64,000 nucleotides of DNA from a virus (lineage: Duplodnaviria; Caudoviricetes): positions 51,508-115,507 of IMG/VR virus record IMGVR_UViG_3300037067_016725. The stretch is one strand, 5' to 3'. The stretch's first letter is position 1. Each line of letters begins with the position of its first letter. The notes under the pieces were generated by a model. That model did no database searches and had not been told where the DNA came from. It saw only the letters and a list, made by a program, of their open reading frames with translations. Positions 1 to 64,000 of the stretch are shown piece after piece. Made by a program: the position numbers and the translations under genes.

Positions 1-77
1 GCGCCCCTTCTCCGGAGGCCAGCTCTTTCAGTACTCCTGAAGAGCCCACAACTCCTACAGAGTAATGAGGCTTCCCC

Positions 78-1139
78 TTGGATGTGGATAAGGCATATAC
101 GGTACTACAGAGGGTAGTGGAGACAGGGTACGACATGGCCGGAGTATCTGTTTTAGGTATTCCCATTGTACTTAAGACCATAACCCCTCTGGAAATATCC
201 TTGGCACGACAGCACTCCTTTGGAGGGGAGCTGAAAGTGTTCAGACTGTATCTATTGGCTTACCACACCTTGATGATAAAGGGCAAAACTTGCATAGAAG
301 AGCGTCCTAGATCCATAGAGGACCTGGTGGACTTCTACAAGTCCCTTCCCAAGGAAATTCTAGAGCTGGTTGAAGAGACTGCATATCAGTTACAACAAAG
401 ATACCGTAGATATATGCGTCTGATAGAGGGGTTCACTTTATCAGACAGTTCTCGTACCCTATGGAAGCTCCGCAAAGGTAATGCCTGCATAAACGAGGAG
501 ACGACTGGAATCCCTGGGTCCACCTACCTTGGCGTATCCGAATGCACCCTGGCCTGGTCTGTAGTAAATACCTCCCTAGATCAGAATGAAGAGTATGAGA
601 GAGGGATGGAGGAAGCAATGTTTATTGCTTCTGCCTCAAACCCTAAGGGTGTGGACAAGATAAGCAAGAGCATGGAAGTCTCCAAAAAAGAGGCCCAGGA
701 AAGAAAGAAAATCCTAATAAAGTACGGGAGCATTATACATAAGGATCTTATAGAGGGTAACGAGATAGTCAAGAAAGAAAAGTGGGCTGCCTCTGTTACA
801 ACCAGTGAAGACCTTGTGAAAGAGCTTAATCGCCAGATGAAAGGGGAAAAGGATAGGCATGATCTCTTTATGGAGTCCTATCTCGAAAGGATAAGGAAGG
901 CTGCTGAAGAAGAACAGCGAAAGGCAGAAGAGAAACTTCATGAGATTCGAGAGAATCGAAAACTGGTACCTATTCCAACGGGGAGCTTTGAGCTCACCCC
1001 AGAAGACAGGGAAAGGATGAAGAACAGGGAAGTGGCCGCGTTCGATCTGGCTACCCAAAAAAGGGATAACTCCCTAAATGGGGGAAGCCAGAGGGTTTCT
1101 ACAGTAGGAAAGAGAGTGCTAAGGGCAGGTAGGAGATAG
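78..1139 (+). CDS. Hypothetical phage protein, possible tail assembly chaperone
   Basis: 353-aa ORF (TTG start, uncertain) directly upstream of the tape-measure-like gene; charged helical C-terminus; function inferred from position only. Confidence 0.4.
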   Translation: MDVDKAYTVLQRVVETGYDMAGVSVLGIPIVLKTITPLEISLARQHSFGGELKVFRLYLLAYHTLMIKGKTCIEERPRSIEDLVDFYKSLPKEILELVEETAYQLQQRYRRYMRLIEGFTLSDSSRTLWKLRKGNACINEETTGIPGSTYLGVSECTLAWSVVNTSLDQNEEYERGMEEAMFIASASNPKGVDKISKSMEVSKKEAQERKKILIKYGSIIHKDLIEGNEIVKKEKWAASVTTSEDLVKELNRQMKGEKDRHDLFMESYLERIRKAAEEEQRKAEEKLHEIRENRKLVPIPTGSFELTPEDRERMKNREVAAFDLATQKRDNSLNGGSQRVSTVGKRVLRAGRR

Positions 1140-1141
1140 GT

Positions 1142-4100
1142 ATGAGTGACGGGATACTAAACAGTGCTAACATCGAAGAAGCCAATAGGGGTACTGCTAC
1201 ACTAGCCAGTAACCTTAATAGTGCTGCAGCAGCCCAGGCCAAGCTTACCTCCGAAGAAGAAAAGCAGTTAAAGGTAATACGGGAAGCCCTAAAAGATAAG
1301 AGATCTCTGACTCAAGAGGAAGAGAAGTACCATGACAGTGTCAAGAAGACTCTTTCAGCAGAGAGAAAGAGGGCGGACTATGTAGAGAGAACCAACAGGA
1401 GGATGGAGAGGTTCCTTAAGGAAGCTCCAGAGCTCGTTGGTGATCTAGACAAGAGCTTTGCTCTTGCAGGAAACAAGCTTGAGAAGTCTGTAAATGCTGA
1501 ATTGGAAAAGATGCTAAAGGACTTGGACAAAGCCCTTGAGTTAGGTACTGAGATAAAAAAAGTTGACCTGTTCAATATCGACGATCTGAAGAAAGCACAA
1601 AAGGTCATCAAGGGAATAAACGATGATCTAAGCAAGTTTGACGATAGAACCTTTGGGAAAGGGATGCTGAAGAGATCAGCCCAGATGAAGGGTGTTCTGG
1701 GGGGAGTTAGGTCTGGTTGGAAGGACAGAACCGGAAATGGCTGGAGAGAATCCGGAGAGTACCTTAAGAAAATGGGAGCCAACAGGATTGCAGCAAAGGG
1801 AGGGTCCTCCATAGCCGGCTCCGCTGCATCCATGATGGGTGGGGCGATGGCAGGTGCTGCCAAGTTTGTTCCTGTAGCTGGTGCCGTGGTGTCCGCGGTA
1901 TCCGCAATAAACGATGCCATAAATGCTGCAGATAGAATAGCTAAGGGTGCTCACAAAGATTACAAAGCCTTGGCAGGCCCCATATTTCAAGGTGGAAAGT
2001 TTGAAGGGGATTCTCGTAGGTATAACAAGGAGATTCGCAATGTAAGCAGGAATCTAGACCTTGGTGTAGACTATGAAGAATGGAATGCCATGTTTGAATC
2101 TATGAAAGGAGCAGGCATGACACTTCAGGGGGTTGAAAAGAACTTTGGTTCCTTTGGCGACACCATGGAGTCTGTGCAGCAGACAAGCGTTATGTTGGGA
2201 ACTAGCCTTGAGGTAACTGGGGACTACTTTGCCAAGCAATCACAGATGACAAGGTCTGGCCTAAAGACCATGGAAAAAGGATTTTTGGAAGTAGCCAGGG
2301 GTGCTAAAGTAGCGGGCATGGAAACCAATAAGTTTTATGATTATGTCTTACAGACTACAAACGCGATGGCGCTTTATGGGGACTACACTGCTGCCGCTGC
2401 CGTAGCCGTTAAAAAGGGAGCATCGAATGCTACAACCAGCCAGGAGAAGGGAGCACAGGCTGCCACGGATATAGCTTCCTGGTTAGGTAAGATGGATAAC
2501 TCTACGGCCATGAACATTGGTGCCTTTGTGAATAAGAGTGGTGCCAACGCCAACGACATTGCAGACAACCTGGCCAGTAAATTTGCTGAAAAGATGGCTT
2601 CTCTACAGGAGGGTTCCCAAGAGTGGCTTAAATATTCTAATCTAAAGAAGGATGTGGAATCGGTTAAAGCTTCCACAGGAAATAACGCTTTGAAACTGGG
2701 CATGCTCGCTAGAATGTCTAGCACAGAGGTAGGTCCCTCTATGCTTATTCAGGCGGTTAAGCAGCTAACCGGTGCAGGAAACAAAGACCTGCTGAGCATG
2801 ATGAGAAGTGGGAACACTGGGATGATGCTGCAGAAGGTAGAAGCCCTGGGACTTCCTAGGGAAATAATGGACCAGCTTACCCAGATGATGAAGGGTGCAG
2901 GTACTTCCGGTGATGTCTTTGCAAAGCATCTACAGCCCCTCTTTGACAAGATCCTTAAAATAGAGGATGAGGGGGAAAGGAAGAAGCAGATACAGGAGCT
3001 TCAGAATATAGCAGATATCCTTAAAAAGGGGGAAGCTGCAAGTACCGAACAGATGGATATAGCTGCTGCCTTCATGTCAAAACAGGGGATTTCTAGGGAA
3101 TTCTTCATGAACGAAGCGGTTAAGGATGCTATGACCATAGGAGAAACCCTTGATGCAAGCTTGGGTAACCTTCGAAAGGGAAAACCTACGGGGTTTAGCG
3201 TAGGGGCATTTGCTGAAAAGTCCGTAGCTAACCTGGCTGTGGAGAGCAGAGGATTCCTTCCCGCTTCGTTAAAGCCCGCAGATCAGAAGTCTGTGAATAA
3301 GCTCACAACTCCTTTGGAGAAGCTAACCAAGATAACAATGGACTCCATTAAGTTTGATGCTTCTGATAGCCAGCTGGCAAAGGTAGGGATAGCCATATCT
3401 GCATCTATTAGAGATGGTGTTGGTAATATCTATGACTGGTTAATGCACAAAGACGATATGAAGCCTAAGAAGGAAGCAGAAGCTTTCTTGAAGAGCGAAA
3501 AGATGACTGTCATAGGGCAAAGTACTCGAGCTCTCAACAGTATTGTAGAGGGTCAGGATGCCCTAGTTAAGAGACTCAACGCCATAGATGACCCTACAAA
3601 GAAAAAAGAAGAGATGGAAAAGGCTCATCGTAGAAATGAAGAGGCTTTCAAAACTGCTGTTGATGCTATCATTCAGAACACTGAAGGAAAGGATAAGGAA
3701 AGACTATCTCAGTACAAGTCAGAAGCTCTGAAAAAAGGAGGACCTGTAGCGGATATGGTGAGCTACTTCCTCGATAAAGCCCGTACAACAGAAAGCTGGA
3801 AATCCATGCAGGCTAAGACTAAGGGGACCCTGGAAGTCTTAAAAAATCAGAAAGGTGGAGACTTCTCGGAGAGCACCCTACTACAGATAGCTGACTTAGA
3901 ACAGACAGCTAAAGATCTTTATGATCTTCAGACGGGTTCCAAGTATAAGGACCCCATGCAGGATCGCAGTAACTGGGAGTTTCAGCCTCCTCCTGGTATG
4001 GTTTCGGATAATGGCACTCCTAAACTTCCCGCGGACTTTGGTAAAAACATTCCTGCAAATATGAAGTTGCTCCCACTAGGTAACTCCCCTACAAACACTT

Positions 4101-4216
4101 CCACTGCAGGTGGGAAGAACCCCATTAATATCACTGTAGTCGAAGACAACTCAAAGGAAGGTAAGGGTACCTGGAGTGCCTCCACCAACACAAACCTTTA
4201 CCCTTCCACTCCCTAA
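1142..4216 (+). CDS. Tape-measure-like protein
   Basis: 1024 aa, helical, Ala/Gly/Lys/Met-rich; coiled-coil N-terminus; hydrophobic Ala/Gly stretch (AAKFVPVAGAVVSAVSAI); precedes tube-initiator/hub/spike genes. Confidence 0.65.
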   Translation: MSDGILNSANIEEANRGTATLASNLNSAAAAQAKLTSEEEKQLKVIREALKDKRSLTQEEEKYHDSVKKTLSAERKRADYVERTNRRMERFLKEAPELVGDLDKSFALAGNKLEKSVNAELEKMLKDLDKALELGTEIKKVDLFNIDDLKKAQKVIKGINDDLSKFDDRTFGKGMLKRSAQMKGVLGGVRSGWKDRTGNGWRESGEYLKKMGANRIAAKGGSSIAGSAASMMGGAMAGAAKFVPVAGAVVSAVSAINDAINAADRIAKGAHKDYKALAGPIFQGGKFEGDSRRYNKEIRNVSRNLDLGVDYEEWNAMFESMKGAGMTLQGVEKNFGSFGDTMESVQQTSVMLGTSLEVTGDYFAKQSQMTRSGLKTMEKGFLEVARGAKVAGMETNKFYDYVLQTTNAMALYGDYTAAAAVAVKKGASNATTSQEKGAQAATDIASWLGKMDNSTAMNIGAFVNKSGANANDIADNLASKFAEKMASLQEGSQEWLKYSNLKKDVESVKASTGNNALKLGMLARMSSTEVGPSMLIQAVKQLTGAGNKDLLSMMRSGNTGMMLQKVEALGLPREIMDQLTQMMKGAGTSGDVFAKHLQPLFDKILKIEDEGERKKQIQELQNIADILKKGEAASTEQMDIAAAFMSKQGISREFFMNEAVKDAMTIGETLDASLGNLRKGKPTGFSVGAFAEKSVANLAVESRGFLPASLKPADQKSVNKLTTPLEKLTKITMDSIKFDASDSQLAKVGIAISASIRDGVGNIYDWLMHKDDMKPKKEAEAFLKSEKMTVIGQSTRALNSIVEGQDALVKRLNAIDDPTKKKEEMEKAHRRNEEAFKTAVDAIIQNTEGKDKERLSQYKSEALKKGGPVADMVSYFLDKARTTESWKSMQAKTKGTLEVLKNQKGGDFSESTLLQIADLEQTAKDLYDLQTGSKYKDPMQDRSNWEFQPPPGMVSDNGTPKLPADFGKNIPANMKLLPLGNSPTNTSTAGGKNPINITVVEDNSKEGKGTWSASTNTNLYPSTP

Positions 4217-4233
4217 TGAGAAACTGGTGACCT

Positions 4234-5448
4234 ATGGATTTTTATACTGATGCAGCACAGACACAGCAAGCAAGTGAGGCCAATCCCTTTCTCAGAGGGG
4301 ACCTTGTTTATGAGGCTTTGGGCAAGATAGCCAAGGATAGGGAGTACCTGATTACTGTAGATGAATTTCTAGGTTCCTTCTATAACTCGTTGATTGATAT
4401 TTCCGAGACGGACACCACCTCCTTGTGTGTAGACAAGCAGGCCCTTATCACTCTGTTACAGCCTGGGGATAGTGCTCCTTACCTTCACATCTCATTTATT
4501 CCAAGGATAATGGATCTTACCTCCACTACCCCTCCGGTATCGAAGGTTCCGGTGTCTTGGTCCGCCTCAATGAAGGAGCAGGTTAGCATCGCATGGCTTA
4601 AGACATACTCCCATGCGATCTTCATACCCTACAATGATCTTGTTGCATACACAACACAAACTCCCGGATTTTCTAAACAGGATGCTATTGATATCCTGAA
4701 CAGCATTTCTGTAGGGAACGATAGAAGGGAATCAGGAAAGGCAAGCACCCTGGTACTTAACCCTGTAGAGATTAAATCCTCTACAGAAGTCAATGACTTT
4801 ACTGAGCCAGGGCTTACCCAATATACAATGCTACAGAAAAGGCCTCCTGGGGATTTTTTCAAGGTTGAGCTTATAGCCCCTTCTGGAACTCCCGGAGGAA
4901 TAGAACGACATAATATTGCTACGGCAACAGGAGAGGAAGTAACCTCCCTAATTCTGAATATGTCCCCAAACTCGTTAGTAGTAAACTCTGCTAAAAAAGT
5001 GAATAGGGTTCAATCCTTTACCCGATGGGTGGAAGAGCACTGGGGAGATGAAATAGATCAGATTTCCTTTTCAGGAAATACCTTTGCCTTCATCACTGAG
5101 GATTATGGGTTGGCGGTTGTAAATAGGGACACGTCTAGTCCCTACAAAGAATTACAACATCTTGTAAATATATATCTGCTTAATGGGGCCGTTTACCATA
5201 AGGAAGAGGACAGCACCCAGGACAGGCGTATGTTCTGGGATTATACCTCTGTGGGTAAAGCCAGTATGACCATAAATAGGCACCCCAGGGCAGGTCTTAT
5301 CAGTATGAGGTTGTACATAAAACTGAGTTGTGACTTTGCCCAGTTTGTAGGGTACTTCGAATCCTTTGACATAACAGAGGATGCCGTAAATCCGTATAGA
5401 ATGGCATACACTGTATCCTTCAAATCTGAGTACACTAAGTGGTTGTGA
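4234..5448 (+). CDS. Baseplate/tail tube initiator-like protein
   Basis: C-terminal half has a tube-like beta pattern (LNMSPNSL...EEHWGDEIDQISFSG...GYFESFDITEDAVNPYRMAYTVSF) shared with the next ORF; lies between tape measure and hub. Confidence 0.55.
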   Translation: MDFYTDAAQTQQASEANPFLRGDLVYEALGKIAKDREYLITVDEFLGSFYNSLIDISETDTTSLCVDKQALITLLQPGDSAPYLHISFIPRIMDLTSTTPPVSKVPVSWSASMKEQVSIAWLKTYSHAIFIPYNDLVAYTTQTPGFSKQDAIDILNSISVGNDRRESGKASTLVLNPVEIKSSTEVNDFTEPGLTQYTMLQKRPPGDFFKVELIAPSGTPGGIERHNIATATGEEVTSLILNMSPNSLVVNSAKKVNRVQSFTRWVEEHWGDEIDQISFSGNTFAFITEDYGLAVVNRDTSSPYKELQHLVNIYLLNGAVYHKEEDSTQDRRMFWDYTSVGKASMTINRHPRAGLISMRLYIKLSCDFAQFVGYFESFDITEDAVNPYRMAYTVSFKSEYTKWL

Positions 5449-5449
5449 T

Positions 5450-7030
5450 ATGAACGAGAATGATTTAACATATGTATTTGGAAGGAAGCTGAAGGATGCA
5501 GGGGACACTGTTCTTCCTGATTCTGCTTTACCGACAATCGGAAATGGGATAGACACATATTCTCTCTCTATTAAAACACATACTGACGTTACCTCGGTTT
5601 TATCGGGTTTCAAAAAGGAGGGGTACCTTCCCTTCCTGATATCTCAGATAGACTCTAACAGAATAGCTAGCTCCTGGAAACTAGGGTTACTTGTAAATCC
5701 TTCTGATATAAATTTTGGTTCTTCACAAAATGTGGATACCAAGTTTGGACGCAATTCCCATATAGTGACATTGTGGGGTGCAAGCCAGTTAACCATTACT
5801 GGAAACGGATCTTCTGCAGCCTTTTTTGACCCTGACACGGGTTTGGCGGACGTATTCACTCGAAAGACTACTAAGGCTTATGCCAATCTAATGTCCTTTG
5901 TTCAGACAATGCGGAACAATGGGTATTATGCTCTATCCACCACTAAAATGGTGGAGGTGCGTAGGGAGAGCTCTTTCCAAGAGGGAGACAATAGTGCAAC
6001 GGGGGAAGATGCTGCTCAAAAAGAGAAGAATAGTCAGAATGTGTCTTCTGTAGAAAACACGGGAAACCCCTTGTCCTCCTCTAAAGATGGGGAATCATAC
6101 ATTACCCCTATTGTGGGAGGAAACAATAACAGAGTCATTCATGTTATGGACAACATGTCCATTTCTTATGGAGGCACTTCCTACTTAGGGTCCTTTGCAT
6201 CTTTCTCTATAGAAGCTTCGGGGGATTCCCCCTATTCATTAAAGTATTCCTTTGTTTTCATAGTGTCTGGTCTTGACGGGGATACCGTAGATGGCCATAT
6301 CAATGATGGAAATAATAAGGACACAGGGATAGTTGTAGGGAAGCAGGGGACTAACTTTATATATTCCCTTGGTATAAGTAAGGACTTCCTGGGAAAGGCC
6401 TCGGGAATGGCCAGCTATCTCATAAACACAGCAGATACCCAACTCTCCGGTAAATACTATTTGCCAACACCAACCAGTTATGGGGCCCTGGCAATCCCCC
6501 CAGAGTGGGAAGCTGTTGTTAAAAGTGCTGCACAGGCTAATGGAATCCTTCCCTCTTATGTAGCAACGGTTATTTGTAACGAGTCTGGTTGGAATCCTAA
6601 GGCAAAAGGTCCTGCAGTGACGGGGTCCACTACTGCCAGCAACAATGGTAGACATGCTTTGGGCCTAGGACAGTTTATGCCAGCCACAGCAGAGGATCAG
6701 CATCTTGCAGGAGCAATCGCCAACACTACCGATGACCCTAACAATACTCGGGATCAGAGGCTAGACCCGGTAAAAGCAATAAATGCTGTAGCCCGATACT
6801 TGGCCCAGCTTCTAAGGGGGCAGGGAAATGTGATTGAGCTGGGGGTAGCAGCATACAACGCGGGTCCGGGTACCGTGAACAATGCAGTAGCAAAATGTGG
6901 GGGAGATCGTGAAAATCCAAATGTGATTTCTCTTCTTCCTAGACAGGAAACAAAAGACTATGTTGCTAGGTTTTTAGCCAGGCAAAAAGGCTATTCTTAT
7001 TTAGATTCAACCGGTGTACTTCAGGAATAA
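5450..7030 (+). CDS. Tail-associated lytic transglycosylase (SLT/GH23) fused to tube-initiator-like domain
   Basis: SLT motifs ICNESGWNP, GLGQFMPATA, AAYNAGPG, ETKDYV at the C-terminus; N-terminal domain paralogous to 4234..5448. Confidence 0.85.
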   Translation: MNENDLTYVFGRKLKDAGDTVLPDSALPTIGNGIDTYSLSIKTHTDVTSVLSGFKKEGYLPFLISQIDSNRIASSWKLGLLVNPSDINFGSSQNVDTKFGRNSHIVTLWGASQLTITGNGSSAAFFDPDTGLADVFTRKTTKAYANLMSFVQTMRNNGYYALSTTKMVEVRRESSFQEGDNSATGEDAAQKEKNSQNVSSVENTGNPLSSSKDGESYITPIVGGNNNRVIHVMDNMSISYGGTSYLGSFASFSIEASGDSPYSLKYSFVFIVSGLDGDTVDGHINDGNNKDTGIVVGKQGTNFIYSLGISKDFLGKASGMASYLINTADTQLSGKYYLPTPTSYGALAIPPEWEAVVKSAAQANGILPSYVATVICNESGWNPKAKGPAVTGSTTASNNGRHALGLGQFMPATAEDQHLAGAIANTTDDPNNTRDQRLDPVKAINAVARYLAQLLRGQGNVIELGVAAYNAGPGTVNNAVAKCGGDRENPNVISLLPRQETKDYVARFLARQKGYSYLDSTGVLQE

Positions 7031-7037
7031 CAGAACC

Positions 7038-9548
7038 ATGGCGAATACAGGTATTTATACTCTACAGGAGTTCAAAAACAGACAGGCCCTCAAACTGGCT
7101 CCTGATATGTTTATTACGGTCATGGGGAAGACTGATGCTAGGGTGTTGCTGTCCGAATCCAGCATAGTTGAAAAGACTTCTGATGGGGAACTTATTGAGA
7201 ATCAGACAGTAGCCAATGTAAAGAACTTTGACTTCAAAGGAGGCCTCCTAAGTGTTAACACTGATTGTGCTGCACAGCCAGGGGCTGGAACTTGTACAAT
7301 ATCTTTTTCGTGCCCAACATACGATAGCTTAAACGAGAACTACTATATCACTCTACCGAACGGGACTAAATCCTTATTCTTCCAGTCTATGATGGAGGTT
7401 AGGGTATATTCGAAGGGTAGGTTCTTGAGCAAGGATGGAACCCCCATTTACTACCCTGTGTTTTGGGGATTTATTACCACAGTTAATGAGGATGTCCAAG
7501 GAAATAACGCTAATATCTCCTTGGCCTGTAGGGATTGTCTTGGCTGGTGGGAGTACCAATATGTGAATATTGTTAACTCTAGTGTTCAGGAGAAGTACGG
7601 TGGTAACCCTCCAGGCAATGCAGGTAGCCTTTATAGATTCATGAACCCTTGGGCATGCATCCTTAACTTGTTCAGACAGACTGGCTTTGACAATTTCATA
7701 TTCCCTACCTTCACGAAGGGGTCAGATCTGAGCCAGACAGAAGCTCCTTACACCTTGTCCAATCAGGACGGGACTAACAACAAAGGTGCCTATGAGTTGT
7801 TAGCAGGAGCCGTTATTAAGGATTGGAAAGACAGATATGGCTTGGGGTCTGTACTTCCTACAAGTGGAAAGAAAAACTTTTCAAACTTAGAGATGTATGG
7901 TATTAGTGGTCGTATAGACCTCAACTCTACCAATGAGCTTACCGCGGTAAGAGAAAAGGATATAGGAGATCAGCAAGCCTCCGCAGCTAGTAGGAAGGAT
8001 ACCAATGGAGTACCCTCGGCAACGGACGCTGCTAGGAAAATATACAAGGATAACTATGATGCAAAAAAGGTAGCTACTGAGAATACTTCAGGAACTTCGG
8101 GGGATCAAGTATCTTCAGGGTATGAAGAGGAAGGAGATCCCTTCTATGTAGTTTCCCGTTTTCAGCAGGCAGGTGATGATGTTGTTCCTGACTTTGGTAT
8201 AATGGGTGAAACCCTTCCCTTTGGTAACATGGAAGAATACCAAGTAGGTACGGAACCCGTTAAATACACCAAGCTTGAGACAGCCTCCCGTGTGGCGGAT
8301 AGCATTGGGTTTGAATTCTTTCAGGATACTAATGGCGTCTTTGTTTTCAAACCTCCCTTCTTCAACATGAATGTTATCAGAAACAAGATCTATGTGATTA
8401 AGCTGGAGGACATCCTTTCCTTTAATGCTGCAGAGGATTCCACACAGGTGGTTACCTTTATGGAGGCAACGGCTCCACTAATCCAGCTAGGCACTGCTGC
8501 CCCATATCTAGCCTATCATGTTGACTTTGCTATGATGGACAAGTATGGAATAAGGGAGAAGTCTGCTACCCTTATGTATGGTGGTTCTCCACGTAGAATA
8601 AGGGCTATGGCATGCAGTGAAATGGCAAAGGCAAATATCAATGTGTTCACTGCCAGCCTTACTATTGTGCATAGGCCCGAGCTAAGGGTAGGATACCCTA
8701 TATACATCGACCACTTGGATACCTTCTATTATGTTAAGTCCATAAACCATTCCCTTGCTTTCGGGTCCAGCGCCACTACAACCCTGTCCTTATGTGCTCG
8801 GAGGACAAGAGTGTATAACAACAATGGTGAACTGATGAGGGGTTATATATACAAACCCTTTGACTCCTTCAAGTATGGGGACAACCTGTCCACTTCACAG
8901 ATAGTAAAGGAAGAAAATAAAGAGGTCATGCGTGTTTTTGATAGTAGGGATGCCTCGAAAAAGCTGGAGGCAGCCAGGGCAATGGATGACTTAGGGGTGG
9001 GGACAAAAGGAGAGTCCAACCCTAGTGCCGCATATGCTAGGAAGCCTACAGCCACTGATAGGTATTACAGGGCAAATAATCTTACAGCTTCACCTACCCC
9101 CGGCTTTTGGGTTCCTGTACAAGCGACCTCTATGAGGAATCTCCAGGATACCTCTAGTGATGCAAACAAACCTGTGGCTTTTGATGCAACTCGGTTTAGT
9201 GAACTGTATATGTTCCAGGAGCAGTCCGACCCGAGCGAGCCCAACTTGACTGCAGAGGAATCTGCAAAGGGGTCCCACCCCTACACTGACATAAACGGGT
9301 TCCAACATATAGGAGGGTTCCCTTATGGTGCTACTCTTATTATGGGGCCAGACTCTACCATAAGAGGATCATCCTCTGGGTCAGATATATCAGAAGATGT
9401 GGCTACCCTGGATTTACCTGGATTAGAGGGAGCCAGCAAGACTGTGGCTCCGGTGGTTACCCCCGCAAATGCAGGTATGACAATTGCAGGGACAAAAGAA
9501 GAAACCACTGATAAGTCTGATGATGTTGCTAGTATAGACTTGGCTTAG
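7038..9548 (+). CDS. Baseplate hub protein (T4 gp27/VgrG N-terminal-like)
   Basis: Hub-like motifs VFWGFITTV, IGFEFFQDTNGVFVFKPP, RPELRVGYPIYI..YYVKSINHS; ATG at 7038 preferred over GTG 7014; followed by spike gene. Confidence 0.7.
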   Translation: MANTGIYTLQEFKNRQALKLAPDMFITVMGKTDARVLLSESSIVEKTSDGELIENQTVANVKNFDFKGGLLSVNTDCAAQPGAGTCTISFSCPTYDSLNENYYITLPNGTKSLFFQSMMEVRVYSKGRFLSKDGTPIYYPVFWGFITTVNEDVQGNNANISLACRDCLGWWEYQYVNIVNSSVQEKYGGNPPGNAGSLYRFMNPWACILNLFRQTGFDNFIFPTFTKGSDLSQTEAPYTLSNQDGTNNKGAYELLAGAVIKDWKDRYGLGSVLPTSGKKNFSNLEMYGISGRIDLNSTNELTAVREKDIGDQQASAASRKDTNGVPSATDAARKIYKDNYDAKKVATENTSGTSGDQVSSGYEEEGDPFYVVSRFQQAGDDVVPDFGIMGETLPFGNMEEYQVGTEPVKYTKLETASRVADSIGFEFFQDTNGVFVFKPPFFNMNVIRNKIYVIKLEDILSFNAAEDSTQVVTFMEATAPLIQLGTAAPYLAYHVDFAMMDKYGIREKSATLMYGGSPRRIRAMACSEMAKANINVFTASLTIVHRPELRVGYPIYIDHLDTFYYVKSINHSLAFGSSATTTLSLCARRTRVYNNNGELMRGYIYKPFDSFKYGDNLSTSQIVKEENKEVMRVFDSRDASKKLEAARAMDDLGVGTKGESNPSAAYARKPTATDRYYRANNLTASPTPGFWVPVQATSMRNLQDTSSDANKPVAFDATRFSELYMFQEQSDPSEPNLTAEESAKGSHPYTDINGFQHIGGFPYGATLIMGPDSTIRGSSSGSDISEDVATLDLPGLEGASKTVAPVVTPANAGMTIAGTKEETTDKSDDVASIDLA

Positions 9549-9563
9549 CCGAGCGAGGGAACT

Positions 9564-11594
9564 ATGGGAATAAGAATAGCCGTACAAGACAAAAGAGCTC
9601 CTTCTCCTAGCAGAAAGACAGGTGCCCACTATCATAAGGAAGAGGCACTTCCTAGGGCTTTGTGGAAGGAAAACGGGAAGAGGACAGTTAAAGGAGTAAT
9701 ATCCCGTGTGAATGCGGACGCCAATCTTATGGATGTGGCGGTTCAGGGTTCTTCTCAGTTCCTTACAGACATCCCTATTTTCTCTCCTTATGTAGGACCC
9801 GCGGGGTTTATGGGTATCTACCCAGAAGTAGGATCCCTAGTAGTTCTAATGGATTCTTCCTTTGGTTTGGTCCCGGTAGCTTATGCTATACCACAACCTG
9901 AGTTTGCCCTGCAGTGTGAGCTTCTTTCTCTGTATCCAAAGGAAACAGCAGATAGCATTCGTGAGTTAATGAGGGTAAGGCCTGCCAAGTATCGCAGGAT
10001 GCGACCAGGGGAAGGAAGAATGGCATCCTCCCAAGGAGCAGAACTGTTTTTGGATGAGGATGTTGAACTTCTCGATAGCATGGACAATGGATTTCATATA
10101 AGATCTGGTGATGGGAGTGTAATAGCTACTTCACAACAGAACTATATGTTTGCCAACGGTGTATGGAGGAGTGCCGGCCCCATCCAAAGAAACTCTCTAG
10201 AAACTAAGAACTTTGGTGAGAATGACATAAGCTATGAAGCCACGGAAGTAATTCATTCCGATGGTAACCGTAGTGTTTACATAGGTGGAAGGTACCAGTA
10301 TAACGACCTAGTCTACAATGAGTATCGACTTGAAGTAGAGGACTCATGTGTTCTTTCAAAACCTATAAATGATGTAAACGAGGGGGTAAACCCTAAGCCC
10401 CGGTTGCCTAAGGTTTCTCATATTATGGGGAACATGGTGGGGAATAACCCTAATGACACAGGGACTTACGGTAAATTTCTAGCACCTGCTTTTACAAAGG
10501 GGACAAGAGGAAACGGTTGCTTACTATTTGAAGCTATCAATCCTGCAGGTAATGGGGATACCCTAGGGTCTCGTGGAGTCGCCTGGGCTTACCAGATACC
10601 GGACAAGGGGTTCTTTGGACAGGACAAGGAAGGAGCTTTGCATGCCTACATAGGGGAGACAAAAGGGGACACCCCGGGCATATCGGTCTCTCTAGTTGCA
10701 AAGGGTGGAAGAAAGGAAGAGTGGGGTTTTGTCAAAGACGGTGGTCTTTCCTGGGACATGTACACCAAGGGAGGTATCTCCTGGGTAGTTGGGAAGTCTA
10801 CGGACAGTCCCGCTAAAAGTATTCTTAGCAGAAGCTCCGTTGTTAGATACCTGGGAGGAACCTACACTGAACATGGGTTCTCTCAGGACTATGATAAAGA
10901 TGTCTTGCAGGACTTAGATGGTAATGACCTGGACACAGTGCATCAAGCATCTTATAAAAAAGTTGTAAGAGTTGCAGGTAACTCCCGAGAAGAGATTGCT
11001 GGAGACAGTGAATTCCTTATTGGGGGCAGCATTATCGAAGAAATTCAGGCAGGAAGATCCGTTTCCGTGGGTGGGTCCTATAGTGAGTCAGTCATAGGGG
11101 ATAGAACAATCAGCACCACCTCATCTTTATCCATAAACGCCATAAGAAGCATTAAGGTGCAGACGGCCACACGTACCGAGAAGATAGTCAAGGGAAGTGA
11201 CAGCAAAACTATTTTGCTAGGTGATGACGAGACCACCATAGCCCTGGGAAGCCATACCCTTAAGGTAGGTGTTGGTGATGTGAAGAGAACAGTGGCAACA
11301 GGAAATATTGAGGATACCATTGCTGCCGGAAGCCACAAGACTACAGTTGTCCTAGGAAACTATGATGTAAGCGTAGCAACGGGGAATATTGGGGTTAACA
11401 CTTCGGTAGGGACTGTCACAGTAGGGGGGACCAGTGTTTCCGTCAAGGGTATGGTGGCAGTAGATATCAATGCACCTATAGTGGGTATAGGTGATGTGGC
11501 AACAAGGTCAGGGGTCATCACGTTCTTGTCCCATAAGGATTACACCACAGGCGCTCCCCTTATTCCCTCTTTGAAAGTAACTGCGGGGATGTGA
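9564..11594 (+). CDS. Baseplate central spike (gp5/gpV/VgrG-like)
   Basis: N-terminal OB-fold-like segment (GVISRVN...YPEVGSLVVL) and C-terminal short Val/Gly/Thr beta-helix repeats (SVSVGGSYSESVIGDRT, VATGNI, IAAGSH, VVLGNY). Confidence 0.75.
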   Translation: MGIRIAVQDKRAPSPSRKTGAHYHKEEALPRALWKENGKRTVKGVISRVNADANLMDVAVQGSSQFLTDIPIFSPYVGPAGFMGIYPEVGSLVVLMDSSFGLVPVAYAIPQPEFALQCELLSLYPKETADSIRELMRVRPAKYRRMRPGEGRMASSQGAELFLDEDVELLDSMDNGFHIRSGDGSVIATSQQNYMFANGVWRSAGPIQRNSLETKNFGENDISYEATEVIHSDGNRSVYIGGRYQYNDLVYNEYRLEVEDSCVLSKPINDVNEGVNPKPRLPKVSHIMGNMVGNNPNDTGTYGKFLAPAFTKGTRGNGCLLFEAINPAGNGDTLGSRGVAWAYQIPDKGFFGQDKEGALHAYIGETKGDTPGISVSLVAKGGRKEEWGFVKDGGLSWDMYTKGGISWVVGKSTDSPAKSILSRSSVVRYLGGTYTEHGFSQDYDKDVLQDLDGNDLDTVHQASYKKVVRVAGNSREEIAGDSEFLIGGSIIEEIQAGRSVSVGGSYSESVIGDRTISTTSSLSINAIRSIKVQTATRTEKIVKGSDSKTILLGDDETTIALGSHTLKVGVGDVKRTVATGNIEDTIAAGSHKTTVVLGNYDVSVATGNIGVNTSVGTVTVGGTSVSVKGMVAVDINAPIVGIGDVATRSGVITFLSHKDYTTGAPLIPSLKVTAGM

Positions 11595-12190
11595 TGCCTT
11601 TTGCTGCTCCTACAGCTCAGTCCGCAATAATGGTGGCGGGAGCCTCCCTAGGTATCGTAGGGGGGAATTTCAGCCAAATAGCAATGGCTGTCGCTATGAC
11701 CTGCCAGAGTCAGTTTCTGCTACCTGCAACTATGTCCGTGGTAGCTGCAGGAACCGCTGGGGCTGGTGTCGTAGGAGGAGCTTCTCCACCTATAGGTGTA
11801 ACCCCTCCTGCTATGGCTTCTGCAATTTTTTCTTCGATGGCCTCAAAAGGTCTTACAGGGGCTAATAATTTCAACATATGTATGGCGATAAGTACGGGTA
11901 TCTGTAATACCATTCCTTCGTTAGTACTCTTTGGGGTATCCCCTGGGGTAGGAACAGGGACTGGTACTGCTAAGGCTGTATCATTTGACCCCGCCAGCTT
12001 TACGACGATATTGATAACCAATCTTGCGTCGTTAGGGATAGTGGGGTCACAGGCTATGGCGATAGCTGCTGCTATAGCCGAGGGCGTTTGTACAACTATG
12101 TCCTCATCCTTAGTAGTCCCTGTTTTGGCAATAGTGGGACCATCGGGGCCCGCTCCTGCAACAACAGTATTCCCAGCACAGTTTGTATAA
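11591..12190 (+). CDS. Small Ala/Gly/Ser-rich virion protein, spike-associated candidate
   Basis: 199 aa, almost no charged residues; internal repeat (LGIVGGNFSQIAMAVA / LTGANNFNICMAIS / LGIVGSQAMAIAAAIA); GTGA overlap with spike stop. Confidence 0.5.
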   Translation: MMPFAAPTAQSAIMVAGASLGIVGGNFSQIAMAVAMTCQSQFLLPATMSVVAAGTAGAGVVGGASPPIGVTPPAMASAIFSSMASKGLTGANNFNICMAISTGICNTIPSLVLFGVSPGVGTGTGTAKAVSFDPASFTTILITNLASLGIVGSQAMAIAAAIAEGVCTTMSSSLVVPVLAIVGPSGPAPATTVFPAQFV

Positions 12191-12208
12191 GAAATAACAG
12201 AGGTTTTT

Positions 12209-15200
12209 GTGGCAGACGATATTACAAAGTTCAAAAGCTTGAACTACATGAGCAACAGAGTTGTTCGAAATGCCATGTCAGGTAAGAAGAATGACCCTGA
12301 TGCAGGTATGTTGGTAACTGAGACCGCCTCCTTTTCGGATACGGTAACTCCTCAAAGTTATTTGATGAGATCCGAGATAACCTCGGACACTACCTTTACA
12401 GTGGCCTCTGTGACTTTCCAAGAGGGAAGTGCCGTTGTAACAACAACTACTCCAAATGGGTTTTCTAATGTACAGGTAGGGGACTCTTTAAGGCCTGAAG
12501 AACTCGGAGGGCTTTTTTATACAATCCTTACCAAGGAATCACCTACCCGTCTAGTAGTTAGCTTGCAGTATAGTTCCCCCAACGGGGCTACTACCAATAC
12601 GGGAGTGGCTCAGGTCATGAAAAGGGAATTTGGAAGAGCAAAACTCTATTCCTATTCAGACCCAGGACAGGAGGGGGTAGATGTATTCTCATATGATGCT
12701 CAGCTAGGTGTATGGACACTAGGCAACGATGCCGCATCCCACAGAAGTGGTCCCTACAGCACCACAAGTGATCAGACTGCTTCTTCCTATATGGATTCTA
12801 TTAAGGGGCATTCTGTTCCCAATGGGGAAACAGGGATAGCTGACATTAACCTAGTAGGTATCATAAAGAAGAACCTACAGCCCACGCAAGCAGATAACTC
12901 TGTGGTAACCTTTTCTCCTGCACCAAATCCTTCTTCGCTAAATGAACCAGGTGATACCTCCAAGGTGGCTGTCAAAGTAAAATATCCCGGTCAGGACTGG
13001 GCAAACCTTGATTATGGGGAGGACTACCTCCTGTCTTACACAAATAACCCAGTGTATGATGGATATAGACCACTTCCCTCCCAGGTTACCTCCGTCATAA
13101 TTAGCATGATGAAGGATTTCTCTTACTCAGAGAACGTGGACTCTTCTTTTGCAGGTAAGATAGCGCCAGTAGATAGTGACGGGGAAACAATAAATCCTGT
13201 TTGGAAAGATTCCATTAGTGTGAACGCTGGTGGACAGCTAACCCCTAACGAGAGTTTCATGGTAGACCCTCTTCAGGGGGTTATTACCCTCTTTGACAGA
13301 GTTGAAAAAGAAGATCTTATAGGGGCAGTCCTTTATGATAAAGGCGCGATATACTCAGGGGTAGAGATAAGACTGTCCGATGATCCTATGGAGGGTATAA
13401 CAGAGGAATCCTTTTCTTCGGCCAAGTTGCTGAAGGAGAACATAGACTTTACGGTAAACAGAGAGAATGGAACCTTTTACCTTCTAGGGGAATCAGACCC
13501 AAACAAAACCCTCCTTCTAAACTATCTGGTTGAGGGAGCTACCCGCACCACAAGCCAACCTGTGGAAGATATTTCTGATCTTAGGACGGATGCTTTCCCT
13601 GTTGCCCCTGGGTCTGTTAGAATAACAGCGACCTATAAGGACGGTACCAAGTCTAAGGAGTTGACATCCTCGGACTATACCATCTTCTACTCTAACGGTA
13701 TTATCAGGTTAAGTGATTCCTACGCAGGGGTATTTAAGGCAATATCCATCACATACAAACCCGCGTTAAAAGTCACAGTATATGCCAAATCCGTGGGAGA
13801 CAATAAGTTTTATTTCAAGGTGAAAGATATTCCTGTTTTGGCCCTCAATGAAATGTCTGTTGCTGTGGGATTCAAAGATCCTGGTCTTGAAGTTCTGACG
13901 TTAATCACCAAGGAAAAAAGGAGTATCCCCTTAACAGGGAGTAAATACTCAAAGGATAATGGAGTTCTCACTCTTGCAGAGGCAAGCCCCACCATGTTCA
14001 AGGCAGGCTATGCCTTGGTATCCTTCGGTTATACCTCTTCTAGCCTACCATACTACCCCTTAGTACGCATACTCAGAAGGCTTCCCCAAGGATCCTCTAA
14101 CATCGTACTAGAGAGTACAACGGTATCCTCACTGGGTATTGTAACTGGAGGTTTCTTAAAGTTCACAAGTACAACAGATCCAAAGTCAATGGAAATTGTG
14201 TGTATATCCTCAATCACCAGTATTGACGGGGTTAATGTTCAGGTGAACTTCACACAGCCAACTCGACGCCTGATCGAAAATCTATACTGGTATGCTTCGG
14301 ATAGCTTGGTTCCTTGGGTAGAAGAGACGTATACCACTTCTTCAGCTTTTGCTGAAAAAGCAAGTCAGATAACATTGGAAGGGGTAATACCTTGTCAAGC
14401 TGCCTGCATCTTATCCCTGGAAGGTAATGGCCTTTATCAGATTACAGGAAAGTCCTACTCGAATGGGCAAACAGTTCTTTCGATATCTCCCAATTTATCG
14501 GCTTCTATTTCTTCAACAATCTCGGCACAGATAACGGTGGCCCCTGTTTATCAGGAGGGAGATAATGGTCTATCTGCAAAGAATGCCATACTAGGTGAGG
14601 CCATTCCTATTGCAACTCTACAAGCTCCCGAAGTAGATGAACCCACCAGGTTTGCTCTAAAAAAGGCAGGGACTACTTACTCAGTCACAAAGAGTACAGA
14701 GACAAGTGCCGAAGTGGTTTACTCAGAGGATTCCTCTGGTAAGACAATAAAGAGCACCCTAGACGCACTGGCGGATTCTTTCTCGGGACAAGTAACCTAC
14801 TATGCTAATGCTACTGATATACCTTCTGCAAACCTGGGTGTTATAGTAGCGGAGGTGAACCCCAACCAGTTACCCTATACATTCAGGAGCTTCCCCACCT
14901 TGTATCGAAAGAGGTGGGGAGAAACCAGCTATACCGCATTAACCCTGGGTGTAGAATACTCTTCCGAATCTGGCATTATCAGGTTAACTGAAGGGAACAC
15001 AATTGCTAAAGGGGATAGGTTTAAGCTCTCCTATAGCTACCCCTCTAACCAAGGGGCTTCTTCCATAAGTGTTTCCGGGAAGCAGTTTGTGTCCACGGTA
15101 AAGGGGACACAGTTTAATGTGGCCTATGACTACTTGGCTCCTGACCAGTTTTACATAGAAACAATGAAGGAAGGGATCTTTGTCTACGACTGGGCCTTGC

Positions 15201-17566
15201 CCTACCTTGATGCTAAAAAGGAAGCCCTGAAAGGTCCTAAGCCTACAGGAAGTAAGGGCCCTATTGTTGTGTCTACCTCAGGTAAGATAGAAGGAGCTGT
15301 GTATAACACCATCTCTGAGCTAAGGGATATTTACCTAGCGAGCAATGTACTTTGGAAGGTCTCAGATTATTATAAGAACAGAATGCTGCCTTTTGCTAAG
15401 GAGTACTCTGCCCTCTTAGGTCTGAAGGCTGGAAATATTACATTAGAAAGGGATACCAGAACTAGCTGGGTGGATGTTTGTCATCAGATGAACTTTGGTA
15501 TGTCCGAGTTTTTCCCAAATGATTACACATCCCTGGTACCCTTGGAGGATGGACGGTTTGCAAAAACATACACCTGCTGTGATACCGTGGCAGTGTACAA
15601 TGATAGTACCTATGGGTACATCGTGGGCCCCTACTCTAACTTTAATGACGTGGCCAATGGCTTGCTAGCAGGAGATAAGGTTGTTTTAGAGGGCTCCCCC
15701 ATCGAGTACACCATTGTATCCGTAGATACCTCCTCTAAGGTAAAGGTAACACCTCTTATTGAAGGGGCGACTACAGATGTCCCGGATTTCTCAAAGGTAA
15801 AAAGCTTCTATGGTATTAAATACTCTGTCATAAGAAGTTTGCCTGGAGAGATGTACTTCGTGGATGACAAGGGTCACCATGGGGCAAAGGCTGTGTCCTC
15901 AATGCTTGGTGATGTCTTTGTTATGCAAGGGGTAAAGAATAACTTTGCTCTAGAGTACTCTATAGATGCAGGAAAAACCTGGACGAAGCAAGTGGTAGAC
16001 TTGACTGAAAATGATACTCTACCTTTACCTCACTATCTTTCCCTCAAGGAAGTTGCTAGGATCCTGTTTGATAGCTTGTCCTCAGTCTTTATCGTAGACG
16101 TAGAAGATGTTTACTCATGGCCCAACTATACATCTCAACTACAGGAGATGCTATCCTTTCAATGGCCTTTAAGCATCCCTGATACTGGTAAGCTGCCAGG
16201 AAAAAGATCTGCCCTGGTAATAAGGGCCCGAGGTTCTAAGACATGGGTGAGATTCAGTAGCACTGCCTCCTCAGGTAATGTTGATTTAGGATTCGATAAA
16301 AGTACTGTGTACAAGGGTGCTCTTAATGTCCTGAACTGCAAGAATATGGCAAGTGATGAAAAGGAAGAGAGGATAGGTCTCATCACAGGCATTAATAAAA
16401 TCTTGGATATCTCGGATAAAATAGATAGAAGTCTTTCTGCAGGTACTTTGGTATCTCCAGTGACCACTATTGTTGCAACAGTTTCCGAGCATCTAGAACA
16501 GCTTAAGAGTGCTTCTGCAGGGGCTTCCGGTATAACCTATGAGAAAGATGCTACGGAACAGGTGGCTCTCTCATATACAGGTGCAAACCAAGCAATTGCA
16601 GTGTATGCCGGGTATATATCTGAGACAGATAGCCAGAAAGCCCAGGACTCTGCTAAGTTGTCTCAGGTTTCAGGAGGGGCTGCCGAAGCTTACGTTTGCT
16701 CCTTTCAAGGAGAGACCTTGAGCAGATCAGAGGCAAATGGGTTATTAGCTCAGTCCTTTGCCTCCAGCAACATAGGTAAATTTAAGGTAACCTCGTACTT
16801 CCCCTCTACAGTGGACCCTCGAATTGTTTATGGTACAGGAGCAAAGGACGCTACTGTTCCTTTGGGGACGGACGGGGCAGCAAAGGCAGTGTTCCCAACA
16901 TATCTGAATAACTCATATATGAAGGGGACTTATGTCACTCAGCCATATGGGTCCTGGGATTCACTGTCTGACAGTACCAAGAGATACTCTTCTGGGGCTT
17001 CTGAGACATTAAAGATGGATGATGCCATAACACTAAAGGCAACGTATGCCACGGGTATCACCCTAAGTTCTACAGAGAATGGTATGACTGTTGTAGCAGG
17101 AGCAACCTCCACCTATATTGCCTATGACTCTTATTCAAACCTGGCAAAATTGGTAAACAAGCTAAACTCTCTAGGAGTTCTGTCTTGTACCAAGAACGCT
17201 AACTACCCCGACACAACCTCCTATGGCACTTTGGTACCTATAAGTACAGCCCGAGTTTTGGCTAATGGGAGTTCATTGACTATACCCTTTGGGGTTAAGG
17301 GAGACATTCTTTTCTACTCTGTTTCTGATGATAATCTATTGACATGGAAAATGGAAGAAGGCTCTAGGATTTCCACTGTTGAAGGATATTTGTCTTATTA
17401 CCCTGTAAGGGCAGCAGAGATAAAGAATTCTTTTGGGGTGTCCGGGGAGAGCTTGCACAACAATAGGGAGATGTGGATAAAGAAACTTCTCCACAAGACT
17501 TTTGGGATGGCAGGGTATTATCTACCTGCCAAGAAGGCTGTAAAGGAGTCCTATGATGAACAATGA
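12209..17566 (+). CDS. Large baseplate/tail structural protein
   Basis: 1785 aa, Ser/Thr/Tyr-rich beta protein with repeated D[YF]TxxxxxGxIxL modules; within the baseplate operon. Confidence 0.6.
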   Translation: MADDITKFKSLNYMSNRVVRNAMSGKKNDPDAGMLVTETASFSDTVTPQSYLMRSEITSDTTFTVASVTFQEGSAVVTTTTPNGFSNVQVGDSLRPEELGGLFYTILTKESPTRLVVSLQYSSPNGATTNTGVAQVMKREFGRAKLYSYSDPGQEGVDVFSYDAQLGVWTLGNDAASHRSGPYSTTSDQTASSYMDSIKGHSVPNGETGIADINLVGIIKKNLQPTQADNSVVTFSPAPNPSSLNEPGDTSKVAVKVKYPGQDWANLDYGEDYLLSYTNNPVYDGYRPLPSQVTSVIISMMKDFSYSENVDSSFAGKIAPVDSDGETINPVWKDSISVNAGGQLTPNESFMVDPLQGVITLFDRVEKEDLIGAVLYDKGAIYSGVEIRLSDDPMEGITEESFSSAKLLKENIDFTVNRENGTFYLLGESDPNKTLLLNYLVEGATRTTSQPVEDISDLRTDAFPVAPGSVRITATYKDGTKSKELTSSDYTIFYSNGIIRLSDSYAGVFKAISITYKPALKVTVYAKSVGDNKFYFKVKDIPVLALNEMSVAVGFKDPGLEVLTLITKEKRSIPLTGSKYSKDNGVLTLAEASPTMFKAGYALVSFGYTSSSLPYYPLVRILRRLPQGSSNIVLESTTVSSLGIVTGGFLKFTSTTDPKSMEIVCISSITSIDGVNVQVNFTQPTRRLIENLYWYASDSLVPWVEETYTTSSAFAEKASQITLEGVIPCQAACILSLEGNGLYQITGKSYSNGQTVLSISPNLSASISSTISAQITVAPVYQEGDNGLSAKNAILGEAIPIATLQAPEVDEPTRFALKKAGTTYSVTKSTETSAEVVYSEDSSGKTIKSTLDALADSFSGQVTYYANATDIPSANLGVIVAEVNPNQLPYTFRSFPTLYRKRWGETSYTALTLGVEYSSESGIIRLTEGNTIAKGDRFKLSYSYPSNQGASSISVSGKQFVSTVKGTQFNVAYDYLAPDQFYIETMKEGIFVYDWALPYLDAKKEALKGPKPTGSKGPIVVSTSGKIEGAVYNTISELRDIYLASNVLWKVSDYYKNRMLPFAKEYSALLGLKAGNITLERDTRTSWVDVCHQMNFGMSEFFPNDYTSLVPLEDGRFAKTYTCCDTVAVYNDSTYGYIVGPYSNFNDVANGLLAGDKVVLEGSPIEYTIVSVDTSSKVKVTPLIEGATTDVPDFSKVKSFYGIKYSVIRSLPGEMYFVDDKGHHGAKAVSSMLGDVFVMQGVKNNFALEYSIDAGKTWTKQVVDLTENDTLPLPHYLSLKEVARILFDSLSSVFIVDVEDVYSWPNYTSQLQEMLSFQWPLSIPDTGKLPGKRSALVIRARGSKTWVRFSSTASSGNVDLGFDKSTVYKGALNVLNCKNMASDEKEERIGLITGINKILDISDKIDRSLSAGTLVSPVTTIVATVSEHLEQLKSASAGASGITYEKDATEQVALSYTGANQAIAVYAGYISETDSQKAQDSAKLSQVSGGAAEAYVCSFQGETLSRSEANGLLAQSFASSNIGKFKVTSYFPSTVDPRIVYGTGAKDATVPLGTDGAAKAVFPTYLNNSYMKGTYVTQPYGSWDSLSDSTKRYSSGASETLKMDDAITLKATYATGITLSSTENGMTVVAGATSTYIAYDSYSNLAKLVNKLNSLGVLSCTKNANYPDTTSYGTLVPISTARVLANGSSLTIPFGVKGDILFYSVSDDNLLTWKMEEGSRISTVEGYLSYYPVRAAEIKNSFGVSGESLHNNREMWIKKLLHKTFGMAGYYLPAKKAVKESYDEQ

Positions 17567-17717
17567 AACCCTGCAATGGAAGAGGCCTGCGGAGTTGCCC
17601 CCTTCTGAAGTGACCTCAGGTTTTCAGAGGGTAGTGGGACTTTTACAGGAAGTAGTGGCTAAGAAAAGAGAGGAAGTCTCTGCTGTGACTGGAGAACTGC
17701 ATGATTTCGACAAGTGA
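17553..17717 (+). CDS. Small hypothetical protein (54 aa, not in ORF track)
   Basis: MMNNETLQWKRPAELPPSEV...ELHDFDK*; AAGGAG at 17543-17548; fills the gap and overlaps both neighbours. Confidence 0.55.
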   Translation: MMNNETLQWKRPAELPPSEVTSGFQRVVGLLQEVVAKKREEVSAVTGELHDFDK

Positions 17718-19611
17718 AAATCAGTCTTTACTGAAAGAATCCATCTTGGTTTTTCCGGATAGCTCTTTTGAGAGTTTGAAAGAGCTGCAGGATTCCTCAG
17801 TAACACAAGAGCAAAACTCTTCTACCAGCACCGTTACCTCCCAGGTGGCCCCTTCAGATAGATGGAGAGGGTATGCCTCGGGTTTCTCAGCGGCAAGCCT
17901 TGTAGATGACGCCACCAAAGAAGCGGCTAATACCACCATTAACGGGGTAGGCACACTGGTAGATGGTCTTAGTATAGCCATAGAAGTGCTAAAAGCAGTT
18001 TCTGTGGTAATCAACGCTTTCCAACAGGATTGGGACAACCTATTCCTAGTTGTTAACTATGCAGTAAAGGAACTTCTGAAGGTACTTGAAGAGATACTTG
18101 TGTCTATTGCTTCGACAGGTGTATATGGACTTTTAGTATATCCTAGTATCACTCCTTTCTCACCAGACTACAAACCCGCAGGTTTTCCTGAGTTCAAGGC
18201 CAAGGTCAGCAATGCCTTGACTAATGTGTCTGATCCTAATAGGCCTATATTTTATGAGGGGGATTACCTAGGGGGAGTTGTGTTGGCACTTGTAGGGGCC
18301 ACTAACCTGGGGGACTTGTTAAAGGATCTTCAAGCCCTGGCCAAGTACCTAAACGATGAATCCCTGAAGTTAGCTCCAGTAAGTGCCCTGACGGCCACAC
18401 CTGGTCTATTTTATAAGACAGAGGAACAAAGTAAAGGGGGCAGTGTTGCGAATGTAGCTTTAACGGCTAGCAACTTTTTGACTTCTTCTATAGGTGGAGT
18501 GAAGTATCCTGCGATCAAGCTGACATGGGCATCTCCAGAGGGGATACCCATAGATGGATATCGTATTAGAAGGAATATGGGAAAACCACAGGGTGTTTAC
18601 ACCAAGAAGAAGGATGAAGGAAGTCAGATAAATCCTAATGACTACTTTAAGACTTTCTATGACCCAACATTCCGTTTATCTGACACTTTCACATCAAAGA
18701 CAGATCGGTTTTTTGATGTATGGGCCAAGACTTTTGGGGATGATACCTCCTTTACTGATTTTGAAGTAGATGATGGGGCACTGTACTATTACAGTGTTAC
18801 TCCACTAATCAAGAACAAGAATGGGGGTATGCTGGAGAGCCCCGGTATTGGAGGCTTTACCTCTGCTGTAGCCTCCACATGCTTACCGGACAGTGCGCTT
18901 AAAACAAGCTATGAGACTCCTGATGGATTTAGACAGGGGGTAGCTACGGGAGATCCTCCTTATTGGGTTAATACCAACTTAAGAGGGATGCTGGGTGATA
19001 CCTTTGACTCTCTTATGAGTGGTTTGTATGGGCTGGCAAAGCGATTGGAAACAGTGTCTGAGTCCAATACCAAGCACTTTGATAAGATGATCAAGACTAT
19101 GGAAAAGTGGATAGAGAATCTGGAGAAGTTTATTACTAAGCTAAAGGAAGTCTTGGACGCCTTAAGGGCCCTCCAGTTCAGTGGGGCTGCCATGATATTA
19201 GCAATACCCTCTGAAAAGGGTGGTATAGAAGGGTTCAAGAAAAGATTTGAAGATGCTGCTCTTCCTGACCCCACCCCTTTTTACAAGCATGCGGGAGAAA
19301 GGAAAGTAACTGAAGGATCCACCCTACCTAAAATTCCAAACCCATTTGAGGACAACCTGTGTGCGGTGTGTGGTGGATTGGTTTTGATCGCTGGAGCTCC
19401 TAACCCTGGAGCCAGCTTTGACAAGCTGGCAGGTGCAACTAAGGCTCAGATCCAAAAGGTTAAACAGGCTGGTCAATTTGAGTCTGCAAAAAAGGCTTTT
19501 AAGGAAGCTAGGGAAAGGGACTATACCCAGGGAAAGTCTGATAGTGCTAAGGATCTTTCTAAGTATGCAGATAAGGTTATTTCCACAATAACTGGGTTCA
19601 TGGGGGGTTAA
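17701..19611 (+). CDS. Hypothetical virion structural protein with FN3-like central domain
   Basis: 636 aa; IKLTWASP..IDGYRIRR and SFTDFEVDDGALYYYSVTP resemble a fibronectin-III pattern; helical flanks. Confidence 0.5.
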   Translation: MISTSENQSLLKESILVFPDSSFESLKELQDSSVTQEQNSSTSTVTSQVAPSDRWRGYASGFSAASLVDDATKEAANTTINGVGTLVDGLSIAIEVLKAVSVVINAFQQDWDNLFLVVNYAVKELLKVLEEILVSIASTGVYGLLVYPSITPFSPDYKPAGFPEFKAKVSNALTNVSDPNRPIFYEGDYLGGVVLALVGATNLGDLLKDLQALAKYLNDESLKLAPVSALTATPGLFYKTEEQSKGGSVANVALTASNFLTSSIGGVKYPAIKLTWASPEGIPIDGYRIRRNMGKPQGVYTKKKDEGSQINPNDYFKTFYDPTFRLSDTFTSKTDRFFDVWAKTFGDDTSFTDFEVDDGALYYYSVTPLIKNKNGGMLESPGIGGFTSAVASTCLPDSALKTSYETPDGFRQGVATGDPPYWVNTNLRGMLGDTFDSLMSGLYGLAKRLETVSESNTKHFDKMIKTMEKWIENLEKFITKLKEVLDALRALQFSGAAMILAIPSEKGGIEGFKKRFEDAALPDPTPFYKHAGERKVTEGSTLPKIPNPFEDNLCAVCGGLVLIAGAPNPGASFDKLAGATKAQIQKVKQAGQFESAKKAFKEARERDYTQGKSDSAKDLSKYADKVISTITGFMGG

Positions 19612-19613
19612 TA

Positions 19614-20111
19614 ATGATCTTCGATCCGAAAAGCCTGGTAGAAGCCCCAAGGGCACAGACCTTTGAATGGTTCTTGAAAATAGCAAGGATGTCCCACCAG
19701 CAACGGATGCAGGCTATTCCTGTTATTGAGGGGGAGATACAGGGGATACTGGACTATATCTCAGATTTGAAAAAGGCTGAGGAGAATTATTTGGATAAGC
19801 TAGGGTTCAGGGGTGATGTGTATACAACACTTCCAGAGTTTGATAGCTCTGTTAGAAACACAGCAGCTATGAACTTGGGGACCGTAGATTTTGTGGAGAA
19901 CACAAAATCGGGGGATAGTTCCTTGGTAAGGGTAAGCCAGCAAGATGTTCAGTTGGGCATGATCAGTGTACTGCAGAAAATCCGTAACGAGGATAGGTAC
20001 CTCCGTAGGATAAACTACAAGATTCTGAATGCAAAACTACAGGCTAACCTCAAAATGGAAACTCTCCGAAAATTGAAGGAAGATAAGGTAGCTGTCGAGA
20101 ATAAGGGATAA
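19614..20111 (+). CDS. Hypothetical protein
   Basis: 165-aa ORF tightly packed in the operon. Confidence 0.6.
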   Translation: MIFDPKSLVEAPRAQTFEWFLKIARMSHQQRMQAIPVIEGEIQGILDYISDLKKAEENYLDKLGFRGDVYTTLPEFDSSVRNTAAMNLGTVDFVENTKSGDSSLVRVSQQDVQLGMISVLQKIRNEDRYLRRINYKILNAKLQANLKMETLRKLKEDKVAVENKG

Positions 20112-20114
20112 CAA

Positions 20115-21293
20115 ATGGCCAACAAGACAATATCTAAGGCAGAAGTATTAAAGAACCTAAGGGAGTACTCCCTTGAGGCCTTGAAAGTCCTTAAGCTACT
20201 TAAGGAGATAAAATCCCTGCTTGAAAAGTACAATATCAATACCGACTATGAATGGGACTGGACTAAGGTTATAGGTGCCAAGCTAGGATGGGGAGATGCC
20301 TCAGCAAATACGGGTCTGCCCCCAGGGGATGCAGATGTTGGGGCCCACGTTTACCTGGTAAAAAGCAAAATAGAGGTAGTAAGGAAGACCTACTACTCAA
20401 AGTTTCCAGACCAGTTGGTGTATCTTAATCCAGAGAAGCTGCAATCCTTCAAATGCTTACCAACATCAGGAGCCCTGAACAATCCTGATATTTATGATGC
20501 TGTTAAGAGAAGCATTAAGGAGATGAATACCAAGCTAGATAGTATCGACGAAAAGATCATGGAGCTCAATAACCTAAGTGATACCGACACTGCTGACGCT
20601 AGTATATGGCAGAAGGCCCTTTCTGCTTTTACCTCAGTAGGGTATGCTAATGTCCTTAACTCCTTTACTACCGAGGAAAAGATAGTGCAGGATTTTAAGG
20701 AGAAGAGAATTACCCAGAACAACGAGCAGAAGAATGGGTATGTTACCATGGTTAATGGGGTGGCTGAGGGCAATAGCAGGTATTCCAGCTATGAAAAGTA
20801 TCTGCAGTCAGAGCTGTCTGGTTCTTCTAGCACCCCTGTGGGGCTAAATACAGTAGTCTTAGGGCTTACCCCCGTCCCAGCCTTAGGAACTAAATGGCTA
20901 TCTGACTTTAACATGTGGTGGGCAAGCCGACAAGCACCTAAGTCTATGGATATATGTAGTAACACTAAGTCCCCTATAGATGCGACATCCCTAAAAGCAG
21001 CACTTAAGGATAAGAACCTGGTGGTAAATGGACAAGTACAAAAGTCTGCAGCAGCGGAGGACAGCAGTCCCATACTAGGGGCGGAAATAGTCAATAGCCA
21101 AGATTTCATCATGCTATCTGCACGTTTTCACTTGGCCCTACAAAAGAATACCTCACTCACAGAAAAAGAGAGGGGAATGTACGAGGACCAGTTTAAGGCT
21201 TTAGAGCAAAGGGTCAAGACAAGCACCACAAGAGAGATGGTTCGTAATGCAATAAGGAGCATTAGTGACCTGACTAAGCAGGTATCAGGATAA
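20115..21293 (+). CDS. Hypothetical protein
   Basis: 392-aa helical ORF tightly packed in the operon. Confidence 0.6.
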   Translation: MANKTISKAEVLKNLREYSLEALKVLKLLKEIKSLLEKYNINTDYEWDWTKVIGAKLGWGDASANTGLPPGDADVGAHVYLVKSKIEVVRKTYYSKFPDQLVYLNPEKLQSFKCLPTSGALNNPDIYDAVKRSIKEMNTKLDSIDEKIMELNNLSDTDTADASIWQKALSAFTSVGYANVLNSFTTEEKIVQDFKEKRITQNNEQKNGYVTMVNGVAEGNSRYSSYEKYLQSELSGSSSTPVGLNTVVLGLTPVPALGTKWLSDFNMWWASRQAPKSMDICSNTKSPIDATSLKAALKDKNLVVNGQVQKSAAAEDSSPILGAEIVNSQDFIMLSARFHLALQKNTSLTEKERGMYEDQFKALEQRVKTSTTREMVRNAIRSISDLTKQVSG

Positions 21294-21364
21294 TCTTCTA
21301 ATCGGTAGCCACTTATCAGCACTTCCCTGTTCCTTGGTGTATCCATAGGAAGGTTCTGCTTTAT

Positions 21365-22105
21365 ATGGCTACAAAAGACATAAAAATTCAGAATGTATGC
21401 GACCATACCATATACGAGGAGATCCTGACCTTAAAACCGGATCGTCTAACCTTGTACCCCCAATTTCCGGTGGCTTCTAAGTCTTTTGCAGTATTGTCCA
21501 GGTTTGGGGAGGCCCTAGCAGCGGAGAGATACTCCTATGTGCAGGATAAGCAGCTGCTGTATGAAAACAAGTACTTTAAGATTGTTTTGACAGAGCCTGA
21601 GCTATACCTGTCCCCTATTTACACGCTAACCTATAGTACTTTCCCTCAATTCTGCCCCAAATGCTTGGAGACAGGTTTTGTGGACGATCTTGTAGAGGTA
21701 TCCCCAGGGGATGTCAAGATAGTGTCAGGGGCTTACTTACTCATCCAGCAAGTAGAAAAAACCATTGTGACCTCCTTGGGTACCAACAAGTACTATCCCT
21801 GGGCAGGGTGTGGTCTGAGTGGCTTGGTTGGCTCTAAGATAACAGATTTTCAAATTCTTAAGATGGAAATCGTGTCTAAGGTGCAAACTGCCCTGAATAA
21901 CTTGCGGACCATTCAGCAGAAGCATCAAGCTGTGAACCCCTCGGTATCACCTGACGAAGTGCTAAAAACTGTAGAAACAATAGAAGTCACACAGGATTCG
22001 TCTGACCAGACAATAATCAATTTGTTTGTTCAGTACACTAGCCAAAGTGGTAATCCCTATGATTACACTCAGATTTTGGAACTAACAAACTATAGGGCTA
22101 GGTAG
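21365..22105 (+). CDS. Baseplate wedge/sheath initiator protein (gp25/gpW-like)
   Basis: C-terminal pattern LIQQVEKTIVTSLGTNKYYPWAGCGLSGLVG...VQTAL...IEVT...LFVQY; CPKC motif; immediately upstream of J-like gene. Confidence 0.7.
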   Translation: MATKDIKIQNVCDHTIYEEILTLKPDRLTLYPQFPVASKSFAVLSRFGEALAAERYSYVQDKQLLYENKYFKIVLTEPELYLSPIYTLTYSTFPQFCPKCLETGFVDDLVEVSPGDVKIVSGAYLLIQQVEKTIVTSLGTNKYYPWAGCGLSGLVGSKITDFQILKMEIVSKVQTALNNLRTIQQKHQAVNPSVSPDEVLKTVETIEVTQDSSDQTIINLFVQYTSQSGNPYDYTQILELTNYRAR

Positions 22106-22107
22106 AC

Positions 22108-25100
22108 ATGGCTATAAGTTCACCTGTTATTATCGTACCAACTGATTTGGATAGCTTCCGGACTACCTCAAAGTCACAGCTAATTTCTGGTACTTTTGTA
22201 TCCAGCGAGGCGTCTACTGTAAAGTATCGCTACGACATCATTAGCACAGGAACAAGCGAGGAGCCTAATTTCAGTGGCTCATTAAGAGACGAGGCCATGA
22301 CCATCATGACCAGTGGGGCGGTCAGCACCGTGTCCACTGATGTTCCTTGGTCTTTTAATGCCTCTTATCTGAATGAAAGCCTGTACAAGGGTAAAACCCT
22401 TTGTTTAGCTTTTTACTCGGTAAATGAAGGTACTGGGGAGGTAAGCATCCCCTCCTACATCCAAATGATTTTTACCACGATAGCTGACAGGGTAACCTCG
22501 GCTCCTACCCCCACTGGGATAGAGGTGCGTAGAAATAATGCATACCTGGAAGTCTCTTGCTCGGAAGTAGATACCACGGGGTACAACGGAACCTTCCTAG
22601 GGTATAACTTCTATGTTGCAACTGTAGCGGGAGGCGGGGCCCAAGGGTACTCCCTGATAAATAGTTCCTATGTCACGATTCCTTCTGGAGTGAGAACAGT
22701 AGAAGTACCTACTTCTAATACAGTCTCTTCCTCTGGTGGAGTGTCTGTTGAAACAACAGTTACAACAGCCCTTACCTCTAAGGAATACTCTAGCCAGTTG
22801 ACCGGGGCTATCCTGAGCAAACTGACAGCAGCATCACAACTGGCCAATTCCACTTATGATGCTAATACTACTTTTTACTTCACTGCCACCTCTTTGATGT
22901 ACGACAATACCTTAGGGTATGTGGTCGAGAGCCCCTATTCTGTGGAGGTCAGTGGAAGGTTCCTTAACTTTGCTGCGGTATACAACCAGATCCCTGAGAG
23001 AAACAGGGACCAGATAGTATCTTCCCTGATTCGTAGGGTCTTAGGAATAAGTGATAACGCTAGCCTTATGCCCACTACTGTTTACAAGGATCTTTTGGAC
23101 CCAGTGAGTGAGGAATTTGCATCTTACTATGTTATCCAGGATTTTCTAGCACAGACAGAATCCTTTAGAACCCTGGTGATGTTTGATGATGAAAATGGGG
23201 ACGGAGTCTCTGACCCCGTAAATGCTTCAGTCAAGAAATCGAAGTTGATGGCTGCCCTCAAGGTGAGCAACACAGATGTTGTTCAGAATTTAATCAACTC
23301 CTTCTTTGATCTAAGAGCATCTAACCATGAGATAACGAGAATGGGGGCAGTAGCCTCGTCAGGGACTGCAACCCTGTACGCTTCTGATATTCCCGTGGAA
23401 GGTCTTCTCATTAATGATGGGTCTGTTATTTCTACAGGGTCGGGGTATAGTTCTAGTGGTGGGTCGGTGAGGTTCCTAATAAAGGGGACCCGTAAGATGT
23501 ACTACAGCACTAAGAGTACCTACTACAACTCGGTAACAAAGAGATATGAGATTGAAGTAGACATTGTTGCCTATGTTCCAGGTATTCTAGGTAATGTCTC
23601 TGCGGGTGCTATTACCCAGATGGTTTCCGGTTGTGATCCTCGTCTGAAGGTAGTGAACAACGCTCCTACATACGGTGGGGCGGACTCTGAAAGCAATCTA
23701 TCCCTGGCAAATAGGGCCCAGCTGGCTATTGCTGGTTTGGATACTGGTACTAGGGGAGGCTATCTGCTTAAGTCCCTAGGAGTTCCAGGAGTCCGGTCAG
23801 CCAAAGTGGTCCAGGCAGGTGATGACATGATGATCAGGGATATTGACCCTGACACAGGTAGACACTTGGGTGGTAAGGTTGATATCTATGTCGAGACCTT
23901 TAGCACAGAAGAAAAACAGGATATCATTGCATTCTCCTATAATGGACCTGCCGGGGCAAATGCTGGAGAAAGGTTCTATGTGGAAGATGCCACTAACTTC
24001 CTAATCAGGACTACAAACCCCCTGGTTACTCCGGCAACACCTATCTTTGAAGTTATCAAGGTTGTTAATGTTACTCGTAGCAAGTCTTATGACCTAGCTG
24101 GGGTAGTTGCAGGACTGGGTGATGGTGATAGCATTCAGCTATCTCTTAATACCTGGAACCTTACAGTGGGTTTAGCTACTAAGGATGTTATCGAGGTGGA
24201 CTATCGTTATAGGGGGTCTAACACCTATGTCCTGGATAACCAGCCCGTTGAAAGTATTGTTTCTGTGGTAGGGGACATAGATGGAACTCTCCCTACAGCT
24301 AGTTTTTCCTTGGTAAAATTGGAGGATCCTCTGCAACTAGGAAACTCCACCCAGGCAAGAGACGGTGTGGCAATACAGTTTTACAATGGTTTTCCTTCGG
24401 AATCCATTCGCCAGGTAGAAGCAGAACCCCATCCCTTTTTCAGCACAAACCCAATTAAGCTGGCCAAGAAAGGGGTGGACACAGACACGGTAATTGTCAC
24501 CTCCGATGAGAATGGTATATTCGAGTATGATAAGGACACAGACTACACAATAGGAAGGGGTGGCCAAGAGGGATATACCTATCTCTATCTCCAACCCTAT
24601 AGCAAGATACGCTCAGGGTCTGTTGTATATGTAAGCTATCAGCACTCCCAGAATCTTTCTGTGACCTATACCGTTAATGGGGCCCTAAGTAGGGTCCAGA
24701 CCATAGTGGATCAGTTCAAACATGGTGTTGCTGATGCTGTGGTAAAAGGGTGTGTCCGTAACGAAGTGGATATTTACCTGAAGGTTATAAGGGAAAAGGG
24801 GTACAGCGAGGCAAGCATCGTTGCCCAGATTCAGACGATACTTGGAAACTACATCAGCTCCCAAAAAGTTGGCCAAGGGGTCAACATGGATGATGTCATC
24901 AAAAAGGTTAAGGATGTCAAAGGTGTTCGTACTTTGTCCTTGCCCCTAGCTAGGATGATGAAGAAGAATGGGTCCTTGATAAAGAAGGATTACATAGGTT
25001 ACGCTGACTTCAAGGTATATAGCACCAATGCGGGCAAAGGTATAACCTCCTACATCACAGTGGATCCTGTTCTAAACTATGGGACAGTGGAAGGAGGGGG

Positions 25101-25389
25101 GTCTACGGGATTGTTCAAGGGTGTTTATGAAGGAGAGCAGGCCCTGGTATCCGCGGATAGTCCCTTAGGAGTATCCATTGCTGCGGGAAGGTCTTACATC
25201 CGTTCTGATGGAAGGATAATTGTGAGCACCTTTGATGGGACACCTCCACAGACCCATGAATATTGGGCTACATACTATACTTATGTGGCACCCGGGGAAG
25301 AATTTGCTTCAGATCTGGAAGCAATGGAGACAGAAAGCTTAGTGGTAGGCAGTGACAGCATCACAGTAGATGCTTCCACAGAAACTTAA
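22108..25389 (+). CDS. Baseplate J-like wedge protein (T4 gp6-like)
   Basis: PGILGNVSAGAIT, VVNNAPTYGGADSESNLSLANR, GVPGVRSAKVV, GKVDIYV and C-terminal YISSQKVGQGV..IKKVKDVKGV are J-family hallmarks. Confidence 0.85.
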   Translation: MAISSPVIIVPTDLDSFRTTSKSQLISGTFVSSEASTVKYRYDIISTGTSEEPNFSGSLRDEAMTIMTSGAVSTVSTDVPWSFNASYLNESLYKGKTLCLAFYSVNEGTGEVSIPSYIQMIFTTIADRVTSAPTPTGIEVRRNNAYLEVSCSEVDTTGYNGTFLGYNFYVATVAGGGAQGYSLINSSYVTIPSGVRTVEVPTSNTVSSSGGVSVETTVTTALTSKEYSSQLTGAILSKLTAASQLANSTYDANTTFYFTATSLMYDNTLGYVVESPYSVEVSGRFLNFAAVYNQIPERNRDQIVSSLIRRVLGISDNASLMPTTVYKDLLDPVSEEFASYYVIQDFLAQTESFRTLVMFDDENGDGVSDPVNASVKKSKLMAALKVSNTDVVQNLINSFFDLRASNHEITRMGAVASSGTATLYASDIPVEGLLINDGSVISTGSGYSSSGGSVRFLIKGTRKMYYSTKSTYYNSVTKRYEIEVDIVAYVPGILGNVSAGAITQMVSGCDPRLKVVNNAPTYGGADSESNLSLANRAQLAIAGLDTGTRGGYLLKSLGVPGVRSAKVVQAGDDMMIRDIDPDTGRHLGGKVDIYVETFSTEEKQDIIAFSYNGPAGANAGERFYVEDATNFLIRTTNPLVTPATPIFEVIKVVNVTRSKSYDLAGVVAGLGDGDSIQLSLNTWNLTVGLATKDVIEVDYRYRGSNTYVLDNQPVESIVSVVGDIDGTLPTASFSLVKLEDPLQLGNSTQARDGVAIQFYNGFPSESIRQVEAEPHPFFSTNPIKLAKKGVDTDTVIVTSDENGIFEYDKDTDYTIGRGGQEGYTYLYLQPYSKIRSGSVVYVSYQHSQNLSVTYTVNGALSRVQTIVDQFKHGVADAVVKGCVRNEVDIYLKVIREKGYSEASIVAQIQTILGNYISSQKVGQGVNMDDVIKKVKDVKGVRTLSLPLARMMKKNGSLIKKDYIGYADFKVYSTNAGKGITSYITVDPVLNYGTVEGGGSTGLFKGVYEGEQALVSADSPLGVSIAAGRSYIRSDGRIIVSTFDGTPPQTHEYWATYYTYVAPGEEFASDLEAMETESLVVGSDSITVDASTET

Positions 25390-25408
25390 TGAGATAGGTG
25401 TATAAAAA

Positions 25409-28400
25409 ATGGCAAAGAACCTTGGAACCGATGTTTCTTATACCTTCGACAACGAAGGGTACAACTATGACTCTGTGGTGTATCAGGCAGGAAAGCCCAT
25501 ACTTGATGCCGAACTTAACCTGCAGCAGCAGCTTCAGGAGGACCTTACTCGTAAGGTCGCCCTTAACCACGGGTCGGGATGGGCCTCTTTCAGAGAACCC
25601 TATGCTAAGCCCGGGATCACAGAAGCCTTTTATACTCAGGATCCTTCAAACCCCATTCCCGAGATGGCAGTAGTCAATGGGTGGCCTGTATATGTGACAG
25701 GTACCCAGGATGTACGCAAGAATGTCAACAAAGTAGACATGAGCGAATTTCCTTTGGTGGCAGGCGCTCGGGCAGATGGAGTGTTCCTGGAGGTATGGAG
25801 AGGTCTGATAGATGACCAGACCTCAGGAATAACAACTCCTACCGACATCACTGTAATAGGGGCTCTACGAACAGTTTGTACAGTGAATGCAAACCTAGCC
25901 TGGGCTGCAGGGGATAATGGAATTCTTCTAAAGACAGATAGTGCCGGGGTCACCTGGAAGTCTCAGCCTTCCCCGACTTCCTATGCTATTCGTGCCATTA
26001 AGTTCATCACGGAAACCGTGGGGTTCCTGGCGGGTGACAATGGCATGCTATACAAGACAGAGAATGCGGGTCTTAGCTGGGATAAGATATCCTTGCCTGT
26101 TGCTGACAGCATTTATGATATGACCATAGTAAGTGACACCCTAATGATTCTTGTTGGGAGTAAGGGAACAGTTCTAAGGTCTACAGATATGGAGAACTTT
26201 GTACTTGTGGAAAGTACAGGACAGGCTATCGAAGATCTTTTATCCGTCAACTTCTATACAGAGTATTTGGGGTGGGCTTGTGGGGCTAATGGTGTTTACC
26301 TAAGGACTATTGATGGGGGCCTTAAATGGGATGTTTACAATGTCTACATCCCCGATCCCTCGGATAAGAAAAAGCTGGTGCTGGTCACAGAGCAGCTAAA
26401 CAGTGTCCGATTCTCTAACATGAGCGATGGGTGGATGGTAGGTAACAATGGTTTGATCCTTCGTACAACGGACGGGGGTAATCATTGGGCTGACATATCC
26501 AATTACATCTTTGATGACGCCTCTTCCTCGTATGGTTCCACTTCTAATGACTTGAACAGGATTGAAATTGTTCCTACCTATCCTCTTCAAGTAACCATGA
26601 GCATACGAAACCCTAGTGTGATCTATGCGGTGACATACACCATCAGCCCAACCAAGCTGACACTATCTTATGCCACGCAAGCGGACCCCACAACCTCGAT
26701 AGATTGTGAGCCTTTGCTTCTAGCGGAGTATGCCACGGACGAAGAACTGGTAGCGGCCATCAATAATGTAAAGGTAGATGGCCTTTACCTGGTAGATGCC
26801 AGCTTAAGCTATACCTCCTCTAGCTATACCTACCACTCAGTTTCTGGAACTGTGAAGGGTTCTGAATCACTGGATATGAAATTTTCCTTAGGGGATGTAG
26901 CTTGGATTGCTGGGGATAATGGCATGATGCTATATACCTCCAATGGAGGCGCTCGATGGAAAGTTGTGGATGTCGCAGCTTCCTTTGACCTCTATGGTAT
27001 TTCTTTCTTGGACATAAACACAGGATGGGCTGTAGGGGATGAAGGAGAAATCTCTAGCTACCTATCCAGTAGGACCACCCAGTGGGAGGGTCAGGACACT
27101 AATCTTGTTAAGCAGATACAAAGAAAGGTGTACCCCTATGGAAACCTAAGTGCCCCTGCTACTTTGTTTTTGGCCAATGATAGCATCCACCCCGACATTA
27201 AAGTGGAGACAACTGCTCGCACCCAGATTCAGTATAGGATTAGGGTAGTGGAGGCCATTGACATTCAAAACTTCAGGAACTCGGGCCTAGGAGCACCCTA
27301 TGTGTTTAGTAGGGGCCCTAACTCTACAGTTATCACTGCAGGTAGCTACCCCTATGAAAATATGGGGGCAGTCAATGGTGACTATACTTTGTGGAGAGCC
27401 CCTTGTAGAAATACAGTGGATGGGTTTAGCTATGCTATACCTATGTTTGTCGTGTCACGCAGAAACAAGCAAGCATATAATCCAACTACAAATGTGAATG
27501 GTTCCTCAGATGATTCCCTGAATGCAATTCGACCTGACGGGCTTATCTATGAAGACATCGTTTCCGACGACATCCTTGATGTAAGAAGGAAGATCTTTGA
27601 CATATCCACATCGGAGCTGCTAGGTAGAAGCTTTGACGACCTGTTAAAGGGGAATCTGAATACCTCTATGATAAATTCTCCTACAAGGGGAGGACAGATA
27701 GGCAGCCTGCTCACTTATGTGGATGAGTTCGCAGGAACGGCTATGGCCGGGTTCTATACGGGTAACTTCAATTCTCAGGCCATTCCAGGGGTAACTGCTT
27801 TTGCAGGAGATGACCCTAATGGTATTGTTGGTGTTACTGGGTATACCCCCGCGAATGCCTTGTTCACCTCTCTGGTGGATGGTATGTACCATCATTCTCC
27901 TGACTACTACTCTGCTACATACGTTAGCACTGACAGCACTACCGCGGGTCTTAGCGGACAGAACATTCCTGGCTTTTTCACGGGAATGGGAACAACCCAA
28001 GCCCAGTTTGTATTCTATGGGGAATCAGGCATTGCTGGGGCTGGAGTTAACTACAAAATTCAGGGTGCGTACATAGACTACCACAATGTGGCACTGTCTA
28101 GGACCCCAAATAAACCTCTACAGGTTAAGAACTACTCTGCAGGAAACCCTATCCAGTCCGTTAGCTATAATGGGATAGGTAAGGGAGTTGGTAGCCAGGT
28201 TGTCCGCCAGCTTACCACAGGTGTGGGGGAGCTGTATGACTTTGTTGAGATGACTGCAGAGTCCTTTGGTGAAGAGCCCAAAGTATGTGGATCCATGGTA
28301 AGACTTCATATCTATCGTGAGATCACGGAAAATACTACAACCCTTACAGTTCCCAAGAATATTGAAGGTTTCTTCATTATGGGAATACACAGGATAGTAA

Positions 28401-29608
28401 ATGCTTCTGATGGTGGAGTGTATAGGGTAGCCAACATCTTGGGACATGACGGAGAAGACTATACCTCTATGGTTGTGACTCTATCTCCGACCTATACCAT
28501 AGTAAAGGACTCTATCATTGAGATAGTAGCTGAGGTAACTACCCCTAGCAGCACTACAGCTACTGCGGTGTCCTTGGGTTTCTCCACAATAGATAAGGGA
28601 GAAACTGTAGATGCAACGAGGAACCCTTTTGTTTCTGTCTTTGACAAGACAGTGAGAGGAGTGGACTCCTTGTATAAAGGGGTTCTGGTAACCATGAATT
28701 TGGGGAATAGCATAGGCGGGAATACCGCAGCTAATGTGTATACCTTTGACGGAAGCGAAGGGGATGTCCAGGCTTTTGGTGCTATGACCTTTCCTACCCT
28801 GGAAGGGAACAACAAGTACTATGCTTGGGCAGTAGAAACAAGCAACAACTCAAGCTACATTGCTTCCACTGTTATGGTAGAGCCTACCTTTAACAGTGAA
28901 GGGTATATTGAGAGTGTTCAGGCAGTCCTTGAGGATTACACAGCAGGTAGTCTGCCAAGCAAGATCTTGCTGGGTGTGCTAGCTAAGGAGACAAACTCCC
29001 TAAGCACTAATCCTGGTGTGTATGTGTCATATAAGACACAGGCTCCTCAGACAATCTATCCCTTACCTAGCACGATAGACTTGAAGATCATTGAGTGCTA
29101 TTCACACATGGTTCTCACCTCTATCGGAAATGGTGGTGGCTACAGGTGCCCATACTTTGATAATCCTTTGGAGCAGATACCTACCTTTGATAAGGTTTCA
29201 AATCAGTCCTTCTTCTTTAACCTATTTGGCTTGAAGTTCAATTCCTTCACTGAAGACGAGGGGCATGTGACTCTCCCTATGAGGGTGTGCAGACACCCTG
29301 GTGGAATTGTTACTTTGTCTGGGACGGGTATGGATCCTATGGGTAGGACCTACTACACGAAGAGCTCGGAAAATATGACTTTCAAGGGAGAGAGCTTATC
29401 TTTGGGTAATCCTCGAAAGATGGTTGTCCCTATGCTGGTGAAAGTAGTTTCAGACATGGTTTCTCCTGTGCTTAGAGGGGAACTTCTTTTGGCTCTAGTG
29501 GCAACCTACGACAATACCACTTTAGAGAACGAGATATTCATGGGCCCTAGTGCAGGTAGGTCAGTAATGTCCCTGTACAAGGTGCCTGGTTTGCCGGTTC
29601 TAAAGTGA
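25409..29608 (+). CDS. Tail/baseplate protein with inserted 7-bladed Ycf48/BNR-like beta-propeller
   Basis: N-terminal VYQAGKPILDAELN motif; seven WxxGxxGxIL[KR]TxDGGxxW-type blades; core motifs FLEVWR, QYRIR, DGFSYAIPMF, RPDG shared with 35080..38451. Confidence 0.7.
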   Translation: MAKNLGTDVSYTFDNEGYNYDSVVYQAGKPILDAELNLQQQLQEDLTRKVALNHGSGWASFREPYAKPGITEAFYTQDPSNPIPEMAVVNGWPVYVTGTQDVRKNVNKVDMSEFPLVAGARADGVFLEVWRGLIDDQTSGITTPTDITVIGALRTVCTVNANLAWAAGDNGILLKTDSAGVTWKSQPSPTSYAIRAIKFITETVGFLAGDNGMLYKTENAGLSWDKISLPVADSIYDMTIVSDTLMILVGSKGTVLRSTDMENFVLVESTGQAIEDLLSVNFYTEYLGWACGANGVYLRTIDGGLKWDVYNVYIPDPSDKKKLVLVTEQLNSVRFSNMSDGWMVGNNGLILRTTDGGNHWADISNYIFDDASSSYGSTSNDLNRIEIVPTYPLQVTMSIRNPSVIYAVTYTISPTKLTLSYATQADPTTSIDCEPLLLAEYATDEELVAAINNVKVDGLYLVDASLSYTSSSYTYHSVSGTVKGSESLDMKFSLGDVAWIAGDNGMMLYTSNGGARWKVVDVAASFDLYGISFLDINTGWAVGDEGEISSYLSSRTTQWEGQDTNLVKQIQRKVYPYGNLSAPATLFLANDSIHPDIKVETTARTQIQYRIRVVEAIDIQNFRNSGLGAPYVFSRGPNSTVITAGSYPYENMGAVNGDYTLWRAPCRNTVDGFSYAIPMFVVSRRNKQAYNPTTNVNGSSDDSLNAIRPDGLIYEDIVSDDILDVRRKIFDISTSELLGRSFDDLLKGNLNTSMINSPTRGGQIGSLLTYVDEFAGTAMAGFYTGNFNSQAIPGVTAFAGDDPNGIVGVTGYTPANALFTSLVDGMYHHSPDYYSATYVSTDSTTAGLSGQNIPGFFTGMGTTQAQFVFYGESGIAGAGVNYKIQGAYIDYHNVALSRTPNKPLQVKNYSAGNPIQSVSYNGIGKGVGSQVVRQLTTGVGELYDFVEMTAESFGEEPKVCGSMVRLHIYREITENTTTLTVPKNIEGFFIMGIHRIVNASDGGVYRVANILGHDGEDYTSMVVTLSPTYTIVKDSIIEIVAEVTTPSSTTATAVSLGFSTIDKGETVDATRNPFVSVFDKTVRGVDSLYKGVLVTMNLGNSIGGNTAANVYTFDGSEGDVQAFGAMTFPTLEGNNKYYAWAVETSNNSSYIASTVMVEPTFNSEGYIESVQAVLEDYTAGSLPSKILLGVLAKETNSLSTNPGVYVSYKTQAPQTIYPLPSTIDLKIIECYSHMVLTSIGNGGGYRCPYFDNPLEQIPTFDKVSNQSFFFNLFGLKFNSFTEDEGHVTLPMRVCRHPGGIVTLSGTGMDPMGRTYYTKSSENMTFKGESLSLGNPRKMVVPMLVKVVSDMVSPVLRGELLLALVATYDNTTLENEIFMGPSAGRSVMSLYKVPGLPVLK

Positions 29609-29620
29609 TAGGGGATTGAG

Positions 29621-32600
29621 ATGGCAGATTCTGTGCAGAAAAAGTTACAGGAATTAGGTGGGCTTAGGTTTAAGTCCGGTGCGGAGTTTGAGAAGGAGAT
29701 ACAGAGTAAGGTAACTCCCTCTGTAGCTCGTATGCTTGGAAACCTTGCAGACAATTACCCTAATGTCCCAGTAACCAAGATAGCTAGGATGTACTCGGCT
29801 TTTTGTGAGGAACGTGAGAAAGCTCTATCCTCGATGATGCAAATTGCTGAGGATCAGTTCTATGTCAAGACTCGACCTGAGTTCCTTTTCCAAATATTAG
29901 GGGATCTCCTATTTATTGAGGAGAAGGTAGGAAGCCTCGAGTATACCGATGCTACCTATAGGGATTTTCTGATTAAGGTCAAGAAGGCATACTTTGGTGG
30001 AAGCACCCTTGCCAATATCAACAAGTCCCTGTCTAGCATCTTGGGAGTACCCGTTGCTGTCAAGGAGATGTACCTAGATGCACGTAGGGTAGGTGCCTAC
30101 ACCTCTATCAAGGACACCCATAGGATGATAGCCAACATCCTTATGGGGGATGAAAATACAACCTTAGTGGGTACCGAGGTTAGCCTTTACATTAGGGACC
30201 TCTACTATTTTATTGATCTTATTCGTCCTTCTCACAGTTTGTTTGAAACAGACCTTATGTGGAAAGAGGGGTACTCCCTTTTGGGGTGTTCTTCAGAGGA
30301 CATTGCCCAGGATGAGAATGGCAATAGCTACATCTACGAGCTCACAGATCTGCCCAATTCTATATACTCCTTGTACCGACTTTTCATAGGAACCGAGGAG
30401 CAGTCCACAGGGTTCATATCCAGTGACTGGGTGGAGGGGACTATCGAGTTCATCGACCTAGACATAGGGGTTATTACCTTACAAGGAAACACTGAACTGG
30501 TGATCTCGGATTTGTCCGTATTTTACAAGTATCAGGAAGATGGAATACATAGAATAGAATGGGAGGATGCTGCTGTAGGTGACCACCTTTACTTTTTGGG
30601 TAATAAGGCAGAAGGAAGCTTTAACTTCCATGAGGGGGCAACTCCAAAAGCTGTTCTGGACAATTACTATGCCCAGTACAATCCCCTGGTGATTGCCAGC
30701 AGTTCCTTTCAGGCAAACGTCATTAGAAGACGAGATATTAATGGAAGGTCTCAGCAGGTAAAAGCTTGTACTGAAAACTTGATGGATGACACACAGGGGA
30801 CTGCCCTGCTTCCTTTATACGAGGACATGCGGGATAACTGTAACTACCCTTCTCCTCAGCCCTATGCTGAAAAAGTGGTCATACCTGAAGGCAACTACGT
30901 GGAGGATGGAGAAACCTTCATAAATATCTCGGCAACTATTTCTATATCTGAAGATGGGAACTATCTAAAAATCACCAATGTCCCGCTAGTTGACTCTGAG
31001 GGAAACCTAGCAACTAAGGATGATCTTGTTGTATATGTTGATGGGCATAAGGTAACCGGAGCAGTCAAAAGCATTGATCCATGGGAAGGGCTTGTAGCTC
31101 TTAACTTCACCCCTCTTACGGGCACTACCCTCCAGGTAAATTATTATTTCCAGAATGTCTACCCTAAGCTGATCAAGGTAGGAGGGTCGGGAGATTTTGT
31201 TTCTGGAGGAGTAGGAAATGATCTTCCTGCTCAGGTAAACATATCCGAGGCAGGTTCTCCTGTTGTTAGGTTTCAGTGGCCTTTCCGCCCTGTAAACTAT
31301 GAGCTATATGGGAACTCCATGTCGTACCAGATGAACCAGTACCCTATCCTGAATAGGGATGGTGATCTGGCTCAAGCAGAGGATGTGAAGGTATACCTCA
31401 ATGGTGTTGAGCTTCCTGGATCAGTTGTTTTTGTAAGGGCTCTACTGGGTCACATCCAGATAAATTTCATACCTCCGGTGGGTTCCTCTTTAGAGTTTGA
31501 ATACTATTACCAAAGCCAGAAAAGAACCTATGGGTTTATCCTAGATAGTGACCAGCACTTGTTAGACACTATCTATGGGTCTGAGTCCCCATATACTTTA
31601 GAGCTGGACCCTGAGCCTTTCAAGGGTCTGTATAATAATCTGGATCAGTTCCGCAAGCCAGCAGAGTACAGCTACAGATACAGGGCTTTTGATTCCTCGC
31701 AGACATCTGTGGTATCGGGTAAAGACACTGGAAAGTTGAACCAGTATAGCCGTCCAGGGGTAAGAGGCAGCTTCCAGGATTCTGGAAGTAAAACAAATCA
31801 GTTCAAGGTAGTCTTTAGTGGGGAATACCTCACAGATACCGATAAGTATGTGGAGTTGAACGATCAATACCTAGAAAATGGTCTGCCTGCTTTGACCGTC
31901 CTTAGGAAAGGGATTCCACCATTCTATAGGAGCTTTACAAGCGTGGCTCGTCATGTCTTTAGTGAATTGGTGGTAGACCCTGGCGCAGTAGATACCTCCG
32001 CTGGGTATAACTTACCCGCATCGATCAACGTGGATAATCTACCAGGTGGTGTAGTAGAATTCATACCCATAGATGACTACTTCAACCATAATCGCATAAA
32101 GATATACACGGGACTAAAAGAGGTAGTCTCTGTAGATGGGTATGAGGATATTGACCTTAACTCTATCTGTGAAGACAGGAATATGACCTTGCAGTTTGGG
32201 ATTGAGGAAGAGTACTACCCCAACAGGGAACTTCGCCTCAATGACTACAAGGACTATCTGCTTAGAAGGGAAAACCCTACTACCTTTGGTAGAATCACGG
32301 CTATAAACGGAGAGGTTTCTATCTCAGAAGGTGTTAATAACAACTTCATGGAATATGCCGTGGGGTCTGTGATCCACCTATCCACAGGAGGGGTAGATTA
32401 CTCCTATACAATAACCGATATAGTGAGCAAAAAGGATTCTCCTACTAACAAGGCTGTGGCATTCCTGGATAGGGCTTTTGAAGGGCCCTCTGGAAGCTAT
32501 GACATCACATTAGATCTGCCTGTATATGGTAGCCTTTATGCTATCAAGGGGTCAGACATAGTGAAGTCAGCTACTCCATCTGTAGACTGGGTGAACTGTC

Positions 32601-33403
32601 GTGTCGGGTCTATCGTTTCGATTACCTCTACCATCAATGGTACTCCGAGAACGGTTGAGTTTACCATAGTGGATACGATAAATCGCACCACGGCCAAGCT
32701 GGACAGACCTTTTGTATTCAGTACTGCAACCTCTAAGATTTTTGAATTCACATTAAGGTTCCCCTATATTCAGAAAGCGGATGTTCTATTGAACGAGGTG
32801 GTACGTAGAAAGAAGATAGACATCAATGAGCTAAAGCCCGGGTACGCCCCTGTGGGGACAGTATTTATCGAGACTAGGTTCAAAGACCCTGATCCGGACC
32901 CTTATCCACGTAACAGAAGTAACTTTAACTACCCAACCCCAACCCCTCCCTTGCTTACCAGCGAGATACACAATGGACCTGGCGAAGAGGGGGAATCAGG
33001 AGAAAGGGATCTTCTTCTAGAAGAGGCTGTGGCAGATAAGATGGTCAAGTTCCGTAACTGGGACCAGGACATGATTGTCATGACCCCAGGTACCTACATG
33101 GATGCTTTTGAAGAACCCATGGATGACCTTTCAGATGGAAGTTTGATGTACTTCTGGTCTTTAGCAGAATCCCGAGTGGTAACCTTTTCCTTTAGGGGGA
33201 CAGTTCTTATCACAAAGGAATCCTTGGGATCAGTACCCATAAGCCAGTACCCCAACGGGTTGATACAGGTAGAATCTGAAGTGGACACCACGGAAGTGTT
33301 TGACCCAGTAATGAACCTGAAAAGGACAGAAGTGCGTCAGATCCTCCCCGATAACTCGGTAGAGCTGGTGTCCTTCTATGAGCTGGTCAGGATAATCTCC
33401 TAA
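29621..33403 (+). CDS. Large baseplate wedge protein (gpI/gp7-like N-terminus) with internal repeats
   Basis: EFLFQILGDLLF...TDATYRDFLIKVKKAYFGGST...IDLIRPSH resembles P2 gpI-like wedge domain; two pairs of internal repeats. Confidence 0.6.
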   Translation: MADSVQKKLQELGGLRFKSGAEFEKEIQSKVTPSVARMLGNLADNYPNVPVTKIARMYSAFCEEREKALSSMMQIAEDQFYVKTRPEFLFQILGDLLFIEEKVGSLEYTDATYRDFLIKVKKAYFGGSTLANINKSLSSILGVPVAVKEMYLDARRVGAYTSIKDTHRMIANILMGDENTTLVGTEVSLYIRDLYYFIDLIRPSHSLFETDLMWKEGYSLLGCSSEDIAQDENGNSYIYELTDLPNSIYSLYRLFIGTEEQSTGFISSDWVEGTIEFIDLDIGVITLQGNTELVISDLSVFYKYQEDGIHRIEWEDAAVGDHLYFLGNKAEGSFNFHEGATPKAVLDNYYAQYNPLVIASSSFQANVIRRRDINGRSQQVKACTENLMDDTQGTALLPLYEDMRDNCNYPSPQPYAEKVVIPEGNYVEDGETFINISATISISEDGNYLKITNVPLVDSEGNLATKDDLVVYVDGHKVTGAVKSIDPWEGLVALNFTPLTGTTLQVNYYFQNVYPKLIKVGGSGDFVSGGVGNDLPAQVNISEAGSPVVRFQWPFRPVNYELYGNSMSYQMNQYPILNRDGDLAQAEDVKVYLNGVELPGSVVFVRALLGHIQINFIPPVGSSLEFEYYYQSQKRTYGFILDSDQHLLDTIYGSESPYTLELDPEPFKGLYNNLDQFRKPAEYSYRYRAFDSSQTSVVSGKDTGKLNQYSRPGVRGSFQDSGSKTNQFKVVFSGEYLTDTDKYVELNDQYLENGLPALTVLRKGIPPFYRSFTSVARHVFSELVVDPGAVDTSAGYNLPASINVDNLPGGVVEFIPIDDYFNHNRIKIYTGLKEVVSVDGYEDIDLNSICEDRNMTLQFGIEEEYYPNRELRLNDYKDYLLRRENPTTFGRITAINGEVSISEGVNNNFMEYAVGSVIHLSTGGVDYSYTITDIVSKKDSPTNKAVAFLDRAFEGPSGSYDITLDLPVYGSLYAIKGSDIVKSATPSVDWVNCRVGSIVSITSTINGTPRTVEFTIVDTINRTTAKLDRPFVFSTATSKIFEFTLRFPYIQKADVLLNEVVRRKKIDINELKPGYAPVGTVFIETRFKDPDPDPYPRNRSNFNYPTPTPPLLTSEIHNGPGEEGESGERDLLLEEAVADKMVKFRNWDQDMIVMTPGTYMDAFEEPMDDLSDGSLMYFWSLAESRVVTFSFRGTVLITKESLGSVPISQYPNGLIQVESEVDTTEVFDPVMNLKRTEVRQILPDNSVELVSFYELVRIIS

Positions 33404-33426
33404 TCGTTGGCCTCCTATTATAAGGG

Positions 33427-33458
33427 CTCCCATAGGCCAGTATTTTGGCCTATGGGGG
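33427..33458 (+). promoter_or_regulatory. Intergenic hairpin without U-tract (processing/stability or pause element)
   Basis: CTCCCATAGGCCA-gtattt-TGGCCTATGGGGG, 13-bp stem. Confidence 0.45.
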
Positions 33459-33486
33459 TAACTATAACACATAGGAAGGATTAGCC

Positions 33487-34062
33487 ATGTCCAAGGTCAA
33501 AGAAGTTTTAAGAAACATCAAAAAGCTTAGTAGCCGCTTGCTCATGTCTCTTCGACACACAGAAGAGGCGTTTCACACGATGAAAGGGCAGATTTTCATT
33601 AAGGATTCCGAAGGGAATTTGCTATGGGAGTCCCCAAATGTGATAGTCAACACGGCCTCTATCCTTGTTGCTCGTCTCTTGAAGGACTCCAAAGAACCCT
33701 CCCATGGTATTTTTTGTTTGGCAGTAGGTACGGGCTTGCCCACCTGGGACCTTCAGGATCCTCCTGCCCCCACTACCAGTCAGGTTCAGTTGGAAAATGA
33801 GCTTTATCGCAAGGCTATAACCACATCAGTGTTTATTGATCCCACTACGGGAGAAGCCACCCAGGAATTTACAAATATTGTAGACTACTCATTCAACTTT
33901 GCAGAAAGTGAAGCGGTAGGGACACTGGTGGAGTTGGGTCTCTTTGGAGGGGATGCCACGGATGCCCTGAATACAGGAACCATGGTTAACTACAGGACTT
34001 TCCCTGTCCTGAATAAGACTAACTCAATGGCTTTTGTAATCATCGTTCGAATCACAACCTAA
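33487..34062 (+). CDS. Tail fibre attachment/collar-domain protein
   Basis: NVIVNTA..., LAVGTG...PTTSQVQLENELYRK, EAVGTLVELGLFG are typical of phage tail-collar/fibre N-terminal domains. Confidence 0.7.
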   Translation: MSKVKEVLRNIKKLSSRLLMSLRHTEEAFHTMKGQIFIKDSEGNLLWESPNVIVNTASILVARLLKDSKEPSHGIFCLAVGTGLPTWDLQDPPAPTTSQVQLENELYRKAITTSVFIDPTTGEATQEFTNIVDYSFNFAESEAVGTLVELGLFGGDATDALNTGTMVNYRTFPVLNKTNSMAFVIIVRITT

Positions 34063-34078
34063 TCAATCAGGGGGTCCT

Positions 34079-35080
34079 TTGAGTCGGATAGTAAAAAAAG
34101 CCTCCGAAAAGAAGGCCGAATTGATTGGTAAAGTTGACCTAGACGATCAGGTTTATACCATAGCTGCGGATGGGAACCTAGCCTTAGGGTTAATCAATGG
34201 TTATCGTGTTGTTGACGCCAATCTGTATGAAAACCCTATTCCCCTTATAGTCCCGGTCATGGCCGGGCTAATCGCCAAGGCTTATAGGGATTCTTGGGTA
34301 GAGGGCAATAGCGTCTCAGTATACAAAGGGGATTGGGACTCCTTAGGTAAATATCCTTCAGAAGAATATCTAGATGCTTTCCTTAAGGAACTTTCCCATT
34401 TAATAGGAAAGGCAAATATCCTGGTTAAAGAAGGGCCTAGTGACCAGCAAGAATGTATAGGTAATCCTCAGGTCAGTGCAGATAGCCAGCAGATAAACAC
34501 GAATCTAGCCAACTATGGAAAGCAGCTGGAAGAAGTATTGAACGCTGTAGAAGTACTGATGGATAAGACCCAAGCTATTCTAAGGGTAAAGCTGATAGGG
34601 ACCATGTGGGGCATCTCTGACGTACAGAAGGAACTTGAACCTGTTCGGATTTATTTCCCTACAATGGATAAAACTTTCAATAGTATTGGACAAGGGGTGA
34701 CTCTCACTACTCGTGCCATCAACAGGGTCCTTTACAGGATCAACATGGGCAAGCTTTCCATGGATGACAAAAGGTATATAGGAAGTGTGCTTGTCCCTGA
34801 TATAACAAACTCTTTTGAGAGTATAAGGAAGCAAGTATCCTTTTTACTTAAGACCTTGGCCCCTTTATACAAGCTGGAAAGAATGTTCCGCACTTACACG
34901 GGAAATCCTGTAAGCTGGTCAATTCCAAATAACCTTATAACAGAATTTAAGGATTCCTTCGCGGTGCTGGTCGATTTCTTGGCAGATGTTCCTGTCATAG
35001 AGCTAAGCACTATGGAGCCCCTGGAAGTCGTTCAATCGTCTTTCATGAAAACTCTATCAGAAGGTCCTAGGAGTAACTAA
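34079..35080 (+). CDS. Hypothetical protein
   Basis: 333-aa helical ORF (TTG start), coupled to the next gene. Confidence 0.55.
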   Translation: MSRIVKKASEKKAELIGKVDLDDQVYTIAADGNLALGLINGYRVVDANLYENPIPLIVPVMAGLIAKAYRDSWVEGNSVSVYKGDWDSLGKYPSEEYLDAFLKELSHLIGKANILVKEGPSDQQECIGNPQVSADSQQINTNLANYGKQLEEVLNAVEVLMDKTQAILRVKLIGTMWGISDVQKELEPVRIYFPTMDKTFNSIGQGVTLTTRAINRVLYRINMGKLSMDDKRYIGSVLVPDITNSFESIRKQVSFLLKTLAPLYKLERMFRTYTGNPVSWSIPNNLITEFKDSFAVLVDFLADVPVIELSTMEPLEVVQSSFMKTLSEGPRSN

Positions 35081-38000
35081 TGTCGGATACCTATGATACC
35101 ACAGGACTGGACTTCCAAAGCTTAACCTACGAGGACTGCTCTTGGGATGTATCCTTTATATTGAAACATCGCCCGGGGCTGTCTACTGACATTACCTTGC
35201 CTGGACAGATGGCTTCTTACAGAGGTCAACAGGATTTGAAGGCAAAGACTGCCTCAGGGTTTTTTGATGTTGGGGCCATTAGACAAGTCCCTGATATTAG
35301 TGCTGCTCTTGCAGCCTCTCCCTTATCAGGCACTATCCTTACCAGCGAATCTATAGGTACTGACCTTTCCCTTTACATGGCTTCTAGAGATAATGGCTGC
35401 TGGGCTGTGGTCAATGGTTGGCTGATCAATGTGTCATCTACTGGGGCATCTACAGACACTAAGCATAATCTGATCACTTTGGCAAACATGGAGCAAACAG
35501 CTCCAATCCCAGGTACAAATGCCTTTGTTTTCTTAGAAGTTTGGAGAAGTGTTGTAACAGGACTGGACAACGAGGTTATCAAGAAATATGGTAACCAAGG
35601 AACCCTTCTTACCGTCCCTAATGATATCTACCATGATGCCAACAAGATGGAGACTGCCCGCAGGGTGCAGGTCCAGTATCGGATCAGGACAGAGTGGGTG
35701 AATGTAAATCCCCACCAAGGAAACATGGACTGCTTCAATAACGCCATAAAGGCATGGGGAGCATCTAATAGCGGGACAACTCTTACTTACTCAAGTATGG
35801 CTTCTGTGGGCGACGCAGGACTTTACCGTGCAGGAAGAGGTAACGAAGCGGACAAGATTAATTTAGGGACAGTCGATGGGTACAGCTATGCTATTCCCAT
35901 GTTCTTTGTGACTTTGAGAGAAGAAAGCAACTATGACCCAACCGTTTATTCCTCTTGGAAAAGTTCTAGGGCTATTTCCAGTGGAAACTCTTTAAGGCCT
36001 GATGGTAAATATGCAGGAGTGGTGTATTCCTCGGACATAGTGGACTTACGCCATCAGGTAGTTCTGGGTAAGGAGAATCTGAAAGAGACTCTTAATGATA
36101 CTTTCATGGGGATTGCTACAGGTAAAGCGTCTACTACCCAGGGAAGGGTTACGGACGTGGAAGGAAGCCTTACATCCCTGGATGGGGCAGTTACCTTAAA
36201 AGCGGACAAAGTAGCTAGCAGTTCTGCTAGTGGAGGGGACAGCATATGCCTGATGGGAACCCTCAAGAATGAAGTTGCCCGGAGATCCTTTATCCCAGGA
36301 AAGTCTTTTCAGCAGGATACAGTTACTAAGCTGACATGGATTAGCTCCATGGCTAAACTAGACTTTTCAGGGTATAATAGTACTTCCGTCAGTATTCGAA
36401 ATTCAGGTGTAACTGGAAGCACTTTTACTAGCTCTCCTTACTTTTCCATATACGATGATAATGGGTTAGTGGATCCTACAAAGTATACACTAACCAAGGT
36501 TACATCTTCTTGGGTAGCCACTACTGCACCCACTTCCTATTATCTTCTTACTCTTGTTTCAGGTACTCTGACCGGAAGCTCTTACTTCAAGTGTGATTTG
36601 GAATGGGATGCTAAAGGAGACTCGGGTTTTTCAGATGTTCCTACAGAGATGCTGGAGCAGCGTTTTGATGATACCTACAGGGTCCATGTAAACTCTGTAT
36701 ACGGGAATCCTGTAATGCTGTATGGAAGGGATACAGGCGGGACAACCTACCTAAGCACTAACGACCGAATAGAGACGTTGAGTGTGTCCTATAAAGATGT
36801 TTCTTCCTTTGGACAGGTGTTGTTCCTGCACAGGACCGCGGTCAGTGGGGAGTGCTATATATACCTAGAAGAAGGTATGCGCTTACCTGGTACAAACCAA
36901 ATTGTTTTGGGTGTACGCTCAGTACGAAGGTACGATACGGAGCTGGAGGATTTCTCAGGTACATACTCCAATGTGAGCTTTAACATCTATGACAGTGCCG
37001 ACGATGTGGATGGCTACCGCATCAGGGTGTATGGCCTAAGCACCGCATCCTCTACGGAAACAAACGATTTAGAGATAAGCTTCTATCTGGGCACCAAGTA
37101 CTCCTTGTTTGACAGGGAGTCTAATGGTGTTACGGAAACTTATGAGACCCTAGGGCTGCCTGTAACCCAGGTAGGGACAAGCACCTCTTACTCTTTTACA
37201 ACAGATGACGGGACAAGCAATAACTTAGGGGATATTACAGGAGTTTGCTCTGTGCTCTATGGCAGTGTTTCTTCTCCTGTTGCTACTCCTTATCTCCTTA
37301 CTAAGGCTCCTGTTAGTGGGGGTGTTATTTCTCCATGGCAGAAGCAAGATAGCGTTAAGCTAGCCTCCATCATTCCTTCCCTATATCCAATGGTTCTAGG
37401 GACTAGCCAATCTAAGTGTTCTCCAGTAAAGGTTACCTGGGATAACACTGAGATTATTGGAACTACTAGCTACTCCATTAAGGTACTCACCCACAAGCAT
37501 TCCTGGTATAAGGTTGGAGCACTTTCGGGAGAGATACTTTACCCCGTTTATAACACTACAGGTTATCAGGGTATGAATTTCACTTCACCTCTTGTAGGCG
37601 ACATCCTAGTGGAAGGTGACGCCTTTATCACCACACGAGGAACAGGCAGCTCTTTCTTAGAGAAAAAGGTCTTCTCAGGAGCTTCCCTATCTGTTTCCTC
37701 TACGGGGGTGTGGGATTTTACCTTTGCTGAAGGTGTATTCACACATGGAGAAATAACAAGTGGTGACTACATCTGCATAACCTCCCCTTCTGGGGACGAT
37801 TACTCTAACAGGCTAGACGATGGCCTTACCTCGATGTTCAAGGTATCCTATGTGGAAGCTCTTGGCAGTACGGGGACTAGGGTAGTTTTTGAAAATCCTT
37901 CCTCATTGCCGGCATCTCCTCCAGGTTCAGGGGTAGGTGGCTATATTGTGAAAATGGATACCCCTGCGGATGGGATGTACGGAATAATTGCCCGTATGCC

Positions 38001-38451
38001 AAGGGTAGCAGGCCCTGACGCCTATCTCTACGATTCGGGATCTTTGGATGCCTATGGTAGCACAACTATCGTTACACCTCCAAAGGCTTATGGAAAGAAC
38101 AACAGGATGGCACAGAAGGGTGGAGTCACTGTAGGGTCTGTAGGAAGCAACACTAAGAGAGGGTATTACAACCTCACTATCAAAACTGAAGATTTTGTAT
38201 CTGGTGGTGAGAATATCCTTTCAGAAGTGTGTACCAAGTACCCTGGGTGTGTGACCCTTACCGGCACCCCCTACAAGGTTTTACAGCCTTATCTATTTAA
38301 GGAGTCCCAGACTGGTCGTCTTTACCTGGTTGTCGTGGCGTCTAGCTACACATCAGGTAGCTTACTCGCTCAGACAAGCCCTTATCTAGGGGTAGATGTT
38401 GTAGATGCCTTTGAGCTAAAAGGAAGACCCCTGCTGAGAGGGGATAACTAA
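35080..38451 (+). CDS. Tail/baseplate protein, paralog of 25409..29608 lacking the propeller
   Basis: AVVNGW, FLEVWR, ETARRVQVQYRIR, TVDGYSYAIPMFFV, RPDG..DIVDLR and C-terminal GRLYLVVVA...GRPLL align with the 25409 protein. Confidence 0.7.
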   Translation: MSDTYDTTGLDFQSLTYEDCSWDVSFILKHRPGLSTDITLPGQMASYRGQQDLKAKTASGFFDVGAIRQVPDISAALAASPLSGTILTSESIGTDLSLYMASRDNGCWAVVNGWLINVSSTGASTDTKHNLITLANMEQTAPIPGTNAFVFLEVWRSVVTGLDNEVIKKYGNQGTLLTVPNDIYHDANKMETARRVQVQYRIRTEWVNVNPHQGNMDCFNNAIKAWGASNSGTTLTYSSMASVGDAGLYRAGRGNEADKINLGTVDGYSYAIPMFFVTLREESNYDPTVYSSWKSSRAISSGNSLRPDGKYAGVVYSSDIVDLRHQVVLGKENLKETLNDTFMGIATGKASTTQGRVTDVEGSLTSLDGAVTLKADKVASSSASGGDSICLMGTLKNEVARRSFIPGKSFQQDTVTKLTWISSMAKLDFSGYNSTSVSIRNSGVTGSTFTSSPYFSIYDDNGLVDPTKYTLTKVTSSWVATTAPTSYYLLTLVSGTLTGSSYFKCDLEWDAKGDSGFSDVPTEMLEQRFDDTYRVHVNSVYGNPVMLYGRDTGGTTYLSTNDRIETLSVSYKDVSSFGQVLFLHRTAVSGECYIYLEEGMRLPGTNQIVLGVRSVRRYDTELEDFSGTYSNVSFNIYDSADDVDGYRIRVYGLSTASSTETNDLEISFYLGTKYSLFDRESNGVTETYETLGLPVTQVGTSTSYSFTTDDGTSNNLGDITGVCSVLYGSVSSPVATPYLLTKAPVSGGVISPWQKQDSVKLASIIPSLYPMVLGTSQSKCSPVKVTWDNTEIIGTTSYSIKVLTHKHSWYKVGALSGEILYPVYNTTGYQGMNFTSPLVGDILVEGDAFITTRGTGSSFLEKKVFSGASLSVSSTGVWDFTFAEGVFTHGEITSGDYICITSPSGDDYSNRLDDGLTSMFKVSYVEALGSTGTRVVFENPSSLPASPPGSGVGGYIVKMDTPADGMYGIIARMPRVAGPDAYLYDSGSLDAYGSTTIVTPPKAYGKNNRMAQKGGVTVGSVGSNTKRGYYNLTIKTEDFVSGGENILSEVCTKYPGCVTLTGTPYKVLQPYLFKESQTGRLYLVVVASSYTSGSLLAQTSPYLGVDVVDAFELKGRPLLRGDN

Positions 38452-39281
38452 TGAGCCTCTTTGAGGGACTTACCTTCGAGCAGAAACTGATTCTAATAGC
38501 AGAAATGCTGTTAGCAGTTTCTGTCCTTATTGTTGTTATCAATTACTTCTTTGGAAAAAAGAAACTAAACCTGAAACTGTCCAAGGGTCAGGTCTCTTAT
38601 TCCCAGGAAGCACCCCTGACTCAGGAAGCTCTTAAGGATACCTCTACGGGGGTATTCTTTTTCACCCTAGAAACAGTAGCAATGATGACTCAGATTAAGA
38701 CCAAGCTGATATTACATGATCAGATGACTTATCTTGAGGAACGATTGCTGTTCATAAAGAACTCAGTTCTAGACTCTTATCGAAGAGTCTATAGAGAGAA
38801 AGGCCCTATAAAGGATATAGATGATTTTTCAGCTAAAGAATATACCCTCTATAAGAGTCTCGTGGAGTTGATGAAGGAAGATCTTAAGAGTAACATAAGG
38901 GTTCTTTTTATGAGGAACCATTTTGCTTCATATGACGATAAAGAGCTGTCTATCTACCTTCAAGAGAAAGGGTCCTGGCTGATCACTAAGATGACAGATT
39001 TCCTTAGGGATTTGTATCCTTCGGAAAAGATGACAATACCTTTCTCGGACATTGAAAAATCTATTGGTTTTTGCAGGAAGGAGATAGAAGAATACCTTCT
39101 CTCTATCTTTAAGAGGGCAGCTCAGATTTACAATGACAGGCATTCCCAGATAGTTTCTCTGGAAACAGGGTTACGGGACAAGATAAAAGAAACATATGGA
39201 ATAGATATTGATGACCGAGGAATAAGGTCATTCTCAAAAATTTTGAAGGAAGGGGAACCAAACTATGAACGCCGGTCCTGA
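38451..39281 (+). CDS. Single-pass membrane protein (holin-like candidate)
   Basis: One N-terminal hydrophobic helix (LILIAEMLLAVSVLIVVINYFF) then KKK and a soluble helical domain; end of structural operon; holin role is a guess. Confidence 0.4.
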   Translation: MSLFEGLTFEQKLILIAEMLLAVSVLIVVINYFFGKKKLNLKLSKGQVSYSQEAPLTQEALKDTSTGVFFFTLETVAMMTQIKTKLILHDQMTYLEERLLFIKNSVLDSYRRVYREKGPIKDIDDFSAKEYTLYKSLVELMKEDLKSNIRVLFMRNHFASYDDKELSIYLQEKGSWLITKMTDFLRDLYPSEKMTIPFSDIEKSIGFCRKEIEEYLLSIFKRAAQIYNDRHSQIVSLETGLRDKIKETYGIDIDDRGIRSFSKILKEGEPNYERRS

Positions 39282-40197
39282 ATCTAAGAATGTTTTGACA
39301 GAGATGCCTAGCAGTACTGATAACAATGCCTATGCTATTGTATACTTGACTGCTAAGCATGGGACAAGCAATACCACTGCCTTTGACTACGGCAAGGGTA
39401 TGGAAATGACTGCCACCGCAGAGGATCTACTGAAAGGTTCTTTCTCTAAGAAAGGTGATAACATGCAGTGGGAAGCCCTCTTCTGGAAATTTGCTATAGG
39501 TGGGATAACCTGCCTGGTAAAAATCTTGATAGACAGCAAAACTCGAAAAGCGGGTGCCACTACCTTTATCTTACCCAAGGAACCTGTTAAATTTCCGAAT
39601 GGGGGAGTCCTCGATAGCAAGTACTTGGAAAAGCTTCCCTCTTACCCGTTCAACAACAATGGTCTTCGTCCTTTTGACGAGCTGGAGAGAGATGGCCAGC
39701 TCGCTATTATTGATGTATCCGACAACAATGGGGTGGATACTAAATCCAAGGAAGTCCAGGAGCATATGATGGTCTCGGATGGGGTTTCTGGGTTTATGGA
39801 TGGGGAAGGAGCCGACTTTGGGAAGTACCCTAACGTAAGGTATCTCGGGGTGAATGACCTACTTACCCGCCCGGATGGGATGGCAGATATGGCTGCCTCT
39901 AAAAAGGTATCCGAGATTCTCAAAAATGCGACTAAGGAGGCCCCAGCCACTCCAGCCACAGCCCCTACGCCGGCTCCCGAAGAAGATAAGGACAAAAGGT
40001 TTGCAGCTGGGATGGCCTTAACGGATTTGGAGGACACTGACAGTGCTCTGTCCAAGATCAAGACTAACCTGGAAAAGATAGAGCCCACAGCCGTCAAGTT
40101 ATTTGGAGAGGCTTCTAGCAAGACAGCTTCCTTACATAAGGTTGTAATGGACTTTTATGTCAAGAAAGCCAGTACTTTAACGAAAAAATTGCCTTAA
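39265..40197 (+). CDS. Hypothetical protein
   Basis: 310-aa ORF with PAT linker and helical C-terminal segment. Confidence 0.6.
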   Translation: MNAGPESKNVLTEMPSSTDNNAYAIVYLTAKHGTSNTTAFDYGKGMEMTATAEDLLKGSFSKKGDNMQWEALFWKFAIGGITCLVKILIDSKTRKAGATTFILPKEPVKFPNGGVLDSKYLEKLPSYPFNNNGLRPFDELERDGQLAIIDVSDNNGVDTKSKEVQEHMMVSDGVSGFMDGEGADFGKYPNVRYLGVNDLLTRPDGMADMAASKKVSEILKNATKEAPATPATAPTPAPEEDKDKRFAAGMALTDLEDTDSALSKIKTNLEKIEPTAVKLFGEASSKTASLHKVVMDFYVKKASTLTKKLP

Positions 40198-40221
40198 AAA
40201 ATAAAGACTCATTGCGTATTT
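40194..40221 (+). promoter_or_regulatory. Putative promoter TTAAAA-N16-GTAWWT
   Basis: TTAAAA 40194-99, GTATTT 40216-21; same spacing recurs upstream of several other genes. Confidence 0.55.
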
Positions 40222-40227
40222 CTATAT

Positions 40228-40259
40228 GCCTCTTCCTCTCCTAGGGGGAGAGGCTTTTT
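40228..40259 (+). terminator. Rho-independent terminator-like hairpin
   Basis: GCCTCTTCCTC-loop-GGGGGAGAGGC followed by T5, at the end of the structural operon. Confidence 0.6.
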
Positions 40260-40273
40260 AATGAAGGTATCGT

Positions 40274-42019
40274 ATGGCTCCTAGACCTAAAAAACCGCAT
40301 GTTTATCCCATCCCCTCGAACTACGACCAAATTAAGAAGGTCCGGCAGTCCACATCCGTAACCTTGAATACCAACAAGTACGTGAAGGAGACCACGGTAC
40401 CACGGCCTTACCAGACGGTGGGTATCCTTAATATCCTTCTCCTAAAGTACTTTATCTTAGGGGATGATCCTGGTCTAGGTAAGACCCTACAGACCTTGGT
40501 GGCTTACGCTATAGCGAAGTCCCAGAATCCCAATCTCCAGCTTATGGTGTTCACCACCAAGTCCGCTAAAAAGCAATGGGGTAGGGAAGTTACAAAATTT
40601 CTGCAAGGAATTTCCTTCCATGTTCTGTCCAACAACTATCGTTCATCTAAACAGAAGAAGTCCTTCACTGGATTGAAGGCTAGGGATGTCCAGTATGAAG
40701 AGCACCTAGGCACAGACATTCTGATCAGTGGTTACTACCCTTTGATGGTGGAGCCCCACAAGCTTAGAAACAGCAGGAATGCTGACCTTATGGTAGTGTT
40801 TGATGAATGTCAAATGCTTAAGAATCAGAAGTCCAAGACACATGTTGGTGCTGAGATTTTTATTGAGAATGTGTCCAGTGTCTATGGCCTGACAGCGACC
40901 CCTATTAAAAACCGTTTGCTGGAGTTCTACTACATCTTCCGAATAATCATGCCGAAGCTTCTCCCTCTGGTGACACACTTCAAGCTGGAGTTCTGTGACG
41001 AGGAGTTCAAGTTCATTCCTCAAAAAGGAAAAGACAATAAGCCTAAGATGATTAAAGAGGTAGTGGGTTATAAGAACCTGGATCATTTCCGGGAGATAAT
41101 TGCCCCTTACTTTTTCCGTCGAGCAGCGGATGACGTGGGGTCTGATTTGCCTGCTATCATGTCAAGGAAGGTTACCTTTGATATGTCCCCTGCACAGAGC
41201 AAGCTATATAGGGAAGCTCTTACTGGGGTAGTGTATGAGCGCAAGGTAAGGCAAAGATACCTGGAGTTTAAGGAGAAGGTAGACGGAGGAGTTGTACTCC
41301 CACCCAAGACCCAGGAACTCTTTGACGCTCTGGAAGGTAAATACGAGGAAATTCTCTCGGGGGATTTTCTAAAGAAGAACAAGAGCTCAGCTCTAGCTTA
41401 TTGCCAGCTCATTGCCAATGGCCCTAAGTGGCTAGGGGTGGATGAAGATGGGGAGTCCACCAAAGAGGAAGCCTTTGAAGATCTCCTAGAAGGGGAACTT
41501 GACGGGCAGAAGGTAATTGTGTATACCCGATTCAAATCCGGTATCCCTCGACTGATGAAGATCGCGGAAAAGCTGGGAATCAAGTATACCCGTGTAACCG
41601 GCGATGAGAACGACAAGCAGCGCGATACTGCTATGGAGGTATTCCAGGACCCTGATAGTGGGGTGGACATCATCTTTATTACCGATGCAGGATCAGCAGC
41701 TATCAATCTGCAGATCTCAGGTATCCTGGTACTGTTCGACTGTCCCTGGACTTGGGGTGACCTTGTTCAGCTTATTGGTAGAGCTCGTCGCCTGGGTTCC
41801 ACCCATGAGTTCGTTCGTATCTATCACATGGTTTCCCTGGGTACCATAGATGAAAGGGTACTAGCAGTTCAGGGTGGTAAGAAGGAACTTGTAAATCAAA
41901 CAGTGGGTAAACAGGCCAAGGGAATTCTGGAGTTTGATGGGGAGGATGCTGTAGCCCCTATTGGTATCAATGACCCCCGCAGTGAGATTGAGATACTTTT
42001 CGAGGATATTTTTAGCTGA
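40274..42019 (+). CDS. SNF2/Rad54-family SF2 helicase
   Basis: RPYQ, GDDPGLGKT (Walker A), DECQ (Walker B), TATP, AINLQ, DCPW..QLIGRARRLG. Confidence 0.9.
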   Translation: MAPRPKKPHVYPIPSNYDQIKKVRQSTSVTLNTNKYVKETTVPRPYQTVGILNILLLKYFILGDDPGLGKTLQTLVAYAIAKSQNPNLQLMVFTTKSAKKQWGREVTKFLQGISFHVLSNNYRSSKQKKSFTGLKARDVQYEEHLGTDILISGYYPLMVEPHKLRNSRNADLMVVFDECQMLKNQKSKTHVGAEIFIENVSSVYGLTATPIKNRLLEFYYIFRIIMPKLLPLVTHFKLEFCDEEFKFIPQKGKDNKPKMIKEVVGYKNLDHFREIIAPYFFRRAADDVGSDLPAIMSRKVTFDMSPAQSKLYREALTGVVYERKVRQRYLEFKEKVDGGVVLPPKTQELFDALEGKYEEILSGDFLKKNKSSALAYCQLIANGPKWLGVDEDGESTKEEAFEDLLEGELDGQKVIVYTRFKSGIPRLMKIAEKLGIKYTRVTGDENDKQRDTAMEVFQDPDSGVDIIFITDAGSAAINLQISGILVLFDCPWTWGDLVQLIGRARRLGSTHEFVRIYHMVSLGTIDERVLAVQGGKKELVNQTVGKQAKGILEFDGEDAVAPIGINDPRSEIEILFEDIFS

Positions 42020-42038
42020 TTGTTTCCTGTGTTCCTGG

Positions 42039-42066
42039 TTAAAAAAGGGGAGATCCCTGCGTAATT
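42039..42066 (+). promoter_or_regulatory. Putative promoter TTAAAA-N16-GTAWWT
   Basis: TTAAAA 42039-44, GTAATT 42061-66, upstream of the loader/helicase operon. Confidence 0.55.
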
Positions 42067-42085
42067 AGTAATACGGAGAAACATC

Positions 42086-42838
42086 GTGCAGCTAACACCC
42101 GTAGACATTGAAAAGAACAGCACCGTCCAGAAGTGTCCCATCTGTAATGGAAGGGGCACTATCTTGGAGCAGGGGGAGTTTAGAATCCCCACAAAGAACC
42201 CGAGCAGAACACGGGGTTTTACCCAGGCAAGGCTTTGCATTTGCCGTAAGAATGAGATAGTGGAGAATAGCTCTTCCTATTTCAACCCCAACAGCACCCG
42301 TAAGGTGTCTGTTACAGACGCAGTAAAAGCGGCTTCCAAATGCAAGTACAACACAAACATCATCTTCAAAGGGGATGTCCTGAAGGTGTTGGACTTCATT
42401 AAAGCTGTGTTTGTCTTTCACAGGCAGGATAGCTTGCTCCATTTCCAGATTGCAAATGGGTTAGAGTTCCTGCAGAACTACTATGTAGAACAGAAGGACG
42501 GGGCTTCTCGTACCCTGAATGACATCATAAACAACAGGGATCTTCTGGTTATCCTGGCCAACACCCGAACACCTAATCAGGCTTTGGCGGGGACTACCAT
42601 GCAAATTGTGCAGGGTAGGATGATGGCAGGAAAAGGGACCTGGATATATCTTCCTGATGATTTCACAGCCTGTACAGAATACTCCAAGGAGTTGATGGCA
42701 TTGATAGACACTTGGAGAGTTGTGGACTACTCCAAGAAGGCATCTGTAAATAAGAGCAACCTGACTGCTTCTATTGCTGCTGCAACATCTGATCAGATAA
42801 AGCCAGTATTAGTCAATCCGAACGAAGGCCAAGGTTAG
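42086..42838 (+). CDS. DnaC/DnaI-like helicase loader, degenerate ATPase
   Basis: N-terminal CPICNGRG...CIC zinc motif; NIIFKG, DLLVIL, IVQGR..GKGTWI mimic DnaC/IstB topology but Walker A/B residues are absent; directly before DnaB. Confidence 0.55.
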   Translation: MQLTPVDIEKNSTVQKCPICNGRGTILEQGEFRIPTKNPSRTRGFTQARLCICRKNEIVENSSSYFNPNSTRKVSVTDAVKAASKCKYNTNIIFKGDVLKVLDFIKAVFVFHRQDSLLHFQIANGLEFLQNYYVEQKDGASRTLNDIINNRDLLVILANTRTPNQALAGTTMQIVQGRMMAGKGTWIYLPDDFTACTEYSKELMALIDTWRVVDYSKKASVNKSNLTASIAAATSDQIKPVLVNPNEGQG

Positions 42839-42839
42839 C

Positions 42840-44348
42840 ATGCTTGAGAGAGCTTTTAGATCTATTATTGACATCCCTCTCAATGGCAGGATGACCATTG
42901 ATAAGGAAGAACTTCTAGAGAACTTCCGTTCTTTTCAGAAGTCCCATGTCCGTTGCGAAGAGGAAGCATATAAGAAGCTCTACTATCGGATTCTGGATCA
43001 TTTTAAGCGGTATGTAGAATTACCCTGCTTTGACCTTTTGAAGGAGCACTTCTCTAACGAGCCAGGATGCGAAGATGTTCTGGTAACCCTAGAGGGCATT
43101 GAGGCAGAAAAGCCCTATATCGGTGGTAACTACAAATCCATCTTGAAGGAGATTAAGTCCAAACAAGATTTGGAGGCTCTTCAAGAAGCCCTCAATGAGG
43201 CTAATGAGATTGCCATAAAGGGTAGAAAAGTAGGTAAGACACAGATGAAGGGTGTCGAGCAGGCTATTGACTACTTCTCTATAAAGTCTAAGGAGATCCG
43301 TGCAAAGAACATGGATTTCAAGACGGAGCTGCAGGCATTGGACTCCAGAGAAATCCAGGAGGCAAAGGACAGGTATGATCACAGGAAGAACAACCAGATC
43401 GAATCCCTAGGCATATACACGGGTCTTGAACAGATTGACAAGGCGCTGAATGGTCTTAAGCACACTGAGCTGATGATTGTTGCTGCCTATACCGCCCAGG
43501 GCAAGACAACCTTTTCGATTAATATGCTATACCAGGCCATTCTGTGTGGATGGAACTCAGCATTGTTCACCTTGGAAATGACTGTTGAAGAAATGCAAGA
43601 CATGCTTTATGTTCTTCATACAACAAACTATGAAGTGTGGGGGAATCCCGATAAACCTCACTATCATAAGTACCTTCAGTATGTTGGCCAGGTAGAGTAT
43701 AACGACGTTCGTGAAGGACGCCTTACCCCTGAGCTGGAAGAGTTTTACAAAGCTGCTATGGATGACTTGGACAGTGAAGAAGAGTATGGAAGACTCTACA
43801 TTGTTCAGCCCGCAGAAAAAACTTTTACTGTGGATGACATTAATATCAAGTGCCTTGAAATTAATTCTGACCTGAAGACTAAGGATAAGGTGCTGGAGTT
43901 TTGCGTCATTGACTACCTTAGGCTGTTGGGTGTTCCCGGTAAATCTCAGGGTGAACGTGAAGATCTGAACCAGAAAATTATAGGCATCAAAAGACTTTTC
44001 CTTACCTTCAATAATGGTCAAGGATTGAGGGGTGTTTCTCCTCATCAGATCAAGCGTGAAGGTTATGTAAGGGCTATGGCAAATGGTGGCTTCTATATGC
44101 TTTCAGATCTTTCCGATTCCTCGGAAATCGAAAAGTCAGGAGATGTGGTAATCACCTTGTTTATGGATGATGCCATGAGGAAATCGGGCTTGTTCAAGAT
44201 ATGTAATCTGAAGGCCAGACGTAATGACCTATTTGATCCGTTCGAGGCTTGTGCCAACCTAGCGGCCAAGAGAATATATACAAGGGCAGACATCAAGAAG
44301 TCCGATTTAATCCTGGATAGCAAAACTACCTTGGAACTGGGTGGCTGA
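42840..44348 (+). CDS. dnaB: Replicative DNA helicase, DnaB family
   Basis: GIYTGLEQIDKALNGL, AAYTAQGKTT, FTLEM, IDYLRLL, PHQIKR, SDSSEIEKSGD, KARR. Confidence 0.9.
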   Translation: MLERAFRSIIDIPLNGRMTIDKEELLENFRSFQKSHVRCEEEAYKKLYYRILDHFKRYVELPCFDLLKEHFSNEPGCEDVLVTLEGIEAEKPYIGGNYKSILKEIKSKQDLEALQEALNEANEIAIKGRKVGKTQMKGVEQAIDYFSIKSKEIRAKNMDFKTELQALDSREIQEAKDRYDHRKNNQIESLGIYTGLEQIDKALNGLKHTELMIVAAYTAQGKTTFSINMLYQAILCGWNSALFTLEMTVEEMQDMLYVLHTTNYEVWGNPDKPHYHKYLQYVGQVEYNDVREGRLTPELEEFYKAAMDDLDSEEEYGRLYIVQPAEKTFTVDDINIKCLEINSDLKTKDKVLEFCVIDYLRLLGVPGKSQGEREDLNQKIIGIKRLFLTFNNGQGLRGVSPHQIKREGYVRAMANGGFYMLSDLSDSSEIEKSGDVVITLFMDDAMRKSGLFKICNLKARRNDLFDPFEACANLAAKRIYTRADIKKSDLILDSKTTLELGG

Positions 44349-44353
44349 TAGCT

Positions 44354-44899
44354 ATGAAAGACCCTAAGGTAGTGCGAGAACTGATCAATGAGAATGTATC
44401 CCTTCATGACATCCTGGAAAGTGTAGATGTACACCTTCGCCAGGTCTTAAGGCCTGAGCAAATGAGCTGCCCCTTTCATGGGGCAGACACTAGCATGAGT
44501 GCCAGGTATTACCCCGAGACAAACTCCATGTATTGCTTTGCCTGTAAAAAGTCCTGGGATCCTATTGGGTTCTGGATGCAATATGCAGAAGTGCGATTCA
44601 TGGAGGCAGCTAGACATCTTGCATCAAAGTACAATGTGGATCTGTCAAAGGTTGCAGATATACAACAACTGCAACTAAAAAGATTTTACCTGGAAAAAGG
44701 TAAGAACCAGATTGATAAAAGAAAGATGGCGCTTTATGTACTAGAACAGAAACTAAGAATGGTGCTCCCTTTAGAGGACATCAGTGTTGCAGGTAAGATG
44801 CTTTATCTTACAGCAATGGCAAGACATACAGAAGACCAAGCACAATTCACAAAGCTGACCTACCCTGTGGCAAAGAAGATAAGGGCAGCATTGACTTAA
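44354..44899 (+). CDS. CHC2 zinc-finger protein (primase zinc-binding domain, no TOPRIM)
   Basis: CPFH..DTSMS...YCFAC...D, FMEAARHLASKYNV; only 181 aa. Confidence 0.85.
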   Translation: MKDPKVVRELINENVSLHDILESVDVHLRQVLRPEQMSCPFHGADTSMSARYYPETNSMYCFACKKSWDPIGFWMQYAEVRFMEAARHLASKYNVDLSKVADIQQLQLKRFYLEKGKNQIDKRKMALYVLEQKLRMVLPLEDISVAGKMLYLTAMARHTEDQAQFTKLTYPVAKKIRAALT

Positions 44900-44910
44900 G
44901 GTACACTAAT

Positions 44911-47472
44911 ATGGCAATCTCACAGCAATTTGTTGACGAGCAGGCAAGCTCAGAAGTAGTTAAGGCTCTGGTAGATATCAGACCTTGGATGCGCTATAAG
45001 AGGTTGGAGTTAATAACAACCCTGGATGCTTTAGATAAGTTTATTGACGAGGCTATTGATACGGGGCTCTGCGCCGTGGATACGGAAACGAGCGGCCTTA
45101 ATAGTGGACCTAGCAATCGTGGAAGAGGCTCCCAGGTAGCAGTGCTCGCTGGCATCTGTTTGGCTTACCATAAAGATTATGGTGTGTACATTCCTGTAGG
45201 TCATTTCGAGGGCAGGAATCTCCCTCTTGCTGCGGTAATGGAAAGGATGCGTAGATTGCTTTCTAGCTGCATCACCATTTACCACAATGCAAAGTATGAC
45301 TTTGAGATTCTTCGTAACCATGGGATAATCATGGAAGATCCCAAGAAGTATAGGGATACCCTGCTAGGGGCAGCTGTACTGTGGAGTGACCGTGAAACAA
45401 AGGGTCTTAAGCCTCTGGTTAAAGATTTCCTTGGTAAGGAGATGATCGAGCTCAAGGAGATTGCCCCTGGTAAGAAGCATATTGACTTTAGAACTATCCA
45501 CCCCAAGGATGGTGTATTCTACGCAGCATCAGATGCCATCTGTACCCTAGAGCTCTACGAGTTTGAACAGAAGCTCCTAGCCGATTATGACCCCAACAAG
45601 AATAACGGATTGCACTTTGTATACGAAGTGGAGCATGCCTGCCAAATCGTTGTAGCAGAGATGGAAAGAAACCTTGTCAAGATCAATACCAAGTACTATC
45701 GGTCCTTGGCGGATAAGGTGGATATGAGAAAGAAAGATCTCGAAGATGAGATCATTGCTGCAGCAGGACAGCCCTTTGAAATTGGAAGTAATAAGCAGCT
45801 TGGTGAGATTCTTTTTGATAAGCTGAAGATTCCATACCCTATTGCAGAGAAGTCTAAGACTGGAGACTACTTTGTTAAGGACGAAATCCTTGAAAAGATT
45901 GCTGATAAGCATCCGCTTCCCCGCCTCATTCAGGAGTTCCGGAAAATGGAAAAGATATATAACACGTACTTGATGAATCTTCTGAAGAATGTAGATGAAA
46001 ACAGTTGCGTGAAGTTTCAGATGAACCAAACTGCCGCCGACTCTGGGCGTTTCTCAGCTACGGGTGGTAAGGGTCTCCTTATCGATGGGTACAGTGGAGT
46101 AAACTGTCAAAACATTCCTGCTGTTAAGAAAGACGACCAGTGGAAGCTTCGTTATGGTATTGTAGCTCGCCCTGGCTTTAAGATTGCCACCATTGACTAT
46201 TCTGGTGAAGAACTTCGTATTGCTACGAATCTTTCTAAGGAACCTGTATGGACTGAAGAATTTGTTAATGGAACAGGAGATCTTCACTCTATTACTGCAG
46301 CCCTTCTTTTCCATTCTACTCCTGCTGAAATGGCCAAGCCCGAGAACAAAGGACTTCGTTCCATTGGTAAGCAGATCAACTTCCTTATTCTGTACGGTGG
46401 TGGTGCCTCCAAGCTTGCTGCGTCCGCTAAGATCCCTATGGCAGAAGCACAGGAAAGACTTGAGAAGTTCTTCCAGGCTCTTACAAGCCTCTCTGATTGG
46501 CTTAAGACTGAGCGTATCCGTGCAAAGAGAAGAGGATATTCCCTTACCGCTTTTGGCCGTAGAAGACCACTTGCAGAGCTTTACAAGTCTGGCGACAGAG
46601 GATTGATGAGCAAGGCTGATCGTCTTGCTTGTAATGCAGCTATTCAGGGTACTGGTGCTGATATCATCAAGATAGCTCTGTACCGTGTGTGGTCATACAT
46701 CAGGAAGAACAATCTTCAGAACGATGTGCGAATTCTAATGCCTATCCATGATGAAATTGTGTACGAGATCCGTGAGGACAAGATGGATACCTTGATCCCT
46801 GCCATCTCGGAGATAATGAAGATTCGTGACTGCACCAATGCCCTGGGGTGGAAGGTTCACCTTGAAGTGGATGCAGAATATGACGACACCTTTATGGTGA
46901 AGAAGAATTATTTCGAGGATCTGCATAAATACGGCATCACTGCCTCTATGCGACTGGGTATGTCTGATGAGGACTATAAGAAGGTCGTAAAGATGGTGGA
47001 AAGTGGACAGGCTAAATCAGTTATGGATGTCTTTATCAATAACTCCGAGAAAACCCCGGAAAGCCCCGTAGATGTTGATGTTGATGTCAATAATGGGTCA
47101 GAAAATTCTGAGGAAAATGCCCCAGAAAGTGATGGAGAAAAGCTATCTTCTCTGTCTATGCCAAACAACCCTCAATCTGGTATCTCCCATGCCCTGGCGG
47201 AAGCTGAAAGGCCCGTAATGGAAGAGGTACCCGATGAGGTATTGGACTCGCCCAGTTCCAGTGAATTCTTTAATTATGAAGTCACTAAATCAGACAAATT
47301 GGCCAAGGCACACACAGAAGCCTTTTGGTCTGTCCTAGAAGGGATAGATCCTTTGTGCAAAGGTGTGAAGAGGCGGATTCGTCTTACTCGTGACAAGAAA
47401 GTCATCTATACGACTGCAAAGAAGTATTCTGTGGAAGGGTTTCTTGCACTAGCCTTTAATTACACCGTTTAA
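44911..47472 (+). CDS. polA: DNA polymerase, family A, with 3'-5' exonuclease
   Basis: Exo DTET, HNAKYD, YAASDA; SGRFS, NCQNIP; motif A DYSGEELR, motif B RSIGKQINFLILYG, motif C IHDEI; no 5'-3' exonuclease domain. Confidence 0.95.
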   Translation: MAISQQFVDEQASSEVVKALVDIRPWMRYKRLELITTLDALDKFIDEAIDTGLCAVDTETSGLNSGPSNRGRGSQVAVLAGICLAYHKDYGVYIPVGHFEGRNLPLAAVMERMRRLLSSCITIYHNAKYDFEILRNHGIIMEDPKKYRDTLLGAAVLWSDRETKGLKPLVKDFLGKEMIELKEIAPGKKHIDFRTIHPKDGVFYAASDAICTLELYEFEQKLLADYDPNKNNGLHFVYEVEHACQIVVAEMERNLVKINTKYYRSLADKVDMRKKDLEDEIIAAAGQPFEIGSNKQLGEILFDKLKIPYPIAEKSKTGDYFVKDEILEKIADKHPLPRLIQEFRKMEKIYNTYLMNLLKNVDENSCVKFQMNQTAADSGRFSATGGKGLLIDGYSGVNCQNIPAVKKDDQWKLRYGIVARPGFKIATIDYSGEELRIATNLSKEPVWTEEFVNGTGDLHSITAALLFHSTPAEMAKPENKGLRSIGKQINFLILYGGGASKLAASAKIPMAEAQERLEKFFQALTSLSDWLKTERIRAKRRGYSLTAFGRRRPLAELYKSGDRGLMSKADRLACNAAIQGTGADIIKIALYRVWSYIRKNNLQNDVRILMPIHDEIVYEIREDKMDTLIPAISEIMKIRDCTNALGWKVHLEVDAEYDDTFMVKKNYFEDLHKYGITASMRLGMSDEDYKKVVKMVESGQAKSVMDVFINNSEKTPESPVDVDVDVNNGSENSEENAPESDGEKLSSLSMPNNPQSGISHALAEAERPVMEEVPDEVLDSPSSSEFFNYEVTKSDKLAKAHTEAFWSVLEGIDPLCKGVKRRIRLTRDKKVIYTTAKKYSVEGFLALAFNYTV

Positions 47473-47493
47473 TCACCACTAAGGAGCCGGCTC

Positions 47494-48168
47494 ATGGTAC
47501 CATGTCATACTATTGGGGAATTTGTCGAAAAAAATGACAAGGAAGTTCACAGGATAGTTGTTTTTGTCGCTAAGACATACGATAAGAATGTGATTAATGA
47601 TTACGTTCAGAATTTCTACCTAGGGGCTATCAAAGGGGATCTTCTAGGAAAGTATGATTGGTCCCGTCCTAATGTGGAAACTAACTTTTCTAATTTCATT
47701 TTCAGGTCCATAGCCAACTCAGTTAATTCCAGCATTCGCTCAGATATGCGCCAGATCAATACCAAGCATATCAGTAACATTGTAGACACGGAAGAAGCAA
47801 CAGATATCTTTGAAGCGATGCTGTTCTCCCATGATACAATACCTGTGAGCAAGTCAAAAGATTCCTCTATACGAGGAGGAATTAAAGTAGACCACACTTG
47901 CAGATACTCCATGATAACCCGTGACGACGAAGAAAGCTTTTTTCAAAAGCTGGCTGAGTTTGAAAAGTCCATCAGTGAGGACACCAGCATTTCAAAGCAT
48001 ACTAAGGAGTTATATCTCAGCTATATCTCTCTTGCTTCTGAAGGGGTGTCCGCCAGCAAGGTAGCCGCGGTACATGATGTGGCCCCCGCATATATCACAC
48101 ATGTTCGTAGGGTTCTAAGGAATAGGTTCATGCCCTATTGGGAAGCCCTTGAAGCAGAACGCATATGA
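47494..48168 (+). CDS. Sigma-70-family (ECF-like) factor, putative
   Basis: DYVQNFYL...KYD...NFSNFIFRSIANSVNSSIR resembles region 2; C-terminal EGVSASKVAAVHDVAPAYITHVRR resembles region 4 HTH; AGGAG upstream. Confidence 0.6.
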   Translation: MVPCHTIGEFVEKNDKEVHRIVVFVAKTYDKNVINDYVQNFYLGAIKGDLLGKYDWSRPNVETNFSNFIFRSIANSVNSSIRSDMRQINTKHISNIVDTEEATDIFEAMLFSHDTIPVSKSKDSSIRGGIKVDHTCRYSMITRDDEESFFQKLAEFEKSISEDTSISKHTKELYLSYISLASEGVSASKVAAVHDVAPAYITHVRRVLRNRFMPYWEALEAERI

Positions 48169-48347
48169 CCTATCAAGAAACCTTAGATAGGATCCAGGTA
48201 CTCCGAGTAATGGCGGATTCTGGGACAGGTAATCGAAGGGAAGTACTAAGTGAACTTGCCAAGTTAAAAAGAAACATATGCAAGTTCCCCGAGCATAAAG
48301 CAAAAAAGGGACAAAATCGTGACAACACTAACGAGTACTCTGACTGA
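48165..48347 (+). CDS. Small hypothetical protein
   Basis: 60 aa; ATGA overlap with the upstream stop. Confidence 0.5.
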   Translation: MTYQETLDRIQVLRVMADSGTGNRREVLSELAKLKRNICKFPEHKAKKGQNRDNTNEYSD

Positions 48348-49344
48348 TCTTCATAAAGACTTAGAACAGCATAACCAAGACTGTAAGGATGTCGTGGTTG
48401 ATTTGCGCTTTATCAAGTTTCAGTCTGATGATGACGAGCAGTGTCTAATAGACTCTGCAGATGGAACCAAATATCTTTTCAAAGCTTCTCAGGATTCAGG
48501 GGATGAAACAGCAACCCATGCCCTCAAGCAATTATGCAAGATGGTGGGGGTTCCCTTTACCTTCTTCCAAGAGAACAGGCCACCTGTTCGGGAATCCATT
48601 GTAAACAACTGGCTCAAGGCCAAGGCACCAAAGGAAGGAGAAGAAACCCTTTTTCTGATTAGGGTTCGTGAGGGGCAGGATGTGAATGTGGTAAGGGCTA
48701 TCTTACCTGTCACTTGTGTTCCTCTATCCAATGAAGCGGTGGTTAAGGCTATTTCCAACTATCCTGAGGATACAAACATTGATCTGGATAGTGCTGTGGG
48801 GACAGAAAGGGATGCCCTAGTTTTTCAAGCCCGCCTTGTCTATGAAGTTCCTCTGGAAGGTGAAGAGTACTACCCTGGGGTAGTTATCACCAACTCGGAA
48901 GTAGGGGCATCTGACCTTATAATCGACTTATACCTAATCCACAAGGAGTCGAAAGCCTGTGTGGCTGCCGAGTATGGAGGAAAGCCCTTTGCTAAGATTC
49001 AGTATTCAGGGGTTCAGCCTGCGGAAGCGTTGGAGTTACTCAACTCTATACCTAGCCGTCTCAAGGAAGAGGCTCCTATCTACTTGGAATCTCTTAAAGA
49101 ATACGAGGGGTCCTTCCCTACAGTGGAAAGGGCATGTGTACTTCTTTCCAATAAGAAGGGAGTTCCTAAGAAATTCAAGAGATCCATCCATTTGGAGGCA
49201 ACAGAATGCCACGATGACATGGGGACTCTTAAGGATTTTCTCAGGCATGCGGGATTGGTGGCCAAGGCCTACGATTACTCTGACCGACTGAAAATAGAGA
49301 GAGCAGCGGGCTCTTTCGGAGGGCTCGCTTACTCTAAAAAATAG
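48319..49344 (+). CDS. DUF932-like protein
   Basis: HALKQLCKMVGVP..F, LIRVR...VRAIL...LSNEAVV, PGVVITNSEVG pattern; family recognised by eye. Confidence 0.55.
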   Translation: MTTLTSTLTDLHKDLEQHNQDCKDVVVDLRFIKFQSDDDEQCLIDSADGTKYLFKASQDSGDETATHALKQLCKMVGVPFTFFQENRPPVRESIVNNWLKAKAPKEGEETLFLIRVREGQDVNVVRAILPVTCVPLSNEAVVKAISNYPEDTNIDLDSAVGTERDALVFQARLVYEVPLEGEEYYPGVVITNSEVGASDLIIDLYLIHKESKACVAAEYGGKPFAKIQYSGVQPAEALELLNSIPSRLKEEAPIYLESLKEYEGSFPTVERACVLLSNKKGVPKKFKRSIHLEATECHDDMGTLKDFLRHAGLVAKAYDYSDRLKIERAAGSFGGLAYSKK

Positions 49345-49354
49345 GAGCAAGCTT

Positions 49355-49510
49355 ATGCTGTCCAAGATGTCTAGGATGGAAAAAACAAGTGACAAGTTCC
49401 AAGAAGCTTTTGCAAAGGAGCTTATGAAGGGAAGGTCCCACCGCCAGGCACTTCGAGCAGCTCGCTCCCGAATGTCCCAAGAACCAGATTACTGTAACCG
49501 TCGTAAATAA
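49355..49510 (+). CDS. Small basic hypothetical protein (51 aa, not in ORF track)
   Basis: MLSKMSRMEKTSDKFQEAF...EPDYCNRRK*; AGGAG at 49343-47. Confidence 0.5.
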   Translation: MLSKMSRMEKTSDKFQEAFAKELMKGRSHRQALRAARSRMSQEPDYCNRRK

Positions 49511-49514
49511 ACAC

Positions 49515-49542
49515 TTAAAAAGCAAGGGAAGTCAGCGTAAAT
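49515..49542 (+). promoter_or_regulatory. Putative promoter TTAAAA-N16-GTAWWT overlapped by inverted repeat
   Basis: TTAAAA 49515-20, GTAAAT 49537-42; GCAAGGGAAG / CTTCCCTTGC inverted pair. Confidence 0.55.
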
Positions 49543-49595
49543 ATCCTAGAGAAGCTTCCCTTGCCTTTAAGGGATTCCAAACCAAGGATATTGAC

Positions 49596-50483
49596 ATGAA
49601 ACTTTCCGAGCTGATTCAGAGTAGGTTCAACAAGCGCCGGGAGTACTTTCCTGAGATGATTGAAGACTTAGCCCAGTCCATCAAGGAGTTGGGCCTTATC
49701 AGTCGTTTGACCCTTAGAAAGACCCCTAGTGGACAGATGGAGGTGCTTGCAGGGTGGCGCAGACGCTTAGCCCTAGCTACCATCCATGGTGAAAACTATG
49801 AGCTACCCGAAAGAGACTGTGTGATTCTCAATGTCTCAGACCTGGAAGCCATCAAGATTTCCATTGTGGAGAACGTGCAGAGGGTCAATCTGTCAGCATT
49901 GGACATGGCAGAAGCTGCTAAAGCCCTGCTGGAAGAGAATCCCAACATGAAGCCCAAGGAGCTCGCCAAAATCCTTTGGACTACCGAAGCTCGCGTCAAA
50001 AGACTTTTGCACCTGGATGACCATCTGGACAACCTGCCCTCAGTGGCAGTGGAGTCCTTGGGTATGCCAGATGAGAATGACCCCGCCTTTACTGATGGAC
50101 ACGTTGAAGTCATGGCACAGCACGGTGCCTTTGACCTTGGAGCGGAAAAGGTCAAAGACCTGTGTGACATGATAATCGACCAAGAGATCCCTGCTTCCCG
50201 TGTAGGGAACATTGTGGATAAGATGATAGAAAGGGAAAATGCTCCTGAGCCATCCGACAGTGGTGACGGTCCCGAACCTTCTGAAGGGGACAATGGGTCG
50301 GACCCCGCAATGACGGACAACTTCAAAGGAATTCTGGCTTACACTGAGTCTGGTGACTTGCTCATCAAGGGTAAGAAAGAGGATAAGCCTGTGGATCTTT
50401 CCTACTACCATCCTTTTATCCGGGAACCGGATAAGTTTAGGGTACATGTCAACGCCAAGGTAAGGATTCAGACCCTTGATTAA
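49596..50483 (+). CDS. parB: ParB/RepB/Spo0J family protein
   Basis: IEDLAQSIKELGLI, EVLAGWRRRLA, ENVQRVNLSALDMAEA, HTH PKELAKILWTTEARV. Confidence 0.85.
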   Translation: MKLSELIQSRFNKRREYFPEMIEDLAQSIKELGLISRLTLRKTPSGQMEVLAGWRRRLALATIHGENYELPERDCVILNVSDLEAIKISIVENVQRVNLSALDMAEAAKALLEENPNMKPKELAKILWTTEARVKRLLHLDDHLDNLPSVAVESLGMPDENDPAFTDGHVEVMAQHGAFDLGAEKVKDLCDMIIDQEIPASRVGNIVDKMIERENAPEPSDSGDGPEPSEGDNGSDPAMTDNFKGILAYTESGDLLIKGKKEDKPVDLSYYHPFIREPDKFRVHVNAKVRIQTLD

Positions 50484-50913
50484 AGTTGGAGATCTGCTAA
50501 GAGGCAGAGAAGAAGCAAAGGTTTCCCTTCTAAAGAAGGAACCTTTTCTTTTTATTGCCTGTACCAAGGAGAAGATACCCTTAGTAAGTAATCTCAAAAA
50601 GATCACTGAAAAGGATATCTGGTATTTAGGTACCGATGGGTATGTACCGGTTCCCTCCCACATACGGTATCTGTTTGCAGGTGGGGCCAAGGAAAGTTTA
50701 GCACCCAGGGTCCAGCGGAGGCTTCTGGAGTGCTCAAATATAGGTCCACACATTCTGATCTTTGTGAACATGGTTAGCTCAGAAGTGGCCCAGGAAGAGA
50801 TATACCAGGCCTATGCAGGGGTATGTAGGGGAGAGACTGTCTGTAGGGTAGGAAACACTTTAGCTACTACCTCCGAGTACCTTCTTATACATTCAGGAGA
50901 CTTCCAATGGTAA
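50476..50913 (+). CDS. Hypothetical protein
   Basis: 145 aa, overlaps both neighbours. Confidence 0.5.
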   Translation: MIKVGDLLRGREEAKVSLLKKEPFLFIACTKEKIPLVSNLKKITEKDIWYLGTDGYVPVPSHIRYLFAGGAKESLAPRVQRRLLECSNIGPHILIFVNMVSSEVAQEEIYQAYAGVCRGETVCRVGNTLATTSEYLLIHSGDFQW

Positions 50914-51638
50914 GGGTTATTATCATCTCCCGAAATCAGGAATCCTCTATCGAAGAAATGGTTTACTCTCTTCGGGGACAGCTTCCTGATTATCCGAGAA
51001 CTTTTGTTCTGGATAGGTGTGAGGACAACTCCGCAGAAGTACTCACAGCCCTAGGGGAAGAGTTTTTAGTTAAAGAGGAAGGGGAAGGATGGGAGGCGGG
51101 TAAGACTCGTAACTTCGGGTTAAAGCATTACAGCTACTCAGGCGATTTCCTGGTATTGGATGGGGACAGGTATCCTAGTGGTTTGACACAGGAAAAGGTA
51201 GAAGAGGCCCTTAGAGATTTTGATATTACCCTTATCTCCCTGAGTAAAGAAAACCGAGGGTGGTTCTGCAAGGACTTAAGCGAAGAGATAAAACCTAACA
51301 CCCATATGGGACTTAAGAAAAACCATTTCATGACTCCAGGTTTTATAATCAGGAACAAAGCCCTATCAGCCTGCGTCAGAAGAAATGGAGGGAATCTCTT
51401 TCACCCAGATATGGATGGCGTATGGGGTTTTGAAGATATGGCCCTAGGTGACCTTGCCGCCCTTCTTGGGTTGAGTGTAGGAGGGATGCCCCGGACTATG
51501 TGGCTCTCGGGCTATTTCAACAAGGATGAAAGTAGGGAATCCTCAGAAAGAAAGCAGGACATAAGGGCTAGGATAGCCCAGGACTTAGTAGCTAATAACC
51601 CAAACAAGAGGCTAACCCTTTGGTGGAAAAAGAATTAG
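50907..51638 (+). CDS. Glycosyltransferase family 2 (GT-A)
   Basis: VIIISRN, VLDRCEDNS, KTRNFGL, LVLDGD (DxD), WGFEDMALG. Confidence 0.8.
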   Translation: MVRVIIISRNQESSIEEMVYSLRGQLPDYPRTFVLDRCEDNSAEVLTALGEEFLVKEEGEGWEAGKTRNFGLKHYSYSGDFLVLDGDRYPSGLTQEKVEEALRDFDITLISLSKENRGWFCKDLSEEIKPNTHMGLKKNHFMTPGFIIRNKALSACVRRNGGNLFHPDMDGVWGFEDMALGDLAALLGLSVGGMPRTMWLSGYFNKDESRESSERKQDIRARIAQDLVANNPNKRLTLWWKKN

Positions 51639-51967
51639 CACAAGAGTTATACCAAATATCTGCACAGATAATATTAGGAGTGTGGGTCACTGTAGTGGCA
51701 ACACGCTCTTTTCTGTTTGTGGGTATTCGTAGCTTTCTGGAGAGATGGCCCCTTATAGGATATCTTGCCTCTTGCCCCTTATGCTATGGGACTTGGGTAG
51801 GGGCAATACTATCTTTATGCTTCGAGAATAAACTAATCATAGGGATCCCCTGCACCAGCTTGGCATCCTACCTGTTTGTCAGCGTGATTGATTATCTGGA
51901 GGCAAACTCAAAATGGCATGTGGGTGTGGTGGAGGAAAATCTCCAAAAAGAAACTGGGAACAGATGA
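51620..51967 (+). CDS. DUF1360-like membrane protein
   Basis: Hydrophobic helices and LASCPLCYGTWVG motif. Confidence 0.65.
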   Translation: MVEKELAQELYQISAQIILGVWVTVVATRSFLFVGIRSFLERWPLIGYLASCPLCYGTWVGAILSLCFENKLIIGIPCTSLASYLFVSVIDYLEANSKWHVGVVEENLQKETGNR

Positions 51968-52083
51968 TAGCCGCTGAGAGAGAAAAGAATCACAGACAGA
52001 AAAGAACTTGTCCAAAGTGTGGGGGAGAGATGATTCCCCTTCCTGGCCGATGGAAATGTCGTAAATGTGGTTTGGATCAGTAG
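51913..52083 (+). CDS. Small zinc-ribbon protein (56 aa, not in ORF track)
   Basis: MACGCGGG...CPKCGGEM...WKCRKCG*; overlaps the end of the DUF1360-like gene. Confidence 0.6.
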   Translation: MACGCGGGKSPKRNWEQMIAAEREKNHRQKRTCPKCGGEMIPLPGRWKCRKCGLDQ

Positions 52084-52139
52084 TACTCCATTAATATCCC
52101 TAAACACGTCATACTTTTGCAACAAAGAAGAGGTGTCTC

Positions 52140-52640
52140 ATGTCTAGAAAAGTAGGACGCTTTAGCATTGCCATTGCTTGTGCTTCTAACGCCTTGGGTG
52201 CCGTTTATAAGACCATCGCAGCCATGAGGGAAATAAATAACCAGACGGATGAAGAGGAGCTAGCTAAGAATCAGGCCATGCATGACATTGCAAGTGAGCT
52301 GATGAAAAATGGAGAGGCTCCTACCAATATGTCCGAAGAGGACCTTGTTAAGAAGCTTCTTAGCGATATGGAAAAGCCACTATATACGGGCTCCATCCCT
52401 ACCCTAGAGGAATCCAAAATAAGTGCCAATGAAGTTTTAATGGCATCCAAAGCTTTTGTACTTCTTTCAGTCAGTGATAAAGGGGCAATGGAGATATACA
52501 GAGACTTCACCCAGGCAACGGGACCAGAACTGAGTGCCCTCCTAGTTCTATCGGATAAGGCAGCAGACGAGCTTACCGGTGTAATCTATGAGGGAGGAGA
52601 GGAAGTGGGAGAAGATGAAGGGGATGACAAAAAATGGTAA
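52140..52640 (+). CDS. Hypothetical acidic protein
   Basis: 166 aa; GAGG upstream. Confidence 0.6.
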   Translation: MSRKVGRFSIAIACASNALGAVYKTIAAMREINNQTDEEELAKNQAMHDIASELMKNGEAPTNMSEEDLVKKLLSDMEKPLYTGSIPTLEESKISANEVLMASKAFVLLSVSDKGAMEIYRDFTQATGPELSALLVLSDKAADELTGVIYEGGEEVGEDEGDDKKW

Positions 52641-52741
52641 TGAAAATTTTTTCTTAAAAATCGACCGAAAGAAGTTAATAGTATACTGAAGGATTTAAGG
52701 CGGTTGCGTTTTTTACAGCATACTCCACGCATATTAAAAAA

Positions 52742-53002
52742 ATGCCTGCTTTTTCCTCAAGGAAACCTATGCTCATGTCTATCGCTTCTAATGAAGGTTT
52801 TGATTCAAGGCGCTTCCTGGAGTACCAGTGTGAAGAGATAAGGAAGCATAAGTATATAGAGAGTGAAAAAGCTGGCCGTGATTTGGGCACTGCTGCAGAG
52901 TTAGATTGGGTCCGGAAATTTGCAAAAGACGTTAGGGACTGGGCAGAGTCCTCCGGACTTTTTAGAAAGCCTGAACCACAGAAGAATGAACAGAATCAAT
53001 AA
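52742..53002 (+). CDS. Small DUF4032-like protein
   Basis: EEIRKHKYIESEKAGRDLG...DWVRKFA motif; true start may be 52769 or 52775. Confidence 0.6.
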   Translation: MPAFSSRKPMLMSIASNEGFDSRRFLEYQCEEIRKHKYIESEKAGRDLGTAAELDWVRKFAKDVRDWAESSGLFRKPEPQKNEQNQ

Positions 53003-53014
53003 AAGGAAATTTCT

Positions 53015-53335
53015 ATGAGTGTTACAGCTCTTACAAGCAAAAGTTTTGATAGTTTCGTGGGTACCCAAGGAGTTGTGCTCGTGGATTTCTGGGCAGACTG
53101 GTGTGCCCCCTGCAAGGCCATGCTTCCCGTCCTAGAAAAGGCATCGGTAAAGCATGCAGGAAAGATATCATTTGGGAAAGTGGATATAGAGGAAGAGGGA
53201 GTTCTGGCAGGTAGCCAAGATATCTCCTCCATTCCCCACTTCAAGTTGTTCAAGGATGGTGCCCTAGTTGGAGAGGTCCAAGGTGCCCTACCTCCCAAAG
53301 CTTTCGAAGATTTTCTAGAAAAGCATTGCGGGTGA
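53015..53335 (+). CDS. trxA: Thioredoxin
   Basis: VDFWADWCAPCK, KVDIE, SIP, FKDG. Confidence 0.95.
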   Translation: MSVTALTSKSFDSFVGTQGVVLVDFWADWCAPCKAMLPVLEKASVKHAGKISFGKVDIEEEGVLAGSQDISSIPHFKLFKDGALVGEVQGALPPKAFEDFLEKHCG

Positions 53336-53358
53336 AAACATAACTCTCTAAAAGGAAG

Positions 53359-53386
53359 ATAAGCCACCGGATGCGTGGCTTATTTT
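53359..53386 (+). terminator. Rho-independent terminator
   Basis: ATAAGCCAC-loop-GTGGCTTAT-TTT after thioredoxin. Confidence 0.65.
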
Positions 53387-53400
53387 GTTAAGGATAAAAC

Positions 53401-54132
53401 ATGATAAACGGATATTTGCACATTGCAGCAATGGGAACCCCAGCGATATACTCAATACTGGGGGAGATCACGGGAAGGCTTCTGGAGTCAGGTCTGTATG
53501 GTAAGACCAACTCTATTCATGTGGGCATTGTAGGGGATGCAAGGCAGGCGGAAGAATTATACGAGCTTATCCTTAAGGTCTACCCAAAATTTGTTATTAG
53601 GTACTATTCCCAAAATCTGGGAGAGTTTGAATGGGCGACCCTGAAGTGGCTTAGGGAAGATTCCTTAGCTAACCCTGAGGGGTATGTCTGGTATGCCCAC
53701 ACTAAAGGGGTTTCCCAGATGGGGAACCCAACAGTGCATCCTATCATACAAAGAAATGCTTCCTGGTGGCGTAATGTAATGTGCCATGACATATTCACTA
53801 AGCACCAGGACGCTATCCAGATGCTAGATAATGGGGATGTAGCAGCAGGTCCACTGTTTATCTCTGGTCCGGACAGGTATCCTCCGGATGACTTTGGTGG
53901 GGTTGTCTCTAATATCCCCAGGCATTTCTCAGGGAACTTCTGGTGGTCTAAGTATTCCTATATCAAAACCCTGCCCGTACCGGATATGGCCTCTAGGCAG
54001 GAAGCAGAGTTTTGGATAGGTCGTGGAGAAGGATCCCTAGGGGCCCTCTCTATAAACAAGGAAACCCCGGACTACTATGGGTTTAACCCGATGATTCCTG
54101 TCCCACTGGAGAAGTTTCCCTGGCACAATTGA
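53401..54132 (+). CDS. Conserved hypothetical protein, possibly glycosyltransferase-like
   Basis: FEWATL, WYAHTKG, HFSGNFWW..SYIKTL, EFWIG motifs; function not established. Confidence 0.5.
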   Translation: MINGYLHIAAMGTPAIYSILGEITGRLLESGLYGKTNSIHVGIVGDARQAEELYELILKVYPKFVIRYYSQNLGEFEWATLKWLREDSLANPEGYVWYAHTKGVSQMGNPTVHPIIQRNASWWRNVMCHDIFTKHQDAIQMLDNGDVAAGPLFISGPDRYPPDDFGGVVSNIPRHFSGNFWWSKYSYIKTLPVPDMASRQEAEFWIGRGEGSLGALSINKETPDYYGFNPMIPVPLEKFPWHN

Positions 54133-54171
54133 TAAAAATGTCAATAGGTATCCCTAGTTACCGATTTTTTG

Positions 54172-54199
54172 TTAAAAATTAGGAAATCAGGGGTATACT
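54172..54199 (+). promoter_or_regulatory. Putative promoter (TTAAAA...GGTATACT)
   Basis: TTAAAA 54172-77, TATACT 54194-99; spacing 1 nt shorter than other copies. Confidence 0.5.
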
Positions 54200-54218
54200 A
54201 TAAGTAGAGGAATTCATT

Positions 54219-54545
54219 ATGCTCGACCTACTTATACTACTCATCGCCGCTCTCCTGAGCATTCTACTTACTGTGAACCTGGGCAAGGATGCAGGATCCC
54301 TATTAAGATTCATCCTGGTACGGAAGGTACTGGTAAACTACAATGGGATGCTTTCCATCTTTGTACTTAAGGCTTCGGTACTTAACAACAGTCAGGTACT
54401 TAGCCTAGTAGCAGGGCGTATTAAGGAAGCAGACACGGCTTTGGAGCAAGCCCAGATATCCCTCAATGCAGCAGCTAGAAGCATATCCTTCAATGTTGCT
54501 TCACTTTGCCTTGTATTCCTGGCACTCCAAAGGGTGTTCTGGTAA
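54219..54545 (+). CDS. Small membrane protein
   Basis: Hydrophobic N- and C-terminal helices; GAGG upstream. Confidence 0.55.
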   Translation: MLDLLILLIAALLSILLTVNLGKDAGSLLRFILVRKVLVNYNGMLSIFVLKASVLNNSQVLSLVAGRIKEADTALEQAQISLNAAARSISFNVASLCLVFLALQRVFW

Positions 54546-54546
54546 T

Positions 54547-55149
54547 ATGCCCAAGTCAGAGGAGAAGACCCGTTCCCTGTGTAAGTGGGTTAAGGATAAT
54601 ACCGAAGGGTCCCCCACAGTAGGATCTCTTCCTCCTGACCTATCCTCGTGGCTATACTACCGCCGAAGAAAAGTTAGGGAGGGATGGTCTCTTCCCGAGA
54701 GTGAACAGAGGATCTTAGCAGAGTTTGGACTAGACTCCTTGTTTTCTAAAACTGCCTATAACTTGCATGACGAGACACTCATCAAAAGCTACCTGGCTTG
54801 GTTGGCAGAAAAGGGAGTAGAGCCAAGGAACAATCCTGAAAATCCTGAGGAATACCGACTATACCGGTGGTTGAATCGAAAGCAGAACAGCAGCGCCCCT
54901 CACGGGAACCTTCCAGACAGTCCAATTCCCAATCTGTTGGACAAACCCTTGACTACCAGCCAAAGAAGCATGATTGTAGCTCAAAGAGTTATAGAGTGGG
55001 TATCCCAGGAGAAGAGGACACCGTCTTCCCGTGCAAAAGGGGAAGAGGGGTTTCTAGGGAAGTGGCTGGCAAATAGACGCAGTCAATTCCGGAAAAAAGG
55101 GATACAAACACCCACTAGCATACTACTTAGCTCTGCCAGTCTGCTATAG
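54547..55149 (+). CDS. Helicase-associated (HA) domain repeat protein
   Basis: Three repeats ending LSSWLYYRR / LYRWLNRKQ / LGKWLANRR; ATG 54547 follows the upstream stop. Confidence 0.65.
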   Translation: MPKSEEKTRSLCKWVKDNTEGSPTVGSLPPDLSSWLYYRRRKVREGWSLPESEQRILAEFGLDSLFSKTAYNLHDETLIKSYLAWLAEKGVEPRNNPENPEEYRLYRWLNRKQNSSAPHGNLPDSPIPNLLDKPLTTSQRSMIVAQRVIEWVSQEKRTPSSRAKGEEGFLGKWLANRRSQFRKKGIQTPTSILLSSASLL

Positions 55150-55184
55150 TCTTTTAATGATAGTACACCTCTAGCAGATGAGAG

Positions 55185-55937
55185 GTGTCTATGGAAGATC
55201 TTAAGAAATTGGCTCATAAATATAGTGTGTTCTTCCAGTACATGGATGAAGTGTTAGCTGCGAAGTTAAAGCAGCAGGAAATCTTCTCTATTCTGGGGAA
55301 GAAGGCCATAGGCATTCAAGAAAATAACTCTGCAGGGTGTATAGTCTTTCCGAACGCAAGTGAAGGGTATATCTTCTGGTTGCCATCAAACGATTGGACA
55401 GATTATGCCTTTGACTCAATCTTTTTCCTTTCTGATTTTTATGATGAAAAGTACCGGCAAAAGATAGGCAAGGTACACAGTGGGTTTTTACTGCTATGGG
55501 AAGATGTAAAGCACCAGGCATTAGAGTCCCTGAGGGCTATTGATCCCCATCGAGAAAAGACATATACCCTGTTTGGGCATTCTTTAGGAGCAGCCCTAGG
55601 TACCCTTATGGCAGTTACTCTAAAAGCAAACATGTACAAGGTAAAAGAGGTGCTTACCGTAGGGTCTCCTAGAATAGGTAACACTCCTTTTGCCCGATGG
55701 GTAGACAGTATGTTTCCTGTCACCAATCTGGTGAACAGGTATGACCTTGTGCCCTCCGTCCCCCCTCCGGGGCAGTACCGTCATTCTGGGAATATGTTAT
55801 ACATGCATGACGGGTTGTTTTATAAGAGTCCTGGATGGAAAAGGGATCTGCTTATCCCTGAAATCCTATTTGGGGTAAAAGACCACTACTGGGTTTCCTA
55901 TAAGGCTGCCTTGGAAAAATGTTATAAAGATTGTTAA
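55185..55937 (+). CDS. Lipase class 3 (alpha/beta hydrolase)
   Basis: VHSGF, GHSLGAA nucleophile elbow, GSPRIGN, NRYDLVPSVP, DHY. Confidence 0.9.
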   Translation: MSMEDLKKLAHKYSVFFQYMDEVLAAKLKQQEIFSILGKKAIGIQENNSAGCIVFPNASEGYIFWLPSNDWTDYAFDSIFFLSDFYDEKYRQKIGKVHSGFLLLWEDVKHQALESLRAIDPHREKTYTLFGHSLGAALGTLMAVTLKANMYKVKEVLTVGSPRIGNTPFARWVDSMFPVTNLVNRYDLVPSVPPPGQYRHSGNMLYMHDGLFYKSPGWKRDLLIPEILFGVKDHYWVSYKAALEKCYKDC

Positions 55938-55961
55938 AAGTCTAGGTGATCTTTGGTATAT
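55934..55961 (+). promoter_or_regulatory. Putative promoter TTAAAA-N16-GTAWWT for tRNA gene
   Basis: TTAAAA 55934-39, GTATAT 55956-61. Confidence 0.6.
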
Positions 55962-56000
55962 ATGAAAGTGAGGAACAAACGAAAGTTTGTGAATCATAAA

Positions 56001-56074
56001 GGGCCTATAGCTCAGTTGGTTAGAGCAAGGTGCTCATAACACTTAGGTCGGGGTTTCAAATACCCCTGGGCCCA
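56001..56074 (+). tRNA. tRNA with CAT anticodon, probably tRNA-Ile2 (lysidine-modified)
   Basis: Cloverleaf GGGCCTA/TGGGCCC, loop CTCATAA, C4:G69 and C5:G68 pairs typical of TilS substrates; CCA not encoded. Confidence 0.85.
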
Positions 56075-56083
56075 TCAATAGAG

Positions 56084-56114
56084 AAGGGGACCTGTAAGGT
56101 CCCCTTTCCTTTTT
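56084..56114 (+). terminator. Rho-independent terminator after tRNA
   Basis: AAGGGGACC-tgtaa-GGTCCCCTT then T-rich tract. Confidence 0.75.
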
Positions 56115-56126
56115 AGGAAGGACAAT

Positions 56127-56639
56127 ATGGATCTGTCATCTTTATCTACAAGGGCTCTACAGGCAGCCTTATCCTCTGGGGTACATAGTACCCCCAGTGG
56201 AGAGATTATAGGTGTTAGAGGAAACAAGCTATCCCTGGTGAAAGCCCCTAACGGGTATTACCGTTTTGGGTTCTTTTTCGAAGGGAGAAAGATATCCTTG
56301 TGTGCTCATAAATTAGTGGCCCTGCAGCTTTATGGGGTAAAGGCTATAGGTCCAGGAGTGGTGGTTAGACACCTAAACGGGATACCCACGGATAACTCCT
56401 TCTCGAATATAACCATAGGAACTTATAAGGATAACTCCCAAGACATACCCCCTGAAATTCGTAAGAGGTCCTCGGAGATAGCCTCCAGCAGGGTAAAGAG
56501 GTTTAAGAAAGAGGATATCTCTCGGATATTTGTTTTAAGAGACCAAGGTTTACGTCTGGAGGATATTGCAAAGGAATTTCATACTGGGAAAGGGCATATC
56601 TCTATGATCTTGGCTAAAAAGCTGTACAGTGATATCTAA
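56127..56639 (+). CDS. HNH homing endonuclease with C-terminal HTH
   Basis: NGYY, AHKLVA, VRHLNGIPTDNSFSNI..GTYKDN; C-terminal LEDIAKEFHTGKGHISMI. Confidence 0.85.
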   Translation: MDLSSLSTRALQAALSSGVHSTPSGEIIGVRGNKLSLVKAPNGYYRFGFFFEGRKISLCAHKLVALQLYGVKAIGPGVVVRHLNGIPTDNSFSNITIGTYKDNSQDIPPEIRKRSSEIASSRVKRFKKEDISRIFVLRDQGLRLEDIAKEFHTGKGHISMILAKKLYSDI

Positions 56640-56683
56640 ATAATCTTCCAATACTTTTTCAAAACAGAAAAAGGGATTTATAC

Positions 56684-57709
56684 ATGGAAAACCGCATCGA
56701 GTACTACCAAGCCTACCAGAGTATGGGTTTAGACCTTTTGCAGAATACCCAAGGTAAGCTCTTTGTAATAATGGATTTAGAGACCACTGGGTTCAATGGG
56801 TCTGGGGGCGATCAAATAACACAGATCGCAGCAGGGCTCGTGGATGGTACTACTTTGGAGATGGTAGGAGATCCCTTCTATGTGAGGGCAGGACTTATCC
56901 CCCAAAAGGTAGATCAGCTCACTAAGGAAGTGCTAGGGTCGGAAGATCCCGGGTACCAGAGCCTACATTGGGTTCTAGCGTTGAATCATCATCATCACCT
57001 TACCCAGGATGAGAGTGACCACCTGAAGAATCTTTTTGAAAAAGGAAAGATTGCTCAGGAAGAATATGCATCTAGATTAACCTCCTCCTTTAGAGAGGTT
57101 AATCTGGGACCTGACTACAAGGGGAGGGATAAGATTGTAAAATATAAGCAACCCCATAAACTCTCTGTAGAAGAGCTCTCGGAAGTCTTACATCACGACT
57201 CTACGATGAGGAAGAGTGAAGAGGACTCCATAATGGATTTTCTTAAGTTAGTAGAGGACACAGGGACCTTCCGCTTTATTGGCCACAACGCAGATGGGTT
57301 TGATAAGAAGTTTTTCTTGGATAGGTGCTCTTACTATGGAATAGCACCAACCAAGATGACGGTTACTGACACCATGTGGTTGTCTCGTCTGTTGTTTATA
57401 CCAGCCATACAGGTGTTGGCAGACAATGGGGATACAGAGTCCATAAAGGTTAGAGATACCTTGAATGTCTTTAACAATCTGTCCAAGTTATCCTCTAAAC
57501 TTCAGGATCTTAGAAACGCTTTTGGTATCCCCGAGGAAGATGCCCATACTGCCCTGGGGGATATCAAGGTAAATCTCAAAGTGTTGGTCTGGATTCAGCA
57601 ATACTTGAAAAAGCATAATGAACTATTACTGGGTTCCCTGAACAGCAAGTTTGAGATGCTTAAGGTGGAAGCCTTTGCTAGTTACCAAAAAAATGATTTC
57701 AGGTATTGA
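56684..57709 (+). CDS. DEDDh 3'-5' exonuclease (DnaQ-like) with large insertion
   Basis: DLETTG, HNADGFD, DT, AHTALGD. Confidence 0.85.
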   Translation: MENRIEYYQAYQSMGLDLLQNTQGKLFVIMDLETTGFNGSGGDQITQIAAGLVDGTTLEMVGDPFYVRAGLIPQKVDQLTKEVLGSEDPGYQSLHWVLALNHHHHLTQDESDHLKNLFEKGKIAQEEYASRLTSSFREVNLGPDYKGRDKIVKYKQPHKLSVEELSEVLHHDSTMRKSEEDSIMDFLKLVEDTGTFRFIGHNADGFDKKFFLDRCSYYGIAPTKMTVTDTMWLSRLLFIPAIQVLADNGDTESIKVRDTLNVFNNLSKLSSKLQDLRNAFGIPEEDAHTALGDIKVNLKVLVWIQQYLKKHNELLLGSLNSKFEMLKVEAFASYQKNDFRY

Positions 57710-57710
57710 T

Positions 57711-58250
57711 ATGAAAAGTAAGACAGTGCTGAATGCTATTGGCCACTTTCAGAAAAGAGCCTCAATGCAGAAAATCGCTGCAGTACAGGTGGAGAGGGAA
57801 GTCCGTTGTGAACTGGAAGAACTTCCTGCAGAAGTGAAGGAAGAGGCTGACACTGTCACCATTGATCAGACTCAGCTGGACAAGAACCCTAATGGCTATG
57901 TCAGGGTACGCAAGGAAACTGTTACAGGTAAAGGACGAGGCATCTCGGAGCATTCTGAGTACACCTTCACCAGTAAGGATTTCTCCAAGAATTTAGAGGA
58001 TACAATTCCTATTTCTGAGGACCTATTCCATAGAATTTATGCATTAGGAAAAAGTCCCCAGAAGAAGACACGATATCGCTGGAACGGGTGGGATATTGAT
58101 GTAATGGAAGATGGTAGAGTCGTTGCTGAGTATGAGATGGCAGAGGATCAGACCAGTGTTAAGGTACCTGCTTTCTTCAAGGTAAAGGCAGTACTCTACC
58201 CCACTATCCAGGTGGGTTCTGAGTTGGTGAAGAAAATTCCTGTGAAGTAA
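57711..58250 (+). CDS. CYTH-like triphosphate tunnel metalloenzyme
   Basis: EREVR (ExExK-like), RVRK, KKTRY, DIDV, VAEYE; ATG 57711 follows the upstream stop. Confidence 0.7.
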   Translation: MKSKTVLNAIGHFQKRASMQKIAAVQVEREVRCELEELPAEVKEEADTVTIDQTQLDKNPNGYVRVRKETVTGKGRGISEHSEYTFTSKDFSKNLEDTIPISEDLFHRIYALGKSPQKKTRYRWNGWDIDVMEDGRVVAEYEMAEDQTSVKVPAFFKVKAVLYPTIQVGSELVKKIPVK

Positions 58251-58270
58251 CTTATTTTTTCAAAACCTTG

Positions 58271-58298
58271 TTAAAAGATGATTTTATCTTGTGTATAT
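58271..58298 (+). promoter_or_regulatory. Putative promoter TTAAAA-N16-GTAWWT
   Basis: TTAAAA 58271-76, GTATAT 58293-98. Confidence 0.6.
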
Positions 58299-58369
58299 GT
58301 CTTTAATAGCATCAGGATGTCCTGCGCTACATGGTGTTATTAACACCACATAAAACAAGGAGATACCAC

Positions 58370-58645
58370 ATGGTAACCACATCGAAGAAGACCACTGCTG
58401 TCAAGACTGCCAAGACCACTGCCACCAAGGCCGCTGTCAAGTCCACCAAGCCCGTGATCGCAAAGATCCCCACCACCAAGACCGCTGTTAAGCCTGTAGC
58501 CAAGACCACCAAGGTTGCTGCGAAGGCCCCCGCCTCCCCCGTGAAGACTGCAGCCCCCAAGAAGGCTGTCAAGACTGCTGCTCCTGCCAAGAAGGCCACT
58601 GCTGCCCCTAAGAATACTGCCTCCAAGGCTACCAAGAAGGCCTAA
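58370..58645 (+). CDS. Histone H1-like basic nucleoid protein (Lys/Ala/Thr/Pro-rich)
   Basis: 91 aa of KTAVK/KTAAPKK repeats with no acidic residues; AGGAG RBS; own promoter and terminator. Confidence 0.8.
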   Translation: MVTTSKKTTAVKTAKTTATKAAVKSTKPVIAKIPTTKTAVKPVAKTTKVAAKAPASPVKTAAPKKAVKTAAPAKKATAAPKNTASKATKKA

Positions 58646-58669
58646 CCCTTAAAGGGTTAGCCAAGTATC

Positions 58670-58703
58670 TAAGAGGGGCCTAGAGATAGGCCCCTCTTAT
58701 TTT
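58670..58703 (+). terminator. Rho-independent terminator
   Basis: TAAGAGGGGCCTA-gaga-TAGGCCCCTCTTA-TTTT. Confidence 0.8.
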
Positions 58704-58713
58704 AGGAGGTATT

Positions 58714-59217
58714 ATGTTTTTTCTTGATGCTACTAACGAAAAGGTGCTTGAGCCACAGGCTCCCGCTGTCAAAAGTGAGTCTGAGAATAGTCGCTTAAAA
58801 ACAACTTCTTATGGGGATAGAAATTACCATGGGGTATCTGTCTATTCTGAAGACAGAAGCTCCACCAATTATCTGGCCCTTGAAAAGTACATGCTGGAGA
58901 GCAGACCGGGTTCCCATGTCGAGTGGTTCTTCCCCGAAGCATACTTGCAGTTTTTCCTGGCGGAATTGGGCATAGACACTCTTACCTTCTATGAGAAACT
59001 CCCCGTTGATCTCCTATCCGAAGATCCTGACAAGGCAGTTGTCCTGGGGCTCATGGAATACCCTCAGGTCATAAACCACCCCGAGTTTGACCCTTACCTG
59101 GTCTATCACTTATCCGCAGAAGAGTATCTGCATGCTGATGCTATCAGTAATGAGATAATGAATCAATTTCCAGGATCTCAGGCGTTATCTTCTTCCTTCA
59201 GGACAAAAGCAAGATAA
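58714..59217 (+). CDS. Hypothetical protein
   Basis: 167 aa; AGGAGG RBS. Confidence 0.65.
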   Translation: MFFLDATNEKVLEPQAPAVKSESENSRLKTTSYGDRNYHGVSVYSEDRSSTNYLALEKYMLESRPGSHVEWFFPEAYLQFFLAELGIDTLTFYEKLPVDLLSEDPDKAVVLGLMEYPQVINHPEFDPYLVYHLSAEEYLHADAISNEIMNQFPGSQALSSSFRTKAR

Positions 59218-59810
59218 TGGTAGTATCCAGCAAACAAGTCACAACTGACCTAATGGCCTATCTAAGGGGCTTCCGTAGGATGTACCTACTGGCCACTGAG
59301 GTGAAGTATAACCACTGCAGAAGCGACGTTCTGGCGGTGGATAACAAGGCCATTGTGGAGTTTGAAGTTAAGGTAAGCAAAGCTGACTTTTTGAAGGACT
59401 TTGATAAGCACTTGGTACTGGGATACAGAAAGTGGAAGACCAGTGTGCCAAAGCATGCAATGTATAATGGAAAGGTGGCTTCCGAGAAGAAGTACTTTGT
59501 TCCTCATTTCTTTTACTTTGTGGTGCCGGCCAACCTGATAGATGTGGTGAAGGAGAAGTGTAAGGACTATCCCAGGTACGGTATCATCCTGTGGGACCCT
59601 ACCTATAAATACAGAGTGGGAATAGTTAAATCTGCCAAGCCCCTAACCAATGAGCCCGCCAACAAGAGCGTGATGCAGAAGATACTGAGGAGAGCAACTA
59701 ATGAGCTGGTATCCTTAAGGGCTAAACTTTACTCTCAGGATCTGGTAATAGAGGAAGACCCTGAAGAGGACGAGGCAGAACAAGAAGAACTTGAACTACC
59801 CAAGGAATAA
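59217..59810 (+). CDS. MmcB-like PD-(D/E)XK nuclease
   Basis: TEV...RSDVLAV...EFEVKVSKADFLKD..K, FYFVVP, YGII. Confidence 0.75.
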   Translation: MVVSSKQVTTDLMAYLRGFRRMYLLATEVKYNHCRSDVLAVDNKAIVEFEVKVSKADFLKDFDKHLVLGYRKWKTSVPKHAMYNGKVASEKKYFVPHFFYFVVPANLIDVVKEKCKDYPRYGIILWDPTYKYRVGIVKSAKPLTNEPANKSVMQKILRRATNELVSLRAKLYSQDLVIEEDPEEDEAEQEELELPKE

Positions 59811-59817
59811 CCCCTCA

Positions 59818-60522
59818 ATGAAAGTAGTGTCTTTTGTTTTATGGGGAGACAATCCCCTATATACCCTGGGGGCAATCCAAAACTGTAAGGATGTTCATTT
59901 ACTGTACCCAGGGTGGGAATCCTGGGTATACATCTGTGGGGAAGTACCTCTAGACATCTTACACAAACTAGAGAAGATAGCCTCGAGAGTTATACTTGTA
60001 AGAGACCTAGGTAACTGCAAAAACATGTTTTGGAGATATTCCCCAGTCTTGGATAAGTCCGTCAGGGTATTTACATCCAGGGACTGTGATTCACGTATAA
60101 CACCCAGAGAGTGCTCCTTTGTTAAGGAATGGGAAGAGTCTAAAAAAGACTTGCACATTATTCGAGATCATATAGGGCACACCACACCTATACTAGGTGG
60201 GATGTTCTCTATGCACAAAGGGTACCTGTGGGACACCTTGGAGTCGTTAATGAAAAGATTCATAGGTGGGGAAGAACTTCTAGACCCAGGAGTACAGAAA
60301 TACCTGGGCAGCAGCTTATACGGCTATGATGAATTGACCTTGGAAAAGTATATCTATCCTCTGAGCAAGGGCAAAAGAATGGCACATGTAAGCGCCGGTT
60401 CATACTATCCAGGCGATATAAAGGTTCCTCCTCCTGACGGGGACGGATTCATAGGAAATAAGATGGATGGGGATACAGGGGCACCCTTAATAAGGTATCA
60501 GCCTGGTTTCATAGAAAGATAA
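59818..60522 (+). CDS. Conserved hypothetical protein, possibly glycosyltransferase-like
   Basis: SFVLWGDNPLYTLGAIQN, YPGW, MFWRY, SRDCDSR (DxD), HIIRDH, ILGGM. Confidence 0.55.
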   Translation: MKVVSFVLWGDNPLYTLGAIQNCKDVHLLYPGWESWVYICGEVPLDILHKLEKIASRVILVRDLGNCKNMFWRYSPVLDKSVRVFTSRDCDSRITPRECSFVKEWEESKKDLHIIRDHIGHTTPILGGMFSMHKGYLWDTLESLMKRFIGGEELLDPGVQKYLGSSLYGYDELTLEKYIYPLSKGKRMAHVSAGSYYPGDIKVPPPDGDGFIGNKMDGDTGAPLIRYQPGFIER

Positions 60523-60577
60523 CAGGCCCCTAAGGGGATAGCTTGCAAAAACTTTTAAGAATATCTAATTTGTGGTA

Positions 60578-60769
60578 GTCGGATCCGTTCCTCCTCTGTC
60601 TAAGACATGACAATTTCTCCCTCATGGGAGAGTAGAAAGTAGACATGAAACGGAAGCTAACTAATCTCCTGCAGTAGATTAGTTACCAGGTAAGAAAAGT
60701 CTAGTCGCTTGCGTCGAAAACTTAGATGACCTGAGGGTGGGCCTGAATGGCACCACCCTTAACTTTTTT
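60578..60769 (+). ncRNA. Candidate structured non-coding RNA
   Basis: Four consecutive stem-loop domains ending in T6 in a 250-nt gap with no ORF of 60 aa or more; TTGCAA-N17-TAATTT upstream; family not recognised. Confidence 0.5.
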
Positions 60770-60776
60770 GGTAAAA

Positions 60777-61280
60777 CTACACGCTGTACAGATCCGTAAC
60801 TACTCCGGTCAACTCTAGCGGTGACGAAAGAGGTTTCCAGTCCTGTATGAGCTTGCTGTCCTTAGGGGATCCACTAGGAGAAACCGCAATCGTTATATGG
60901 GGTACGCCACTAAAGGAGGGGACGCTTGTTTGCAACTTCACAGCCATTGCCAAATCACTTATACCCCAGGACACTGCCTGTAGCGTCACTTTCTTGCCTT
61001 TGTTCATATCATAAAAAGTTTTGAAAGTCCCATCCTTTAGCTTTCCATAATATATGGTCATATGGTGGGCATAGATACTCCAGCCTTTGGGGATTTCTCT
61101 TTCAAAAGATTTAAGTAGCCTATCCTTAGACATGTTATCAAGCAGGACACCCCAAAGGACGACATTGCTGCTGGCTTCAAGGGTATTAGCTATCACATCT
61201 ATTTCAGAGGCAAGACCTGCTAAACCTAAACCCTCAACTTCTGAGGCTACCTTGTCCAAGATGCTTGTAAGAATTTTCAA
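60777..61280 (-). CDS. 2H phosphoesterase (tRNA-ligase CPDase-like)
   Basis: Two HxT motifs AHHMTI and PHITIAV, PKDS; start uncertain (TTG 61280 or 61292; track gives 61385). Confidence 0.75.
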   Translation of the reverse strand: MKILTSILDKVASEVEGLGLAGLASEIDVIANTLEASSNVVLWGVLLDNMSKDRLLKSFEREIPKGWSIYAHHMTIYYGKLKDGTFKTFYDMNKGKKVTLQAVSWGISDLAMAVKLQTSVPSFSGVPHITIAVSPSGSPKDSKLIQDWKPLSSPLELTGVVTDLYSV

Positions 61281-61400
61281 GTAAATAACCAAAGATGAAG
61301 TTTTGTAAGGGAAAGTTCTTATTAGTTGAATATCTTTAGAGGGTCCACTGAATATCCTTAATGGAGGTGTCCCATGACATAGCATCGCATTCTACGAGCT

Positions 61401-61691
61401 ATGCAAATACTTATACCTAACCGGATCACACCAAGCCGGTACACAAAAGTCGTCTCCTTGATGAGGAAGATGGGTTCTCCTGTTATACACTGCCTAGAGA
61501 TAAGGCCAGGGTATTACTTTGCCTTGGAAGGATCCCACAGGACTACTGCAGCCTTAGAGTTGGGCTTAGAACCTATTCTAGTAGTAGTTGATAACCTAGA
61601 GGGGGAAGAACCCTTGCAGGTAACTTCCAGAAAGGAAGTGCGTGTTAGGGAGATGCGAGGTTTATGCCTTGAATTCCCAGATTGGATATAG
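61401..61691 (+). CDS. Small ParB-N/Srx-like domain protein
   Basis: SLMRKMGSPVI...YFALEGSHRTTAALELG. Confidence 0.6.
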   Translation: MQILIPNRITPSRYTKVVSLMRKMGSPVIHCLEIRPGYYFALEGSHRTTAALELGLEPILVVVDNLEGEEPLQVTSRKEVRVREMRGLCLEFPDWI

Positions 61692-61764
61692 CCCCGGTAG
61701 GGCTCGAACCTACGCATGCCGACTTCAAAGGACGGTGCCGTAAAACCAACTTGGCTACGGGGCT
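61689..61764 (-). tRNA. tRNA-Gln (TTG)
   Basis: AGCCCCG/CGGGGCT acceptor, loop CTTTGAA, GTAGG-TTCGAGC-CCTAC T arm; one T-T mismatch in anticodon stem. Confidence 0.9.
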
Positions 61765-61768
61765 GTAG

Positions 61769-61841
61769 TAGATCCGCCCTGAATTGAACAGAGACTTAGG
61801 AGGTCAGAGCTCCTCGTGCAAAACCTTTACACTACGAATCT
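61769..61841 (-). tRNA. tRNA-Gln (CTG)
   Basis: AGATTCG/CGGATCT acceptor, AGGAG-CTCTGAC-CTCCT anticodon arm, CTCTG-TTCAATT-CAGGG T arm. Confidence 0.9.
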
Positions 61842-61849
61842 ATGTGTAG

Positions 61850-61922
61850 TAGCAGGAGGGGGATTCGAACCCACCAGCCTTGTGCGTATGAAGCACCTGC
61901 TCAACCGTTGAGCTATCCTGCC
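61850..61922 (-). tRNA. tRNA-Met (CAT), elongator-type
   Basis: GGCAGGA/TCCTGCT acceptor, GCTC/GAGC D stem, loop TTCATAC, TTCGAAT T loop; lacks initiator features. Confidence 0.85.
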
Positions 61923-61930
61923 AAAACTAA

Positions 61931-62014
61931 TACGTCACCCAGGAGTCGAACCTGTCAGCACCGCCCGCCATTTTAACTGAGAACCTTATAAGAGCCCCGG
62001 CTGGTTTGTGACGC
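61931..62014 (-). ncRNA. Non-canonical tRNA-like RNA with TAT (Ile) anticodon-like loop
   Basis: GCGTCAC/GTGACGT-A acceptor stem, CAGG-TTCGACT-CCTG T arm, CTTATAA loop; no canonical D arm. Confidence 0.7.
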
Positions 62015-62020
62015 ATAAAC

Positions 62021-62054
62021 AAAAAAGCCCCCTGGTTCATCACCAGAGGGCTTT
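62021..62054 (-). terminator. Attenuator terminator upstream of tRNA cluster
   Basis: Minus strand AAAGCCCTCTGGT-gatga-ACCAGGGGGCTTTTTT, 6 nt before the first tRNA-like gene. Confidence 0.85.
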
Positions 62055-62074
62055 CCTTAATCCTTTCTTTGCTA

Positions 62075-62152
62075 TCAGCAAATAACAGGTGGAAGGGCTC
62101 TGGAGGCACCAGTGCTCATCATCTGTATTTGCTGTTGCATTACGAAGTTCAT
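62075..62152 (-). CDS. Attenuator leader peptide MNFVMQQQIQMMSTGASRALPPVIC (not in ORF track)
   Basis: Codons 5-12 are ATG CAA CAG CAA ATA CAG ATG ATG; overlaps alternative hairpins; ATG lies 7 nt after the -10 element. Confidence 0.8.
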   Translation of the reverse strand: MNFVMQQQIQMMSTGASRALPPVIC

Positions 62153-62157
62153 GTTTC

Positions 62158-62188
62158 CAAATATACCACTACCTTTTATCAAAAACAA
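62158..62188 (-). promoter_or_regulatory. Promoter of leader/tRNA operon
   Basis: Minus strand TTGTTT-N17-TATATT with TG extension; the -10 also reads TATATTTG (TAnnTTTG-type). Confidence 0.65.
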
Positions 62189-62192
62189 GAGG

Positions 62193-62873
62193 CTACTCAA
62201 AAATAATATCCGAGATTCTCAAAGAGCGATCCTCTGGTAAATCTACCAGTAAAGACTGATTTTGATTTACACAACAAAACAAAGTCTCCTTGAGCCTCTT
62301 CGTTTCATTGACATGGTGATGGCCACAGATCCACAACTCGGGCGCATGATACTTCCACAGCTCATCCAAGGCCTGGTTAGTGCGAGAGATCTTTGGAAAT
62401 TTCTCAAGATAGTATTCAAAGGCATAGGGAGCCGTGTGTGAAATGACTACTCGGGGTTTCTTGCTGCTGATCAAGTCTACCATTGTACTCAGAGCGATAA
62501 TGGAAAGTTCCTCCTCGGGCCACCAGTCTAACCCAGGGGTACGAAAATCCTTATCTACAGACATGGCTCCCGATACATAGCCAACCCCATTGGAATCCAC
62601 CCCATAGTCCCCCAAGTAGTTAGGGTGTCCTATTACAGAGGAGGGGCAGTCGTGGTTTCCACGAATTATTTTTAGATTCCCTGGCAATACCGTGGCTTCC
62701 TGAGGACTGTACTCAGAGGAAGAGATACCCAGATCAATATCATCATGTAGGGGTGGGAAACCAAACCCGAAGTCCCCAAGCTGATAAATGCAGGAGTCCT
62801 TAGGAAGACCCCGTATAGTGCTCAACATGTCTTGGAAATGTCCATGGACATCTCCTAAAAAAGCGAATTTCAT
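62193..62873 (-). CDS. Calcineurin-like metallophosphoesterase
   Basis: GDVHG, GDFG, GNHD, SHTAP, GHHH; ATG 62873 preferred. Confidence 0.9.
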   Translation of the reverse strand: MKFAFLGDVHGHFQDMLSTIRGLPKDSCIYQLGDFGFGFPPLHDDIDLGISSSEYSPQEATVLPGNLKIIRGNHDCPSSVIGHPNYLGDYGVDSNGVGYVSGAMSVDKDFRTPGLDWWPEEELSIIALSTMVDLISSKKPRVVISHTAPYAFEYYLEKFPKISRTNQALDELWKYHAPELWICGHHHVNETKRLKETLFCCVNQNQSLLVDLPEDRSLRISDIIFE

Positions 62874-62895
62874 AAGAGGAAATCTATAAACTTTG

Positions 62896-62923
62896 TTAAA
62901 AGTAGAGGGGAACATTGGTATAT
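62896..62923 (+). promoter_or_regulatory. Putative promoter TTAAAA-N16-GTAWWT
   Basis: TTAAAA 62896-901, GTATAT 62918-23. Confidence 0.6.
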
Positions 62924-62955
62924 CTTGATTAACCACCTACCATAAGGATCCATAC

Positions 62956-63549
62956 ATGAAAAAGTTCAATATGACCTCCCTGATGAACAAGGCTGCCAAG
63001 AACCGCAAGAGTGCTGAAGCTCGTGCGGAGGAAGCCAAGAAAGCAGCACAGGAGGCCAGGGCCGCTAGGGAAGCCGAGAGAAAGGCTGTACAGGAGGCCC
63101 GTATTGCTAGGGAAGCGGAAGAAAAGGCTGCCCGGGAAGCTCGGGCCGCGGAGAAGAAGGAGTCTTCTACCCAAGCCCCTACCGTGTCCCTGCAGGATGC
63201 CTTCCGTTCCTTTGTCGCCAAGGGAATGAAGATGATGGAGCAGCACCCGGACAAGTTCTGGGAAGAGCTGGTCGATCTTTGTGGCGAGGCGGACAAGGCG
63301 AATGACATGCTGATGGTCCACAAGATTCAGAAGTACTACCAGAACATGCAGCAGGCTGAAAGTCTGATTTCTCGTGTTCGGGTTTTGCGGGAGCGCCAGA
63401 AGACGGTACGGGAAGACATCAAGGCAAAGGTCATGCCCTGGGATGTGGCTGCTCGTGAGGCAGTGGTTCTTGCCTCGGATGCCTATGCCTATCCTGAGAT
63501 CGTAAAGGAAGCCAAGAAGCTCTTGGAAGACATTAACCTCACCAAATGA
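62956..63549 (+). CDS. Hypothetical protein with Ala/Glu/Arg/Lys-rich helical N-terminus
   Basis: EARAAREAE repeats; AAGGA RBS; GC-rich third positions. Confidence 0.7.
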   Translation: MKKFNMTSLMNKAAKNRKSAEARAEEAKKAAQEARAAREAERKAVQEARIAREAEEKAAREARAAEKKESSTQAPTVSLQDAFRSFVAKGMKMMEQHPDKFWEELVDLCGEADKANDMLMVHKIQKYYQNMQQAESLISRVRVLRERQKTVREDIKAKVMPWDVAAREAVVLASDAYAYPEIVKEAKKLLEDINLTK

Positions 63550-63565
63550 TTCTTTTTCAGGATCC

Positions 63566-63600
63566 AAAAAAGGGCCTCTGTTAAAACAGTGGCCCTTTTT
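63566..63600. terminator. Bidirectional terminator between convergent genes
   Basis: AAAAAAGGGCCTCTG-ttaaaa-CAGTGGCCCTTTTT. Confidence 0.7.
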
Positions 63601-63766
63601 GTTCTTCAGTAATAACTCTAGCCGAGGGGTCAGATACAGATGCCATCAGAATTTCTATGCTGGCTCCCATCACCGGGCGTTTCTCTGATATCCATCGACG
63701 CATTGCCCAACTCCAAAACTGACCCTTGTCATTAGTAATGAAGGTCTCTATTTTACTTTTGGACAT
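63581..63766 (-). CDS. Small hypothetical protein
   Basis: 61 aa, overlaps upstream minus-strand ORF. Confidence 0.5.
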   Translation of the reverse strand: MSKSKIETFITNDKGQFWSWAMRRWISEKRPVMGASIEILMASVSDPSARVITEEQKGPLF

Positions 63767-63996
63767 AGCTGCTTTCCCTTATTTGACAGGTATCTCTTTT
63801 TAGGTGGGGTGTATCCCGCTGATATCAATCTCTTTTTTACGGAATTACCCGTTATCCCATATTCCCTTCCAAGCTCCTCATAGGAAACACCCGCTTCCAA
63901 CTTGGTTAGTGCTTCTATGGAAAAGGGACCATAGTCCGTTTTCCGCTTAGGCTTAGAGCACCCACCACAAACTGTCTTAAGGGCACCGTGGACCAT
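63748..63996 (-). CDS. C-terminal part of a Zn/HTH DNA-binding protein (probably truncated by window edge)
   Basis: CGGC and SYEELGREYGITGNSVKKRL helix-turn-helix. Confidence 0.55.
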   Translation of the reverse strand: MVHGALKTVCGGCSKPKRKTDYGPFSIEALTKLEAGVSYEELGREYGITGNSVKKRLISAGYTPPKKRYLSNKGKQLCPKVK

Positions 63997-64000
63997 AGGG

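What the first reader, a model, noticed from the sequence alone, without database searches (positions are those of the whole stretch)
61931..62014. Non-canonical tRNA-like RNA with a UAU anticodon loop and no normal D arm
Seen: 84 nt with a 7-bp acceptor stem, discriminator A and a T arm. After the acceptor strand comes AAAC, then a CAGC/GCTG helix enclosing a GU-rich arm (GGGGCT-CTTATAA-GGTTCT) and a 20-nt segment containing TGG, so the D-loop-like element follows the anticodon arm instead of preceding it. Established: most bacteria read AUA with lysidine-modified CAU, and UAU anticodons are rare. The single ATA among the leader's control codons is internal evidence that the UAU loop matters. 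Inference: it is either a working tRNA-Ile with a rearranged fold or a decoy/repair substrate for tRNA-targeting enzymes.
Basis: partly seen in the sequence, partly recalled or inferred. Interest (0 to 1): 0.78.

Follow-up and report, generated by a model that had tools for sequence, protein, structure and literature searches.

The report
Rewired phage isoleucine tRNA gene
This 84-base phage gene is very probably a working tRNA for the isoleucine codon AUA whose D-arm is split around the anticodon arm instead of forming the textbook cloverleaf hairpin, a conserved design that standard tRNA finders miss.

Summary
The element is real. It lies on the minus strand at 62014-61931, at the head of a phage tRNA array (Met-CAU, Gln-CUG, Gln-UUG). 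ARAGORN and Rfam do not call it. It is not a wreck. I found 14 further distinct homologs in phage tRNA arrays, plus an unannotated one in the cultured phage crAss001. A covariance model built without the candidate or its closest relative scores it 69 bits (E about 4e-20). Covariation supports an 8/4 acceptor/T branch and a 6-bp anticodon stem with a canonical 7-nt loop. It also supports a 6-bp "D-prime" helix whose strands lie on either side of the anticodon arm. A short second helix crosses D-prime, giving a pseudoknot. Family anticodons are UAU, CAU, GUA and UCU. In three near-complete phage tRNA sets, Tyr is absent among ARAGORN's calls, and the family member there carries GUA. That points to real decoding rather than decoy use. 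This phage uses ATA for 34% of its Ile codons. I found no paper describing this wiring. This scan has reported the same class before on other DNA. Charging, processing and amino-acid identity remain untested.

The parts
62007..62014 (-). Acceptor stem 5' strand (RNA positions 1-8). Positions 1-7 pair with 77-83. Position 8 (A) faces G76.
   Evidence: Seven pairs are kept in 100% of cells, with both-side changes at all 7 pairs. The 8th pair is standard in 12 of 15 homologs and is A.G in this one and its two nearest relatives.
62005..62006 (-). Two-nucleotide linker (positions 9-10).
   Evidence: Alignments A3 and A4.
61999..62004 (-). D-prime helix 5' strand (positions 11-16). It runs straight into the anticodon stem.
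   Evidence: It pairs with 46-51. Across homologs 98-99% of cells are paired and 3 pairs change on both sides. RNAalifold predicts the helix de novo on the MAFFT alignment. Here 5 of 6 pairs form, with A13 opposite G49.
61980..61998 (-). Anticodon arm (positions 17-35): a 6-bp GU-rich stem and the 7-nt loop CUUAUAA. The anticodon UAU is at 61988-61990.
   Evidence: All 6 stem pairs covary. The arm is identical in L275, whose acceptor stem differs by three compensatory pair changes. The loop matches the canonical Y32-U33-NNN-A37-A38 pattern.
61970..61979 (-). A-rich 10-nt bulge (positions 36-45). Its first 4 nt are the 5' strand of the short V-prime helix.
   Evidence: A helix of at least 4 bp forms with the nucleotides just before the T stem in 14 of 14 distinct homologs. 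Only 20% of mismatched partners do so (permutation 0/20000).
61964..61969 (-). D-prime helix 3' strand (positions 46-51).
61960..61963 (-). CGGU (positions 52-55). The central GG is invariant across the family. I infer it is the counterpart of G18-G19, which dock on the T loop.
   Evidence: The GG columns are invariant in A4. The role is inference only.
61955..61959 (-). V-prime helix 3' strand (positions 56-59) plus A60. V-prime crosses D-prime, which makes a pseudoknot.
   Evidence: In fixed alignment columns only 64% of cells pair, because the register shifts between subgroups.
61940..61954 (-). T arm (positions 61-75): a 4-bp stem and the loop UUCGACU.
   Evidence: 96.7% of cells are paired and the outer pair covaries.
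61931..61939 (-). G76, the acceptor 3' strand (positions 77-83) and discriminator A84. No CCA is encoded.
   Evidence: The three canonical tRNAs of the array also lack an encoded CCA.

Best explanation
The element is a functional phage tRNA with anticodon UAU that reads the codon AUA, most likely as isoleucine. It belongs to a conserved, apparently undescribed class of phage tRNAs with non-cloverleaf wiring. The acceptor/T branch is of the 8/4 type: 8 layers plus a 4-bp T stem. There is no D hairpin. Instead, six nucleotides right after the acceptor strand (11-16) run directly into the 6-bp anticodon stem and pair with six nucleotides that lie after the anticodon arm (46-51). This makes one long stacked helix with a 10-nt bulge on its 3' side. 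The start of that bulge pairs with the nucleotides just before the T stem, which produces a pseudoknot. An invariant GG between the two helices probably docks on the T loop as G18-G19 do in ordinary tRNAs. Shown here: family membership, the helices through covariation, the position in tRNA arrays, and heavy ATA use by this phage. Inferred: RNase P and 3' processing, CCA addition and charging by host enzymes, an L-shaped fold, and delivery to the ribosome. My odds are about 0.95 that this is a maintained structured RNA of this family, about 0.7 that it decodes in translation, and about 0.55 that the amino acid is Ile.
For: (1) A covariance model built from 13 homologs, leaving out the candidate and its nearest relative, scores it 69.1 bits (E 4e-20). 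The window's four canonical tRNAs do not reach E<=1. In 2.2 Mb of phage loci, members score at least 60 bits and everything else at most 32. (2) On the MAFFT alignment, 93.5% of cells pair with covariation score 0.744, against 0.196 for shuffles. D-prime is 98.3% paired. RNAalifold predicts the same helices. The CM alignment of 15 sequences gives 98.9% for D-prime. (3) Against L275 the anticodon arm is identical, while three acceptor pairs changed on both sides. That is purifying selection on structure, not decay. (4) Every member lies inside a phage tRNA array on the same strand as the tRNAs. In L125 (36 tRNAs), L172 (34) and L145 (25), ARAGORN calls no tRNA-Tyr, and the family member there carries GUA. 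crAss001 annotates 23 tRNAs in the fetched region 1500-9000, none Tyr, and holds an unannotated GUA member in a gap of its array. (5) ATA makes up 34% of Ile codons (19.2 per 1000) in 81 long ORFs of this phage. No other UAU tRNA was found in the 115-kb record. (6) The element is identical in contigs from four studies, while the leader and terminator beside it carry SNPs. (7) The upstream 25-codon ORF has a run of eight codons made up only of ATG, CAA, CAG and one ATA. These match the four anticodons of the array.
Against: No experiment or read-level RNA data shows processing, CCA addition or charging; the RNA runs available were contigs only. In this member the 8th acceptor layer is A.G and one D-prime pair is A opposite G. 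Four of the six anticodon-stem pairs are G.U. The single-sequence fold is no more stable than shuffles. Irregular allo-tRNAs with UAU anticodons were inactive in E. coli translation tests (PMC5389517), so an odd UAU tRNA need not decode. An unmodified U34 could also misread AUG. One of the phage's two CAU tRNAs might be a lysidine-type tRNA-Ile2, which would make this gene redundant and weaken the leader-codon argument. The homologs were found with patterns that required the loop or the G-rich motif, so their invariance is partly due to how they were ascertained.
Confidence: 0.7

Rival explanations
1. It is a tRNA-like RNA that is made and folded but not used for decoding. It would act instead as a decoy or sponge for a host tRNA-targeting nuclease or modification enzyme, or as a regulatory RNA.
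For: Phage tRNA arrays are discussed as anti-defence devices (established knowledge). Irregular allo-tRNA-UAU species failed translation tests and sit near toxin-antitoxin genes (PMC5389517). The family's anticodons (Tyr, Arg, Ile/Met) overlap known targets of anticodon nucleases; this is from memory and was not tested. A metallophosphoesterase gene lies directly upstream.
Against: The GUA members fill the Tyr gap in near-complete tRNA sets, which a decoy would not need to do. The 12-layer acceptor/T branch, A73, the canonical T loop and, in several members, an encoded CCA are all features of decoding. This phage uses ATA heavily.
Confidence: 0.2
2. It is a working tRNA that reads AUA but is charged with an amino acid other than Ile, giving missense or recoded decoding.
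For: The same scaffold carries anticodons of four amino acids, so identity must rest on few elements. Most bacterial IleRS enzymes recognise G34 or lysidine rather than U34 (established knowledge). Another phage tRNA(UAU) family seen here carries a GAU-bearing extra arm that this element lacks.
Against: A73 and A37-A38 fit Ile. I saw no sign of an altered code: ORFs in the window read normally under table 11. The leader ORF treats ATA as one of the array's own codons.
Confidence: 0.07
3. It is a decayed pseudo-tRNA, a remnant of a canonical tRNA that lost its D arm.
For: No tRNA finder calls it. The anticodon stem is GU-rich and there are two non-standard pairs.
Against: The same architecture recurs in 15 distinct sequences, with compensatory changes in every helix. 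The GU-rich arm is identical in a distant relative. The element shows no differences across four metagenomes.
Confidence: 0.03
4. The fold is: a CAGC/GCUG helix (12-15 with 56-59) closing a junction that holds the anticodon arm and a 20-nt loop.
For: Four Watson-Crick pairs can form in this sequence.
Against: Across homologs only 65% of cells pair, and the nearest relative L275 keeps 2 of 4 pairs. The competing helices D-prime and V-prime use the same nucleotides and are conserved.
Confidence: 0.05

Closest known systems
Canonical bacterial and phage elongator tRNA (Rfam RF00005), in particular AUA-reading tRNA-Ile with a UAU anticodon
   Same: It shares the acceptor stem with A73, the T arm with a TPsiC-type loop, and a 7-nt anticodon loop with U33 and A37. 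It sits in a phage tRNA array, and its presumed job is to decode AUA.
   Different: There is no D hairpin. The D-stem-like helix is made from strands on either side of the anticodon arm. The branch is 8/4 rather than 7/5, the anticodon stem has 6 bp, and the core is pseudoknotted. RF00005 and ARAGORN do not call it.
tRNA-Sec and allo-tRNAs with 8/4 or 9/3 branches (Mukai et al. 2017, PMC5389517)
   Same: Both have a 12-layer acceptor/T branch split 8/4, a 6-bp anticodon stem and a 6-bp D-type helix. UAU is a common anticodon among allo-tRNAs. Both occur in phages and in irregular tRNA polycistrons.
   Different: Allo-tRNAs keep a D stem-loop with a tetraloop before the anticodon arm, a hairpin V-arm, and G73 or U73. 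This element has none of these.
Metazoan mitochondrial D-armless tRNAs, such as mt-tRNA-Ser(AGY)
   Same: No D hairpin lies between the acceptor stem and the anticodon stem, yet these are working tRNAs (established knowledge).
   Different: The mitochondrial forms replace the arm with a short loop and shrink overall. This element keeps a 6-bp D-type helix by long-range pairing and has full length. ARAGORN's mitochondrial mode does not call it. There is no sign of common descent.
Phage tRNA(UAU) of 88-95 nt with a hairpin variable arm (seen here in more than 120 IMG/VR contigs)
   Same: Both share the loop CUUAUAA, a 6-bp anticodon stem, often a G1.U72 pair, A73, and a phage-array context.
   Different: Those tRNAs have a normal D hairpin and a V-arm hairpin whose 7-nt loop carries GAU, and ARAGORN calls them. 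They score at most 30 bits with the family model.

Membership tests
Canonical tRNA (Rfam RF00005 / ARAGORN cloverleaf) | Acceptor stem closed by the 5' and 3' ends, with a discriminator base | tested here: met
   Positions 1-7 pair with 77-83 and A84 follows. The stem covaries across homologs.
Canonical tRNA (Rfam RF00005 / ARAGORN cloverleaf) | T arm with a GTTCGA-type loop, and an anticodon arm with a 7-nt loop containing U33 | tested here: met
   The T stem has 4 bp rather than 5.
Canonical tRNA (Rfam RF00005 / ARAGORN cloverleaf) | D-arm hairpin between the acceptor strand and the anticodon arm | tested here: not met
   Only 9 nt separate the 7-bp acceptor stem from the anticodon stem.
Canonical tRNA (Rfam RF00005 / ARAGORN cloverleaf) | Reaches the family's score threshold (29 bits), or is called by ARAGORN | tested here: not met
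   There is no RF00005 match even at E<=10. ARAGORN does not call it down to ps60 or in mitochondrial mode.
Rewired-D-arm phage tRNA class (defined here by models R1-R3; no published definition found) | Significant score against a model built without the candidate | tested here: met
   69.1 bits, E 4e-20, with R3 built from 13 homologs.
Rewired-D-arm phage tRNA class (defined here by models R1-R3; no published definition found) | 6-bp helix between the nucleotides just 5' of the anticodon stem and nucleotides 3' of the anticodon arm | tested here: met
   In the candidate 5 of 6 pairs form. Across the family 98-99% of cells pair and 3 pairs covary.
Rewired-D-arm phage tRNA class (defined here by models R1-R3; no published definition found) | 8/4 acceptor/T branch | tested here: inconclusive
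   The 4-bp T stem is met. The 8th acceptor layer is A.G here and in L275 and L264, but is a standard pair in 12 of 15 members.
Rewired-D-arm phage tRNA class (defined here by models R1-R3; no published definition found) | Short helix joining the start of the bulge to the nucleotides before the T stem (pseudoknot), and an invariant GG between the two helices | tested here: met
   Up to 5 pairs can form in the candidate, the first of which shares U35 with the anticodon stem. At least 4 bp form in 14 of 14 members against 20% of mismatched partners. The GG columns are invariant.
Rewired-D-arm phage tRNA class (defined here by models R1-R3; no published definition found) | Aminoacylation and use in translation | not testable with these tools
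   The support is indirect only: the Tyr gap in arrays and codon usage.
Allo-tRNA (PMC5389517) | D stem-loop with a long stem and tetraloop, a long hairpin V-arm, and G73 or U73 | tested here: not met
   There is no D hairpin, no V hairpin, and the discriminator is A.
Phage V-arm tRNA(UAU) | D hairpin plus a V-arm hairpin with a 7-nt loop carrying GAU | tested here: not met
   The candidate has neither.
Bacterial Y RNA / other Rfam tRNA-like families | A match to the Rfam model | tested here: not met
   No such match appears at E<=10 in 61600-62200.

The most novel reading that the evidence does not exclude
The rewired tRNAs are a topological isomer of tRNA. They keep the same L-shape and the same job, but are built with a permuted, pseudoknotted core. 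Phages would maintain this form because it escapes host nucleases or enzymes that recognise the normal D-arm and core. In this phage, synthesis of the AUA, AUG and CAR decoders would in addition be gated by a leader peptide made of exactly those codons, so that the phage makes its own tRNAs when the host's supply fails.
Probability: 0.2. Interest if true: 0.92.

Novelty: new variant of a known kind. Interest (0 to 1): 0.8.

Why it matters
The cloverleaf is treated as universal outside mitochondria. A conserved phage tRNA class that splits the D-arm around the anticodon arm and closes it as a pseudoknot would show that the L-shape can be reached by a different strand connectivity. It would explain "missing" tRNAs in phage annotations, such as Tyr in crAss001-like sets and AUA decoders here. 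It would also show a blind spot in tRNA finders. It offers a natural scaffold for orthogonal tRNA engineering, and a way to ask which enzymes (RNase P, the CCA enzyme, synthetases, EF-Tu, anticodon nucleases) really need the D-arm. The crAss001 member makes the class testable in a cultured system.

Tried and rejected
- The contigs of the 82-85% identical phosphoesterase relatives (P0001, P0002), which probably carry the orthologous array, could not be fetched.
- **Protein-based searches for close relatives of the phage.**
  - Phosphoesterase relatives in IMG/VR were at most 39% identical and had no adjacent tRNAs.
  - ORF 60777-61385 and the DNA polymerase gave no relatives.
  - The single metagenome scan returned only relatives at 43% identity or less.
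- **DNA searches that found nothing.**
  - An exact 22-mer of the T arm plus acceptor strand had no hit in IMG/VR.
  - blastn of the array, and of two family members, against GenBank phages gave only canonical tRNA hits or nothing.
- **Spurious genome hits.** Three of the six prokaryote-genome pattern hits (L274, L276, L278) were ordinary tRNAs on the opposite strand, and two (L277, L279) showed no tRNA-like features. Only L275 was a family member.
- **Folds considered and dropped.**
  - My own first register, 10-12:53-55 plus 14-16:50-52, which is the single-sequence MFE. It fails in the CAU subgroup.
  - Readings as a class II tRNA, a tRNA-Sec, or an opposite-strand tRNA.
- **crAss001.** Model R2 with default filters found nothing in this phage. 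The member appeared only with filters off.
- **RNA evidence.** All four runs laid were assembled contigs. One is a metatranscriptome that covers parts of the array. Contigs cannot show transcript ends, CCA or expression, so I draw nothing from them on processing.
- **Per-sequence shuffle test of V-prime.** It had no power, so I replaced it with a partner-swap test.
- **Literature.** Searches found no description of this wiring. They cover open-access papers only, so absence is weak evidence.

Full report
**Context.** The window is the last 64 kb of a 115.5-kb IMG/VR virus record. CheckV estimates it about 25% complete, and its GC content is 46%. Genes run almost entirely on the plus strand (76 of 81 long ORFs). 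Near the right end a minus-strand block holds, in order:
- a calcineurin-like metallophosphoesterase at 62936-62193;
- a 25-codon ORF at 62152-62075;
- a strong hairpin with a U-tract at 62054-62019;
- the 84-nt element at 62014-61931;
- tRNA-Met(CAU), tRNA-Gln(CUG) and tRNA-Gln(UUG).

**The observation.**
- A 7-bp acceptor stem starts with a G.U pair, and the discriminator is A.
- The T stem has 4 bp and a standard T loop.
- A GU-rich 6-bp hairpin carries a perfect anticodon-type loop holding UAU.
- No hairpin lies between the acceptor strand and that arm.
- A G-rich stretch of about 20 nt containing UGG follows the arm.

ARAGORN does not call it, even at relaxed thresholds or in mitochondrial mode. 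Rfam gives no tRNA or other family match at E<=10. Its minimum free energy is no better than that of shuffled sequences (z +0.53). Taken alone, it could pass for a decayed tRNA.

**Finding relatives.** Protein-based routes to close relatives of the phage failed or were blocked.

ARAGORN runs on the loci fetched along the way showed a large phage family of 88-95-nt tRNA(UAU). It has the same anticodon loop, a normal D hairpin and a hairpin variable arm. A scan for the loop plus the candidate's T-loop variant then turned up elements built like the candidate rather than like that family. Two further pattern scans added more. A first covariance model found still others that lack the exact motifs.

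In all there are 15 distinct sequences, including the candidate. With the final model every member scores at least 60 bits. Everything else in 2.2 Mb of phage loci, hundreds of canonical tRNAs included, scores at most 32. ARAGORN at default settings and the Rfam tRNA model called none of the members I tested.

As an independent membership test I built a model from 13 homologs, leaving out the candidate and its nearest relative L275. It scores the candidate 69.1 bits (E 4e-20) and L275 73.7 bits. The window's canonical tRNAs do not reach E<=1.

**Structure.** On a plain MAFFT alignment of ten members, my proposed structure pairs 93.5% of cells. Its covariation score is 0.744, against 0.196 for shuffles and at most 0.14 for slid partners. 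RNAalifold run on the same alignment predicts the same helices with no input from me. In candidate numbering the helices are as follows.
- **Acceptor stem, 1-7:77-83.** All seven pairs covary. Position 8 pairs with position 76 in 12 of 15 members (C-G, G-C, U.G, A-U), giving an 8/4 acceptor/T branch. The candidate, L275 and L264 have A.G at that layer.
- **D-prime, 11-16:46-51.** It is 98-99% paired. The three inner pairs take three to five different standard pair types each across subgroups. In the candidate one of the six pairs is A opposite G.
- **Anticodon stem, 17-22:30-35.** All pairs covary.
- **T stem, 61-64:72-75.**
- **V-prime.** This short helix joins the nucleotides just after the anticodon stem to those just before the T stem.
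  - Its register shifts between subgroups, so fixed columns show only 64% of cells paired.
  - A helix of at least 4 bp is present in all 14 distinct sequences, including crAss001, but in only 20% of swapped partners (0 of 20000 permutations).
  - Because the sequences are related, this test is generous.

D-prime and V-prime cross, so together they form a pseudoknot. The four nucleotides between them have an invariant central GG. I infer that this GG plays the part of G18-G19.

D-prime's 5' strand continues directly into the anticodon stem. The two helices should therefore stack into one rod of about 12 bp with a 10-nt bulge. This is the counterpart of the D-stem/anticodon-stem stack of a normal tRNA, reached with a different strand order. 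The L-shape itself is inferred, not shown.

It is paired in only 65% of cells, so I reject it.

**The candidate is maintained, not decaying.**
- Its GU-rich anticodon arm is identical, base for base, in L275. That element comes from a different phage array, and its acceptor stem differs by three changes on both sides that all keep the pair.
- Contigs from four studies (freshwater, wastewater RNA, landfill, wetland) each cover part of the element, one of them all of it, with no difference from the window.
- In those same contigs the leader and terminator beside it carry SNPs, and a nearby coding stretch differs at 21 of 156 positions in one run.
- Loose ends in two runs show related strains with a different tRNA beside tRNA-Met. 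One strain has a copy of the candidate's 3' part, with 3 differences in 46 nt, next to a different class-II-like tRNA. The array is therefore modular.

**Function.**
- Family anticodon loops are all canonical. They read UAU (5 distinct sequences), CAU (3), GUA (5, plus crAss001) and UCU (2).
- Every member lies inside a tRNA array on the tRNAs' strand.
- The strongest functional clue comes from large arrays.
  - L125 (36 ARAGORN tRNAs) and L172 (34) cover every amino acid except Tyr.
  - L145 (25 tRNAs) also lacks Tyr.
  - In each of the three, the family member carries GUA.
- GenBank's crAss001 record annotates 23 tRNAs in the region I fetched (1500-9000), and none is Tyr. A 170-nt unannotated gap in its array holds a more distant GUA member with the same D-prime and V-prime layout (34.6 bits with filters off).
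- In arrays with UAU or CAU members, ARAGORN finds no other UAU tRNA within the fetched loci.
- This phage uses ATA for 34% of its Ile codons, 19.2 per 1000, and its 115-kb record holds no other UAU tRNA.
- The upstream short ORF contains eight consecutive codons drawn only from ATG, CAA, CAG and a single ATA. These are the four codon types the array's four anticodons would read. Given seven Met and Gln codons, the chance that the odd one is ATA is a few percent. This is modest internal support, and it weakens if one of the CAU tRNAs is a lysidine-type tRNA-Ile2.

Taken together, I think a working AUA-decoding tRNA is the best reading (about 0.7), with Ile the likely amino acid (about 0.55). 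A non-decoding decoy or regulator is the main rival (about 0.2). A pseudogene is essentially excluded.

**Comparison with what is known.** The element fails the defining D-hairpin feature and the score thresholds of canonical tRNA models.
- It shares the 8/4 branch, the 6-bp anticodon stem and the 6-bp D-type helix with tRNA-Sec and the allo-tRNAs of Mukai et al. It lacks their D stem-loop, hairpin V-arm and G73/U73 (PMC5389517). That paper also reports that irregular allo-tRNA-UAU species were inactive in E. coli, which is a caution for the decoding claim.
- Mitochondrial D-armless tRNAs are a functional analogy, not relatives.
- I found no paper describing a D-arm split around the anticodon arm. 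The search covers open-access text only.

This scan has already reported the same rewired class on other genomes, as Ile, Arg and Tyr forms and including the crAss001 lead. I reached the structure before reading those notes. I checked the crAss001 claim myself and otherwise treat the notes as leads only.

**Limits.**
- The homolog set is small. Part of it was ascertained with patterns that fixed the loop and the G-rich motif.
- Alignment A4 is fitted to the model.
- No read-level RNA data were available.
- One tool (look-up of encoding contigs) was closed.

Noticed in passing
L010:994-1087, L011:2100-2193, L045:4411-4503, L052:9822-9914, and L098-L217: A widespread phage tRNA(UAU) family of 88-95 nt has a hairpin variable arm whose 7-nt loop carries GAU at loop positions 3-5. 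GAU is the anticodon of the major tRNA-Ile. In a sample not selected on that loop, 21 of 22 loops have it, and a pattern scan hit at least 120 IMG/VR contigs. It looks like a second, synthetase-facing 'anticodon'. I found no description of it.
   Followed up: partly
window 62019-62152, minus strand: A 25-codon ORF contains a run of eight codons made only of ATG, CAA, CAG and ATA. A strong terminator hairpin follows, ending 5 nt before the rewired tRNA. SNPs in two metagenomes keep the hairpin paired (62031, 62052, 62054), and one changes codon 20 from Leu to Arg. The codon run itself is unchanged.
   Followed up: partly
MH675552 4141-4235 (L286:2642-2736): An unannotated 95-nt element with a GUA loop and the same split-D-arm layout lies in a gap of the crAss001 tRNA array. 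The 23 tRNAs annotated in the fetched region include no tRNA-Tyr.
   Followed up: partly
window 61920-61965 and 61923: Loose ends of metagenome contigs show related strains in which the neighbours in the array differ. In one, a different tRNA 3' end sits upstream of tRNA-Met. In another, a class-II-like tRNA lies downstream of a 93%-identical copy of the candidate's 3' part.
   Followed up: no
window 60777-61385, minus strand: The 202-aa ORF downstream of the array gave no Pfam or PHROG match at E<=0.01 and no relatives in IMG/VR. The 2H-phosphoesterase label in a sibling note is therefore not confirmed by these searches.
   Followed up: partly
window 61849-61922 and 61931-62014: Both the array's tRNA-Met(CAU) and the rewired tRNA start with a G1.U72 wobble pair and have A73. 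Many of the V-arm tRNA(UAU) genes do as well.
   Followed up: no
L264:6423-6494 and L275:2985-3056: About 65 nt upstream of the UAU members in these two arrays lies a conserved, weakly scoring tRNA (34-38 bits with RF00005) inside a longer conserved stretch. It may be another irregular tRNA.
   Followed up: no
window 61960-61970: The conserved stretch UGG-Y-GGGCGGU is the reverse complement of a tRNA 3' end of the form ACCGCCC-R-CCA. For that reason the pattern scan also hit ordinary tRNAs on the opposite strand in L274, L276 and L278. This may be coincidence or a trace of origin.
   Followed up: no
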